Below, piece after piece: positions 1 through 52,612 of a stretch of 52,612 bases of DNA. Position numbers and translations under genes: made by a program. The stretch covers positions 1 to 52,612 of the forward strand of contig JBHLLT010000020.1 of the NCBI GenBank assembly GCA_048938855.1, in the 5' to 3' direction. Every line of letters starts with the position of its first letter. Within the stretch, counting starts at the first letter, position 1. Source of the stretch: Promethearchaeota archaeon. GTDB lineage: Archaea > Asgardarchaeota > Lokiarchaeia > Sigyniarchaeales > SOKP01. Below the pieces are notes generated by a model. The model was not told the origin of the DNA. It was given only the letters and a program-made list of their open reading frames with translations, and ran no database searches.

Positions 1-398
1 TTTTATTTATTGCTGCAATTTCCATGCTAGGATATTCTATCCTTGAGATCGGCGATAGTATTATAGTTTTCCTAATAGCAATAAATCTGATTCCCAATTT
101 ATATTTGGGGTCGCTATTTTCTGTTCCAATTATACAACAACTCTTAGAATCTCAAATTTTAGTCTTGGCACCAATTTTCTGGGCATTTACATTAATGCGA
201 GTTACATCTACAATTGGTCTTTTTAAAAACTTAATTTGGGGATTTTGGATTGCCATTATAAGTTTAATTACCACCATGATAATAACGTTATTATTTCTAC
301 CAATTGGGGCAATTGAACTGTTCGGATGTAGTATTATCCTCATGTTGTTAGTCATTGGATATTGCCAAGATAATCCTATAATCAAAGATAAAAAATAA
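1..398 (+). CDS. Membrane protein of unknown function, probably 5'-truncated by the window edge
   Basis: The frame is open from position 3 (LFIAAIS before the ATG at 24). The protein has several hydrophobic segments. Confidence 0.6.
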   Translation, partial: LFIAAISMLGYSILEIGDSIIVFLIAINLIPNLYLGSLFSVPIIQQLLESQILVLAPIFWAFTLMRVTSTIGLFKNLIWGFWIAIISLITTMIITLLFLPIGAIELFGCSIILMLLVIGYCQDNPIIKDKK

Positions 399-436
399 CG
401 TAAATAAATAAAATTAAAAATTAAAAGTGTGAAAAA

Positions 437-961
437 ATGGCCAAGAAGGTAAGAAATTTTGAATTTATTGATAAAGAAATGCGAAAAATGTCATTTGGAA
501 TCCTAAGCTCCATCGATCAGAATGGAATGTCTCATTCCACGGGAATTATTTATGGCGTTGCTCCGAAAACATCTAAATTTTGTCTATATCTTTTAACTGA
601 TAAAAACTATAAGAAAGTTAAGAACATCAAAGCTAACAACTCGGTTTCATTTGTTATTCCTTTTCCTCATCATTTGCTCAGATTTGTTCCCGCAAGTTGC
701 ATACAATTCCAAGCAACTGCAGAACTTATACCGTTTACAGATGAAGAAGCTCAGAGCGTTTTTAAAAATGGATCAAAAATTCTTAAAATGAATATTGACC
801 AAATAAATAATTTAAAGGGTCAAGATAATGCAATTTTCATAAAGATCATTCCTCATAATAAACTCTTTTGTTACGGAGTAGGATTAAGTATGATGGAAAT
901 TCGCAAAAATATTGAAACCGGATCATATTCTGTAACTATTCCTAAAGAAAAGTCTTTTTAA
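437..961 (+). CDS. Pyridoxamine 5'-phosphate oxidase-like (FMN/F420-binding split barrel) protein
   Basis: FGILSSIDQNGMSH...LYLLTDKNYKKVKNIKANNSVSF matches the PNPOx-like pattern (LaT.d.dG.P...y..T...s.Kv.ni..np.Vs). Confidence 0.7.
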   Translation: MAKKVRNFEFIDKEMRKMSFGILSSIDQNGMSHSTGIIYGVAPKTSKFCLYLLTDKNYKKVKNIKANNSVSFVIPFPHHLLRFVPASCIQFQATAELIPFTDEEAQSVFKNGSKILKMNIDQINNLKGQDNAIFIKIIPHNKLFCYGVGLSMMEIRKNIETGSYSVTIPKEKSF

Positions 962-1072
962 GACTATTTTTTAATTTAATAAATAGATTTTCAAAATAGA
1001 GTTGATTCTAGAGTAGATTCATCCACGATTAATAAATATTATACGTGATTAATTTGGGCTTTGAATTTTTTA

Positions 1073-2284
1073 TTACTTTTTAGCTATTTCTGAATCATTA
1101 GAAGTTTGAGTGTTATTTCCAGCAGGCCTTAGCGATTTCCGTTTTGAGATGAGATTTGCGAAAATAATTGGAATGAAAAAAGTAAATATTATACTAGAAG
1201 CAATAATAACGGAATATAATCCAGGATCGATTAATCCGCTACTTAATAAGATCGTCATTACTACTATTCCTGTACTGAACTTTACAGATACCCCAATTCC
1301 TACTAAAAGAGAATCTTTTTTACCCAGAGCTTTTCTTCCTCCAAGATAGCTACCCAGTAATTTAGCTGCGAACCCTACAATAACAACTAGTATGATAAAT
1401 ATAGGAAACATTAAAAGATAACTCAAATCCATTGAAGCTCCAACCCATAAGAAAAATAAGGGAGCAAAAAGCCCATAACACACTGTTTTAATTTCAGATT
1501 CTATGAATTCCAATCGTTCTTTAGGTAGAAATGTTTTTAAACCAATCCCTGCAAATAATGCTGCAAGCGGAGCCGCTTCAGCATAAAAACCTACACCTAT
1601 AAATAAAAACAAGACAAATACAACAAAAACAAAGAGAGACTCCACTCCAGTATGTTTAAATTTACTCCTTTTTTTCCCAATTTTGATAAAACCAATACTT
1701 AAAATAAACAATACGACAAGAGCGACAAGAATTATTACTACATCAACTATGCTTTGAGCACTCGTCCCTACAAATAAAATAACTAAAATTAACGTGAAAA
1801 TTTCAAAAATGTCATCCAATGTACCAACACCAATTATAGTTTGCCCCAATGGCTCATTGGTTAGCTTAAATTCATCTAATATTGGGATTAAAATTTCTTC
1901 TCCTACAGTCGCAAAGGATAAGCTTACAATGATTGAGACAAAAATATTATTCCCAAAAAGAAAACATATGAGAAGTGTTCCCAAAAAAGTTGCTAAAACG
2001 ATTGTTATTGTTGTAGTTTTAATGATAAATTTGCCTTGCTTTTTCATTTCTTTTAGATCGATCTCAAAACCAATTATAAAGAGTAATAGATACATTCCTA
2101 ATTGCGCAAGGAAATCAAAGGTCGAGGAGGTTGTTATATCCGTGAATGGATTATATATCGCAAGAGCGAACCCGATAAGTAATGAAGAAAATATCCAAGG
2201 AATATGAATTTTTTCAATTAATTTCCCTATAACGAAAGTTAGTAAGAATACTATACTTAAAAACAAAAAAATATTAAAATCCAT
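1073..2284 (-). CDS. Cation:proton antiporter (CPA2 / Na_H_Exchanger family)
   Basis: About 12 TM segments. LAQLGMYLLLFIIGFEIDL, LGQTIIGVGTLDDI and FAPLFFLWVGASMDL motifs. No RCK domain. Confidence 0.85.
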   Translation of the reverse strand: MDFNIFLFLSIVFLLTFVIGKLIEKIHIPWIFSSLLIGFALAIYNPFTDITTSSTFDFLAQLGMYLLLFIIGFEIDLKEMKKQGKFIIKTTTITIVLATFLGTLLICFLFGNNIFVSIIVSLSFATVGEEILIPILDEFKLTNEPLGQTIIGVGTLDDIFEIFTLILVILFVGTSAQSIVDVVIILVALVVLFILSIGFIKIGKKRSKFKHTGVESLFVFVVFVLFLFIGVGFYAEAAPLAALFAGIGLKTFLPKERLEFIESEIKTVCYGLFAPLFFLWVGASMDLSYLLMFPIFIILVVIVGFAAKLLGSYLGGRKALGKKDSLLVGIGVSVKFSTGIVVMTILLSSGLIDPGLYSVIIASSIIFTFFIPIIFANLISKRKSLRPAGNNTQTSNDSEIAKK

Positions 2285-2481
2285 TAAAAAAGCAGAAGGA
2301 AGAAAATATTTAAACCTTTTTTATGAACCCATAATTAAAAATATTATAAATTATAGTTAAAAATAATCTCGAGATTCATCCCAATGGATTAAATAGTAAA
2401 ATTTAACTTTAAGTAAATGTCCTTGAGCAGAGATTTTTTTATTTATAAAAAAAATTGATTGTTACTGTTATCTTTCTTCAT

Positions 2482-3036
2482 TTATTTTTTCAATTTAAAA
2501 ATAGTAGTTAATCTGGCTAATTGTGAAAGATCGGTATTATCAAGATTATCTTCTTTGGGATTCCAACCAAAAAGCACTTTAGCAGCTTTTCCGAATTTTG
2601 TAATATACCATTTTAATATATTAATTTTTTGTTGCATATCAGAAATACTATCAATTTTAGGTTTGAATTTATGAAATCCGAGCATTATCGTAACAAATTC
2701 AGGATAAGCACGTAAGTTCTTAACCCAAGTTGCATTTTCTCCTCTAGCAGCAAAAATTACAATATCTTCTTCGTATTTTCTGTATTCTAAAGGAGTTCTT
2801 CTCTTTTTTCCCGTTTTCCATCCTTTTGTAGTTAAGATTAAAAATATTTTCCCTAATCCAAATAGGGGTAACAACTTTACTCGATATAATGGAACCATTA
2901 AATACTTATTCAATTTTTGCCATTTTTTTAATGTTTTTCTTTTAGATTGTTCATCTTTAAAATGGAAATTATACATTACTGATCCGGGCCGAGGTAATTC
3001 TCCCTCATTAGCTTTCGCGTCTTTAGAATCTAACAT
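2482..3036 (-). CDS. Deazaflavin (F420H2)-dependent nitroreductase/oxidoreductase family protein
   Basis: LILTTKGWKTGKKRRTPL and ATWVKNLRAYP match the DDN family motifs (LtT.GrkSG..R.tPL; p.W..NLra.P). Confidence 0.8.
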   Translation of the reverse strand: MLDSKDAKANEGELPRPGSVMYNFHFKDEQSKRKTLKKWQKLNKYLMVPLYRVKLLPLFGLGKIFLILTTKGWKTGKKRRTPLEYRKYEEDIVIFAARGENATWVKNLRAYPEFVTIMLGFHKFKPKIDSISDMQQKINILKWYITKFGKAAKVLFGWNPKEDNLDNTDLSQLARLTTIFKLKK

Positions 3037-3169
3037 ATTCCAACAATGGTGAAAACTTAATTTATGAATAATAAAATTATTGATTCTTTTTATGATTGTT
3101 TATACTCCAGAAACATACTTTAAATTTTAAGACAATATATTTTTATTGTTTTTATCTGAAGATTATATT

Positions 3170-3487
3170 ATGACAACTTTAGATGAAATAAATAAAAAAT
3201 TTAATGAAAAGGAAGCCGAAATTCAAAAAGAAATTTCAATAGATTTTGATTCTGTGCTTAGCAAAATCTATACTAAATATGAACAAGACTATCGGGATTT
3301 GGGGAATGTTAAGAAGGAAAAAAGAGAATTAAAAGATAGAATCTCAGAATTTAAAATTATCCTGAAATTATTCAAAAAGGAAATTAAGATATTAACTGCT
3401 AATAAAAAAAAAGTCCTGAAGCAAAGATTAGCTGAACTAAATAAAGAAAAAGCTGAGGAAATCAAGAAATTGAGTGCTGATGTCTAA
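3170..3487 (+). CDS. Small K/E-rich coiled-coil hypothetical protein
   Basis: Charged helical composition. ATG 3170 preferred over TTG 3146. Confidence 0.6.
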   Translation: MTTLDEINKKFNEKEAEIQKEISIDFDSVLSKIYTKYEQDYRDLGNVKKEKRELKDRISEFKIILKLFKKEIKILTANKKKVLKQRLAELNKEKAEEIKKLSADV

Positions 3488-3631
3488 TAAATCTCTTATA
3501 TATACAAAAATTTCGTGAGATTCCTTAATTCTTAAAGATCTAACTATGATTTAGAAATCAAATTTTAATCTTATTGGGTTATAGGATCTTTTAATTCTAA
3601 ATATTTCATCAAAGGATTAAAAATAATTCTT

Positions 3632-5113
3632 TTAGATTGTCTCTCCCGTAATTCTATTAACTTTTAAGTGTCGAAATCGAGCACTACTTCGAGTGATTTC
3701 TTCACTGGTTAATATTTTCTTAACAACTTCATCTGGGAATAAATATTTTGCCAAGTGGATTATCATTTCTTTAGTCTCAATACAATTAAATAATTTCAAA
3801 CTTTCAATTGAGTAAAATAGTTCACTTATCAAATCATAATTTGTATCTACAGATATATCAAGAAGTTCTAAATTTCTATAAATTCTTTGTACTATATTTT
3901 TCAATAAGTTAAAATCCGCTAGCTTTTCGAGAGAGTTTTGCATATAATTTAAAAAAAGAACGTAATATGTAGCTTCAGAAGTAATAAAGCCATCCCGATA
4001 TTGTTTTATGCCCTGAGGATTGATACGTTTTTCAATTTCGTCAATAATTGCTTTAACATCATCCTCCATATCACTAACTCCTAATTGTCTATATATTTTT
4101 AAGATTACCACTAATTGGGAAGTCTCAAGGGTTTGTAAATAGTTAGGTTCGAAAAATCTCGACTCCGTTTTCACAAGTTTATTTATTTGCTGGTGAGTTA
4201 ACCATAATTTCATTAATATGGTGGATTTGAAAAAATAATAAGCACCATCTGTAGCCTCGATGAGTGGAGATTCATATCTATCTTGAGCTTCGTCTAGTAA
4301 TTCCAGCAAAAACATAGTAATCTTTTCTTTATCAAGATTTACATTCAAGGCTTTTCCTAAATAAATTCCGCAGAAATAAATATCAGGATTTTTTAAAGAA
4401 ACTAATGGAACATCTATCAACCACTCATCAAGATTTTCTTCTATATATGATTTTATATGAGAAAAATTAATCAATTTTTGGAGATGGAAGAATTCAATAA
4501 TTCTATAAATTAAATATATTAGTTGAAGTTTATACTGAGGTTCTTCTAAATCCTCTAGACTTTCAATTTCCTTTTTGCTTTCCCTCAATTTTTCAATGAC
4601 TTTTTCTTGGATGTGAATATATTTTCTTAAATTCTCAATTTTTTCAGGATCTCTTTCAATTAGAGTTTTTAAATTTCGTAATTCCATTATGAATTCAAGA
4701 GTAAGAAACCCCATTTCTTTAAATTTTAACATGAGAGGTGCTAAACCTTCCTCAACAAGATAAGAAGTAATTTTTTCCAAAAAAATCTCATAGACAAGAG
4801 GGGCAATTTTTTTATCATAAATCTGAATTGCCGAAGATATAATGTCTTTTTCATCATCCTTTAATTCCAAATAAGGATCTGTAAATTTATTCTCAATTTC
4901 AGTTTGTTCAAAGCCTAATTCAATAAAATAATTTATAAGGTCTAAACATAAATTTTTGTTAAATGTATCTAGATTTTCTTTTTCTATTATTTTATTACCA
5001 TAATTTTCTATGATTTTCGCTTTAAAATGATTTATTACATTATCATAAAAAAAATCGATATTGTTTAAGTACAGTTCTAAAATATTAAATATTCCTTGAA
5101 ATATCATTGCCAA
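3632..5113 (-). CDS. Hypothetical all-alpha protein; C-terminal half possibly prenyltransferase-like (alpha/alpha toroid) repeats
   Basis: 493-aa ORF. Motifs such as QGIKQYRDGFITSEATYYVL and EATDGAYYFF weakly recall prenyltransferase-type repeats. The fold call is tentative. Confidence 0.55.
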   Translation of the reverse strand: MAMIFQGIFNILELYLNNIDFFYDNVINHFKAKIIENYGNKIIEKENLDTFNKNLCLDLINYFIELGFEQTEIENKFTDPYLELKDDEKDIISSAIQIYDKKIAPLVYEIFLEKITSYLVEEGLAPLMLKFKEMGFLTLEFIMELRNLKTLIERDPEKIENLRKYIHIQEKVIEKLRESKKEIESLEDLEEPQYKLQLIYLIYRIIEFFHLQKLINFSHIKSYIEENLDEWLIDVPLVSLKNPDIYFCGIYLGKALNVNLDKEKITMFLLELLDEAQDRYESPLIEATDGAYYFFKSTILMKLWLTHQQINKLVKTESRFFEPNYLQTLETSQLVVILKIYRQLGVSDMEDDVKAIIDEIEKRINPQGIKQYRDGFITSEATYYVLFLNYMQNSLEKLADFNLLKNIVQRIYRNLELLDISVDTNYDLISELFYSIESLKLFNCIETKEMIIHLAKYLFPDEVVKKILTSEEITRSSARFRHLKVNRITGETI

Positions 5114-5519
5114 AAAAAAATACTATAGATAATTTATTTAAATTACAAAAAAAATTAATACTTTTTTATAATAATTTAATTAATGTAAAAAATCTTAAAC
5201 ACTTTCCTTATTTTCTCATTACTTTTTTTCCCTATTAGATTTTGTGCTAAAAATTCAGCATATTTGTGAGATTACTTAATTTCAATATGAAAAATTAATA
5301 AACCGCAACTTTTTACGAACCTTTTTAATTAAGTACGCTTATAATTTACTTTTATGTATTGAAGGAATACTATAAAGCAATTTTGCATTAAGAGAGTAAG
5401 CTTTTTAATAGTATATCCCTTAAGTCCTCCTTTCTAATCTTATTAGATAAATTTATACGTATAATTTAATTATATAAATATAAAAATTACTTTTTAATAA
5501 TATAAAAAGATGAGTTTAG

Positions 5520-5888
5520 TTGAATGGCAAAAAAAAATTCTATCTCTTATTAGGAATATTTCAAATTCTATTGATTTTTATCGTATTATTTTCAGTTGAT
5601 GGATTAGTAACATTCGTTTCCGCTCAAGTTTCTGATTTTGATTATTATAATTCTCTAACTGCAGGAATGTTAGCAATAGCAGCATCTATCTCACTCGCAG
5701 CTTCGGTAATAGGAAGTGGATTAGCGTTAAAGACAGTCGGAACTGCAGCTATCTCTTCACTTTCTGAACGAGAGGAAACTTTTTTCAAAGCTTTTCTAGT
5801 AGTTGCTTTGTGTGAAGCTTTGGCAATCTATGGGTTAATAGTTGCTATCCTCTTATGGACAAAGATTCCTAATATAGTAGTAGGATAA
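5520..5888 (+). CDS. atpK: A/V-type ATP synthase subunit K (c, proteolipid), single hairpin with an N-terminal signal-like segment
   Basis: GSGLAL..VG.AA helix, and ALCEALAIYGLIVAILL containing the ion-carrying Glu. First gene of the ATPase operon. Confidence 0.9.
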   Translation: MNGKKKFYLLLGIFQILLIFIVLFSVDGLVTFVSAQVSDFDYYNSLTAGMLAIAASISLAASVIGSGLALKTVGTAAISSLSEREETFFKAFLVVALCEALAIYGLIVAILLWTKIPNIVVG

Positions 5889-5945
5889 ATTAATTTTTTA
5901 TATTTATAAACTTTTTTATCTTAACTACAATCTGGTGGTATATTT

Positions 5946-7004
5946 TTGAGTACTATTGTTCCATCTTATGCTTATACTTATATTAAAATAGCATTTTTAA
6001 GGAGTTTGACTATAGATGAAATTTCTTTAGAGAATTTTAATAAGGCTAAAAATGTCAATAAAGTTTTAGAATCTATAGCTCCTTTTTACCCAGATTTAAA
6101 TATTAAGGAAAAAACTATCGAAAATATCGAATTAGCGTTATATCATAATTATATTAAATTGGTGGGAAAAATTATGCTTTATTCACCACAAAATATGAGA
6201 TTATTTCTAAAAAATTTCCTTTTAAAGTTTGAAATAATCAATATTAAACAAATTATAATTGCTTCAATTCTAGGAATAGATCAAAAAAACAAAAGAAAAA
6301 AAGTAAATTTTCAAGTTGAAGAATATTTAGATAATACAGAATTTATTGAAGATATGCTAAAAATCTCGTCTTTGGAAGAATTTCAATTATTTTTTAAAAA
6401 TACTGAATACAGAATTCCAATAAGAGAAGGAATATCATATTTTAAGAATTATAATGAAATTTTTGTCCTAGAAGCTTTTTTAGACAAATTCTATTATGAA
6501 AATATGATAAGACAATTAAAGAATTTAAATCCAAAAGAAAAAAAGATTATAACTGATTTTGTAAAATATAAAACAGAAATATACAATATAAACATTATCT
6601 ATCGAGGATTAAAAAACAATATTGAGAAGGATTTATTAAACCAATTTATTATTGATTATTATTTATTTTTAGACAGACGTAAAATTGATTATTTATTAAG
6701 TATTGAAGATCTCAATGTATTAATTTCATTAATAGTGAATTATATCAAAAATTATAAAGAAATAAAAAGATTTTATAAAAATATAGTTATTGACTCGGAA
6801 CATTTGGTTCATTCAATTGAAAAGATATATCTCAACTATTATTTTAAGAAACTCAAGATACAGATTGATGACATTGATTTAATCACGATTTTCAGGATAG
6901 TAGAGCTTATAATTAAAAAAGAAAATGAAATTCGTTTTGAGATTATCCCTAAAGTAATTGAAATTATTAATAAAAAATATGAAGAATTAAAATTATTAAA
7001 TTAA
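5946..7004 (+). CDS. atpC: A/V-type ATP synthase subunit C (Vo d-like)
   Basis: 352 aa. YAY..., KFEIINIK.II, TEY, LEAFLDKFYY, EIYNINIIYRG and ENEIR match the AC39 family pattern. Operon position agrees. Confidence 0.8.
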   Translation: MSTIVPSYAYTYIKIAFLRSLTIDEISLENFNKAKNVNKVLESIAPFYPDLNIKEKTIENIELALYHNYIKLVGKIMLYSPQNMRLFLKNFLLKFEIINIKQIIIASILGIDQKNKRKKVNFQVEEYLDNTEFIEDMLKISSLEEFQLFFKNTEYRIPIREGISYFKNYNEIFVLEAFLDKFYYENMIRQLKNLNPKEKKIITDFVKYKTEIYNINIIYRGLKNNIEKDLLNQFIIDYYLFLDRRKIDYLLSIEDLNVLISLIVNYIKNYKEIKRFYKNIVIDSEHLVHSIEKIYLNYYFKKLKIQIDDIDLITIFRIVELIIKKENEIRFEIIPKVIEIINKKYEELKLLN

Positions 7005-7026
7005 TCGAAAAAAATAGGTTAAAATT

Positions 7027-7338
7027 ATGAAAATATTTGATTGGGTTGAAGAAATCGAGAGTATATATAAAGATTTAATTGATAAAGCAAAGAAAGAAAA
7101 TCTTACTGAATTAGAAAATCTGAGGTCTGAGCGAGAAAAAAATATGGAAGAAAAAATTGAGGCAAACCACAAAATAGTAAATTCAGCATTGAATTCTCTG
7201 ATAAAAGAATTGGATAATAAAAATACTTTCATCGCAGAAAAAGTAAAGGAATTTAAGACAAAAATGGAAGAGCAATATCAAAACTCAAAAGACGAATTAT
7301 TTAATTTATTAATAAAAGATATTGGATTTGATTTTTAA
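7027..7338 (+). CDS. A/V-type ATP synthase peripheral stalk subunit H/G
   Basis: 103-aa charged coiled coil (EEIE...LIDKAKKE) inside the operon. TAATG overlap with the next gene. Confidence 0.65.
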   Translation: MKIFDWVEEIESIYKDLIDKAKKENLTELENLRSEREKNMEEKIEANHKIVNSALNSLIKELDNKNTFIAEKVKEFKTKMEEQYQNSKDELFNLLIKDIGFDF

Positions 7339-7667
7339 TGGCTGGGCAGAAAATTCATATTTTAGGGGGGGAAGACATTGTTTTATTATTTGGACTTTTA
7401 GGAATTGATGGTACAATAATTGAAAATAGAGAAGATTTTCTTAAGACATTTGAGAGCTTAATTAAAGAATCTTCAATAGGAATGATAATTATCTTTATGG
7501 AGTTGCCCAATGAAACAATAGATTATATCTTGGACTTCAAGATTAGCAATAAAACTCCATTTATATATTTAGTGCCTAATATATTTCAATCCGATGTTAA
7601 AAACCGCGATATTTTTTATAATAAAATTTATGAATCTATTGAACAAATTATAACTTCAGAGATGTAG
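7338..7667 (+). CDS. atpF: A/V-type ATP synthase subunit F
   Basis: KIHILGGEDIVLLFGLLGIDG...IGMIII...PFIYLVP is the subunit F signature. Confidence 0.85.
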   Translation: MAGQKIHILGGEDIVLLFGLLGIDGTIIENREDFLKTFESLIKESSIGMIIIFMELPNETIDYILDFKISNKTPFIYLVPNIFQSDVKNRDIFYNKIYESIEQIITSEM

Positions 7668-7668
7668 A

Positions 7669-8394
7669 ATTATTTCAGAAACTGACAAATTAAAAGAACG
7701 GTTCGGTAGGCTGGGATTATACCTTATTGAAAAAGCTAAAGAAGAAATCAAATTATTAGATCAACAAACTCTTTTTCAAATTGCAGAAACAAAAAAGAAG
7801 TATAGTGAAAGAATAGCTGAGAGTTCATCTAAAGTTAAAAATAATTTTATTGAAAATTATAATAAACGTTTAAATAATGCTTTATCTTCAACTCTTTTAA
7901 AAATAAAAGAAGAAACTTTGAATGTAAAAAATGAATTAATTTCACACTTAATTATTGACTTAAATCGAGAACTACAAAAGAAAATAAACGATAATTATTC
8001 AAATTATATAAAATTTTTATTAGAGATATTTATTTCTATCAAACATTTAATTGATAAACCTCCTGAAATCGTAATAAATTTCAATTCAAGAGATTATGAA
8101 TACTTTATTAAAAATTTCGATAAAATTCAAAAGATCTTTGAGAATAAAGTGATATTAAATCCTTCCCAAGAAGAATTTATAGGAGGATTTAAAATTTTAC
8201 AAACCAAAATGAATATTTCATATGATTTTTCAATTACAAGTTTAATAAATAAAAGAAGATCAGTAATTGAAATTGAATTTTCAAAAATCTTTTCTAATAT
8301 TTATTTTAAAATTAATGAAATAATACAAGACTATGAAAAATTTATCCTAAATCAAAAAAAAGCAATAAATGAATATTTAAAAAATTATGACTAA
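7669..8394 (+). CDS. atpE: A/V-type ATP synthase subunit E (start probably ATT 7669/7672 or CTG 7711, not TTG 7918)
   Basis: The frame is open from 7654 and encodes the N-terminal coiled coil (GLYLIEKAKEEIK...). The C-terminal domain has NSRD and IGGFKIL...YDFS. Confidence 0.8.
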   Translation: MISETDKLKERFGRLGLYLIEKAKEEIKLLDQQTLFQIAETKKKYSERIAESSSKVKNNFIENYNKRLNNALSSTLLKIKEETLNVKNELISHLIIDLNRELQKKINDNYSNYIKFLLEIFISIKHLIDKPPEIVINFNSRDYEYFIKNFDKIQKIFENKVILNPSQEEFIGGFKILQTKMNISYDFSITSLINKRRSVIEIEFSKIFSNIYFKINEIIQDYEKFILNQKKAINEYLKNYD

Positions 8395-10237
8395 AACAAG
8401 CAAAACTGCATACGAAGAGCTTACTTCAGGTTATATATCATCTATAAATGGGTCATTAATTGAAATTAAAGGTTTTGAGAAAGAAGTGCGCATTCATGAT
8501 TTAGTGAGAGAATCTGAACATAATATTTTAGGGGAAGTGATCCAGATCTATTCAAATCATGTAACTGCTCAATGTTTCGAAAATACAAATAATTTAAAAC
8601 TCGGAGAAAAAGTGATTAATCTAAAAGAACCATTGTCAATGGAATTGGGTCCTGGATTACTAGGTAACGTTTTCGATGGTATTCAAAGACCCTTAGATAC
8701 CACTTTTAAGACAACCCATAAAGGTTTTTTAGAGAGGGGAAATGATCTCCCTTCCTTATCCAGGGTTAAAAAATGGCATTTTAGACCCTTAAAAAAAGTT
8801 AAAGATCCGGTAAGTTCAGGTGATATTATTGGAACTGTGCAAGAGACTGATTTAATTGAACATAGAATACTAGTACCGATTGGAGTTTCAGGAAAATTAA
8901 CTAATATAGTTAAAGAAGGAGATTATACAATCACGGATGAGATATATTCTGTAAGTATTAAAGATCATGAAAAAACTTTCTCTATGTTGCAAAAATGGCC
9001 AGTCACTAAAAGTAGACCGTATAAAAGGCGAGAAAGTCCAAATGAACCGTTAATAACGGGTATGCGAGTAATAGATTTATTATTTCCAATAGCAAAAGGA
9101 GGAACTGTAGCAGTACCGGGGGGTTTCGGGACTGGTAAGACTGTCATTCAACAATCATTAGCTAAATGGTGTAACGCAGATGTTATCATTTTTGTAGGAT
9201 GTGGAGAACGAGGAAATGAGATTGCTGATGTTTTAAAACAATTTACAGAAATTATAGATCCAAAAAGTGGAAGACCCTTATTGGATCGTATAATACTAAT
9301 TGCTAATACATCAAATATGCCAGTATCTGCTCGTGAAGCAAGTATTTTCTCTGGAGTAACAATTGGAGAATATTATCGAGATATGGGGTATGATGTTGCG
9401 GTATTAGCAGATAGCACCTCAAGATGGGCAGAATCTTTACGAGAAATTTCAGGTTTATTAGAAGAGATGCCCGCTGAAGAAGGTTATCCCGCATATTTAC
9501 CTTCAAAAATCTCAAGTTTTTATGAAAGAGCAGGAGTTGTAAATATTTTAGGGGAAAACGATACAAATAACGAAAGATTTGGGTCTTTAACTATTATTGG
9601 TTCAGTATCACCACCTTCTGGAGATTTTAGTGAACCGGTAACAGCAACGACTAAACGTTTTGTCCAAGCTTTCTGGGCTTTAGATGCAAGCTTAGCTTAT
9701 TCTAAACATTATCCTGCTATAAATTGGCTAAATTCATATTCAAATTATCCTGAGTACATAGTCGACTGGTGGGTTGATAAAGATATATTTTGGCCAGAAA
9801 TAAACGTCGATTGGTATGAATGTAGAAATCAAATAAATAATATCCTCTCACAGGAGAATGAATTGAAAAATATTATGCAATTAATTGGAGAAGAAAACTT
9901 GCCCGAAGATCAGCAATTAATTCTGTTTATTACAAAATTGATAAGAAATGGTTATTTAATACAAAATGCGTTTGATAACATAGATAATTTCACCGATATT
10001 AAAAAGTTAATAGGGCAAATCAAGTTAATTCTTTTGTTATATAAAGAAGGGAAAGAATTATTAAAATCAGGTTATTTAATTGAAGATATTAAAAGTCTTA
10101 GCATGATTGATGATATTCTAAGAATTAGTTATTCAATTTCAAATGACGATTTTTTCAAAATAGAGAACTTAAAGAAAAGGTTAATTAGTGAAATCGAATC
10201 ATTAAAATTATCATTTGGTGTGTTAAAAGAGAAATGA
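8387..10237 (+). CDS. atpA: A/V-type ATP synthase catalytic subunit A (copy 1, canonical motifs)
   Basis: [18 protein letters not shown], Walker [47 protein letters not shown] and GDFSEPVT. Confidence 0.97.
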
Positions 10238-11625
10238 GTGTAATTTATGGGAAAATCCAACAAATTATTGGACCTTTAATATTCTTAAGTAATGAACATG
10301 ATGTGCAATATGGAGAGATAGTTAAAATTATTACAAATGATGGAATGGAACGAACTGGTCAAGTCGTTAAAATAAATGAAGCCTCCATAATTGTAGAAGT
10401 GTTTGAAGATACCGGCGGTTTATCTTCAGAAAATTCTAAAATTCTTTTCACTGAAGATTCCTTTAAAGTTAAACTATCAAATGATATGTTTGGTAGAACA
10501 TTCAATTCAATAGGAAAACCTATTGATATAAATACAAAAAGAGTTTTAGATTCTGAGTTGATAACAGAAGTAGAACGTGATATAAATGGTACACCCATTA
10601 ACCCCTTTGCTAGAGAGTATCCATCTGAAGTAATACAGACAGGTGTATCAGTAATCGATGGCCTTTTTACATTAATAAGAGGACAAAAACTTCCAATATT
10701 TAGTGGACAGGGAATGCCTCATAATGCATTAGCCGCTCAAATTGTTACTCAAGCGAAAGTCTTAACAGAAGAACCTTTTTTAATAATTTTTTGTGGAATA
10801 GGAATTATCCAAGATGAAGCAATTTATTTCTTAAATAGATTTCAAGAAAGTGGAAACATCCAGAATATAATTTCCTTTATTAATTTTGCAGATGATCCGA
10901 TAATGGAACGATTAATTATACCTAGAGTAGCATTAACCACTGCAGAATATTTTGCTTTTGACAAAGATATGCATGTTCTTGTTATTTTAATCGATATGAC
11001 CAATTATGCAGAAGCTTTAAGAGAACTTAGTTCAGCTAAAGAAGAGATTCCTAGTAGAAAAGGTTATCCTGGATACCTTTATACGGATTTTGCGTCAATT
11101 TATGAGCGAACAGGTAAAATAAAAGGTAAAAAAGGTACCATAACTCAAATACCAATACTTACAATGCCCAACGATGATATAAGTCATCCAATTCCAGATA
11201 CTACGGGTTACATTACTGAAGGACAACTTGTACTTAGCAGAAATTTATATAAAACCGGAATATATCCTCCTTTTGAAGTTTTAGCTTCTATTTCTCGTCT
11301 TATGAAAGATTCTATAGGCAAAGATACAACAAGAGAAGATCATACAGATATAAGTTCCCAATTATTAGCCTCATATTCCAATTCCCTTGAAATCAGAGAT
11401 CTAATTTCGATAGTGGGAGAAGATGGGCTGACTCTTAATCAAAAATTTAATCTAAATTTTGGAATAGCTTTTGAAAATAAATTTTTGAATCAAGATATGG
11501 ATGAAAATCGTGATTTTTCAAAAACATTTGATATTGCATGGACTGCTTTATCGGAGATTCCCAAAAATCAGTTGATTAGAATTCACCAACAATTTATAAA
11601 TAAATATTATAAAGAACAGGTGTAA
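10234..11625 (+). CDS. atpB: A/V-type ATP synthase subunit B
   Basis: [51 protein letters not shown] and SISRLM (Arg finger). ATGA overlap with atpA. Confidence 0.97.
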
Positions 11626-11632
11626 AAGTACA

Positions 11633-12286
11633 ATTAGTTTTAGAGAATTTAAGCCAACAAAGACTAATTTAATGAGTTTACAAAAACGGTTAAATTTTGC
11701 AGTCAAAGGAGTTAGTTTTTTAGAATTAAAGCAAGAACAACTAATATTTGAGATCAAAAACCTATGGAATAATTCTTATAAAAAGCAACGTAAGGAGTTC
11801 CTGAATTTATTAATAGAAGTTATTATAAATTTAAATCAAACGTATAAAGAAATGGGAAAAAATAATTTTAAAATTATAAGTAGCTTAAGTAAAATCCAAT
11901 TTAAACCATCAATTAATATTAAGTATATTAAAAAAATTGGAAACATCGTACCGGATATAGAATATGAACTTATAAAGGACGAAAATCTTCCTGCTTATTC
12001 GTTTGAGTATACCAGTCATTACTTAGACGATTTGATAAATATGTTAATTTCTCTTTTTAATAAAATGATCAAGCTGTCTGAAATTGAAGATATCATGCTA
12101 AAACATTCTCTTAGCTATAAGAAAATAACTAGAAGGATTCATGGATTAGAAAATATAATTATTCCATCCCTTAATTCAGATATTAAAAAAATTAAAGATA
12201 TATTAGAAGAACTTCAACGAGAGAATTTTGTAAGATTAAAAAATACAAAAGATTTAATATATAAAAAAAAAGAAGTGAATGTGTGA
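11633..12286 (+). CDS. atpD: A/V-type ATP synthase subunit D (start probably ATT 11633)
   Basis: In-frame KPTKTNL upstream of ATG 11672 completes the conserved PT..L..L..RL..A..G...L..K...L N-terminus. C-terminal RRIHGLENIIIP...LEELQRENFVRLK. Confidence 0.9.
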   Translation: MSFREFKPTKTNLMSLQKRLNFAVKGVSFLELKQEQLIFEIKNLWNNSYKKQRKEFLNLLIEVIINLNQTYKEMGKNNFKIISSLSKIQFKPSINIKYIKKIGNIVPDIEYELIKDENLPAYSFEYTSHYLDDLINMLISLFNKMIKLSEIEDIMLKHSLSYKKITRRIHGLENIIIPSLNSDIKKIKDILEELQRENFVRLKNTKDLIYKKKEVNV

Positions 12287-12291
12287 ATTAG

Positions 12292-14556
12292 ATGACCGAC
12301 AAAACCGTAATGTGTTTATTCGATATTAATATTCATAATAGTTATAAGGATCTTTTACTTCAAGAAATATCTCAAATACACTTAATTCATATAAGACCAA
12401 AGGAAACAGAAGACGAAACCCAAAAAAAGGGAGACCAAGAGATTGATAGAATCAAGAAATTAAGAGCTAATACCGAAGATTTGCTCAAAGCTCTCAAAAT
12501 CTCGGATTACGATCTGCAAAATTTAAAAGCTAAAAAAGCAGAAAGAATTGAATTCAAAGTGAAAGACGTTGATGAATTAATCACCTACTTATTAGAAGAA
12601 GTAGACTTTTATAGTAATCGTGTAGCAGAATTGGAGAGATACATCTCAAAAGTTAATATTGAACTAAGTAAAATGAAAACGATTGAGGAAGGTTATCAAT
12701 TTATGGAGAGAATGAACCTTACTCGAAATAATTTATCTAAATTAAATGAGTTATCATTTAGAGTATTTATTACGTTTTCAAAAAACTTAATTAACTTAAA
12801 AAATCTTTTTGAATTCTCGAAATTTCCAAATTTCTATGAAACACAAGATATTTCAGATGAAAGAACTATTTTTTATACTATTTATCCAGTAGATAAAGAA
12901 GATGAATTAAAAGAAAAAATCCGTATAATACATGCTGAAGAAGTCCCAATTTTGAAAAAATATTTACTTTCTGATGGGATTAACTTTAATAGAATTTCTA
13001 GTGAATTAAAACTGATAAATAACACATTAGATAAATACCAGAAAGAATTAGAGCGACTCAGGGATGACAATATATTATTATTCGCCGCTATACATGAAGC
13101 TGTTATAAATATAGAAGAGTATAACTGGGCTGAACGACAGTTCGAAGAGGTAACCTCCAACCGATCACAACTTAAATTTTTTATTCCAGTGGTTAAAAAA
13201 GATGCTATACAACAAAGATTGATAGATGTTTTTAAAGATAAGATAGCCATTCACTCAGTTGAAATTTCAAAAAAGCCGCTTGTAATTTCAGAAGAAGAAA
13301 ATCAGGAATTAGATTTAAATAAATCTCCTGTTAAAAAACCATATAAAAGTGAAAAATTTGAACCAAATGAAGTAGAAACGAATGAAGATTTAAGAGAAAG
13401 CACTCCTAGAATCATGAAAAATAATTTTCTGGTAAGACCTTTTGAAACATTGACTAGAATGTATGGTACCCCTTCATATTCTGAAATTGATCCTACTCCT
13501 TTTCTGGCAGTAATGTTTCCACTCTTATTTGGAATTATGTTTGGAGATATCGGACACGGGTTAGTCTTGATAATAGCGGGTCTATTAGGAGCCTTTTTGT
13601 TCAGAAATAAAAAAGGGACTGATTTTTTAAATTTTTGTTGGATCATCTTTTATTGTGGTTGGGGGGCTATTTTATTTGGATTTTTGTATGGTGAATCGTT
13701 TGGAGCGCCTAATCTTTTTGGCCTCCCATTAACTCCAGTTACTCTACCTTTTACAAGTATCACATTGCATGATCCTATCAATGATCCTTTCACTGTTTTC
13801 AAATTCGCAATATTAATTGGGGTGCTCCAGATTAACTTAGGTTGGTTAATTCAATTTTTGAATTATTGGAGACAATCGAGAAAATATTTAGCATTCTCAG
13901 ATTCTCTAGTCAAGATACTGCTATTGACAGGGGGTGCTATTTTGATTTTTATATACGGGTTTGATATGTATGCATGGTTAGCACCACCATATCCAATCTT
14001 GTTACCCTTAATCCCCGGTATATTATTAATTATCTTAAAACCTCTCGGTAAAATCTTTCATATTTCTTATTTAAAGAAGGAATCATATAAAGAATTAATT
14101 AGTGAAGGATCAATGGAAACATTTGAAACTCTACTATCTATAATAAGTAATGTTGCTTCATATATTCGATTATTAGCATTAGCTCTTGCGCATATTGCAT
14201 TAATGATTGCCATAGAAGCAATGGCAGGATTAATCGAAGGAGGAGGAGTCATTGGAGAAATAATTAGAACAGTAGGTTTGGTATTTGGAAATATTGTTGT
14301 TATTTTAATAGAAGGCTTATTAGTATTTTTAAATGCTCTAAGGTTAAATTTTTATGAATTCTTTTTCAAATTCTATCATGGTGCCGGTACTAAGTTTTAT
14401 CCATTCTATTTAGTTGATAATTTTTCAAAAATTGAATTTAAATTAAGCACTGATAAAGATATTATATTCGAAGAGATTGAAAAGGAAATTGAATCGAAAA
14501 AAACTCAAAAGGACATCATTGAAGCTACAAAATATATTTCTAAAAAATATTTATAA
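12292..14556 (+). CDS. atpI: A/V-type ATP synthase subunit I (a)
   Basis: YGTPSYSEIDPTP, FGIMFGDIGHG, SNVASYIRL (essential Arg) and LRLNFYEFFFKFY.G.G. Confidence 0.95.
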   Translation: MTDKTVMCLFDINIHNSYKDLLLQEISQIHLIHIRPKETEDETQKKGDQEIDRIKKLRANTEDLLKALKISDYDLQNLKAKKAERIEFKVKDVDELITYLLEEVDFYSNRVAELERYISKVNIELSKMKTIEEGYQFMERMNLTRNNLSKLNELSFRVFITFSKNLINLKNLFEFSKFPNFYETQDISDERTIFYTIYPVDKEDELKEKIRIIHAEEVPILKKYLLSDGINFNRISSELKLINNTLDKYQKELERLRDDNILLFAAIHEAVINIEEYNWAERQFEEVTSNRSQLKFFIPVVKKDAIQQRLIDVFKDKIAIHSVEISKKPLVISEEENQELDLNKSPVKKPYKSEKFEPNEVETNEDLRESTPRIMKNNFLVRPFETLTRMYGTPSYSEIDPTPFLAVMFPLLFGIMFGDIGHGLVLIIAGLLGAFLFRNKKGTDFLNFCWIIFYCGWGAILFGFLYGESFGAPNLFGLPLTPVTLPFTSITLHDPINDPFTVFKFAILIGVLQINLGWLIQFLNYWRQSRKYLAFSDSLVKILLLTGGAILIFIYGFDMYAWLAPPYPILLPLIPGILLIILKPLGKIFHISYLKKESYKELISEGSMETFETLLSIISNVASYIRLLALALAHIALMIAIEAMAGLIEGGGVIGEIIRTVGLVFGNIVVILIEGLLVFLNALRLNFYEFFFKFYHGAGTKFYPFYLVDNFSKIEFKLSTDKDIIFEEIEKEIESKKTQKDIIEATKYISKKYL

Positions 14557-14583
14557 CTCATTTTTTTAACGGATTAAACAATT

Positions 14584-15003
14584 ATGGAGAACCATAAAGA
14601 AAAACCCTCGAAGAAAAGTATTATTCGAAATACTTTTAGTTTAATATTACTACTAGTTGGAATTGCTATTCTTTATTATATTTTAATTGAATTTAAAACA
14701 AATCTCATAATTATCATTTTAATTGCAATTTTTATTCTTCTGACATTTGCTGGTCTTATTTTTAGAAGTCGAAAAAAAAAAAGGCTATATGATCAATTTT
14801 TTCCTGATAAAAAAACACAAACTCAACCTATTAAGAGAAGAGATGAGTTTAGGTTAGATAAAGAGGCTGATTTAAAGAAACTTTCTACTATTAATCTTAA
14901 TTTTAAATATCATAGACCTCTTATTAAAAAATGTGAAAATTGTGGAATGGTAATTGCAAGTTATGTAAAAAAGTGCCCAATATGTGGGGAAACAATCAAA
15001 TAA
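14584..15003 (+). CDS. Two-TM membrane protein with a C-terminal zinc ribbon
   Basis: Two hydrophobic helices, a basic RSRKKKR stop-transfer segment, and CENC-x10-CPIC. Confidence 0.7.
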   Translation: MENHKEKPSKKSIIRNTFSLILLLVGIAILYYILIEFKTNLIIIILIAIFILLTFAGLIFRSRKKKRLYDQFFPDKKTQTQPIKRRDEFRLDKEADLKKLSTINLNFKYHRPLIKKCENCGMVIASYVKKCPICGETIK

Positions 15004-15052
15004 TTTAAAGACATAAAGAAATTGTAAAAATTAATGTTTTGGTACATGTGTT

Positions 15053-16870
15053 ATGGGAATCGAGGAAGAAACTAAATATGGAATAATAAAATCAATTAAA
15101 GGTTCCTTAGTTGAAGTAAAGGGTTTAGAAAATGAAATTAGACTTCATGATCTTATTAAAATCACTAAGTATAATATATTAAGTGAAGTTATTCAAATAT
15201 ATCCTGATTATATTGTTGCTCAATGCTATGATGACACTTATAGATTAAAACTAAATGACAAAGTTATAAATCTCAAAAGACCATTATCTATGGAACTTGG
15301 TCCTGGATTGTTAGCAAATGTTTTTGATGGGATTCAGCGTCCTTTAGAAGCAATTTTTCAAAAGTTTAAAAATGGGCAATTAGAAAGAGGAATAGAATTT
15401 TCACCATTATCAAAAACAAAACAATGGCATTTTATTCCAATAAGAAAACTAGGGAAATTTTTAAATAGTGGAGATGTTGTTGGAACAGTTCAAGAAACTA
15501 AAAATATTATCCATAAAATAATGGTTCCCCCAGAAAATTCTGGAAAGTTATCTTTTATCGTAGAAGAAGGAGATTACACTGTAATTGATGAAATATATCG
15601 TTTAAAACGGGATAATGACGAAAAATCCTATACATTAATGCAGAAATGGCCAATTAATAAGAGAAGGCCATTCACAAAGAAAATTAAACCTTTTGAACCA
15701 TTAATAACAGGAACGCGTATAATAGATTTACTCTTTCCTATTGCTAAAGGTGGTACATTTGGAGTACCTGGAGGATTTGGAACAGGTAAAACAGTGATAT
15801 TACAAACTATAGCTAAATATTGTAACGCAGATATTATCATATTTGTAGGATGTGGCGAACCCGGTAATGAAATTGCAAATGTTTTAAAGCAGTTTACAGA
15901 AATTCAGGATATCACAAGTAAAACCCCATTAAGCGATCACATTGTTGTGATTGCAAATACATCAAATATGCCTGTTTCTGCTCGAGAAGCTAGTTTATTC
16001 TCAGGCGTTACTATTGGAGAATATTATCGAGATATGGGATATGATGTTGCAGTGATAGCTGATAGCATTTCAAGATGGGCAGAATCTCTTAGAGAGATTT
16101 CAGGACTATTAGAAGAAATGCCAGCTGAAGAAGGTTATCCTGCATATTTATCAACAAAACTTTCAAGTTTTTATGAACGAGCTGGTGTTTTTGAAACTCT
16201 AGGGCAAGATAATTTTGGAAAAAAAACTATAGGTTCATTAACAATAATCGGATCTATATCACCACCTGCGGGTGATTTCAGTGAACCAGTTACAACGGCT
16301 ACTAAACGTATAGTTCAAGGTTTATTAGCATTAGATGGTAGTTTATCATATCTAAAACATTATCCCGCTATTGATTGGTTAAAATCATATTCTAATTACC
16401 CTGAGAATATCTCGGAATGGTGGAATGAAAATGATATTGACTGGTCGGAAATAGATATTAATTGGCTGGAATGCCGAAGACAAGTAGATGAGATACTTTC
16501 AAGAGAGAATGATTTAAAATTTATAATTCAATTAATTGGTAAAAAAAATTTAGGAGATGATCAAAAACTTGATCTTTTTATTGCCAATTTAATTCGGAAT
16601 AGTTTTTTAATACAAAATGCATTTGAGGAAATAGACAATTTTACTGATCATAGAAAGTTATTAGGATTAATCAAGATAATTCTTCTATTATACAATGAAG
16701 GAAAAGTGCGATTGAAACAAGATTTTAAGTTTGATGATAGTAAAGAAAATGAAATATTAAATAGTATTATGCAAATCACACATGCTATCCCTAATGAAGA
16801 TTTTGACCAAATAATTGAATATAAAAACACACTATTTAGTAAAATTATAAATAAGCTTTTTTTAAAATAA
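15053..16870 (+). CDS. atpA: A/V-type ATP synthase subunit A paralog (copy 2; GER->GEP)
   Basis: Colinear with 8387..10237. Walker A GGFGTGKT is kept, but the motif reads GCGEPGNE. Confidence 0.92.
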   Translation: MGIEEETKYGIIKSIKGSLVEVKGLENEIRLHDLIKITKYNILSEVIQIYPDYIVAQCYDDTYRLKLNDKVINLKRPLSMELGPGLLANVFDGIQRPLEAIFQKFKNGQLERGIEFSPLSKTKQWHFIPIRKLGKFLNSGDVVGTVQETKNIIHKIMVPPENSGKLSFIVEEGDYTVIDEIYRLKRDNDEKSYTLMQKWPINKRRPFTKKIKPFEPLITGTRIIDLLFPIAKGGTFGVPGGFGTGKTVILQTIAKYCNADIIIFVGCGEPGNEIANVLKQFTEIQDITSKTPLSDHIVVIANTSNMPVSAREASLFSGVTIGEYYRDMGYDVAVIADSISRWAESLREISGLLEEMPAEEGYPAYLSTKLSSFYERAGVFETLGQDNFGKKTIGSLTIIGSISPPAGDFSEPVTTATKRIVQGLLALDGSLSYLKHYPAIDWLKSYSNYPENISEWWNENDIDWSEIDINWLECRRQVDEILSRENDLKFIIQLIGKKNLGDDQKLDLFIANLIRNSFLIQNAFEEIDNFTDHRKLLGLIKIILLLYNEGKVRLKQDFKFDDSKENEILNSIMQITHAIPNEDFDQIIEYKNTLFSKIINKLFLK

Positions 16871-16952
16871 ATAGCATAATTTTTATTTAACCCTAAAAAT
16901 GATTAGAAATTTCTGCATTAATAATTTTTAGTGTATTTAGTAAATTTAATAA

Positions 16953-17546
16953 TTAAGGTTTAAACCACTCAAAAAAATAATAACTACAAGTGAGTGGATT
17001 AGCAATTACAAATTTCTTTCTCACAGATGTAGCTAGACGCCCTGCTCTAACCATATCTATCGCAGTTATTTCAGAATCATGTGGTAACACATGAACCATA
17101 AAAAGAGAATGTTCCAGACCCGGCCCTTTTTTATAAACAACAAAATCTGCACCGAACTTTAATCCAGGTCTCGGAATATAGCCCTTTTTTCTCAAATCAT
17201 TGTAAATTATGTATTTTTCTTCAAACTTATGATGTATCTTCTTGGCGACTTCATAGAATTCTTTAGGATCCAAATATTTATTCTCTTTAGCATCGAAGAT
17301 AGTAATCTCATCATTTTCTAATAGATAGTATGCTTCTATTAATGATAATTCGCTAGGTTTAGAAAAATATTCTAATCTAGGCTTGTTAATTCCTAATGGT
17401 GATCCAAAAAATCCTTTTTTTACATATAAATACGAAGCATACAAAGGATTAAATATTATCACTCGAGAATTGATGAACTTAGCGGGAATTTTATCTGGAA
17501 CTTCTATTTCATCAAGAGAGATTTGTTCATCATTTGCTTGATTCAT
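16953..17546 (-). CDS. endA: tRNA-intron endonuclease, catalytic subunit
   Basis: ELSLIEAYYL, Y.DLR.KGY..RPGLKFGADFVVY..GPG..HS, and RLATSVRKK, giving the Tyr-His-Lys triad. Confidence 0.95.
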   Translation of the reverse strand: MNQANDEQISLDEIEVPDKIPAKFINSRVIIFNPLYASYLYVKKGFFGSPLGINKPRLEYFSKPSELSLIEAYYLLENDEITIFDAKENKYLDPKEFYEVAKKIHHKFEEKYIIYNDLRKKGYIPRPGLKFGADFVVYKKGPGLEHSLFMVHVLPHDSEITAIDMVRAGRLATSVRKKFVIANPLTCSYYFFEWFKP

Positions 17547-17669
17547 TATTTAGAAAATATATAAAATGATTTAATAATTCTTTCAATTTCTTTTCAATTA
17601 GATTAAATTATTTAAGATCTGAAAACATTAAATTTAATATTGAAGTATAAATGATTGGTGAATAGCATA

Positions 17670-18560
17670 ATGGTTATTAGAAGAGCAACCCATGCAGGTA
17701 GTTGGTATCCAGGGTCCAAAAAAGGATTACTTGAAGCATTAAAAGGATATTTTTTGGATACAGAATTTGGACCAAATGAAGAACCTAAATCCTTGAATAA
17801 AGAAAAAAGGACCATTATTGGGGGAGTTTCACCACATGCCGGAATGGAATATTCAGGGCCGTGTGCTGCATTTACTTATTTAAATGTATTTAAAGAAAAA
17901 ATCCCTGATACTGTATTAATATTAGGAACGGATCATATAGGATATAATAAAATAGCATTGATGGCAAAAGGAGAATGGGAAACTCCATTAGGAAATTTGA
18001 AGATTGATGAAGAATTATCAAACAAAATTTTGGAAGAGAGCAAGCTTATTAAAGAAGATAATTCCGTATTTACTGGATTCTCTGAGCAAGAGCATAATAT
18101 AGAAATACAATTACCATTTATAAAATTTTGTTCCATGGATACAGATGTCAAAATTGTGCCTCTTAAGATAGCTGTAACAAGAGATTTCAAACCACTTAAT
18201 GAAATATCTGATGATATTGCCAATGCAATAAGCCAAATGGATAAAGATATCGTTATCATAGCATCATCAGATATGTCACACAAACAAGTAAATAATTCAA
18301 TGCAATTACAGACTTTTAAAGAGATCGATTTAGCTGTGATTGAGGAATTTATACATTTAAATCCAGAAAAAACTCTTGAAGCTGCTTCAAAAACAACTAT
18401 TTGTGGTCCACAAACAATTACAACTCTAATGTTAACTAGTAGGAAGCTTAGTGCAAATAAAGGTGAAAAGTTAAAATATTACACAAGTTCTGAAAGAACT
18501 GGAAGAATTGGTGGATACTGTGTAGGATATTTTTCAGGAGTAATAATTAAAATTACATAA
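17670..18560 (+). CDS. MEMO1-family protein (AmmeMemoRadiSam protein B)
   Basis: R.ATHAGSWYP, SPHAGMEYSG, WETPLG, EHNIEIQLPF, ASSDMSH, TICG and VGY. GGTGA upstream of ATG 17670. Confidence 0.92.
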   Translation: MVIRRATHAGSWYPGSKKGLLEALKGYFLDTEFGPNEEPKSLNKEKRTIIGGVSPHAGMEYSGPCAAFTYLNVFKEKIPDTVLILGTDHIGYNKIALMAKGEWETPLGNLKIDEELSNKILEESKLIKEDNSVFTGFSEQEHNIEIQLPFIKFCSMDTDVKIVPLKIAVTRDFKPLNEISDDIANAISQMDKDIVIIASSDMSHKQVNNSMQLQTFKEIDLAVIEEFIHLNPEKTLEAASKTTICGPQTITTLMLTSRKLSANKGEKLKYYTSSERTGRIGGYCVGYFSGVIIKIT

Positions 18561-18595
18561 ATTATATTAATAACAAAAAAAGATTAAAAAAGAAA

Positions 18596-19699
18596 ATGCC
18601 GGAAGATAATGAAAAAGTTGAAGATTTCATAAGTCTTTGGAGAAAAAAGATGGAAAATGAAGGAGATAAACCTAGCGCTATTAGAGATACTTTAGAAAGA
18701 ATTCAAGAAGTAGAAAAAGAAAACCAGCTTTTAAGAAATAAAATACAAGATAATATAGATTTGATCAGTAGGACTGAAAAAGTTATTAAGAACACTTTGG
18801 ATGAAAACGAAAGATTGAAAGCTCAATTAGCACAAGGAGACTCTAGTGACGGAACTAGTGTAAGTGATCTTCAACAAAAGAATAAAGCTCTAAATAATAC
18901 AATCTTAGACTTAGAAAAAAAATTAGCAAATAAAGAAGTAGAATTACGGGCAAGAAATAACGAAAAGCTTGATTTAGAAGCAAAATTAGAAAAAGCTTCA
19001 AAAATAGCAGTAAGTTCACCCGCTATAGATTCTGCTGCAACAAACGCTGTACTAAAAGAACTCAAATCAGATTTAACTAAAAAACAAACTCAGATTGATG
19101 AATTACAAAATAAAATAAACCAGCTAACTATAGAAAATGAGGGCTTAAACCAACAATTAATAGAAGTGGAAAAGAGTAAATCATTGCCTATTGATTATGT
19201 TGTACCCGTAGAACAATCAAAACCATCGGTACTTAAACCTCAAACAACTCAGTCATCAACTGAAACCCTTGAAATATTATGCCAAGATCTTCAACAAGAT
19301 CTAAATAAATATAAAAGAAATATCGACCAATTAACTAAAGAAAAAGATGATCTTAAAAAAGCCCTTGAAGCTGGAGGATTTCAATTAGAACCTGAAGAAT
19401 TGAAAGAATTAAAACGAGAAAATGAAACATTAAAAAATGATATATCCCAATTACAGGAATCTTTAAAAATGAAACAACAAGAATCTCCTCAAATTAGAAA
19501 ACAAATTAATAGTCTACAAGAACAACTAAAAGAAAAAGATCTATTAATTGCCGAATTGAAATCTAGTCAGCAACCACAGCTCCCAATGCCAAAAGGACCA
19601 ATGGCAAACCTGGTAGAAGATTTACAGAACAAAATAAACAAATTAAAATCAACCATAGACGAAAAAAATAAAATTATCGAAGAATTAAAAGCATCATAA
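18596..19699 (+). CDS. Long segmented coiled-coil protein
   Basis: Heptad-rich E/K/Q/L segments separated by S/P-rich linkers. Confidence 0.7.
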   Translation: MPEDNEKVEDFISLWRKKMENEGDKPSAIRDTLERIQEVEKENQLLRNKIQDNIDLISRTEKVIKNTLDENERLKAQLAQGDSSDGTSVSDLQQKNKALNNTILDLEKKLANKEVELRARNNEKLDLEAKLEKASKIAVSSPAIDSAATNAVLKELKSDLTKKQTQIDELQNKINQLTIENEGLNQQLIEVEKSKSLPIDYVVPVEQSKPSVLKPQTTQSSTETLEILCQDLQQDLNKYKRNIDQLTKEKDDLKKALEAGGFQLEPEELKELKRENETLKNDISQLQESLKMKQQESPQIRKQINSLQEQLKEKDLLIAELKSSQQPQLPMPKGPMANLVEDLQNKINKLKSTIDEKNKIIEELKAS

Positions 19700-20683
19700 A
19701 TGAATACTCAAAATACAAATCATCCCTCTATTATTTTTGCCGGTCACTTTGCAATTGATAATATTATACGATTTAAGCGCTTAAATAAACCTACGCTCGG
19801 CGGGAGTGTATCATACTGTACCTTAGCATTGAGGAATTACGCCCAAGATGCTACAATAGGAATAATTTCACATATAGGTAAATTGAATTTTAATAATTCT
19901 CTTTTAGACAAGATTAAGAATAAAAAAATTGATCTAAAAGGAATCAAATATTCTCAAGTAAAAAATACTAATTTCGTCTTAGACTACTTTGATCATGCAA
20001 GGACTTTAACATTAAAATCTAAGAGTCCTGATCTTGATTTCAAGGATTTACCTATAGATTATCTTAATAATCCTCCAGATATATTTGTCCTTGTTCCTTT
20101 ATGTAATGAAATTTCTTATGACTATATAATACAAATTCTAACAAAATTTCCTGATGTTTATATTGGTATTGATTTGCAAGGATTTATTAGGAAGATCGAT
20201 GAGGATGGTAGAGTTGCATACGTTTATGATGATATAATCATCTCTAATATTAAAAAAATTATCAATTCAATTGGAGACAGATTGATTTTAAAAGGTTCAG
20301 AAGAAGAGATGAGTATACTAGCAGAAGAATGTGATGATTACGAAAAAATTATGCTTCACTGCAATAAATTTGAAAATGAAGGAATTTACATAATGACTTT
20401 AGGAGAAAAAGGATCCATGCTCACAAAAAGAGGAGAAAAGGTTCTTAATATACCTGCTTTTATTCCTAAAAAGGTTGTGGACGAAACTGGAGCAGGAGAT
20501 GTCTACTTTTCGATATTTTTGTATGAATTCATTCATTCTGATAAATCATGGGATTCAATTGAAAAAATTGCTTTACTCGCATCAGCAGCTGCTTCATTTT
20601 TGGTTGAGAAAAAAGGGCCAGCAGGTTTTGTATCTAAAAAAGCAGTTATAAAAAGAATGAGAAAAAAAAAATATATCAAGTAG
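19700..20683 (+). CDS. PfkB/ribokinase-family carbohydrate kinase
   Basis: GHFAID, LGGSVSY, MTLGEKGS and VDETGAGDVY (PfkB signature 2). Confidence 0.9.
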   Translation: MNTQNTNHPSIIFAGHFAIDNIIRFKRLNKPTLGGSVSYCTLALRNYAQDATIGIISHIGKLNFNNSLLDKIKNKKIDLKGIKYSQVKNTNFVLDYFDHARTLTLKSKSPDLDFKDLPIDYLNNPPDIFVLVPLCNEISYDYIIQILTKFPDVYIGIDLQGFIRKIDEDGRVAYVYDDIIISNIKKIINSIGDRLILKGSEEEMSILAEECDDYEKIMLHCNKFENEGIYIMTLGEKGSMLTKRGEKVLNIPAFIPKKVVDETGAGDVYFSIFLYEFIHSDKSWDSIEKIALLASAAASFLVEKKGPAGFVSKKAVIKRMRKKKYIK

Positions 20684-20708
20684 TCATAAATTACGGGATA
20701 TTAATCTT

Positions 20709-21317
20709 ATGCACATAAACTTTCATTTTGCTGTTGGAGTTATTTTTACATCTATTTTAAACTCTATTTTTAATTTTACTTTTTATGAATTTCTACTTAT
20801 CGTGTCTTTCTCTTTTATATGTGATTTTGATATCTTCTTCAATAAATATGCTAAAGACCATAATCACAGATTATTAATAACTCATTCAATAATTCCGAGT
20901 GTTATTATTATTGCATTGGGTTATATTTTTCTACTGCCAATTTTAGTTCTCTGTGGTTTGAGTTATGCTATCCATATTTTTGTAGATACATTTGATTGGG
21001 GCACTAATTTTTATTATTTTTCCAAAAAACAGGTTGGTTTTAAATTATTAATTTCAAAGGAAGAACTTGAAAATTTACCAAAATATTTAGCAAAATACAA
21101 AGTCCCTAGCTCATTTTTTGATGAAAAATATTTCAGGAATAAGGTTTGTTTAGGATTAGAAGCCTTAGTATTTGTATTAATGGTTGTTTTCATTATACTT
21201 TTCGCCGTAAATTATTTATTTTTAATTCCAATCTATTTTTTGGGGTTTTACTTTCATTTACATCGTCACTTTACTTTAAAAAAAATAGAAAAGAAATATA
21301 AAAATTCAGACTTTTAA
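20709..21317 (+). CDS. Membrane-bound metal-dependent hydrolase-like protein (YdjM-like)
   Basis: H..H near the N-terminus, DFD, HR..ITHS and HIFVD, plus TM segments. Confidence 0.65.
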   Translation: MHINFHFAVGVIFTSILNSIFNFTFYEFLLIVSFSFICDFDIFFNKYAKDHNHRLLITHSIIPSVIIIALGYIFLLPILVLCGLSYAIHIFVDTFDWGTNFYYFSKKQVGFKLLISKEELENLPKYLAKYKVPSSFFDEKYFRNKVCLGLEALVFVLMVVFIILFAVNYLFLIPIYFLGFYFHLHRHFTLKKIEKKYKNSDF

Positions 21318-21383
21318 ATCATAGAAATAAGATTTTAGTATGCGATTTTATTTTATAGTCTAAAAGATACAAAAACATCAATT

Positions 21384-21917
21384 TTGAGTTTGAAATCAAT
21401 GGATGAAGATAGGTTAAATGTTTTTGAATGTGATTTAAATGATTCTAATCTCTTTAACTGTATTCTTGAAGAAGTAGGTGAAGAAAATATTAATAAGATT
21501 GCAGAATTTTCTCCAGTATTTTCAAATAAGACATTTATTAATTGCTTAAATGCCTCTTTAGTAAATTGTTTGAGAAATAATAGAGAGGAATTAGATTTTC
21601 CCCGGATCCAGTTAAAAACAATGAAAAATGAAAGTGGAGAGTTGCTAATTAAAGAAATTAATATTATTGTTAATAAACAATTTAATGATGATTTAATCGA
21701 TGATAGAATTAAACAATGTCTGAAGTTTGTAAAAAAAGCTTGTAGTATTGACGAATCAATTCAATTATCTATGATTGAATCAGAAGTTAAAGAAAATTTA
21801 AAGTACTACAAAATTGAGTTAACCAAAATAAATGAATTGCTAAAGAATGTTAAAGATGATAAATCGAAAAAAGAAAAATTATTTTCTCTTTTTAGAAATA
21901 TAGCTTCTGATAAATGA
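21384..21917 (+). CDS. Divergent OsmC/Ohr-like protein
   Basis: FECDL, NCLNASL..CL and RIKQC.KF...ACSI.ESI align with the two downstream paralogs. Extra C-terminal helix. Confidence 0.6.
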   Translation: MSLKSMDEDRLNVFECDLNDSNLFNCILEEVGEENINKIAEFSPVFSNKTFINCLNASLVNCLRNNREELDFPRIQLKTMKNESGELLIKEINIIVNKQFNDDLIDDRIKQCLKFVKKACSIDESIQLSMIESEVKENLKYYKIELTKINELLKNVKDDKSKKEKLFSLFRNIASDK

Positions 21918-21942
21918 TTTTCTTTAAAAATAATAAAAATGG

Positions 21943-22419
21943 GTGATATTTATTTTAAATGAGATAAAAACTAAAGTTGGTTTAAAATTGGCTGATATTG
22001 AATCACAAATGGTATTTAAATGTGATTTGGGTAATATTAAAGTAAAAGATTGTTATATTGACGAAGAACATCATGAAGAGGTTGATATGTTAGGACCGAA
22101 TCCCACTCGGATGATAGCCTTGGGAGTTTTAGGATGTTTAAGTGCTAGTTTTATATTCTGTTTAAAGAAAAGAAATTTCAAAGTGGATGATCTTGAAAGT
22201 GAAGCAGAAGTTACAATCGCACGGAATAATGAGGGTTTTTTGAGAATTAAGAAAATAGATATAAATATTGAACCAAAAATAGATAATCTTGAAACTCTTA
22301 AAAGAGCAAAGCAATGCTTAAAAATAGTTAAAGATGGTGTAAGTTTCTTTGAGCAATATTGTATGGTAACTCAGTCTGTCCGTGCCGGTATCGAAGTAAA
22401 TCTTAATATTGATATTTAA
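21943..22419 (+). CDS. OsmC/Ohr-family protein
   Basis: IDE...GPNPTRMIALGVLGCLSASF...YCMVTQSV has both family cysteines. The start may be ATT 21952. Confidence 0.85.
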   Translation: MIFILNEIKTKVGLKLADIESQMVFKCDLGNIKVKDCYIDEEHHEEVDMLGPNPTRMIALGVLGCLSASFIFCLKKRNFKVDDLESEAEVTIARNNEGFLRIKKIDINIEPKIDNLETLKRAKQCLKIVKDGVSFFEQYCMVTQSVRAGIEVNLNIDI

Positions 22420-22457
22420 TTCAAAATTTTATCCTATTTGATGGAGTTGACATTATA

Positions 22458-22895
22458 TTGCCAGATGAATACAAATCTGAAGTAGGTATAAACTTAGAAG
22501 AAGAAATGATTTTTAAATGTGATCTAGGGCAAATTGAGATGAAAGATTTATTTATTGACGAACAACATAAAAAGTCAAAAGAAAAAATTGGTCCAGATCC
22601 TTCAAAACTATTAGCATTATCTATTCTAGGGTGTATGAGTGCTAGTTTTGCTTTTTGTTTAAAAAAGAAAGATTTCTTATTATCTGATTTCAAGGGAAAA
22701 GCCTTGATCACAAGTAAAAGAAATGAAAAAGGACTTTGGAGGATTAAAGAAATAAAATTAGAACTACATCCAAAAATTGATACACCAAAAATGCGTGAAA
22801 GAGCAGATCAATGCCAAAAGTTCTTTGAGCAATTCTGTATCATTTCAGAATCGATCAAGGAAGGAATTGAAATAATAACTAATTTATATTATTAA
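22458..22895 (+). CDS. OsmC/Ohr-family protein
   Basis: IDE...GPDPSKLLALSILGCMSASF...FCIISESI. Confidence 0.85.
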   Translation: MPDEYKSEVGINLEEEMIFKCDLGQIEMKDLFIDEQHKKSKEKIGPDPSKLLALSILGCMSASFAFCLKKKDFLLSDFKGKALITSKRNEKGLWRIKEIKLELHPKIDTPKMRERADQCQKFFEQFCIISESIKEGIEIITNLYY

Positions 22896-22908
22896 TTTTC
22901 TCTTAAAA

Positions 22909-23907
22909 TTAATCTGTAATACCGTCTTCAGTGATAGAAAATATACAATCACTTTCAGGAATATTTGGAGCATCTACTACTTTTGCTATTCTTTGTTCGC
23001 CTTTTCCCTTTCGAAGAAATATACGTATTGTTGCTCCATGAGCTACGACATGTCCTCCAGTATGCGTTAATGGATTACCGTAGAACACATCTGGCTTAGC
23101 AGAGACTTGATTTGTAAAAACAACTGCTAATTCTTCATAAGTTTCAGTTAATCTTAGTAAATCATGTATGTGAGAATTAATAGTCTGCTGTCGACTTGCT
23201 AAAGTACCTCTACCGATATATTCACTACGAAAATGACCTATAAGAGAATCAACTATAATTAGTTTAATGTTCTTCTTATCTATGATTTTTGGTGCTTCTT
23301 TAGCTAATAAAATCTGGTGGTCGCTGTTATAAGCCCTTCCAATAGTGATATTTTTCAAAATCTTGTTATAATCTAAATCTTTGCCAAGTGCCATTTGAAT
23401 AATTCTTTCTGGTCTAAAAGTTCCTTCAGTATCTATATATAACGCTCCCCCTTCTAGTCCTCCTTCTTCATAAGAAAATTGAACATTTACACATAATTGG
23501 TGGGCTAACTGAGTTTTTCCAGTTCGATATTCACCAAAAATCTCTGTAACCGCACCTGGTTCAATACCCCCAATTAATAAATCGTCTAAATTTTGACTAC
23601 CGGTAGTTAATTTATGTAATGTTTTTCTCTTTTCCCAGATTTTATCAGCTGATTTGAATCCCATCTTTTCAATATCTTGAGCTACCTTAATTATCTTCTC
23701 TGCAGTTTTTTCACCAATACCAGCTTCATCCATTAACTTATTTAACGGATATAAAGCAAGAGTTCTAATTGATAAGATTCCAGCTTCCTCTAATTTTTTA
23801 ACAGTTGCTTCGCCCACTCCTGGAAGATCTTTTAATGTATAAGATGATTCTGATTTAGGTTTTTCTTTTATGTTTGTATCATCTGCTAAAGCTTTTTTTT
23901 TTGCCAT
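22909..23907 (-). CDS. radA: DNA repair and recombination protein RadA
   Basis: N-terminal HhH (LPGVG), FKSA polymerisation motif, GEYRTGKTQ, YIDTEGTFRPER, IIVDS, FRSEYIGRG and TNQV. Confidence 0.96.
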   Translation of the reverse strand: MAKKKALADDTNIKEKPKSESSYTLKDLPGVGEATVKKLEEAGILSIRTLALYPLNKLMDEAGIGEKTAEKIIKVAQDIEKMGFKSADKIWEKRKTLHKLTTGSQNLDDLLIGGIEPGAVTEIFGEYRTGKTQLAHQLCVNVQFSYEEGGLEGGALYIDTEGTFRPERIIQMALGKDLDYNKILKNITIGRAYNSDHQILLAKEAPKIIDKKNIKLIIVDSLIGHFRSEYIGRGTLASRQQTINSHIHDLLRLTETYEELAVVFTNQVSAKPDVFYGNPLTHTGGHVVAHGATIRIFLRKGKGEQRIAKVVDAPNIPESDCIFSITEDGITD

Positions 23908-24022
23908 AATAAAATATTGTCTATTTAAGTTTATTTGAATATCTGATTTATATGATAATTTATCATGAAATAAATATTAAAAATAATAATAAAAATTTAG
24001 TAGAAAAATGAAAATCTATTTT

Positions 24023-24682
24023 CTATTTTGACTCTAAACCTGAACGAGTTATTAGAAGCAACACCAGAAACAAAACTACTAGGAATAGGAATGTCAATGT
24101 CCAGAATCCTGCTGGGAATGGAATCCATATATAACTCAGATAGAGAAAAGGAGCAATGAATATTACACAAAATATAATTATTATTGGCAAAGGTACTTCT
24201 TCATCCTTAATATCCAAGACTAAAGGAACAATTACTAACAAGATTAAAAATGTAGCAATAATTTTGAACGTTAATGCGATAGTAGGATCAAATATTGCTG
24301 AATGTACATTAGGTAACCAGAAAAACCAGAATTGTTCGACACTAGCTTGTAAAGCAGGATTAGCTTGTGGTATGATAGAACTAATAATTAATTGTATTAG
24401 AATACTAATACCTAAATAGATAAGTATCTCATTAATTTCTTTTTTCTTTTTACGATATATACCAATTGTATCTCGGAGTATTGTAACAATCCACAATGAG
24501 AATAAAATAATATAAGCAAATAGTGGATCACCTCCCATACCCCAAAAATAATTTACGGGTATTACAGCCACAGGGTAAGCAAGGTAACCGTACTTCTCAT
24601 TCCTACCGAATAGGTCAAATACTAAAAAGATCATAAAGATAATTACTAAAGTTATTAAAATTATTATACTTGGAATATCCAT
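24023..24682 (-). CDS. Multi-pass membrane protein of unknown function
   Basis: About 7 hydrophobic segments. Confidence 0.7.
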   Translation of the reverse strand: MDIPSIIILITLVIIFMIFLVFDLFGRNEKYGYLAYPVAVIPVNYFWGMGGDPLFAYIILFSLWIVTILRDTIGIYRKKKKEINEILIYLGISILIQLIISSIIPQANPALQASVEQFWFFWLPNVHSAIFDPTIALTFKIIATFLILLVIVPLVLDIKDEEVPLPIIIIFCVIFIAPFLYLSYIWIPFPAGFWTLTFLFLVVLFLVLLLITRSGLESK

Positions 24683-24838
24683 GATTTTATCAACTTTTTT
24701 TTCGGATTATAAGTTATTTTAATATTATAATATAATTTATTCTATTTATTTTAAACCTTAACTCTATAAAATGGATAGGGGAAAATAGATAATAGATTAA
24801 AAAAGCTAAACATATCTGTAAAAGAGGAAAAATATTTT

Positions 24839-25873
24839 TCAATATCTAATTCTTGGATCTATTACAGCATAGAATATATCTATTATAAGAACTGTAAATA
24901 CATAAATAAATGCTATAACAACCATGCAGACATTAATAACCCAATAATCTTGTTTGAGTGTAGCATCCACTAACATTGAACCTAATCCAGGTAAAGCAAA
25001 TGTGGATTCTAAAATGACTGTACCTGACAATAATGATGCAAAATTAAATCCTATAACAGTAATCGTAGGAAATAGTGAATTTTTTAAAGCATGTCTATTT
25101 ATAACAATTTTATCCTTACATCCTTTTGCTCTTGCGGTTCTTATATAATCTTGCTGGAGTATTTCTAGCATACTAGAACGTGTTTGTCTTACTAAAGACG
25201 CAATAGATACAAATGAAAGGCAAAAAACTGGTAAAATTAGATGATATAAATAATCGGGTATCTTGTATAGCTGTCCTGCAAGGATAGCATCAATTATATA
25301 GAATCCAGATACAAAAGGGGGATCTGCATACTCAAATGATTTATAGTAAGATCTTGGAAATAGATTTAACTGATCACCCAAATAATATTGGAGAAGCATT
25401 CCTAACAAAAACACAGGGAAAGCTGCCCCTATGATAGCAAAACTTCTAAAAATGATGTCCCTAATTTTATTTCTATGCTTTGCTGTAATAATTCCTATCT
25501 TCATACCTAGTAAAATGCTAATAACCATTGAAAAAAGAGCAAGATCTATAGTTTTAGGTAATCTTAACATAATTAACTCCCAAACTTTTGAACCTCTAGC
25601 ATAATATACAGAAACACCCCAGTTCCCTGTGAAAATATCTGCGATATATCTAAAATATTGTATATAAAGAGGTTGATCGAGTCCTAATTGATAAAATATT
25701 TGCCAATAGACTGCAAAATTATCTTTTTCAGGTTTAACTTGTGCTTGGTAAATTAATTGGATTATTGGATCGCCTGCCATTAATCTTGAGAGGAAAAAAG
25801 TTATTGTAAGAACCCCAAATACTACAGGGATCATAACTAATATTCTTTTAAGAATATATCCTATCAAACTCAT
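24839..25873 (-). CDS. Peptide/nickel ABC transporter permease, DppB/OppB type (copy 1)
   Basis: YILKR...GDP, GLDQP...QY, HLILP, RSSMLE.L.QDYIRTARAKG (EAA loop) and DPRIRY. Confidence 0.93.
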   Translation of the reverse strand: MSLIGYILKRILVMIPVVFGVLTITFFLSRLMAGDPIIQLIYQAQVKPEKDNFAVYWQIFYQLGLDQPLYIQYFRYIADIFTGNWGVSVYYARGSKVWELIMLRLPKTIDLALFSMVISILLGMKIGIITAKHRNKIRDIIFRSFAIIGAAFPVFLLGMLLQYYLGDQLNLFPRSYYKSFEYADPPFVSGFYIIDAILAGQLYKIPDYLYHLILPVFCLSFVSIASLVRQTRSSMLEILQQDYIRTARAKGCKDKIVINRHALKNSLFPTITVIGFNFASLLSGTVILESTFALPGLGSMLVDATLKQDYWVINVCMVVIAFIYVFTVLIIDIFYAVIDPRIRY

Positions 25874-26109
25874 TATTTTTCAAAATTATTCCAGCTTAAT
25901 ATTCATTATTCTTTTTTTTCACTCTCTGGTTAATAAAGCATAACCAGATCTATGAAAATATCACTCAACAAAATTAAATTGAATTAATCAAAAACACTAT
26001 AATTTTAGAAAAATCAACATTAATAACTAATTCGAGGATAAAAGAACTCTAGACTTCATGAAACTTTAACAATTTTGAATTTTTAATAGAAAACGAATAT
26101 ACAAAAAGC

Positions 26110-27135
26110 TTAAAATCTAATTCTAGGATCTACAATTCCATAGATAATATCTAAGATCAAAGTAGTGAAAATGTAAATAAAAGCTATAACTACCATGCAC
26201 GATATTAATAGCCAATAATCTCTAGCGAGGGCAGCTTCTATAATTAATGAACCCATTCCGGGCAAACCAAATGTAAATTCTAATATGACAACTCCAGATA
26301 AAAGGGTGGCAACATTTAAACCAATAACAGTAATAGTCGGGATCAGAGAATTTTTTAACGCATGCTTTTTAATAACTTCTTTTCTGAGACAACCTTTAGC
26401 TTTCGCAGTTCTTATATAATCTTGCTGTAACACTTCCAACATACTAGATCGAGTCTGTCTTACTATTCCGGCTAAAGTGACAAAAGTTAAACAAAATATA
26501 GGTAAGATTAGATGGTATAGATAATCTGTAATTTTATAAAGTTGTCCTGCGATTAGTGCATCAATCATATAAAATCCAGTTACAAAAGGAGGATCGGGGT
26601 ATACAATGCTTTTATATAAAGCTATTGGAAAAATTGGAAATTTATATGCTATCCAATATTGTAATAACATTCCTAAAACAAATATAGGAAAAGCTACTCC
26701 AATAATACCAATAGTTCGAAATATAGCGTCTCTCATCTTGTTTCTATGAGTTGCTGATATAATTCCAATTTTAATCCCTACAAAAGAAGCGATAACCATT
26801 GAAAAAAAAGCAAGATCTATAGTTTTAGGTAATCTAAACATAATTAAATCCCAAACATTTGATCCTCGAGCATAAACAATAGATTCACCCCAGTTTCCAG
26901 TAAAGATGTCAGCCAAATATTTAAAATACTGTAAATGAAGTGGTAGATTAAGTCCTAACTGATTCCTAATTTGATTATACATCCCCCAGTCTTGTCTTAC
27001 TTGAGCTTGTAGTAATAATTGCATTACAGGATCTCCTGGCATTAATCTTGAGAGGAAAAAGGTTATTGTAAGAACTCCAAATACAACAGGGATAGTAATC
27101 AGTATTCTCTTGAAGATATATCCAATAAGACCCAT
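26110..27135 (-). CDS. Peptide/nickel ABC transporter permease, DppB/OppB type (copy 2)
   Basis: Same motifs as copy 1. Ends DPRIRF. Confidence 0.93.
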   Translation of the reverse strand: MGLIGYIFKRILITIPVVFGVLTITFFLSRLMPGDPVMQLLLQAQVRQDWGMYNQIRNQLGLNLPLHLQYFKYLADIFTGNWGESIVYARGSNVWDLIMFRLPKTIDLAFFSMVIASFVGIKIGIISATHRNKMRDAIFRTIGIIGVAFPIFVLGMLLQYWIAYKFPIFPIALYKSIVYPDPPFVTGFYMIDALIAGQLYKITDYLYHLILPIFCLTFVTLAGIVRQTRSSMLEVLQQDYIRTAKAKGCLRKEVIKKHALKNSLIPTITVIGLNVATLLSGVVILEFTFGLPGMGSLIIEAALARDYWLLISCMVVIAFIYIFTTLILDIIYGIVDPRIRF

Positions 27136-27244
27136 TACTTATGTAAATTAATTGTACTTAATATTTATTTATAAAAATTTTAGAGTTCCAATTTCTCAAA
27201 AGATTCAAGTTATATAAAACAACGATTGATTTAGTAAAAACGGA

Positions 27245-28270
27245 TCAATATCTAATTCTTGGATCTAAAAAACCGTACAGTATGTCAATTACTAAAGTTG
27301 TAATTACATAAATCAATGCTAAGACAACCATACAAGCATTTATAAGCCAATAATCTCTAGATGCTGCAGCATCAATTAACAATAACCCTATTCCCCGCAA
27401 ACCAAAAGTAGATTCCAAAAGCACAGCTCCAGATAATGTTGTAGCAAAATTTAAACCAATAACTGTTACTGTTGGGATCATTGAGTTTCTTAATGCATGA
27501 TCCCTAATGACTGCTTTTTCTTTACATCCTTTTGCTCTTGCTGTTCTTATATAATCTTGTTGTAACACTTCTAACATACTAGAGCGAGTTTGTCTTACTA
27601 TTCCTGCTAAAGTAACAAAAGATAAACAAAACACAGGCAGAGCTAAATGATATAAATAGTCGGGTATTTTATAAAGCTCTCCTGCAAGAAAAGCATCAAT
27701 AATATAAAATCCGGTTACAAACGGAGGATCCATATATTCTATGCTTTTATAATATGTTACCGGAAATAAATCCCATTTATAGCCAACCCAATATTGTAAT
27801 AGCATTCCTAATACAAACACTGGAAAAGCAACTCCTATAAGTCCAAAACTCCTAAGAACCGTATCTCTGAGTTTATTTCTGTGTTTTGCTGAAGTTATTC
27901 CGATCTTAACCCCAAGATATGAGGCAATAATCATTGAGAAAAAGGCAAGATCTATAGTTTTAGGTAATCTAAAGACTATTAAGTCCCAAACATTTGATCC
28001 TCGAGCATAACCTACCGATTGACCCCAATTTCCTGTAAATATATCCACAATATATCTAAAATACTGTATATGAAGAGGTTGGTCAAGTCCCAATTGATGC
28101 CTCATTACATTATATATTTCAGGTGTAATTCTTATCTGAGCTTGACTCAATAGTGTTAAAACTGGATCTCCTGGCATTGCTCTTGAAAGAATAAAAGTTA
28201 TAGTTAAAACTCCAAATACTACTGGTATTACTAATAGGATTCTTTTTAACACATAACTTAGGATGCTCAT
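27245..28270 (-). CDS. Peptide/nickel ABC transporter permease, DppB/OppB type (copy 3)
   Basis: Same motifs as copy 1. Ends DPRIRY. Confidence 0.93.
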   Translation of the reverse strand: MSILSYVLKRILLVIPVVFGVLTITFILSRAMPGDPVLTLLSQAQIRITPEIYNVMRHQLGLDQPLHIQYFRYIVDIFTGNWGQSVGYARGSNVWDLIVFRLPKTIDLAFFSMIIASYLGVKIGITSAKHRNKLRDTVLRSFGLIGVAFPVFVLGMLLQYWVGYKWDLFPVTYYKSIEYMDPPFVTGFYIIDAFLAGELYKIPDYLYHLALPVFCLSFVTLAGIVRQTRSSMLEVLQQDYIRTARAKGCKEKAVIRDHALRNSMIPTVTVIGLNFATTLSGAVLLESTFGLRGIGLLLIDAAASRDYWLINACMVVLALIYVITTLVIDILYGFLDPRIRY

Positions 28271-28444
28271 TGTTCTTGTTAATAGTGTTCAGTTTAAGAT
28301 CTTTTTTAAAATGTACAGAGACTTTATAGAATGTATGGTATTTAAGTTTTTAAATTATATTTATTATCAATAATAATTCAAAATATTTTGATTAATGTTT
28401 AGAATCTTTCTTTGTTTTAATTTTTTTTTAAAATAATTTAAATT

Positions 28445-29848
28445 TTATAGCATTAAATCTTGAAGTTCTAAGATCAATTTTTCCATTTTAAGGATCATTT
28501 TTTGTGCTTTATCTTTGTTTTCTGATTCGGCAGATAGAAGAATTGCATTCCTATAAAGTGCCACTTTAATAATGATGTACGTATCATCTTCAATGATCTT
28601 CAACTCATTAATTATATCATGATATCTATATCCATTTTGGTCTGCTAATTCTCTTAAACGATTATGAATGTTATTTATCAACTCTGAAGAAACAGAGACA
28701 GTTTTATTAATTTTTATACCTTTTGGAAATCCTCTTGTTAAAGAACTAAGTAGGTCATCTTGGGTAGTCATGATCTCGAGAACTTTAAGTAAGATGAAAT
28801 TGCCATCCGAAAATGGAGAATATTCTGGGAAATAAAATTTCAACGTATCTGCTGCTGCAAAACATGCCCTTTCTTCTCTTATATGTCTTGAAATCTCTCC
28901 GGGATAATTTTCTACTTCCTTTACAGGGAATTTGCTATCTTTAATAAATTCTTTTATAACCGGAGAGATTGAGGGGGTAGTAATAATAGTATTTCCCTTA
29001 GATTTTTGTATTCTTTTATCAAATGTAATGAAGAGCATTAATAAATCTTCATAACTAATTTCTAAACCGTTTTCATCAATTATTAATATTCTTGAGCCAT
29101 CTACATCAAAACAGACACCAAGTTGGCTGTTCGAAGCTTTCACGATGTCTGCTGTATTTCTTATTGTATTAATGCTAGGCACAGGACTAGAAGATCTCTC
29201 ACGGTAATGTGTGTTTAAAGCGATCACTTCAACACCGATATCATTCATCAAAAGAGGAGTAATTTTCCCAGTTGGCCCATAAGAACAATCCACTACAATC
29301 TTTAAATTCGATTCTTTAATCTTCTTTTTATCTACAAATTGCTGAATAGATTTGATATAGATATCTGCAGTTTGTGGTATTGACGTAAGTTGCCCAATTT
29401 CATTAGGATCGACTCTTCTTACTCTTTGAGGATAAGTATTGTAGGATTCAATAATTTTTTGTAGTTCTAGTTGCGAATATTCAACTCCCCCTGCATCTAA
29501 GAAACGAATTCCTACATCTTCACTATATAAATGACCTCCAGAAAAGTAGAATCCTCCACTTGCACCAAATCGTCTAATTGTAAACTGTAATAACGGAAAA
29601 GTACAATCTGAAAGATTTAAAAGATTAACTCCTGCAGACATAACACCTGAAGCATATGCTCTTTTCAACATCCGACTATCATTGTGATAATCTCTCCCCA
29701 TAACAATTGATTCCCCCGGTTTGAATAAACTACCATGAATTACACCTAAAGAGGTAGAAATTTCGGGGGTAATTATATAATTTGCTTTCCCAATAATTCG
29801 ACCATTCTTTTTCAATTCTTCAAGATTTTTAACTGGATTATAAACCAT
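28445..29848 (-). CDS. Phosphohexomutase (PMM/PGM)-fold protein with a degenerate active site
   Basis: VMGRD...SRML, LKIVVDCSYG and GVCFDVDGSR identify the family. TASHNP is replaced by SGGHLY. Confidence 0.82.
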   Translation of the reverse strand: MVYNPVKNLEELKKNGRIIGKANYIITPEISTSLGVIHGSLFKPGESIVMGRDYHNDSRMLKRAYASGVMSAGVNLLNLSDCTFPLLQFTIRRFGASGGFYFSGGHLYSEDVGIRFLDAGGVEYSQLELQKIIESYNTYPQRVRRVDPNEIGQLTSIPQTADIYIKSIQQFVDKKKIKESNLKIVVDCSYGPTGKITPLLMNDIGVEVIALNTHYRERSSSPVPSINTIRNTADIVKASNSQLGVCFDVDGSRILIIDENGLEISYEDLLMLFITFDKRIQKSKGNTIITTPSISPVIKEFIKDSKFPVKEVENYPGEISRHIREERACFAAADTLKFYFPEYSPFSDGNFILLKVLEIMTTQDDLLSSLTRGFPKGIKINKTVSVSSELINNIHNRLRELADQNGYRYHDIINELKIIEDDTYIIIKVALYRNAILLSAESENKDKAQKMILKMEKLILELQDLML

Positions 29849-30038
29849 TAAGAACTCCTTTTTGAATTCTTGTTAATGTTTCAATTGGAAATAATATATG
29901 TTAAAAAGCTAAATAACAATATATAACTTTAACGATTTTGAAAAATATAAGATTCTCTTTAATATTTAAGATATGAAAAATTATAAAATAGAAGTAAATT
30001 TCGATTAATTAAACATTCATAAGAGATACTAAAGAATT

Positions 30039-31754
30039 ATGACGGAAATTTTAGGATCATTTAATTTAGTTCTTCATTCTCACCTACCTTGGGTATTGGG
30101 TCACGGTGTATGGCCGCATGGAATGGATTGGGTTAATGAAGCGGCTGCAGAGACATATATCCCCCTTTTAATGGAATTGTACAAACTTGTAGATGATGGA
30201 TACCATCCAAAGCTAACTATAGGCCTCACACCAATATTATGTGAAATGCTCCGTCACCCAAGATTTACTGAAGGATTTATGGGATATTTGGAAGAAAAAT
30301 ATAATGCTGCTTTACATGATTTTGAGGATTTTACAGAAAATAAATATACTGATGGGAGAATTAAGCTAACAAAGTGGTGGCAGGAGTTTTATGAACGAGT
30401 TAGAGATAATTTTTTAAATAGCTACAATAAGGATATTGTAGGCGCTTTTGGAAAATTACAAGATATGGGACTTGTTGACATTATTACATGTGGAGCAACT
30501 CATGGATATGCTCCATTACTCTCAAAAGAAACATCAATAGATGCCCAATTTAAGACTGCAGTTGATAATTATAAACGTCATTTTGGGAGATCTCCTACAG
30601 GTGTATGGTTACCTGAATGTGCGTATCGTCCAGGATATCGTTGGAAAAACCCTATAACTGGAGAAGAATATGATCGCCCTGGTGTTGAATATTTTCTCGC
30701 AAAAAATGGATTGAAGTATTTTTTTATAGATACTACTTTACTTCTAGGGGGAAAATCTCAAGGAGTTTATGCTGCTAGGTTTCCTTTGCTGGCAGAACTT
30801 TGGAAACAATTTGAATCTCAATATGAAGAAATACCTACTTCTTTTGAAAAATCCCAGTATGAACCTTATTTAGTATCTACCGATCCTAGTACTCCTGGGC
30901 CTGTTGGATTTTTTACTAGGGATGAAAAAACAGGAATAGTTGTGTGGAGTGGAGAACATGGATATCCTGGTTGTGCGGAGTATTTAGATTTTCATAAGAA
31001 GCACTATCCCGGCGGCCTACGTTACTGGAAAGTAACAGAAGCAAAACTAGATTTAGGAAAAAAAATGCTATATTGGCCAGATGATGTACCTGGTAAATTA
31101 GATGAAAATGCAGGTCATTATCTTAATCTTATTAAAGATATTTTAAGGGATTATAAAAATAAAAATGGAACAAGAGGCATTGTTGTAGCTCCTTATGATG
31201 CAGAATTATTTGGACATTGGTGGTTTGAAGGCAATTGGTGGTTAGCAAGAGTTCTTCGATGGGTAGAAGATGATCCAGAAGTAGAATTAACGAATTCTCG
31301 AATATACTTAGAAGCTAATCCTCCTAATAAGGTAGTTAGCGTGATAGAAGGCTCTTGGGGTCAAGCAAGCTCTCATTGGGTGTGGTTTAACGAGTGGACG
31401 ACCTGGACATGGGAAAGAATATACGAATGTGAAGCGAAGAGCGAAAATATCATAGCAAAATATAAAGATTCTAATGATCCCAATTTACAGAAAATTCTGA
31501 AACAAATGGCAAGGGAGCTATTATTATTAGAAAGTAGTGATTGGCAATTTCTAATAACAACTTGGTCAGCTAGGGATTATGCCGAAAATAGAATTGCGTT
31601 GCATTATGAAAACTTTAACAGGTTGTTTAATATGGCAAATATGTATGCATCAGGACAAAATGTTGAAGAGGGTGAATGGCGCTTTTTAGGAACAATGGAA
31701 TCTGTAGATGATATCTTTAAGGCAATAGACCTTGAACCCTTCGCTAAAAAGTAA
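30039..31754 (+). CDS. GH57 1,4-alpha-glucan branching enzyme
   Basis: HSHLPWV, ETYIPLL, THGY.PL, WLPECAY (nucleophile), YDAELFGHWWFEG (acid/base) and RELLLLESSDWQF. Confidence 0.93.
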   Translation: MTEILGSFNLVLHSHLPWVLGHGVWPHGMDWVNEAAAETYIPLLMELYKLVDDGYHPKLTIGLTPILCEMLRHPRFTEGFMGYLEEKYNAALHDFEDFTENKYTDGRIKLTKWWQEFYERVRDNFLNSYNKDIVGAFGKLQDMGLVDIITCGATHGYAPLLSKETSIDAQFKTAVDNYKRHFGRSPTGVWLPECAYRPGYRWKNPITGEEYDRPGVEYFLAKNGLKYFFIDTTLLLGGKSQGVYAARFPLLAELWKQFESQYEEIPTSFEKSQYEPYLVSTDPSTPGPVGFFTRDEKTGIVVWSGEHGYPGCAEYLDFHKKHYPGGLRYWKVTEAKLDLGKKMLYWPDDVPGKLDENAGHYLNLIKDILRDYKNKNGTRGIVVAPYDAELFGHWWFEGNWWLARVLRWVEDDPEVELTNSRIYLEANPPNKVVSVIEGSWGQASSHWVWFNEWTTWTWERIYECEAKSENIIAKYKDSNDPNLQKILKQMARELLLLESSDWQFLITTWSARDYAENRIALHYENFNRLFNMANMYASGQNVEEGEWRFLGTMESVDDIFKAIDLEPFAKK

Positions 31755-31909
31755 AGCTTATTTAAATTTAATTTCTAATTAATTGAATTTTTGTTATCCG
31801 CAAAAAAAGTGTAACAATTTTCAAAAAGTGTAAATTTAAATAAAATTTGTGTTATAAGCCATTTAAAAACATAAAAAATTTTGCTTGGTGAAAAATTATA
31901 GCATACATA

Positions 31910-32764
31910 ATGTCTACCGAAACAATTTTTTTGATGATCGCCATCATTATTCCAAGTATATTGATATTCTTTCAGAGGAAATTCAAATTAAAAAGAAAAT
32001 CAATTGGTTTTAAAATATTATTACATATTATGTTATCCACCTCAATTACAATTGCCTGTACTGCCTTTGCCTACAGATTATTTACTGATTCAATTCCTAG
32101 AGTAATACTTATTTTAAGTGCCTTTACTTATGTCGTATTTGCTATTTATTATTTACTTAAAATAATTCAGAAACAGGAATTGAAAATATCTACACTATTA
32201 AAAGATAGTTCGGATGCGTCTGTAAATGTTTCCAATATAGCTACTGAATTAGCGGCAAGCGCGAGTGAAGTGAACGCTGCCTCAGAAGAAATCGCAAGTT
32301 CTACTCAACTTATTACGCAAGAGGCACAAGAGGCTATAAATGCTACCAATAATATAAGGAAAGTTATTGGAGTTGTTACTACTATTGCTGATCAGACTAA
32401 TTTACTAGCTTTAAATGCCAGTATTGAGGCAGGGAGAGCAGGTGAACATGGTAGAGGATTTGCAGTTGTTGCAGATGAGGTCCGAAAATTAGCAGAAGAA
32501 TCAAAAACAGCTGTTCTTGATACTAATAAAGACATTACTGATGTTGTTAATAAAATTAATTCCACATTCACTTCTATGGAAGGAATCAGTGCATCTGCAG
32601 AACAACAAACAGCCTCGATGGAAGAAATTTCAGCAACAGCAAATAGACTTGGAAATTTTGCTGAAGATTTAAAAAATAAACTAACCATTACTAATAAAGA
32701 AAAAACTCAAGTAAAAGAAAAACTCAAAGAAGGAAGGCTTTCAATTAAAAGTCCAAGTTCTTAA
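31910..32764 (+). CDS. Methyl-accepting chemotaxis protein (3 TM, short signalling domain)
   Basis: [40 protein letters not shown] hairpin tip. Confidence 0.93.
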
Positions 32765-32842
32765 AACATAATTTAATACTATAACTTTTTTATCTTATAC
32801 TGATTTATAAAAATATCAAATTGAGATTTGAGTTTTTTATAA

Positions 32843-33988
32843 ATGCGACCTGTAACTGAAGAAAAGTTTGAAGGTCTCCTCAAATTTCTTGAGGAGAAAC
32901 AGATTGATGTTTTAATGATCATTGACACTGAAAATGCCCGAAATGTTAATTTGCAATATATTTCAGGACATCCAACAGACGCAATCTTGCTAATAACACA
33001 AGAAGGAGAATCTGTTCTTATTCCCGGGGACTACCAATTAGCGAACGAACTTTCGGATGTGGATGAAATCATTGATCTAAGTAATTTTAAATATAATTTT
33101 TATTTAGCTATGAAGGAATTGGTAGATAATAGATGGAAAAAAGCATCGATGATTTTTGGAGTTCATGAAACAACCCCGTATGGAACTATAATTAAAATGA
33201 AAAAAAATATGTCACAAATAAAATTTTTCAATGATCCTATCCAGATCTCCAAACTTCTTCAAGAGCTAAGAGCGACAAAAAGTGATTATGAATTAAATCA
33301 ATTAAGAAAAGCAGCGGATATAGGGAATAAAACAATTAAAGATATTAGAAATTTTTGTGAAAGTGCTACAGATAATACCGAAAAAGACTTGTCATTTCTA
33401 GTGCAAAAAAAAATGGGAGAATATGGGGCTGATGATATTGCTTTTGAATCCTTAGTGGCGAATACCACACGATCTCATGCATTACATTGTTATCCAAATG
33501 CTACTAACCAAAAATTTGTATCACAAGGATTAGCTCTTATTGATTTTGGAGCACAATACCAAGGCTATTGTTCTGATATAACAGTTCCAATAGGTTTTAA
33601 GGAATTATCTGAAGAACAACAGAAAATGCGAGATATTAGTATTAAATCTTACGAAGCTGCCACAGAAATTATAGATATTGGAGTACCTCTTTGGAAAATT
33701 CATGAAGAAGCTGATAATGTGTTAAAAGCAGATGGATATAGCTTACCATATCCAGTGGGACACGGTCTTGGATTAACTGTGCATGATGCGCCAATTATCG
33801 GTAGAAAACCTTCAGATGAATATTCACTAAAGCATTGGAAGGAAGAATTAATACAAGATGGGATGGTATTTACTATTGAGCCTGGAATTTATAAACAAGG
33901 ATTAGGAGGAGTAAGATTGGAAAATGATGTACTTATAGCAGATGGAAAAGTTGAAATAATAACAAAATCAGAATTTATGCAAATCTGA
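32843..33988 (+). CDS. Xaa-Pro aminopeptidase/prolidase (M24B)
   Basis: LRATKS..E, IDFGA...GYCSDIT, GHGLGL.VHD, TIEPGIY and GVRLEND. Confidence 0.92.
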   Translation: MRPVTEEKFEGLLKFLEEKQIDVLMIIDTENARNVNLQYISGHPTDAILLITQEGESVLIPGDYQLANELSDVDEIIDLSNFKYNFYLAMKELVDNRWKKASMIFGVHETTPYGTIIKMKKNMSQIKFFNDPIQISKLLQELRATKSDYELNQLRKAADIGNKTIKDIRNFCESATDNTEKDLSFLVQKKMGEYGADDIAFESLVANTTRSHALHCYPNATNQKFVSQGLALIDFGAQYQGYCSDITVPIGFKELSEEQQKMRDISIKSYEAATEIIDIGVPLWKIHEEADNVLKADGYSLPYPVGHGLGLTVHDAPIIGRKPSDEYSLKHWKEELIQDGMVFTIEPGIYKQGLGGVRLENDVLIADGKVEIITKSEFMQI

Positions 33989-34115
33989 TTATATGATTTG
34001 TAATCCTTATAAATCGTTGTTTTTTCTATTCCAGTCACAAGAGTACTTTCTTTAATTTTCGATTTAAAATATGAATAGAGTGTCTTTTAAAATGGGATAT
34101 CTTGATAATATCTTA

Positions 34116-35264
34116 TTACATTTCCGTCCCATGTTCAATAGTTCTATCTCTTATTTGAGCGTTACTGCTAATTTTACAATGAGGTGCAATGATAGCTCGC
34201 TCCAAAATCACATTTTCTCCAATCTCACAGTTATTACAGACTATACTTTCTGTAATAATACACCCAGCACCAATTTTTATTTCATCCCATATTACGCTCT
34301 TTTCTATTATTGTGTCTTCCCCGATTGTTACATTATTACCAATAGAGGTTAATTCTTTAATCTTTACCCGATTTGCCAACTGAACAAATTCACCAAAACA
34401 AGCAGGTTTTTCGATTATAATATTCTGTCCTGAATTTATTATCCCCATAACAAATACATCATCATATTCCACTCCATTTGGTAAAATTGGCCAAGCATAC
34501 TTACGTAAAAGATCCCAATTAGCCCATAAATAAGTAGTAGAGTTTCCTGCGTCCATCCAATAATAATTTTCCACAAACCCATATAGATTATATTTATTTT
34601 CAAGTAAATATGGAAAAACTTCACCACCAAAATCCATTAAACCTGTTTCGTGTAATATATCACCAATCTCGTTTTTAAAACAATAAATGCCAGTATTAGC
34701 TACATTTGTATGTAAAAAAAGATCCTCTCTTTGAGACATGCTACTTAAATATAATTCCATAGGAGCAGGCTTTTCTAAAAAAAGGTATATTTTCCTATTT
34801 TTGTCTAGTAGCACTACACCATATTGAGAAATATGACTATCGACAGTCTTCATAGAAATTGTTGCTATTCCCCCTTTTTCAGAATGAAAATCCATAAAAC
34901 GTTTCATAGGGAGGTTGGTTACTATATCTGCCATTGATACTACAATTTTCTCTGAATCAATTTGATCTGTTAGAAGCCTATATGCATCTGCAGTACCTCT
35001 ACTGTCTTGAATTTCACATTCTAGTTCAACATCTCCCAGTTTATCTTCCGTCCACGTTTTATTGATGTAATCTTTTAATTCTTTACCCATGTGTGCTAAT
35101 GCTAAAATAATATGCTTTATATCAGCATATATTAGATGTGCTATTGCATAATCAACCATAGGAACGTTTGTAACCTTAACTAGAGGTTTTGGTACAATTG
35201 AAGTTAAAGGCATTAACCGTTTGCCCTGACCACCCGCTAGGACTATAGCAGCCCACTCTCTCAA
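34116..35264 (-). CDS. NDP-sugar pyrophosphorylase (mannose-1-P guanylyltransferase/GlgC-like) with a left-handed beta-helix
   Basis: LAGGQGKRLMPLT...PKPL, GTAD, YGVV, FLEKP, NTGIY and YWMDAG, plus C-terminal hexapeptide repeats. GAGGT lies 7 nt before the TTG start. Confidence 0.9.
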   Translation of the reverse strand: MREWAAIVLAGGQGKRLMPLTSIVPKPLVKVTNVPMVDYAIAHLIYADIKHIILALAHMGKELKDYINKTWTEDKLGDVELECEIQDSRGTADAYRLLTDQIDSEKIVVSMADIVTNLPMKRFMDFHSEKGGIATISMKTVDSHISQYGVVLLDKNRKIYLFLEKPAPMELYLSSMSQREDLFLHTNVANTGIYCFKNEIGDILHETGLMDFGGEVFPYLLENKYNLYGFVENYYWMDAGNSTTYLWANWDLLRKYAWPILPNGVEYDDVFVMGIINSGQNIIIEKPACFGEFVQLANRVKIKELTSIGNNVTIGEDTIIEKSVIWDEIKIGAGCIITESIVCNNCEIGENVILERAIIAPHCKISSNAQIRDRTIEHGTEM

Positions 35265-35366
35265 TATTGGTACCTCAAGATAACTTTCAAATATGTAACA
35301 TATTTTATAGATATAAATCTAATTCAATTTGAATTATAAAGATTTTCAATATAAAAATAATAATGC

Positions 35367-36641
35367 TTATTCAAGGTATTTCTTTAAAGAATTTCTAATT
35401 TCTTCTGCAGCAATGTGAGGTAATTTTCTCGCGACTCGCATATCATCAGCCATTTCAGCTCCTCCTATAACTTCATGTGGAATAATATCTGCAAACATAT
35501 GAAAGTCAGCATCATAACCGTATGGACAGCAATTAAATAGAATATTACGATTCTTATCTATCTCAATGTCATCTAATGCTTGAAAAATTATCCTTAAGCA
35601 TTTTGCTAGATCATTAATTTGATTAACTTTAAGTTGGGAAAACCTCCTCAAGTGTTCATTAGGATGAAACCGAATATGATAATTTCTTACGGGACTTCCT
35701 GTATTATAAAAAGTCCAGAATTCAGTTTCTAATATAATTCTATCTGTTCCTCCATGACTAGTCTGACACAAATGACAATTATTCCCCATCTCTTTAAATG
35801 CTTCGAGATATCCTTCTAATCTACTGCCATGACCATCCATATTTAAATCTATATAGACTTGACTATGTAACCTCGGTTGAGATCCTCCAACTTTAGTTCC
35901 AATATTAAAAAAAGGCATTACCGGAATATCATAATAATCTCTATTAATAGCTTCTTCAATACAATAAAGAATCGCCGTTCTCATTGAAAGAAAAACTCCT
36001 GATAATACTTCCTCTGGGATCAAATTAAAGCATAATGAGGGATAAAAATCTCGGGAAACAGTCACTAAATTAATTCCTTTAGACAGTTTCAAATGTGGAG
36101 GTAATTTTTGTGAAATATATGTTTCAATATCAGAATCAATAACTCTCGCCATTGAGGGATATCGATTTATCAGGGTTATTGCTTTGGTTTTGTCAGGTAA
36201 TCTCTCAATCCGATGTGGCGATCCTGAAAAGGGATCATCTCGTCTGTTTTCATCTTGAGTGATAATTATAGTAAATCCATCTCCTAAAGCCAACCCCCAA
36301 TCATCATGCACTACTTGCCCTTCTATTACTGATGAAAATACATCCCTATATTTACCAACTATTTTTTTTGAGCAGTCATATAATTGCTTTTTATCTTCTG
36401 ATGCCTTAAATCCTTTAGGTCGTTTTCCTCTAATTGGAGATATATAAGAATAATGTCCATAATATCTTTTCTGTTTTCTTAAACCAAAACCTTCAGTATG
36501 TATACTTACCGTTGACAAAGGGTCCCATCTTTTAATTGGAACATCATAAGTCGTCTTGCCTTCAAAATTTTCTTTATTAATAATACCCCATTCCATGAAT
36601 TCTGCGTCGTAATGATTAGAGCCTTTTTCCTTGTCAGAAAT
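35367..36641 (-). CDS. GalT-like (HIT superfamily) nucleotidyltransferase; start probably ATT 36641
   Basis: RWDPL, INRYP, FFNIG..VGGSQPRLHSQ (variant of HPHxQ), CHLC, FH and GGAE. The frame is open 15 codons above ATG 36596. Confidence 0.75.
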   Translation of the reverse strand: MSDKEKGSNHYDAEFMEWGIINKENFEGKTTYDVPIKRWDPLSTVSIHTEGFGLRKQKRYYGHYSYISPIRGKRPKGFKASEDKKQLYDCSKKIVGKYRDVFSSVIEGQVVHDDWGLALGDGFTIIITQDENRRDDPFSGSPHRIERLPDKTKAITLINRYPSMARVIDSDIETYISQKLPPHLKLSKGINLVTVSRDFYPSLCFNLIPEEVLSGVFLSMRTAILYCIEEAINRDYYDIPVMPFFNIGTKVGGSQPRLHSQVYIDLNMDGHGSRLEGYLEAFKEMGNNCHLCQTSHGGTDRIILETEFWTFYNTGSPVRNYHIRFHPNEHLRRFSQLKVNQINDLAKCLRIIFQALDDIEIDKNRNILFNCCPYGYDADFHMFADIIPHEVIGGAEMADDMRVARKLPHIAAEEIRNSLKKYLE

Positions 36642-36841
36642 ATCAATTACCTCTTTTTATTTCTATTTTTTATCTTATAAATATTATTTTAATGGTATTT
36701 AATCTTTACCGAAGATTCTAATTTGAACTTGAATTTTTTTTTCTAAAAAAGATTTCTAAAAGCGCCTCTTATTTGCCCATAATAAGTCTATATGTTCAAT
36801 CGTGAATATAAATTAATTATAAATTATAAATTTATAAACTC

Positions 36842-37432
36842 GTGATGAATACTATGGTTATGCGCAAGGATAAAAAAGAGTTGTCCCCAGAACAACGTGA
36901 AGAACTAATCAGAATATTAAAGACCCGTTTTGAGAAAAATATGAACCGACATAAAAGTCTTGAATGGGATAAAGTACAAGTAAGGCTAGAAGCTAATACT
37001 GAAAAACTGTGGTCACTTAATGAAATGGAGAGAACTGGCGGTGAACCAGATGTTGGTGGTTATAATAAAAAGACGGATGAATATATTTTTTATGATTGTT
37101 CAGCGGAAAGCCCTAAAGGTCGCAGAAATGTGTGTTACGACCGTGAAGGGCAGGAGGCGAGGGAAAAGAAAGGGGTACATCCAGAAGGAAACGCTATTGA
37201 TATGGCAGTCGCCATGGGTATTGAGCTGTTAACGGAAGAACAATATCGAGAGTTGCAGAAGCTTGGAAATTTTGATATGAAAACATCGAGCTGGGTGAAA
37301 ACACCTTCTGATATTAGAAAACTCGGTGGCGCCATCTTTGCTGATCGCCGCTACGACCATGTTTTCGTGTATCATAATAGTGCACCCTCTTTCTATAGCG
37401 CTAGGGGATTCCGTGGCTCGCTAAGGGTCTAA
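36842..37432 (+). CDS. DUF4256-family protein (bacterial type)
   Basis: MERTGGEPDV, DCSAESPKGRR..CYD, LLTEEQYR.LQ, KTSSW, RRYDHVFVYHN and ARGFRG. The start may be one of the later ATGs. Confidence 0.85.
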   Translation: MMNTMVMRKDKKELSPEQREELIRILKTRFEKNMNRHKSLEWDKVQVRLEANTEKLWSLNEMERTGGEPDVGGYNKKTDEYIFYDCSAESPKGRRNVCYDREGQEAREKKGVHPEGNAIDMAVAMGIELLTEEQYRELQKLGNFDMKTSSWVKTPSDIRKLGGAIFADRRYDHVFVYHNSAPSFYSARGFRGSLRV

Positions 37433-37543
37433 ATTTGGACTTCACATTTTAAACTCCATAATTTTAAAAAAAAAAGAAAAAAAAGTAAAAAAAATTTCCA
37501 CTCCAATTTTAATTCATATCTAATCGTGATAATATAAAAAAAT

Positions 37544-37834
37544 TTAATACTCTAATCGTTTGATTATCTTGTAAGTTTTAAATTCTCTCACTGGTTCCTT
37601 ATCTTCGTTCAGTTTCTCAACAGGCACTCGAACAAAGTTCTCATCATCAAATTCTTCAATGTCAGCTTCCTTGTATTTAGCTAAATTAGTAGCTAGTTTT
37701 AATTCTCGTAATAAAAAATCTCTTACGGCAACTCTAATTAACTCAGATCTAGATGGATAAAGCCCATCTTCACCCACTAATTTTTCTATACTATCGAGAT
37801 AGGATTCAGGAATATTAACAGTTACTATTTTCAT
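37544..37834 (-). CDS. Ribbon-helix-helix (CopG/Arc/MetJ) transcription regulator
   Basis: MKIVTVNIPESYLDSIEKLV...YPSRSELIRVAVRDFL. Confidence 0.88.
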   Translation of the reverse strand: MKIVTVNIPESYLDSIEKLVGEDGLYPSRSELIRVAVRDFLLRELKLATNLAKYKEADIEEFDDENFVRVPVEKLNEDKEPVREFKTYKIIKRLEY

Positions 37835-38333
37835 TTTATGCACACAACCCACAAAATTTTATGATAAATATGATTAATTCAAAAATCGGCAAAGTGACTA
37901 AAGCTATTTTACTACTATCGCCTTTAACCGCAAATTTTTTTATAAGTTATTTTATTACACATTAATATATAAATGTTTTTTTTTATCGGATTAACATATT
38001 TAAAGTAATACTTATTTGTCATGTCTTAAATACTCCAGATCATATATTAATGCATTAATTTTTAAAATGTCTCTATACTCCTCAAATTTAAAGTCAGTTT
38101 TAGAGTTTTTATTATTATATAAAGCTGTGTGAACAGACATATATTATATCCTATTAAAACCTGAATGAAAATATAAAAAAATTATATAAAATGCAAATCC
38201 TTTTACTTATTTAAATAATATTATACAAATTTTCAATTTAAATAGTAATTTGTTTGATTAAATTCAGTATATAAATTACTTTCCAGCAAGTTAGTCGTGA
38301 CTTTTTAGTTGGATTTATTCTAATTCAATTCTA

Positions 38334-39401
38334 CTAATATTCTTCCTCTAAATTTACTACATTAATAAAATCTTGACGTCCTTGAGCCATTCGAGAAATA
38401 TTCTCAATTACTTCGTTCCACCTCAGCAGATCATTAAAAGGAGAATAACCTCTATGTGGTGATAAAACAATATTATCAAGAGTATGGAATGGAAAATTAA
38501 AGGGAAATTTTCTTCCCTCTTCATCGCTTTCTGGACTATAATTATACCAAACATCAATAGCTGCTCCGAGTATATAATTTTCTTTTAAAGCGATGAATAG
38601 ACTTTCCTCATCAATAATGTCACCTCTACTCACATTTACTACCAATCCATTTGGTCCCAATTTTTCCAATTCTTTTTTTCCAATTAAATTTCTTGTCAAT
38701 GTCGTTACTGGTACAGCAATTATGAGAATATCAATCTCTTTAAGGAAGTCATTAAGCTGAGAAAAATCATATTTTGTGATTTTTGTGGGAAGTGGTTTAA
38801 TTAATTTTTTCCAATGTTTTCTTAAAATAGAAAAATCGATATCAAAACCACTTAAAAAACGATGAACTTTTTGATTTATAGCTCCATATCCAAGTAGTCC
38901 TACATTTTTAAACCTTAATGGAATTGATACAGCATCTTCATCTCCCGTTCTCCATTTCCCTTGTTGCATCCATGTATGATGAGGAATAATTTTATTCATC
39001 AACGCCAACAATAGTGCAACTGTGTGTTGAGCTACAAAATAAGAATTTCCATGGCCATTAATCAATAAAAGTTTTCTTTCTTTGTTAATCTCCTTGAATA
39101 GCGACAAAAGATGATGGATCCCAGCACCGGGGTTAATGAATAATTTTGCTTTTTTAGCATTTTTTAAAATTGTTTTGGAAGGACGCCAACCAATCAATAT
39201 ATCTGCTGTCGGAACTATTTTCAATAATTCTCCTTCTGAAGAATTCTTTCGATATAATAACTTCACATTTTCATATTTTTTTAATTGTTCAATTAGATAT
39301 TCTTCTATATTTTCTGGGATTGACGATGTAAAACATACGATGCATTTCTTATCTACAACACTCATATTTCTAGATTTCATAAAATTAGTATATTTAAACA
39401 C
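38334..39401 (-). CDS. D-isomer-specific 2-hydroxyacid dehydrogenase
   Basis: VAQH, GLLGYGAI, VPVT..T..LI, VNVSRG, AAIDVW and LSPH. The true start is probably ATG 39365 or 39380. Confidence 0.88.
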   Translation of the reverse strand: MFKYTNFMKSRNMSVVDKKCIVCFTSSIPENIEEYLIEQLKKYENVKLLYRKNSSEGELLKIVPTADILIGWRPSKTILKNAKKAKLFINPGAGIHHLLSLFKEINKERKLLLINGHGNSYFVAQHTVALLLALMNKIIPHHTWMQQGKWRTGDEDAVSIPLRFKNVGLLGYGAINQKVHRFLSGFDIDFSILRKHWKKLIKPLPTKITKYDFSQLNDFLKEIDILIIAVPVTTLTRNLIGKKELEKLGPNGLVVNVSRGDIIDEESLFIALKENYILGAAIDVWYNYSPESDEEGRKFPFNFPFHTLDNIVLSPHRGYSPFNDLLRWNEVIENISRMAQGRQDFINVVNLEEEY

Positions 39402-39504
39402 TCACTCTTTATTTCCTATATATTATGCTTAATTCAAATAAATTTTTATATCCATACCGTTATATTTTATTCAAAATGATTAACCCAAAAAAAAGGGAAA
39501 GAAA

Positions 39505-40998
39505 TTGTCTGATACTGTCTTAAAAAAGCTTTTTCAAGTGTTTGTAAACAAGTTAGAATTTGATCCTGCTGATTATTTAGTCTCTAGTGAAGAGCAAGAA
39601 TTATCAAATTTTCAAAAAGGTATAATTGAGAACGCAACTTCCATTTTAAAGGATAATATAGTAGGAGAAATTAAATCTTTTGGTGGAAATTTAAAAGTAA
39701 ATGAGGAAAAATTTAAAGAACTTGAGAAGAGAGCAAATGAGGAATTGGAAAATGAAGAATACGAAGATATAAAAAAAGAATTAAAAACTTATGTTAAAAA
39801 GTTAAAAGATTTAATCGAAAAAACATGTATGGCAATAATTCCAGTAAAAGAAATGCCATGGATTGATGTCTTGTTCCGGACTATTCCTCGAATAACATTC
39901 AATAAGAAAATAGAATTTTTGGATAATTCAATTGCTTATTATGGAGAAATTAAATGTGTTCTTTCAAGATCAACAATATTTGGAAAAATTAAGAATGAAA
40001 AACCATTGTTTGCTCCAGTAATGGGACCACTTGATTTAGGCGGTTATAAACTTGATGATTCTGTTAAAGAACCTAAAAGCCATATTTATCCTTATGTAAG
40101 TGCTATCATTGATTCTTTAGATTCAACAATGACACAAAATCATCTCGCAAAATATCATGAAGGGTATCAAAGACATGGAGATCCTATATGTGATTTTTTA
40201 ATGAAAGATAGTGAATTAATGAATTCAATGGAAAGAATCACTTCTGGTATTGAATCAGAAAGAATAACATCCGATATTGCTGTTTATGGAATAGCAATAC
40301 CTCAACCTGGTGATAAAACTACTTTACTGTTAATAACGGATGAGGGTAAAGATCCAAACAAATTTTCAAGGTGTTTCGAAGGATTATTACGGTTTTCTGC
40401 AGAAAGTTGCAATGTGCCTTCTCAACAACCTCAAATTCCCGCACAAACAGCATCACAACAATCAGAAGTAGTTCGAACTGCTGGTGGTCAAGAACTTAAG
40501 ACTTGGACTGCTGAGGAACTAGCTGAACAAGCACAAAAGAGAATGGCTTCCCAGCCAGATATGCCAACTTGGACAGAAGAAGAATTGAATAAATTTGCAA
40601 CTGAGCGAGGAACTGGTTTACCTGAAGGAATGGAAGTGTGGACTGAAGAAGAGTTACAAGAATTAGCAAAAAAGAGACAGGGAGGTTTAGATATTCCAGA
40701 ATGGAAAGTAGACGAAAGTCTTAAAGAATGTGCTAAATGTGGGTATAGTTTAAGACCGGGATGGAGTCGATGCCCTGTTTGTGAAACACCAGTAGGTGTT
40801 AAACTAGAACCGGAGGAAAGTGAGAAGCCAGCTCCTGAACCAGTTAGTGAATCTAAACCTGAACCGGAGGAAAATGAGAAGCCAGCTCCTGAACTAGTTA
40901 GTGAATCTAAACCTGAACTGGATGATAAAGCAACAGAGGAGTCTACTGAAATATCAATAGATGAATCTTCAGAGGATAGTGAAGAAAAAGAAGATTAA
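39505..40998 (+). CDS. Hypothetical protein: globular N-terminal region, WTxEEL repeats, zinc ribbon, acidic tail
   Basis: WTAEEL, WTEEEL and WTEEEL; CAKC-x10-CPVC; E/P/S-rich tail. Confidence 0.75.
   Translation: MSDTVLKKLFQVFVNKLEFDPADYLVSSEEQELSNFQKGIIENATSILKDNIVGEIKSFGGNLKVNEEKFKELEKRANEELENEEYEDIKKELKTYVKKLKDLIEKTCMAIIPVKEMPWIDVLFRTIPRITFNKKIEFLDNSIAYYGEIKCVLSRSTIFGKIKNEKPLFAPVMGPLDLGGYKLDDSVKEPKSHIYPYVSAIIDSLDSTMTQNHLAKYHEGYQRHGDPICDFLMKDSELMNSMERITSGIESERITSDIAVYGIAIPQPGDKTTLLLITDEGKDPNKFSRCFEGLLRFSAESCNVPSQQPQIPAQTASQQSEVVRTAGGQELKTWTAEELAEQAQKRMASQPDMPTWTEEELNKFATERGTGLPEGMEVWTEEELQELAKKRQGGLDIPEWKVDESLKECAKCGYSLRPGWSRCPVCETPVGVKLEPEESEKPAPEPVSESKPEPEENEKPAPELVSESKPELDDKATEESTEISIDESSEDSEEKED
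40807..40914 (+). repeat. Tandem direct repeat, 2 x 54 bp, in-frame (18 aa)
   Basis: gaaccggaggaaa(g/a)tgagaagccagctcctgaac(c/t)agttagtgaatctaaacct at 40807-40860 and 40861-40914, with 2 mismatches. Confidence 0.95.
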
Positions 40999-41178
40999 TA
41001 ATAATTTAAAGGCTTTTTATAGATTTATTTTAAGTTTCTCTTTTAAATCAAAAGAGCGATTTGCTATTATAAATTAAACCAAAAACTTTAAAAGGATTTG
41101 AAATCGACAAGATTCCAAACGTTTTTTAAGTTTTTTTTATTTTCAACCATATAGGAATTAAGATTTCTGGAATTATAA

Positions 41179-42177
41179 TTGCTACATAATATCTTTTTAT
41201 TTAAAGGAAATAAAATTCGAGATTTAGAAGATCTTAATATCTATAGTTATCCTAATGAAATTATTAACATTAATGATAAAATACTCGTTAATAATATCAT
41301 AAAAGAACACGAGAAAGAATGCTATTGTCAAGAATCAAATGAGAAAAAGTATGCGATTAGTGAGCCTGTTGCTCAATTTCTCAATGATTTAAATCTGTAT
41401 TCTTGCTGTATTAATAGTAGAATTATAATAGGTTTAATTTTTGATAATGAAGATAATCCTTATGATTATAAGGAAATATTTGAAGAATTATTGGGTGAAC
41501 TTTTAAATAATGGTAATGGATACTCCTTCGATGATGATATAGAAGTCGATAATTTATTAATTTCAATGTTTATTGATATTCGACGGTTTGGTGATGAGGT
41601 GATAGAAAAACCTTATGAATTTGATTATTATTTTCAAAGGGAAACATTTTTCAAGGTTTTTTTATTTGGAATCGATGAAGTGGGTAAATCTAGTTTGGTT
41701 AGAAAGTTGAAGACAGGGGAATTTAATGAGAATTATTTCACACCAACAAGAAAATTTAACATTGAATATATTCCAGTAGAAGAAGAAGGATTATTGGCAG
41801 TCTGGGATATGCCTGGACAGAAATCCTTTCGACCAAAATGGTTAATAGGGCTTCAAGATTCTAATATTATTATTTATATGGTTGATATTGCTAATCAGAG
41901 GAGATTTGAAGAATCAAAAAGTGAATTCTGGAATGTCCTAAATAATGAAGAGTTAAGAGGTATTCCATTACTTATCTTAGGCAATAAAATCGATTTAATT
42001 AGGAGCTCTAAAGAAAATCATGACAATCAAATTTACAATTTAGAGAAAGAACTTTTTAACTTTTATAATTTCAAAAATATTAAAAAGAGAAAGTGGAAAT
42101 TTATATTTACTTCAGTTAAAACTAATTATAACATAGATTCTATCATTCCAGAGATTTTCGATTTACTATCTTCTTAA
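41179..42177 (+). CDS. Arf-like small GTPase with an N-terminal extra (longin-like?) domain
   Basis: G1 GIDEVGKS, G2 PT, G3 WDMPGQ, G4 NKID, G5 TSVK, and RGIPLLILGNK. About 150 aa of N-terminal alpha/beta domain. Confidence 0.85.
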   Translation: MLHNIFLFKGNKIRDLEDLNIYSYPNEIININDKILVNNIIKEHEKECYCQESNEKKYAISEPVAQFLNDLNLYSCCINSRIIIGLIFDNEDNPYDYKEIFEELLGELLNNGNGYSFDDDIEVDNLLISMFIDIRRFGDEVIEKPYEFDYYFQRETFFKVFLFGIDEVGKSSLVRKLKTGEFNENYFTPTRKFNIEYIPVEEEGLLAVWDMPGQKSFRPKWLIGLQDSNIIIYMVDIANQRRFEESKSEFWNVLNNEELRGIPLLILGNKIDLIRSSKENHDNQIYNLEKELFNFYNFKNIKKRKWKFIFTSVKTNYNIDSIIPEIFDLLSS

Positions 42178-42340
42178 TTTTTTATTGTTAAACAGATATT
42201 GACTAAAAATAACGTATCCTTGAGGAAATATCTGGAATTCATGTAGTAAACATTAAATTTAAATACCTAGCCATTTAAATTTCTATTATATGAAATAAAA
42301 ACTGAATAATTTTCTTTTCACTATAACTTAGGGAGATTAT

Positions 42341-42928
42341 ATGTCTAAAAGACTCAAAAAAGAATTACAAATTATGATTGACGAGAAAACAGGTCAATTA
42401 TATTTTGGTGATGAGAAGAAAGATTTACGCTTGCTAATGCTAAGGCCAATTGATTTAATTGAATTTTCAGAATTTGCAGGCACAAACGCTGATGACATTT
42501 TGGTCTGGGTTGGTAAGACTATTGGACGTGACTATGTTGATAAATTTTTCTATAATAAGGATTGGAGTACTGAAAGTATAGTTACAAGAAAAGAAGTCGT
42601 TCTTGGAAACCTTGAAGCCTTAGAACTCATGGGCTTTGGAGAAATCAACGGAGTATTTAGAAAAGACCATATCTTAATATTCGTTGCAGATTCATTAGCC
42701 TCGGAGGAAAAAGATAATATTATGGCAAAAAACTTGTGTTTACTCTATCAAGGACTCTTTAGTGGTATGTTTGAAGCTCTAAAATTCGACGTTGATGCAG
42801 AAGAAATTGAGTGTGTACTTTTAGGGAGTGAAAGATGTGTGTTCAAATTTGATTTAATGGGAGAACAGTTTGATGATGACTTGGTTGATTCTGAGGAAAG
42901 TGTGTCTGAATTTCTAGCTACCCTTTAA
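42341..42928 (+). CDS. V4R-domain protein (Bet3/TRAPP-related fold)
   Basis: LVWVGKTIG, MGFGEI, and C....G...G....EEIECVLLGSERCVF, the V4R Cys pattern. Confidence 0.8.
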   Translation: MSKRLKKELQIMIDEKTGQLYFGDEKKDLRLLMLRPIDLIEFSEFAGTNADDILVWVGKTIGRDYVDKFFYNKDWSTESIVTRKEVVLGNLEALELMGFGEINGVFRKDHILIFVADSLASEEKDNIMAKNLCLLYQGLFSGMFEALKFDVDAEEIECVLLGSERCVFKFDLMGEQFDDDLVDSEESVSEFLATL

Positions 42929-42942
42929 AATAAATACTACAA

Positions 42943-43827
42943 TTATTGCTTTTTTTTCGGACACCAAGGAATTAATCTAGAAACTCTTTTTTTATAATTA
43001 AGATAATCAGGTTTTCTTAATAGGTTCCTCTGTTCCATTAATGGTATACTTATTGCATTGAATAGAATCGTTATAGAAATAGGGCCAATAATAGCCCAAT
43101 AAAATGATATATTTGCTGATAATCCAAAGAGAAACAAACCCCACCAGAATAGGATTTCACCAAAATAATTGGGATGCCTTGAATATGCCCATAATCCTTT
43201 TGTAATAATTTCATGAGGACCTTCACGATTTTGAACAAAATTATATAATTGCTGGTCTGCAATAGCTTCAAAAAGAATAGCAATTATGGTTACAACTATG
43301 GCTAATATATCAAGAACTCCAAATAATGCTCCTTCTAAAGAAAGTATGGGATATAATGAAATTGATCCCAAGTACACTAAAATAGTTGGCATTAATTGTA
43401 AGCCTATAAGATTAATAACCCAAAAGTTTCTGCCCAATTTTTGTCTATAATTTACGTATCTCCAGTCTTCATGCCTTAATCCTTTCCATTGCCTTAGCCA
43501 ATTGAAAGTTAATCGAATTGACCAAATAAATATAAAAATTGATACAATAATACTTCTTATATTCCCATAATTGCTTGTTAACGGGAAAATTAAATAATAA
43601 AACGTTATAATTAGTGGTGCTACGCTCCAATAAGGATCATAGAAACTTGTATTTTTAAAAATTGAACTAATTACAAAAATGACAAGCGTAGCTGCTAAAT
43701 CAGCTAATAAAATCATTATTAATGGATGTAAAAATCGGAAGATCACCCCAACTATTACTGCTATAAAAAATGCAATAACATAAGAGACTAAACAATAAAC
43801 ATACCCTTTAAGTTTCTCTTTTCTCAT
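42943..43827 (-). CDS. DUF1295 / steroid 5-alpha-reductase-like membrane protein
   Basis: N.SFYDPYWS, WSIRL, EDWRY, EAIADQQL, GLWAYSRHPNYFGE..FWWG and Y..Y..RVS.LIP. Confidence 0.9.
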   Translation of the reverse strand: MRKEKLKGYVYCLVSYVIAFFIAVIVGVIFRFLHPLIMILLADLAATLVIFVISSIFKNTSFYDPYWSVAPLIITFYYLIFPLTSNYGNIRSIIVSIFIFIWSIRLTFNWLRQWKGLRHEDWRYVNYRQKLGRNFWVINLIGLQLMPTILVYLGSISLYPILSLEGALFGVLDILAIVVTIIAILFEAIADQQLYNFVQNREGPHEIITKGLWAYSRHPNYFGEILFWWGLFLFGLSANISFYWAIIGPISITILFNAISIPLMEQRNLLRKPDYLNYKKRVSRLIPWCPKKKQ

Positions 43828-44061
43828 ATTTTATTATATTAATAGTTTAAAGCTAATAAATAAAGATAATTAGAATGATGATTTTAGTTTTAGTATGAAA
43901 TTTCACACTAATTATCCATAAATAAGTTGATTATATCGATTTTAAAACTTAATCAATAGCTTTTATTTTCAGTGTTTAATTGTAACAATTATAATTAAAA
44001 TTATTTAAATTTCAAAATCAAACAAATCATTATTTTAGAATAAAACATAAGTGAATTATTT

Positions 44062-46410
44062 ATGGAAAAGAGAGGAGCAAAAGTTAAAATAGATGAGTAC
44101 AAGGGACCTTTCGGAACGATTAAAGGATTTGAATTGACGACTGGGAAAATATCTTACGGGGATGAAACTGAATGGGAACCTATGGGACCTCATCCAGCAC
44201 CTCATTTGAGAGATTTGAGATCTTGGTTTTTCAAACTCATGGAAAGATATCGCCCCTTTTATATGCCCATATGCGATATGTGTTGTCTGTGCACATACGG
44301 CAAATGTAATCTTTCCAAAGGGCGAACAGGGGCTTGTGGTATAAATATGGAAACCCAGCAAGCAAGAATCGTAGAAATCGCTTGCTGTATCGGTGCGGCA
44401 TGCCATTCAGCGCATGGTGATCATTTGCTGCATTGGTTAAAAGAGAAATATGGTAATGTTCCAATTAATTTTGGGAACAACATCGCAGTCGAAATGCCAC
44501 ATACTAGGTTAGTCATTGGTATGAAGCCAGAGAGTTTAGAAGATCTTGAATCTGCGATGGAGTGGGTTCATTATACGCTTACTCAATTATTAGCAGCTGG
44601 ACATACTGGTCAAGAATCCAGCTATCTTGATTATGAAGCTAAAAGCTTTTTAGCTGGATTATGTGATTCAGTCGGAATGGAAATTTCAGATGCCGTCCAA
44701 ATAGCAGCTTATGGTATGCCAGTAGGAGATCCAGATGTTCCTATAGTGGAATTGGGAATGGGGACATTAGATACCGAAAATAAAGCAACAGTTTTAATGA
44801 TTGGACATAATGTAGCACCTGGAGTTGAAATAGTAGATTATATTAGAGAAAAGGGTTATGATGATAAAGTTGATGTGGGAGCAATTTGCTGTACTGCTCA
44901 CGATCTTACTCGTTATTATAGTGGAGCAAAAATTATTGGATCTTATTCAAGACAATTACACTATATCCGCTCTGGTTTAGCTGATGTAGTTATGGTTGAT
45001 GAGCAATGTGTTAATTTAAGAACTTATCAAGAAGCAAAAGCAGTAGGAGCTCCATATATAACTACTAATGAGAAGATAATGGGTGGATTTCCAGATAGAA
45101 CTGATGATCCAACGATGGAGATCGTAGATGATTTAGTTAGTGGAAAGATGGATGGTGTTCTAATTTTAGATCCAATAAAAGCTGGTGAAGTTGCGGCAGA
45201 GACTGCAATTAAAATCAAACCTATCCGAAAAGGCAAAAGTGGAGTTCCAGATGAAAAGGGATGTCAAGATATGGCAATGAGATGTAATGGTTGTGGAAAT
45301 TGTCAAAGAAATTGCCCAAACGATCTACCTCTTGTAGAGGGTGTTAAATTAGCAAAGGATGCAGATTTCTCAGTTTTAGAGAGTATATTCAGTGATTGCT
45401 TAGGATGTGGTAGATGTGAATCTGATTGTATGAAGAATGTTTCACCTTTGACATTAATTCAATATGCAGGTCGTGAATATATTAAAACAGAGAGATATAA
45501 TTGCCGAGCTGGGAGAGGTCCGATTCAGGACACAGAAATAAGAAATGTTGGTGCTCCTATTGTATTAGGAGAAATTCCTGGAATTGTTGCCATTATTGGA
45601 TGTGGTAATTATGCTCATGAAATCCAAGAATTATATAAAATGGCAGAAGAATTTCTTGTGAGAAACTATATCGTTGTGGTTTCTGGATGTGGGGCAATGG
45701 ACATTGGTCTTGTAAAAGATGAAGAGGGTAAAACTTTATATGATCGTTTTCCTGGTGATTTCGACCGAGGAGGTCTAGTTAATGTTGGTTCATGTGTTGC
45801 GAATCCTCATATTACGGGAGCAGCAATTAAAGTGGCTAATATTTTTGCAAGGCGTCCACTAAGAGGTAATTTTGAAGAAATTGCAGATTATATTTTAAAT
45901 AGAGTTGGTGCTGTCGGTGTGGCTTGGGGTGCAATGTCACAAAAAGCTGCAAGTATCGCTAGTATGGCAAATGGATTAGGAGTTCCGGCAGTTGTAGGAC
46001 CTCACGCTGCTGAATATCGAAGAATGTACATAGGGCGATCTTATGATGAAGATACATGGAAGCTATTTAATGCAAGAGATGGGACAGCAGATCACTTAGT
46101 TGGTCCTGGTCCTGAACATTTACTAACTACAGCAGAAAGTATTGAACAAGCTATCTGTTTAGTCGCCAAATTAGCTTTAAGACCCGCAGATAACTCTAAG
46201 GGCCGCATGATAAAATTATCTCATTGGATTGATCTTGAACGCAAATATAAGGGAGTTAAATTTCCAAACGATTTAGAAAAATTTGTTCGACTTGAAGCAG
46301 ATATCCCAATTAATATGAAAGATGAAATTCAAGAATATCTTAAAGAAAAAGGTTGGAAACCAAAAGAAATAGTGGATCCAACACTTCTCAAAAGAATGTG
46401 TCGAACATAA
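44062..46410 (+). CDS. cdhA: CO dehydrogenase/acetyl-CoA synthase complex subunit alpha
   Basis: CDMCCLCTYGKC, GACG, GAACHSAH, IGHNV, ICCTAHD, DEQC, two CxxCxxCxxxC ferredoxin motifs, SGC, GSCV.N.H and WGAMSQKA. Confidence 0.96.
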   Translation: MEKRGAKVKIDEYKGPFGTIKGFELTTGKISYGDETEWEPMGPHPAPHLRDLRSWFFKLMERYRPFYMPICDMCCLCTYGKCNLSKGRTGACGINMETQQARIVEIACCIGAACHSAHGDHLLHWLKEKYGNVPINFGNNIAVEMPHTRLVIGMKPESLEDLESAMEWVHYTLTQLLAAGHTGQESSYLDYEAKSFLAGLCDSVGMEISDAVQIAAYGMPVGDPDVPIVELGMGTLDTENKATVLMIGHNVAPGVEIVDYIREKGYDDKVDVGAICCTAHDLTRYYSGAKIIGSYSRQLHYIRSGLADVVMVDEQCVNLRTYQEAKAVGAPYITTNEKIMGGFPDRTDDPTMEIVDDLVSGKMDGVLILDPIKAGEVAAETAIKIKPIRKGKSGVPDEKGCQDMAMRCNGCGNCQRNCPNDLPLVEGVKLAKDADFSVLESIFSDCLGCGRCESDCMKNVSPLTLIQYAGREYIKTERYNCRAGRGPIQDTEIRNVGAPIVLGEIPGIVAIIGCGNYAHEIQELYKMAEEFLVRNYIVVVSGCGAMDIGLVKDEEGKTLYDRFPGDFDRGGLVNVGSCVANPHITGAAIKVANIFARRPLRGNFEEIADYILNRVGAVGVAWGAMSQKAASIASMANGLGVPAVVGPHAAEYRRMYIGRSYDEDTWKLFNARDGTADHLVGPGPEHLLTTAESIEQAICLVAKLALRPADNSKGRMIKLSHWIDLERKYKGVKFPNDLEKFVRLEADIPINMKDEIQEYLKEKGWKPKEIVDPTLLKRMCRT

Positions 46411-46420
46411 ATTCATACAT

Positions 46421-46452
46421 CTTTTTTATTTTTCTTTTTTATAACTTTTTTT
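46421..46452 (+). terminator. T-rich archaeal-type terminator after cdhA
   Basis: Consecutive oligo-T tracts just after the stop, in a convergent intergenic gap. Confidence 0.45.
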
Positions 46453-46469
46453 AAATAGATTAGATCTTT

Positions 46470-47729
46470 TTAATCATCTATTTTTGGTGCCAGCCAGGCA
46501 ATTCTATATAAACTATCGTCTGAAATTAATTCCTCTAGCACATTTTGACTAATTTGATTATAAAAAACAGGTTCTAAGAACTTTAACTTTTCTGAATAAG
46601 GTTTTATCAAATTTTTCTGGACGAGGGTATCATTTTTAATAAGTTTAGCTAATTTGGTATGAGCATAAACTCGTAAGTAAGAATCAACACTTATTGTAGT
46701 TGGGCGATGGATCTTAAAAAAATTGATCATATTTTTAACAGAATTTAGCTTTTCATGTGGGTAACCAACCAATAAATCAATTGCTAACTCTATCGCATAT
46801 TCTTTACAATACTTAATAATATTCTCTAAGTCATCATATGAATAGTCATTTAATTTTTGAATTCTTGTATCACTGGTAACATTAATAGATATTCTATAAG
46901 CATTAGCTTCATGAAGTAATCTAAACAATTCTTTATTATAAGGATAAGGTTTCATAAAAAGCTTCCACTTTATAGGAAGATTTGCCTCGATCAATGTTTT
47001 GCAAAACTCGATTGGAAAGTTCAAATCTGAATTAAACTCATTATCGCATAACTGAAAGTGATTATAACCCTGATTGACCAAAAATTTTAACTCTTCTATA
47101 ATATTTTGGATTTGGTTATACCAAATTCGTGTGTCAGCATTAATGCAGAAAGGACATCGTCCTAAACATCCCTTATGCGTTTCAAAACCAATAGCATCAT
47201 TGAAAGATAGATACTTAACATAATCAAACTTTTTTCCACGTAAATGAATCAACTTGATATCAGGATAATATTGCCAGCCATCAAAAATTTTACCTTTTAA
47301 TTGTCCAGACTGTAATAATTCTACAAAATGTGGAAAAACCCCCTCACCGGGCCCTAAAATTCCGTAATCCCCATTAAGATAATCCAAGATTTCATATGGC
47401 ATAGCAGAAAATCCTGAGCCACCAAGAACCACAGGAATATTACGTTTTTTAACACAATCGACTAATGGCTTAATCGAAGGCAAAAAAAACTCATTGTTGA
47501 AATAACCTAAAGAATCTATGTTACGGATTGAGAAACCCACAAGATTGTAAGATGTTATATCTAGGGTTTTAGTTAAAATTTCTATCGGAGATTCATTAAA
47601 ACATAAATCTAATACATCAACATCATAATTATGTAGCTCTAATGCAGTATTAAGATATTCTAATCCAATGGGAATTATTGGTGGATTTTTAAATCTATTT
47701 GGATTTACTAATAATATACTAAATCCCAT
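46470..47729 (-). CDS. B12-binding-domain radical SAM protein
   Basis: N-terminal LLVNP...PIGLEYL...DL, GFSIRNID and VLGGSGFS. Radical SAM motif CLGRCPFC, then DNEFN and LVGYP.E. Confidence 0.88.
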   Translation of the reverse strand: MGFSILLVNPNRFKNPPIIPIGLEYLNTALELHNYDVDVLDLCFNESPIEILTKTLDITSYNLVGFSIRNIDSLGYFNNEFFLPSIKPLVDCVKKRNIPVVLGGSGFSAMPYEILDYLNGDYGILGPGEGVFPHFVELLQSGQLKGKIFDGWQYYPDIKLIHLRGKKFDYVKYLSFNDAIGFETHKGCLGRCPFCINADTRIWYNQIQNIIEELKFLVNQGYNHFQLCDNEFNSDLNFPIEFCKTLIEANLPIKWKLFMKPYPYNKELFRLLHEANAYRISINVTSDTRIQKLNDYSYDDLENIIKYCKEYAIELAIDLLVGYPHEKLNSVKNMINFFKIHRPTTISVDSYLRVYAHTKLAKLIKNDTLVQKNLIKPYSEKLKFLEPVFYNQISQNVLEELISDDSLYRIAWLAPKIDD

Positions 47730-47867
47730 ATTTCTTCATTTTTAATAAATTACTTATTTTATTATAAATGAAATACACTTATAATCTATATGAAAATTTA
47801 AAAAATATATCTATGTATTTTGAGTTTAAAAGACATTCCAAATTGATAATAAAAGAAGTGAAATAAA

Positions 47868-48086
47868 TTGGATAAACAAGATAAAGATATTTTAAAATTG
47901 ACAAAATTATGCAAACATTGGGCCGATCATAATGAGTCACACAAAGAAGGTTTCTTAAAATGGCAGATTATAGCTCAGGAAAAAGGATTAGAATCGGTCG
48001 TTGAGAACTTAAAAGGGGCAATTGATATGTTAGATAAATGTAATGAATTTTTGCTAGCAGCAAATAAGGAATTAGAATCACTATAA
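47868..48086 (+). CDS. Small helical protein with an HWxxHNxxH motif (putative metal-binding)
   Basis: KLCKHWADHNESHKEGFLKW. TTG start after GAAGTGA. Confidence 0.65.
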   Translation: MDKQDKDILKLTKLCKHWADHNESHKEGFLKWQIIAQEKGLESVVENLKGAIDMLDKCNEFLLAANKELESL

Positions 48087-48149
48087 ATACTTTCTACATA
48101 ATTCAAAAAAAAAATTTAAACCAAAAAAATGTAATAGCTTTTAAAAGGT

Positions 48150-49358
48150 TTATAAGAATAGATTGATCAGTGGAAGCAACTGTTCTTTAAAGTAATCTAT
48201 TTTTCCTTCTAACAATTCTGGATTTTGAGAAAGCATCCATAAATATACCGGGATTTGCAACTCTGAGTACTCAAATAATTTTTCTCCACAAATTGTAAAG
48301 CCATTTAGAGGTAATTCTAGTTTTATTGATTTTTCTCTAATTAATCCAATTGAATTATAAAAATTTGAAAGAGTTTGAAGTAATAGTGCCGTATTATTTA
48401 CGAGCATTTCATCTGTATCTGAACCTGTGTAACTCCCGAAAATTAACCCATCCATTGATACTAGGCTTGATGCTTTTGCTTCTATTTGATGAGAAAACTC
48501 TTCCAGGATATGTTGGATAACTTCAGAAGTATCAGAAACCTTCTTTAGGGCTACACTAAACATTTGCATTATAGTCTCTCGTTGAAACACAGTCGTATCA
48601 CAGTAATCGACCTTAAAATCTTCATAATCTGCGACAATACTATTAAATTTGTTTTTTATACTCGTAACATTTTGTTGCCATTGTAAGGTTTTACGTACAT
48701 CTTGATCACTCTTGCTTAATACAACCAAGACTTCTGGTTTCTCATGTAAATCTTTTAAAACTTTTAAGACTTCACGAAAATAATTGGCAGCTTCTGGAAA
48801 TCTGTCTGGATCTTGAGTATCAACAACATACAAAAGAATATCTGCTTCTGTAAAAAAAAGTTCAGGCCTATTAAAATAAAGTTTTTCTCTGTATTGAACC
48901 TGGCCCCCTAGGTCCCATGAAATTACCGGATATCCGAAAAAGTCTAATTTTTCTCTTTTTACACCTCTTGTAGGTAATAGAGATTTTATGATGGAGAATT
49001 TCTCTTGCACTACAGCCAAAATAGAGGTTTTTCCGCCATTGTCAAGCCCTATAAGAAGTAATTTTTTATGTCTACGAAGTTGTTCCTGTACATTCTTTTG
49101 GATAACTTGAGCAATTTTAACCCATTTGAGTAGCATATTTGGTAGGATATCTTTTATTTCAGGTAGATTTGAGGCAGAAAGATTGGCTAAATCATCAATT
49201 GTCTTTATTCCTTCATTAAATAGGTGGTCCGAACTAATTTTATCAACACCTATAAGTGTTTCTGGTTTGAATCTTAAAACCTCATCAATTTCATTTATTA
49301 GGACATTTCGTTTAAAGAAATCTTTAACTGCTACACTCTTACTATTATTATCTGACAT
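48150..49358 (-). CDS. HhH - Arf/Rag-like small GTPase - roadblock-like fusion protein
   Basis: N-terminal LIGVD...L...GIKTIDDLA (HhH). G1 GLDNGGKTS, G2 PTRG, G3 WDLGGQ, G4 SKSD. C-terminal ASSLVSMDGLIFGSY (roadblock-like). Confidence 0.8.
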   Translation of the reverse strand: MSDNNSKSVAVKDFFKRNVLINEIDEVLRFKPETLIGVDKISSDHLFNEGIKTIDDLANLSASNLPEIKDILPNMLLKWVKIAQVIQKNVQEQLRRHKKLLLIGLDNGGKTSILAVVQEKFSIIKSLLPTRGVKREKLDFFGYPVISWDLGGQVQYREKLYFNRPELFFTEADILLYVVDTQDPDRFPEAANYFREVLKVLKDLHEKPEVLVVLSKSDQDVRKTLQWQQNVTSIKNKFNSIVADYEDFKVDYCDTTVFQRETIMQMFSVALKKVSDTSEVIQHILEEFSHQIEAKASSLVSMDGLIFGSYTGSDTDEMLVNNTALLLQTLSNFYNSIGLIREKSIKLELPLNGFTICGEKLFEYSELQIPVYLWMLSQNPELLEGKIDYFKEQLLPLINLFL

Positions 49359-49578
49359 TACGCATCAAAATTAATATCAATATTGTTTTTACTAATATTC
49401 TTAATGTTAATAGTAAAATTACGCTATATTAAATATTATTTTTTTTTGCAAAAATAAACTTTATCTAATTGAGACAGTATTTATTAATTAGTAATTAATA
49501 AACATGTAGAAAAAGAGTAAATTAAAGAGATCATTAGCAACAAATCAAAAAACAGAATCTTTAAGTCCAGTAAATAAA

Positions 49579-50784
49579 ATGTCAGATAATAGAATTCCGG
49601 AGAATCTTGTTATATGTATAGATACATCAAGATCGATGTTTAGAAAGGATTTCAGCCCTAATCGGTTAAGTTGTTGTATTTCTGCGGCAAAAACATTGAT
49701 AAAGGAAAGATTCAATAAAGATAGTTTAAGCGCATTTGCGTTAATAAAATATTCTAATAAACCTAAGAAGTTAGTTGAATTTACGACTGCTAGTTTCAAA
49801 AATATACTTGATAAAGCTTTGAATTCATTAAATTGTGGAGGATATTCTGCGATGGGTGATGCAATGGCATTATCAATAAAAACATTAATAGCTGAATTAC
49901 GTAAAATTGGTGCTAAATCTCCTAGGATAGTTCTGATTTCAGATGGAAATTATATGAAGTCTGCTGTTGATCCTTTAAAAATGGCACGCCTAGCTCAAGG
50001 GCTAAATATTAGAATTGACAGTTTTGGGCTAGGAAATGCGAGTAAAGGTAATATCTTAAAAAAAATAAGCGATATCACAGGTGGAAGATATTTTTATAGT
50101 AATGATCACGAGTCCTTAATTAGATCCGCAAAAGAGATTGCAGATGATAATTATAAAAAGTATGGAACTGAGCAAAATAATCTTATAGACAACCCTGCAT
50201 TTCTAAGAAAAATTGCAGCCGATTTACTAAGAGTTCAAGATTTAACAAAAGATCAAGAACAGCGTTTAAAACAAATTCGAGGAGAAGTTGATTTTAAAAA
50301 ATGTTCTATTTGCTTTTCTGATCAAAATCCTTATACAAAAGGTTCTTTTTATATTACAGGAAGGTATTGTCCTAATTGTACTACGCCTTACCATATTCAT
50401 TGTTTAGCAGCATGGGCAGACTCTCAAAAAGATCATCAGATAAGAAAATCTGCTACTACACGATGTCCTCATTGCTTTTATCTCTTAAAAATTCCTATAG
50501 AAGTCTCACAAATCCAAAAATTACGCACACTTACAAAAGGTTTACAAGAAGAGATTATTAAAAAACCTGAAATTATGCCTGCTAAATATATACAAGATAT
50601 TGGGTTATTAGGAGAGGAAGCTCTATTTAATGCATGTCCTGTGTGTCATCTAATCTTTGAGAAAGGGCAAGCAGCCGTACAATGTGGGAATCTTCAATGC
50701 AATGCTCTTTATCATGAGGAGTGTTTTAAGAAATTAAAAGAAGGTCATTGTCGTAATTGTGACGTCAAATTGCATCTGTTTTAA
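49579..50784 (+). CDS. vWA domain plus two C4HC3-type (RING-variant/PHD-like) zinc fingers
   Basis: MIDAS DTSRSM..KDFSPNRL, LISDG and TGGRYF. Finger 1: CSIC..CPNC..YH..C..W..CPHC. Finger 2: CPVC..C...C..YH..C..CRNC. Confidence 0.85.
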   Translation: MSDNRIPENLVICIDTSRSMFRKDFSPNRLSCCISAAKTLIKERFNKDSLSAFALIKYSNKPKKLVEFTTASFKNILDKALNSLNCGGYSAMGDAMALSIKTLIAELRKIGAKSPRIVLISDGNYMKSAVDPLKMARLAQGLNIRIDSFGLGNASKGNILKKISDITGGRYFYSNDHESLIRSAKEIADDNYKKYGTEQNNLIDNPAFLRKIAADLLRVQDLTKDQEQRLKQIRGEVDFKKCSICFSDQNPYTKGSFYITGRYCPNCTTPYHIHCLAAWADSQKDHQIRKSATTRCPHCFYLLKIPIEVSQIQKLRTLTKGLQEEIIKKPEIMPAKYIQDIGLLGEEALFNACPVCHLIFEKGQAAVQCGNLQCNALYHEECFKKLKEGHCRNCDVKLHLF

Positions 50785-50811
50785 TAAGTTACCCCAAAAA
50801 TATCATATCTC

Positions 50812-51060
50812 TTACTTATTTTTTAGTTTCATCGTTATATCTATTTCCGAAATTAAATAGCATAACACATCATAAGTCGGGCCTGAAAAGAAAATTTCTG
50901 CCGCTTTTTCTCTTATTTTTTCTTGCTGATTATATGCTGGGTCCCTTTGAATAAATAGTTGCCTTTCTGCTAGCATCCAGCAGAGTTTATCATAAGTGTA
51001 TCCTTTTTCAGCCAAAAAATATGCAGCTACATTCACTTGTGAAATGATTTCATTATCCAT
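50812..51060 (-). CDS. Small protein with two DUF2934-like repeats
   Basis: VNVAAYFLAEKG.TYDKLCWMLAE and IREKAAEIFFSG.TYDVLCYLISE. Confidence 0.6.
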   Translation of the reverse strand: MDNEIISQVNVAAYFLAEKGYTYDKLCWMLAERQLFIQRDPAYNQQEKIREKAAEIFFSGPTYDVLCYLISEIDITMKLKNK

Positions 51061-51247
51061 TTTGATCAAATCTATTAATTTTTAGATTATTTATAATTCT
51101 TTTCTTATAATAGTTTCACGCTTATAAATTTGAAATATTTTTAAAGCTAAGAAAAATGTACAAAAATATCTCTCTTTTGAAAAGTAAGCAGATTAAATAG
51201 GTTTTTATTCCTATTATTTAGTATTAGATTTATTTGTTGATGTTAAA

Positions 51248-52132
51248 ATGAGTAATGCAGAATATTATACCTATGGAGATATAAAATTAGAGCGAGGAAA
51301 ATTTGATTTACCTCCAATACTTATTGGTACTATATTTTATCAGAATGAGACTTTTGTTGATAGGAAAAATCCTGAACAGTTTAACGCTCAAAAAGCAATT
51401 AAACGCATTGAAAAACATTTATCCTTATCAGAACAATATAAGATTCCTAATTTAGTAGAAATTTCTGCTACAACTCCTAACTCAATGGTTAGATATTTAG
51501 AGTTTTATTTAGATCATTTTAAACCTCCTTTCATATTGGGAGGTAATTTTGAGTCAAGGGTAGCAGGAATCGAATATCTTAGAGAAAATGGAATAAAACC
51601 AGAAGAATATGTATATAATTCAATTTCAAATCTAAAAAACAAGAAAGAAGTAGAAGTTTTACGGAAAAATAAGATAAAATCGGCACTATTATTGATTCTT
51701 GGTTCTGAAAACATGACTTCTACCCAAAGATATTCATACATTACTGAAAGAAATCAACCTAATAATCTTAATTTAATTGATGGATTAAAACAAAGTGGAA
51801 TTGAAAGAATTTGGATTGATGGGGGTGTTATTAATTTAGAAAGTTTAGCTCATATCTTGGAAACTCAACAATTAATCAGTAAATCTTTGAGATTGCCGGT
51901 TGGAACGGCACCAAACCTTTTTCTTTTTCAATACTCATCTCCTAGGTTAAATGTTAAATTTCACACCCGATATAGAAGAGCTAGTATTATGTTTATTGTA
52001 ACTTGGTTCTCAAACTTCATATTTTATGGTGCAATTGAGGATGCTCAAGAATCCTTTGCATCTGCCTATCAATCATTACAATTTAGAGACATAGTAAAAT
52101 CAAGGAATATTAAGCTCTTTAAGCAATATTAG
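51248..52132 (+). CDS. mtrH: MtrH-like pterin-binding methyltransferase, divergent
   Basis: PPILIGTIFY...F....A, R.AG, YNSI, GIERIWID, LPVGTAPN and FIFYGAIE.A follow the MtrH pattern. Confidence 0.72.
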   Translation: MSNAEYYTYGDIKLERGKFDLPPILIGTIFYQNETFVDRKNPEQFNAQKAIKRIEKHLSLSEQYKIPNLVEISATTPNSMVRYLEFYLDHFKPPFILGGNFESRVAGIEYLRENGIKPEEYVYNSISNLKNKKEVEVLRKNKIKSALLLILGSENMTSTQRYSYITERNQPNNLNLIDGLKQSGIERIWIDGGVINLESLAHILETQQLISKSLRLPVGTAPNLFLFQYSSPRLNVKFHTRYRRASIMFIVTWFSNFIFYGAIEDAQESFASAYQSLQFRDIVKSRNIKLFKQY

Positions 52133-52301
52133 TAAAACAATATATTAACTTTTAAAGACAAATCCATAAAGAAATTTAGAACTCTATTATAAAAAGCTAT
52201 TAATACTAAGATTTTAATATCTTAATTAAGTTAAAGTAAATTGTATCGATTTTATAATAAATTCTTTATGCGTATTTCTTATTATTTAAGGAGAAAAACA
52301 T

Positions 52302-52612
52302 ATGATCAATAATAATTTTGATGATGAAAAAGAGTTAGAAGCAATCAGACTAATTGATCAAGCAGAGACTCTCGCAGATCGGGGGAAAGGAAAAGAAGCA
52401 ATCCAAATTTATGAAAAAGCCGCATCAATCTACCTTGATCTTGGTAGTTATCTTAAATTGGATGAATTATATATCAGAATTATACAAATTATATCGCAAT
52501 TTAAAAATAATATTCAAGCTATTTATAGATTAAAATCAATCATCAGAAAAACTGAAGAATTAAAACTTTACGAAGTATCCGCTAAGTTATTGATTCAATT
52601 AGGAAATATTTC
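52302..52612 (+). CDS. TPR / SNAP-like helical repeat protein, 3'-truncated
   Basis: AAGGAG lies upstream of ATG 52302. The frame is open to the window end: MINNNFDDEKELEAIRLIDQAETLADRGKGKEAIQIYEKAASIYLDLG...SAKLLIQLGNI. Confidence 0.7.
   Translation, partial: MINNNFDDEKELEAIRLIDQAETLADRGKGKEAIQIYEKAASIYLDLGSYLKLDELYIRIIQIISQFKNNIQAIYRLKSIIRKTEELKLYEVSAKLLIQLGNI

Follow-up and report, generated by a model that had tools for sequence, protein, structure and literature searches.

The only rotary ATPase cluster of this lokiarchaeial genome, which lies in the window (the whole stretch of 52,612 nucleotides analysed here), closes with a second gene for subunit A, A2, in which the arginine that binds the γ-phosphate or Pi is replaced by proline. 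This paralog is real, conserved and apparently undescribed, and it is an accessory subunit gene, missing from several sublineages of its family. Its sequence and the analogy to mutants of a bacterial F1 make it quite probable that A2 is largely non-catalytic. The account we favour, though with somewhat less than even confidence, is that it serves as a third kind of head subunit, binding nucleotide without catalysis, and suppresses ATP hydrolysis by standing in for an A.

The host genome is a metagenome-assembled genome (MAG) of 3.95 Mb with 30% GC, 97% completeness and 7% contamination. Its nearest protein matches carry Promethearchaeota/Lokiarchaeota labels. The genes of the cluster follow one another as K, C, H, F, E, A1, B, D, I, X and A2, all on the forward strand of this genome's contig, and no second rotor or membrane sector was found in the genome. 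Profile matches identify subunit K/c (the proteolipid, 5520–5888, with its carboxylate Glu in place), subunit C (d/AC39, 5946–7004), subunit F (7338–7667), subunit E (7657–8394) and the canonical catalytic subunit A1 (8387–10237, 616 residues), and the gene between C and F (7027–7338), which has no family match, is probably subunit H/G, judging from its size, position and synteny. Subunit B (10234–11625) retains its arginine finger, Arg355, and is followed by the rotor subunit D (11627–12286), subunit I/a (12292–14556; PF01496), a 139-residue protein termed X (14584–15003) that ends in a zinc ribbon and is predicted to have two membrane helices, and finally A2 (15053–16870), an intact open reading frame of 605 residues. 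The frame of subunit E is open from 7657 with the first common start at 7918, and its relatives measure about 244 residues from stop to stop; in subunit D, the ATG at 11672 comes after codons for conserved N-terminal residues. Since conserved coding sequence thus precedes the first ATG, GTG or TTG in both atpE (7657–7918) and atpD (11627–11672), the two genes probably use non-canonical starts.

The two A subunits of the window are both full-length, colinear and 63% identical without gaps. A2 is a full-length homolog including the non-homologous region (matches to PF00006, PF16886 and PF22919) and scores 690 bits against NF003220 (cut-off 470) but only 121 bits against the subunit B profile (cut-off 349); it falls below the TIGR01043 equivalog cut-off, as does A1. 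Where B has Arg355 and E. coli α has Arg376, A2 reads Tyr-Ser, and since it lacks the arginine finger it cannot stand in for B, so that a role as substitute for B was ruled out. The first-pass annotation had described two full-length A genes beside one B, with an Arg codon in one copy and a Pro codon in the other, and this description holds: B is single across the whole genome, A1 carries Arg275 (CGA, 9209–9211) and A2 carries Pro270 (CCC, 15860–15862). In an alignment to E. coli F1 β taken from NC_000913.3, the replaced residue corresponds to β R182 (R262 in E. hirae A) and hence is indeed the γ-phosphate or Pi ligand that it had been taken for. Across the 46 genome-derived A2 and 65 A1 sequences used for all residue counts, this position is Pro in every A2 and Arg in every A1.

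The counterparts of E. coli β K155, T156, E181, E185, D242, R246 and Y331 are all conserved in A2. Lys246, Glu269, Glu273, Asp337 of Walker B and Arg341 are invariant (46/46), residue 247 is Thr or Ser (Thr in 45/46), and aromatic residues of the adenine pocket are present in every A2 (Tyr or Phe at 437, Phe or Tyr at 524). The early observation that the second copy keeps Walker A (residues 240–247, 15770–15793, including Lys246 and Thr247) and the catalytic Glu (Glu269, 15857–15859, aligned with β E181) is correct, and its 355–366 loop is intact too. Two further changes that had been pointed out are present as described but carry no weight as signs of impairment: the one from DSTSR to DSISR concerns residue 339, which varies in A2 (Thr in 29, Ile in 17) and is Ile in E. 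coli β (I244), and the one from AFWALD to GLLALD is not clade-wide, many A2 retaining the Trp of this segment. Typical of A2 are Asn276 (15878–15880), which takes the place of an invariant Asp, Leu315 (15995–15997; Leu in 46/46 A2, Ile in 65/65 A1) and Leu434 (16352–16354) beside the adenine pocket. The Trp-rich insert (16415–16477 in A2) is common to the family's A1 and A2 in the alignment, as had been noticed, and is absent from P. horikoshii A and from Loki A subunits outside the family; the duplication within this lineage that had been read from it is as old as the family and not recent.

In E. hirae A, R262 begins the 'arm' helix (PMC5095293, PMC9336149), holds the γ-phosphate together with the P-loop Lys and the arginine finger of B, and stabilises the tight state (PMC5095293). 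The equivalent E. coli mutant β-R182Q has an ATPase activity of 0.020 as compared with 42 U/mg, no ATP synthesis and no Pi binding, with MgADP binding unaffected, and even the conservative change R182K brings activity down to 0.6% and abolishes synthesis (PMC3268026); no test of Pro at this position in engineered mutants was found in the literature. The arm helix of A2 begins at residue 270 in an AlphaFold2 monomer model (mean pLDDT 67, used for the helix start only). The first position of a helix is the one place in it where Pro is well tolerated, so Pro270 would remove the ligand without necessarily breaking the fold. A search for a compensating A2-specific Lys or Arg near the phosphate site found none.

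Reads covering 15860–15862, where Arg would have pointed to an error, give Pro in every case: a 1085-base contig of depth 42 from run X1 (possibly the source sample) is identical to the window over the codon (CCC), and runs X6 and X8 from two other studies have CCT, a synonymous Pro codon. Sequencing error or contamination as the source of the Pro is ruled out by these independent samples together with the family-wide motif. The exact eight-residue motif, GCGEPGNE, occurs in 75 of 135 family genomes from six genera, while a search of 265 other Asgard genomes did not find it, and a few further family genomes hold close variants with the Pro still there; the Pro-motif records among the matches listed include Loki_b31, Loki_b32, E44_bin85 (SOKP01) and the closed chromosomes bin108 and bin132. 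A wider occurrence of the motif in ATPases outside the family was considered and rejected, the bacterial matches that were inspected (80 of at least 118 loci looked at) being chance ones in unrelated frames.

Where contigs allow its position to be read, A2 nearly always lies at the end of the cluster, after I and X. Other Loki families, closed genomes included, have one A per operon, with Arg. In a tree of B, D, I, C and E, the early-branching members of the family have A2 and several nested groups are without it (whole-genome checks found none in G012, G150, G065, G146 and G157), which indicates that A2 is old in the family and was lost, or lost and regained, several times. In some groups without A2, X adjoins the next gene directly. 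The operon is split in the closed chromosome of G006 (L050, L051), with E-A-B-D at 2.19 Mb and I-X-A2 at 3.05 Mb, and in G078 and G079 A2 stands alone away from the operon (L250:1157-3061, L251:6072-7922) with the Pro kept.

Pairwise dN/dS is 0.11–0.22 for A2 and 0.08–0.14 for A1, the dN ratio of A2 to A1 is mostly 1.0–2.9, all four Pro codons are in use at position 270, and the A2 matches contain no internal stops, their frames being intact across six genera. The GCGEPGNE-type subunits with dN/dS below 1 that the first-pass annotation proposed to look for thus exist: the Pro is shared throughout the clade, in synteny with atpI, and purifying selection acts on A2 (0.11–0.22). Present in 75 of the 135 family genomes, the Pro is neither private to this genome nor under relaxed selection. 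The Pro copies form one clade within the genus (SH-aLRT 99, quick tree). With the diagnostic columns dropped, clean monophyly of A2 was not obtained family-wide, at least partly because of gene conversion. In G062 (L082) and G063 (L081), A1 and A2 are 82% identical at the amino acid level, and over most of the gene the two copies agree at 0.70–0.73 of four-fold sites as against a background of 0.41, which points to gene conversion between them. The A2 of both genomes nonetheless keeps Pro270, Ile265, Leu315, Leu434 and Lys498, and A1 keeps the canonical residues. This retention through homogenisation, which counts as one event in two related genomes, is the strongest sign in the sequences that two types of subunit are kept on purpose.

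The interfaces of A2 were assessed with a structural model and with a map of constraint. A model of A2 with B, built with ATP and Mg, reached an ipSAE of 0.74 (best control 0.00), with at least 80% of contacts shared between runs and a partner pLDDT of at least 86; the mark that it passed is reached by 58 of 80 solved pairs and 2 of 110 mismatched pairs, but since A:B is a textbook solved pair, the pass may reflect likeness to solved structures and not binding. The modelled contact is the catalytic interface and includes Pro270, Asn276 and Leu434. For the constraint map, the amount by which column entropy in A2 exceeds that in A1 (dH) was computed over 42 genomes with both copies, taking the contacts of the A2:B model as the catalytic face and those of B mapped onto A as the other face. 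The dH is 0.10 for the catalytic face, 0.21 for the other face and 0.11 for the ligand site, with a matched background of 0.19–0.26, figures whose certainty is overstated in that related genomes are not independent. The suggestion that A2 may bind nucleotide can therefore be carried further: with the ligands kept and the faces towards B constrained, it probably does, and according to the model it can adjoin B.

In contrast to these surfaces, the rotor-facing helix-turn-helix loop of A2 (residues 490–504, 16520–16564), the equivalent of DELSEED, is its most relaxed segment, with a dH of 0.89 against a background of 0.21 ± 0.11. In a sliding scan this loop and the C-terminal residues 552–566 exceed the 99th percentile of shuffled maxima; next most relaxed are the loop after the arm and then the helix after the P-loop with the hinge, the last of these not exceeding the 95th percentile. 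The net charge of the rotor loop is −3 or −4 in 61 of 65 A1 and −2 to +1 in 44 of 46 A2, and a loop Glu that is invariant in A1 is Lys in 34 of the 46 A2 (Lys498 here). However, torque in F1 requires no specific rotor-loop residues (PMC5380711), so the relaxed loop of A2 does not prove uncoupling. When A1, B, D, F, E, K, C and X were compared for co-variation with the presence of A2, only scattered conservative differences appeared, in a comparison that counted G078 and G079 as lacking A2 although both hold the relocated copy. A2 itself displays no new conserved surface patch.

The damper reading builds on the observed sequence, conservation and distribution of A2, on the residue equivalences and the constraint pattern, on established biochemistry for the effect of losing the arginine and on a predicted contact with B; from these we infer its incorporation into the ring, its inactivity in this enzyme and its physiological role. 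A2 would sit between B subunits in place of one of the three A, where it would bind Mg-ADP and, weakly, ATP. Lacking the arginine, it would have no hold on the γ-phosphate or Pi and could not form the tight state, so that its site would support neither hydrolysis nor synthesis of ATP and would not drive the rotor by a power stroke. With one A2 in it, a head would be expected to stall in the hydrolysis direction, which would make A2 an optional built-in damper of wasteful ATP hydrolysis, whether or not ion-driven rotation past the idle site is possible. The brake under energy limitation that the first-pass annotation proposed may be such a damper and is the leading candidate mechanism, at less than even odds. 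Several observations speak against a damper. Glu269, Glu273 and Arg341 never vary, although a subunit that was simply dead could do without them. In F1, mutants of other key charged residues continue to rotate, 10^3–10^4 times slower (PMC5380711), and A2 may accordingly be slow and not dead. A true brake might also be expected to tighten its rotor contacts and not to relax them, there is no convincing co-variation of partners, and A2 is absent in many sublineages and detached in G078 and G079.

A relaxed rotor loop and hinge region next to preserved B-facing surfaces would also suit a protein that never enters the working motor, namely an assembly placeholder or storage form that pairs with B in rotor-free A:B dimers or rings, stops these consuming ATP and later gives way to A1. 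The accessory distribution of A2 agrees with such a role, as does the hydrolysis of ATP by isolated prokaryotic V1 parts (PMC5910484). We nevertheless consider it unlikely, if worth keeping in mind, since the 355–366 loop of A2 is as conserved as that of A1 and since Lys498, present in 34 of 46 A2 and retained through homogenisation, suggests that its position still matters. This central loop also lines the rotor cavity in solved heads, and exchange of subunits within assembled rings is not known from A/V-ATPases. The invariance of Lys246, Glu269, Glu273, Asp337 and Arg341 in all 46 A2 argues for a subunit that is still catalytic, slow or of altered specificity, acting as a timer or low-turnover isoform, with the arginine finger of B and Arg341 partly covering for the lost Arg. 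F1 catalysis withstands single alanine changes at key residues (PMC5380711), and the fixed second-shell changes Leu315, Leu434 and Asn276 look like retuning. What makes this account rather improbable is that A2 has no specific Lys or Arg near the phosphate site and that even R182K has 0.6% activity and no synthesis (PMC3268026).

A shade less probable still is a change of gear, in which two A1 and one idle A2 would process two ATP in each rotation, not three, and raise H+/ATP by half; if true, a weaker ion-motive force would suffice for ATP synthesis, or each ATP would pump more ions. Such an idler needs a site without Pi binding and a loose grip on the rotor. H+/ATP sets the minimum pmf and every F1 studied has three catalytic subunits (PMC12229609), and the ancient passage from six sites to three has been proposed to run through duplication and subsequent loss of catalysis at some of them (PMC10656485). 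Yet two of the three steps would each still need nearly the energy of a full ATP, and co-adaptation in the partner subunits is not seen. Hybrid F1 work is moreover reported to show strong cooperativity between sites, one dead site usually stopping the motor, although a literature search for such work returned nothing. That A2 follows X in nearly all loci, stays with I and X in G006 and is an orphan in G078 and G079 would fit an off-ring sensor of nucleotide or energy charge bound to another partner, for example the zinc-ribbon protein X; this has a slim chance at best, as X is family-wide, is represented after atpI in another family by homologs and stays where A2 was lost, and as A2 has both B faces constrained and no new conserved surface patch. 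Finally, a decaying duplicate or artefact without function can hardly be credited: A2 evolves somewhat faster than A1 (dN ratio mostly 1.0–2.9), was lost repeatedly and comes here from a MAG with 7% contamination, but its dN/dS does not exceed 0.22, its frames are intact in six genera, its Pro is invariant with four codons in use and read in independent samples, and it survives homogenisation.

Compared with the A/V-type subunit A of P. horikoshii (1VDZ/3M4Y), T. thermophilus (3A5C) and E. hirae (3VR2-3VR6), A2 has the same length and the AtpA/NtpA domain order of barrel, non-homologous region, nucleotide domain and helical C-terminus, and it shares Walker A and B, the catalytic Glu, the adenine pocket and the B-facing motifs. 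It differs in that the invariant Arg is Pro, the arm Asp is mostly Asn and the acidic charge of the rotor loop is lost, and in that its genome also encodes a canonical A, alongside only one B. Like B and F1 α, whose accepted origin lies in duplication followed by loss of catalysis (PMC10656485), A2 is a duplicated catalytic subunit that has lost catalytic residues (PMC10624635, PMC10656485), and F1 α also keeps Walker A and has Asn at the position of 276. Unlike A2, however, B and α lost the catalytic Glu, supply an arginine finger and are pre-LUCA, with a degenerate P-loop in B; A2 keeps the Glu and the P-loop, lost the Arg, has no finger, is 57–82% identical to A1, is optional and is young, being confined in age to the family. 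By descent A2 is a subunit A, but one that lacks both a defining catalytic feature of A and the defining features of B and α.

The E. coli β-R182Q and R182K mutants lost the same position as A2 and predict for it no Pi binding or synthesis, about 0.05–0.6% ATPase and retained MgADP binding (PMC3268026), but they are laboratory mutants of an F-type enzyme altered in all three sites, whereas A2 is a natural, coexisting paralog. IF1, ε, ζ, subunit H of eukaryotic V1 and Mg-ADP inhibition may serve the same purpose as A2 and show no homology to it; these known inhibitors of hydrolysis are small separate proteins or states, whereas A2 would replace a ring subunit. Duplicate operons (that of G043, N-ATPases and the F1-like ATPases of mycoplasmas) also bring extra head genes, but these come with their own partner subunits, and the duplicate of G043 keeps the Arg, whereas the A2 locus duplicates A alone.

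No published description of the A2 paralog was found in the literature on duplication, pseudoenzymes and residue roles or in PMC10656485 and its supplements, a search whose scope lay outside subscription journals. Two ATPase types have been given for one Loki MAG, possibly A1 and A2 (PMC7997004). Rotary ATPases are described with three identical catalytic subunits, from which a natural, selected and optional paralog without the Arg would depart; the motor would be regulated or re-geared in a new way, through exchange of a ring subunit instead of through an added inhibitor. The hosts of A2 are slow-growing, energy-limited relatives of eukaryotes. Heads of A1, A2 and B with fewer than three working sites might avoid wasting ATP and still make it, two per turn, with a lower ion-motive force, a combination that we hold to be rather doubtful; if true, it would re-enact in living cells the ancient silencing of duplicated catalytic subunits, with its rise in the H+/ATP ratio. 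As A2 differs from A1 at few fixed sites, it offers a tractable model for the origin of the non-catalytic B and α, and also for what a head with one silent site can do.

Protein X follows atpI in 113 of the 126 family genomes matched, whether or not A2 is present, and closed genomes from a second Loki family (L054–L056) have X-like proteins after atpI too. Being older than A2, family-wide and retained where A2 was lost, X was rejected as a dedicated partner of A2; it is a candidate for an extra subunit or regulator of the Loki A-ATPase. In some cases X has two zinc ribbons. The spacers between X and A2 measure 9–62 bases and yielded no common motif by eye, and a promoter and terminator scan with a sigma-70 model, which is ill-suited to archaea, remained at chance level.

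Subunit K (5520–5888) consists of one hairpin with an N-terminal hydrophobic segment, and since by eye it lacks the Ser or Thr after the Glu that is typical of sodium binding, the enzyme is probably proton-coupled. Downstream of the cluster, a conserved block (16953–20683) comprises, by eye, a convergent tRNA-splicing endonuclease-like gene followed by MEMO-like, coiled-coil and PfkB-like genes; some genomes carry the ATPase operon in inverted orientation between the block and a gene for 493 residues at 3632–5113. G043 (L052, L053) has two complete-looking A-ATPase operons, both with the canonical Arg, one of which is the closest outgroup to the operon of the family studied here. Three genomes of 92–98% completeness, two of them in about 10 contigs (G018, G086 and G156), give no PF00006 match anywhere and have no X, a possible loss of the entire rotary ATPase or the result of assembly gaps. 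In two genomes without A2, the A1 frames measure 1153–1157 residues (L103 in G074, L119 in G095) owing to an insertion of about 540 residues, which is probably an intein.
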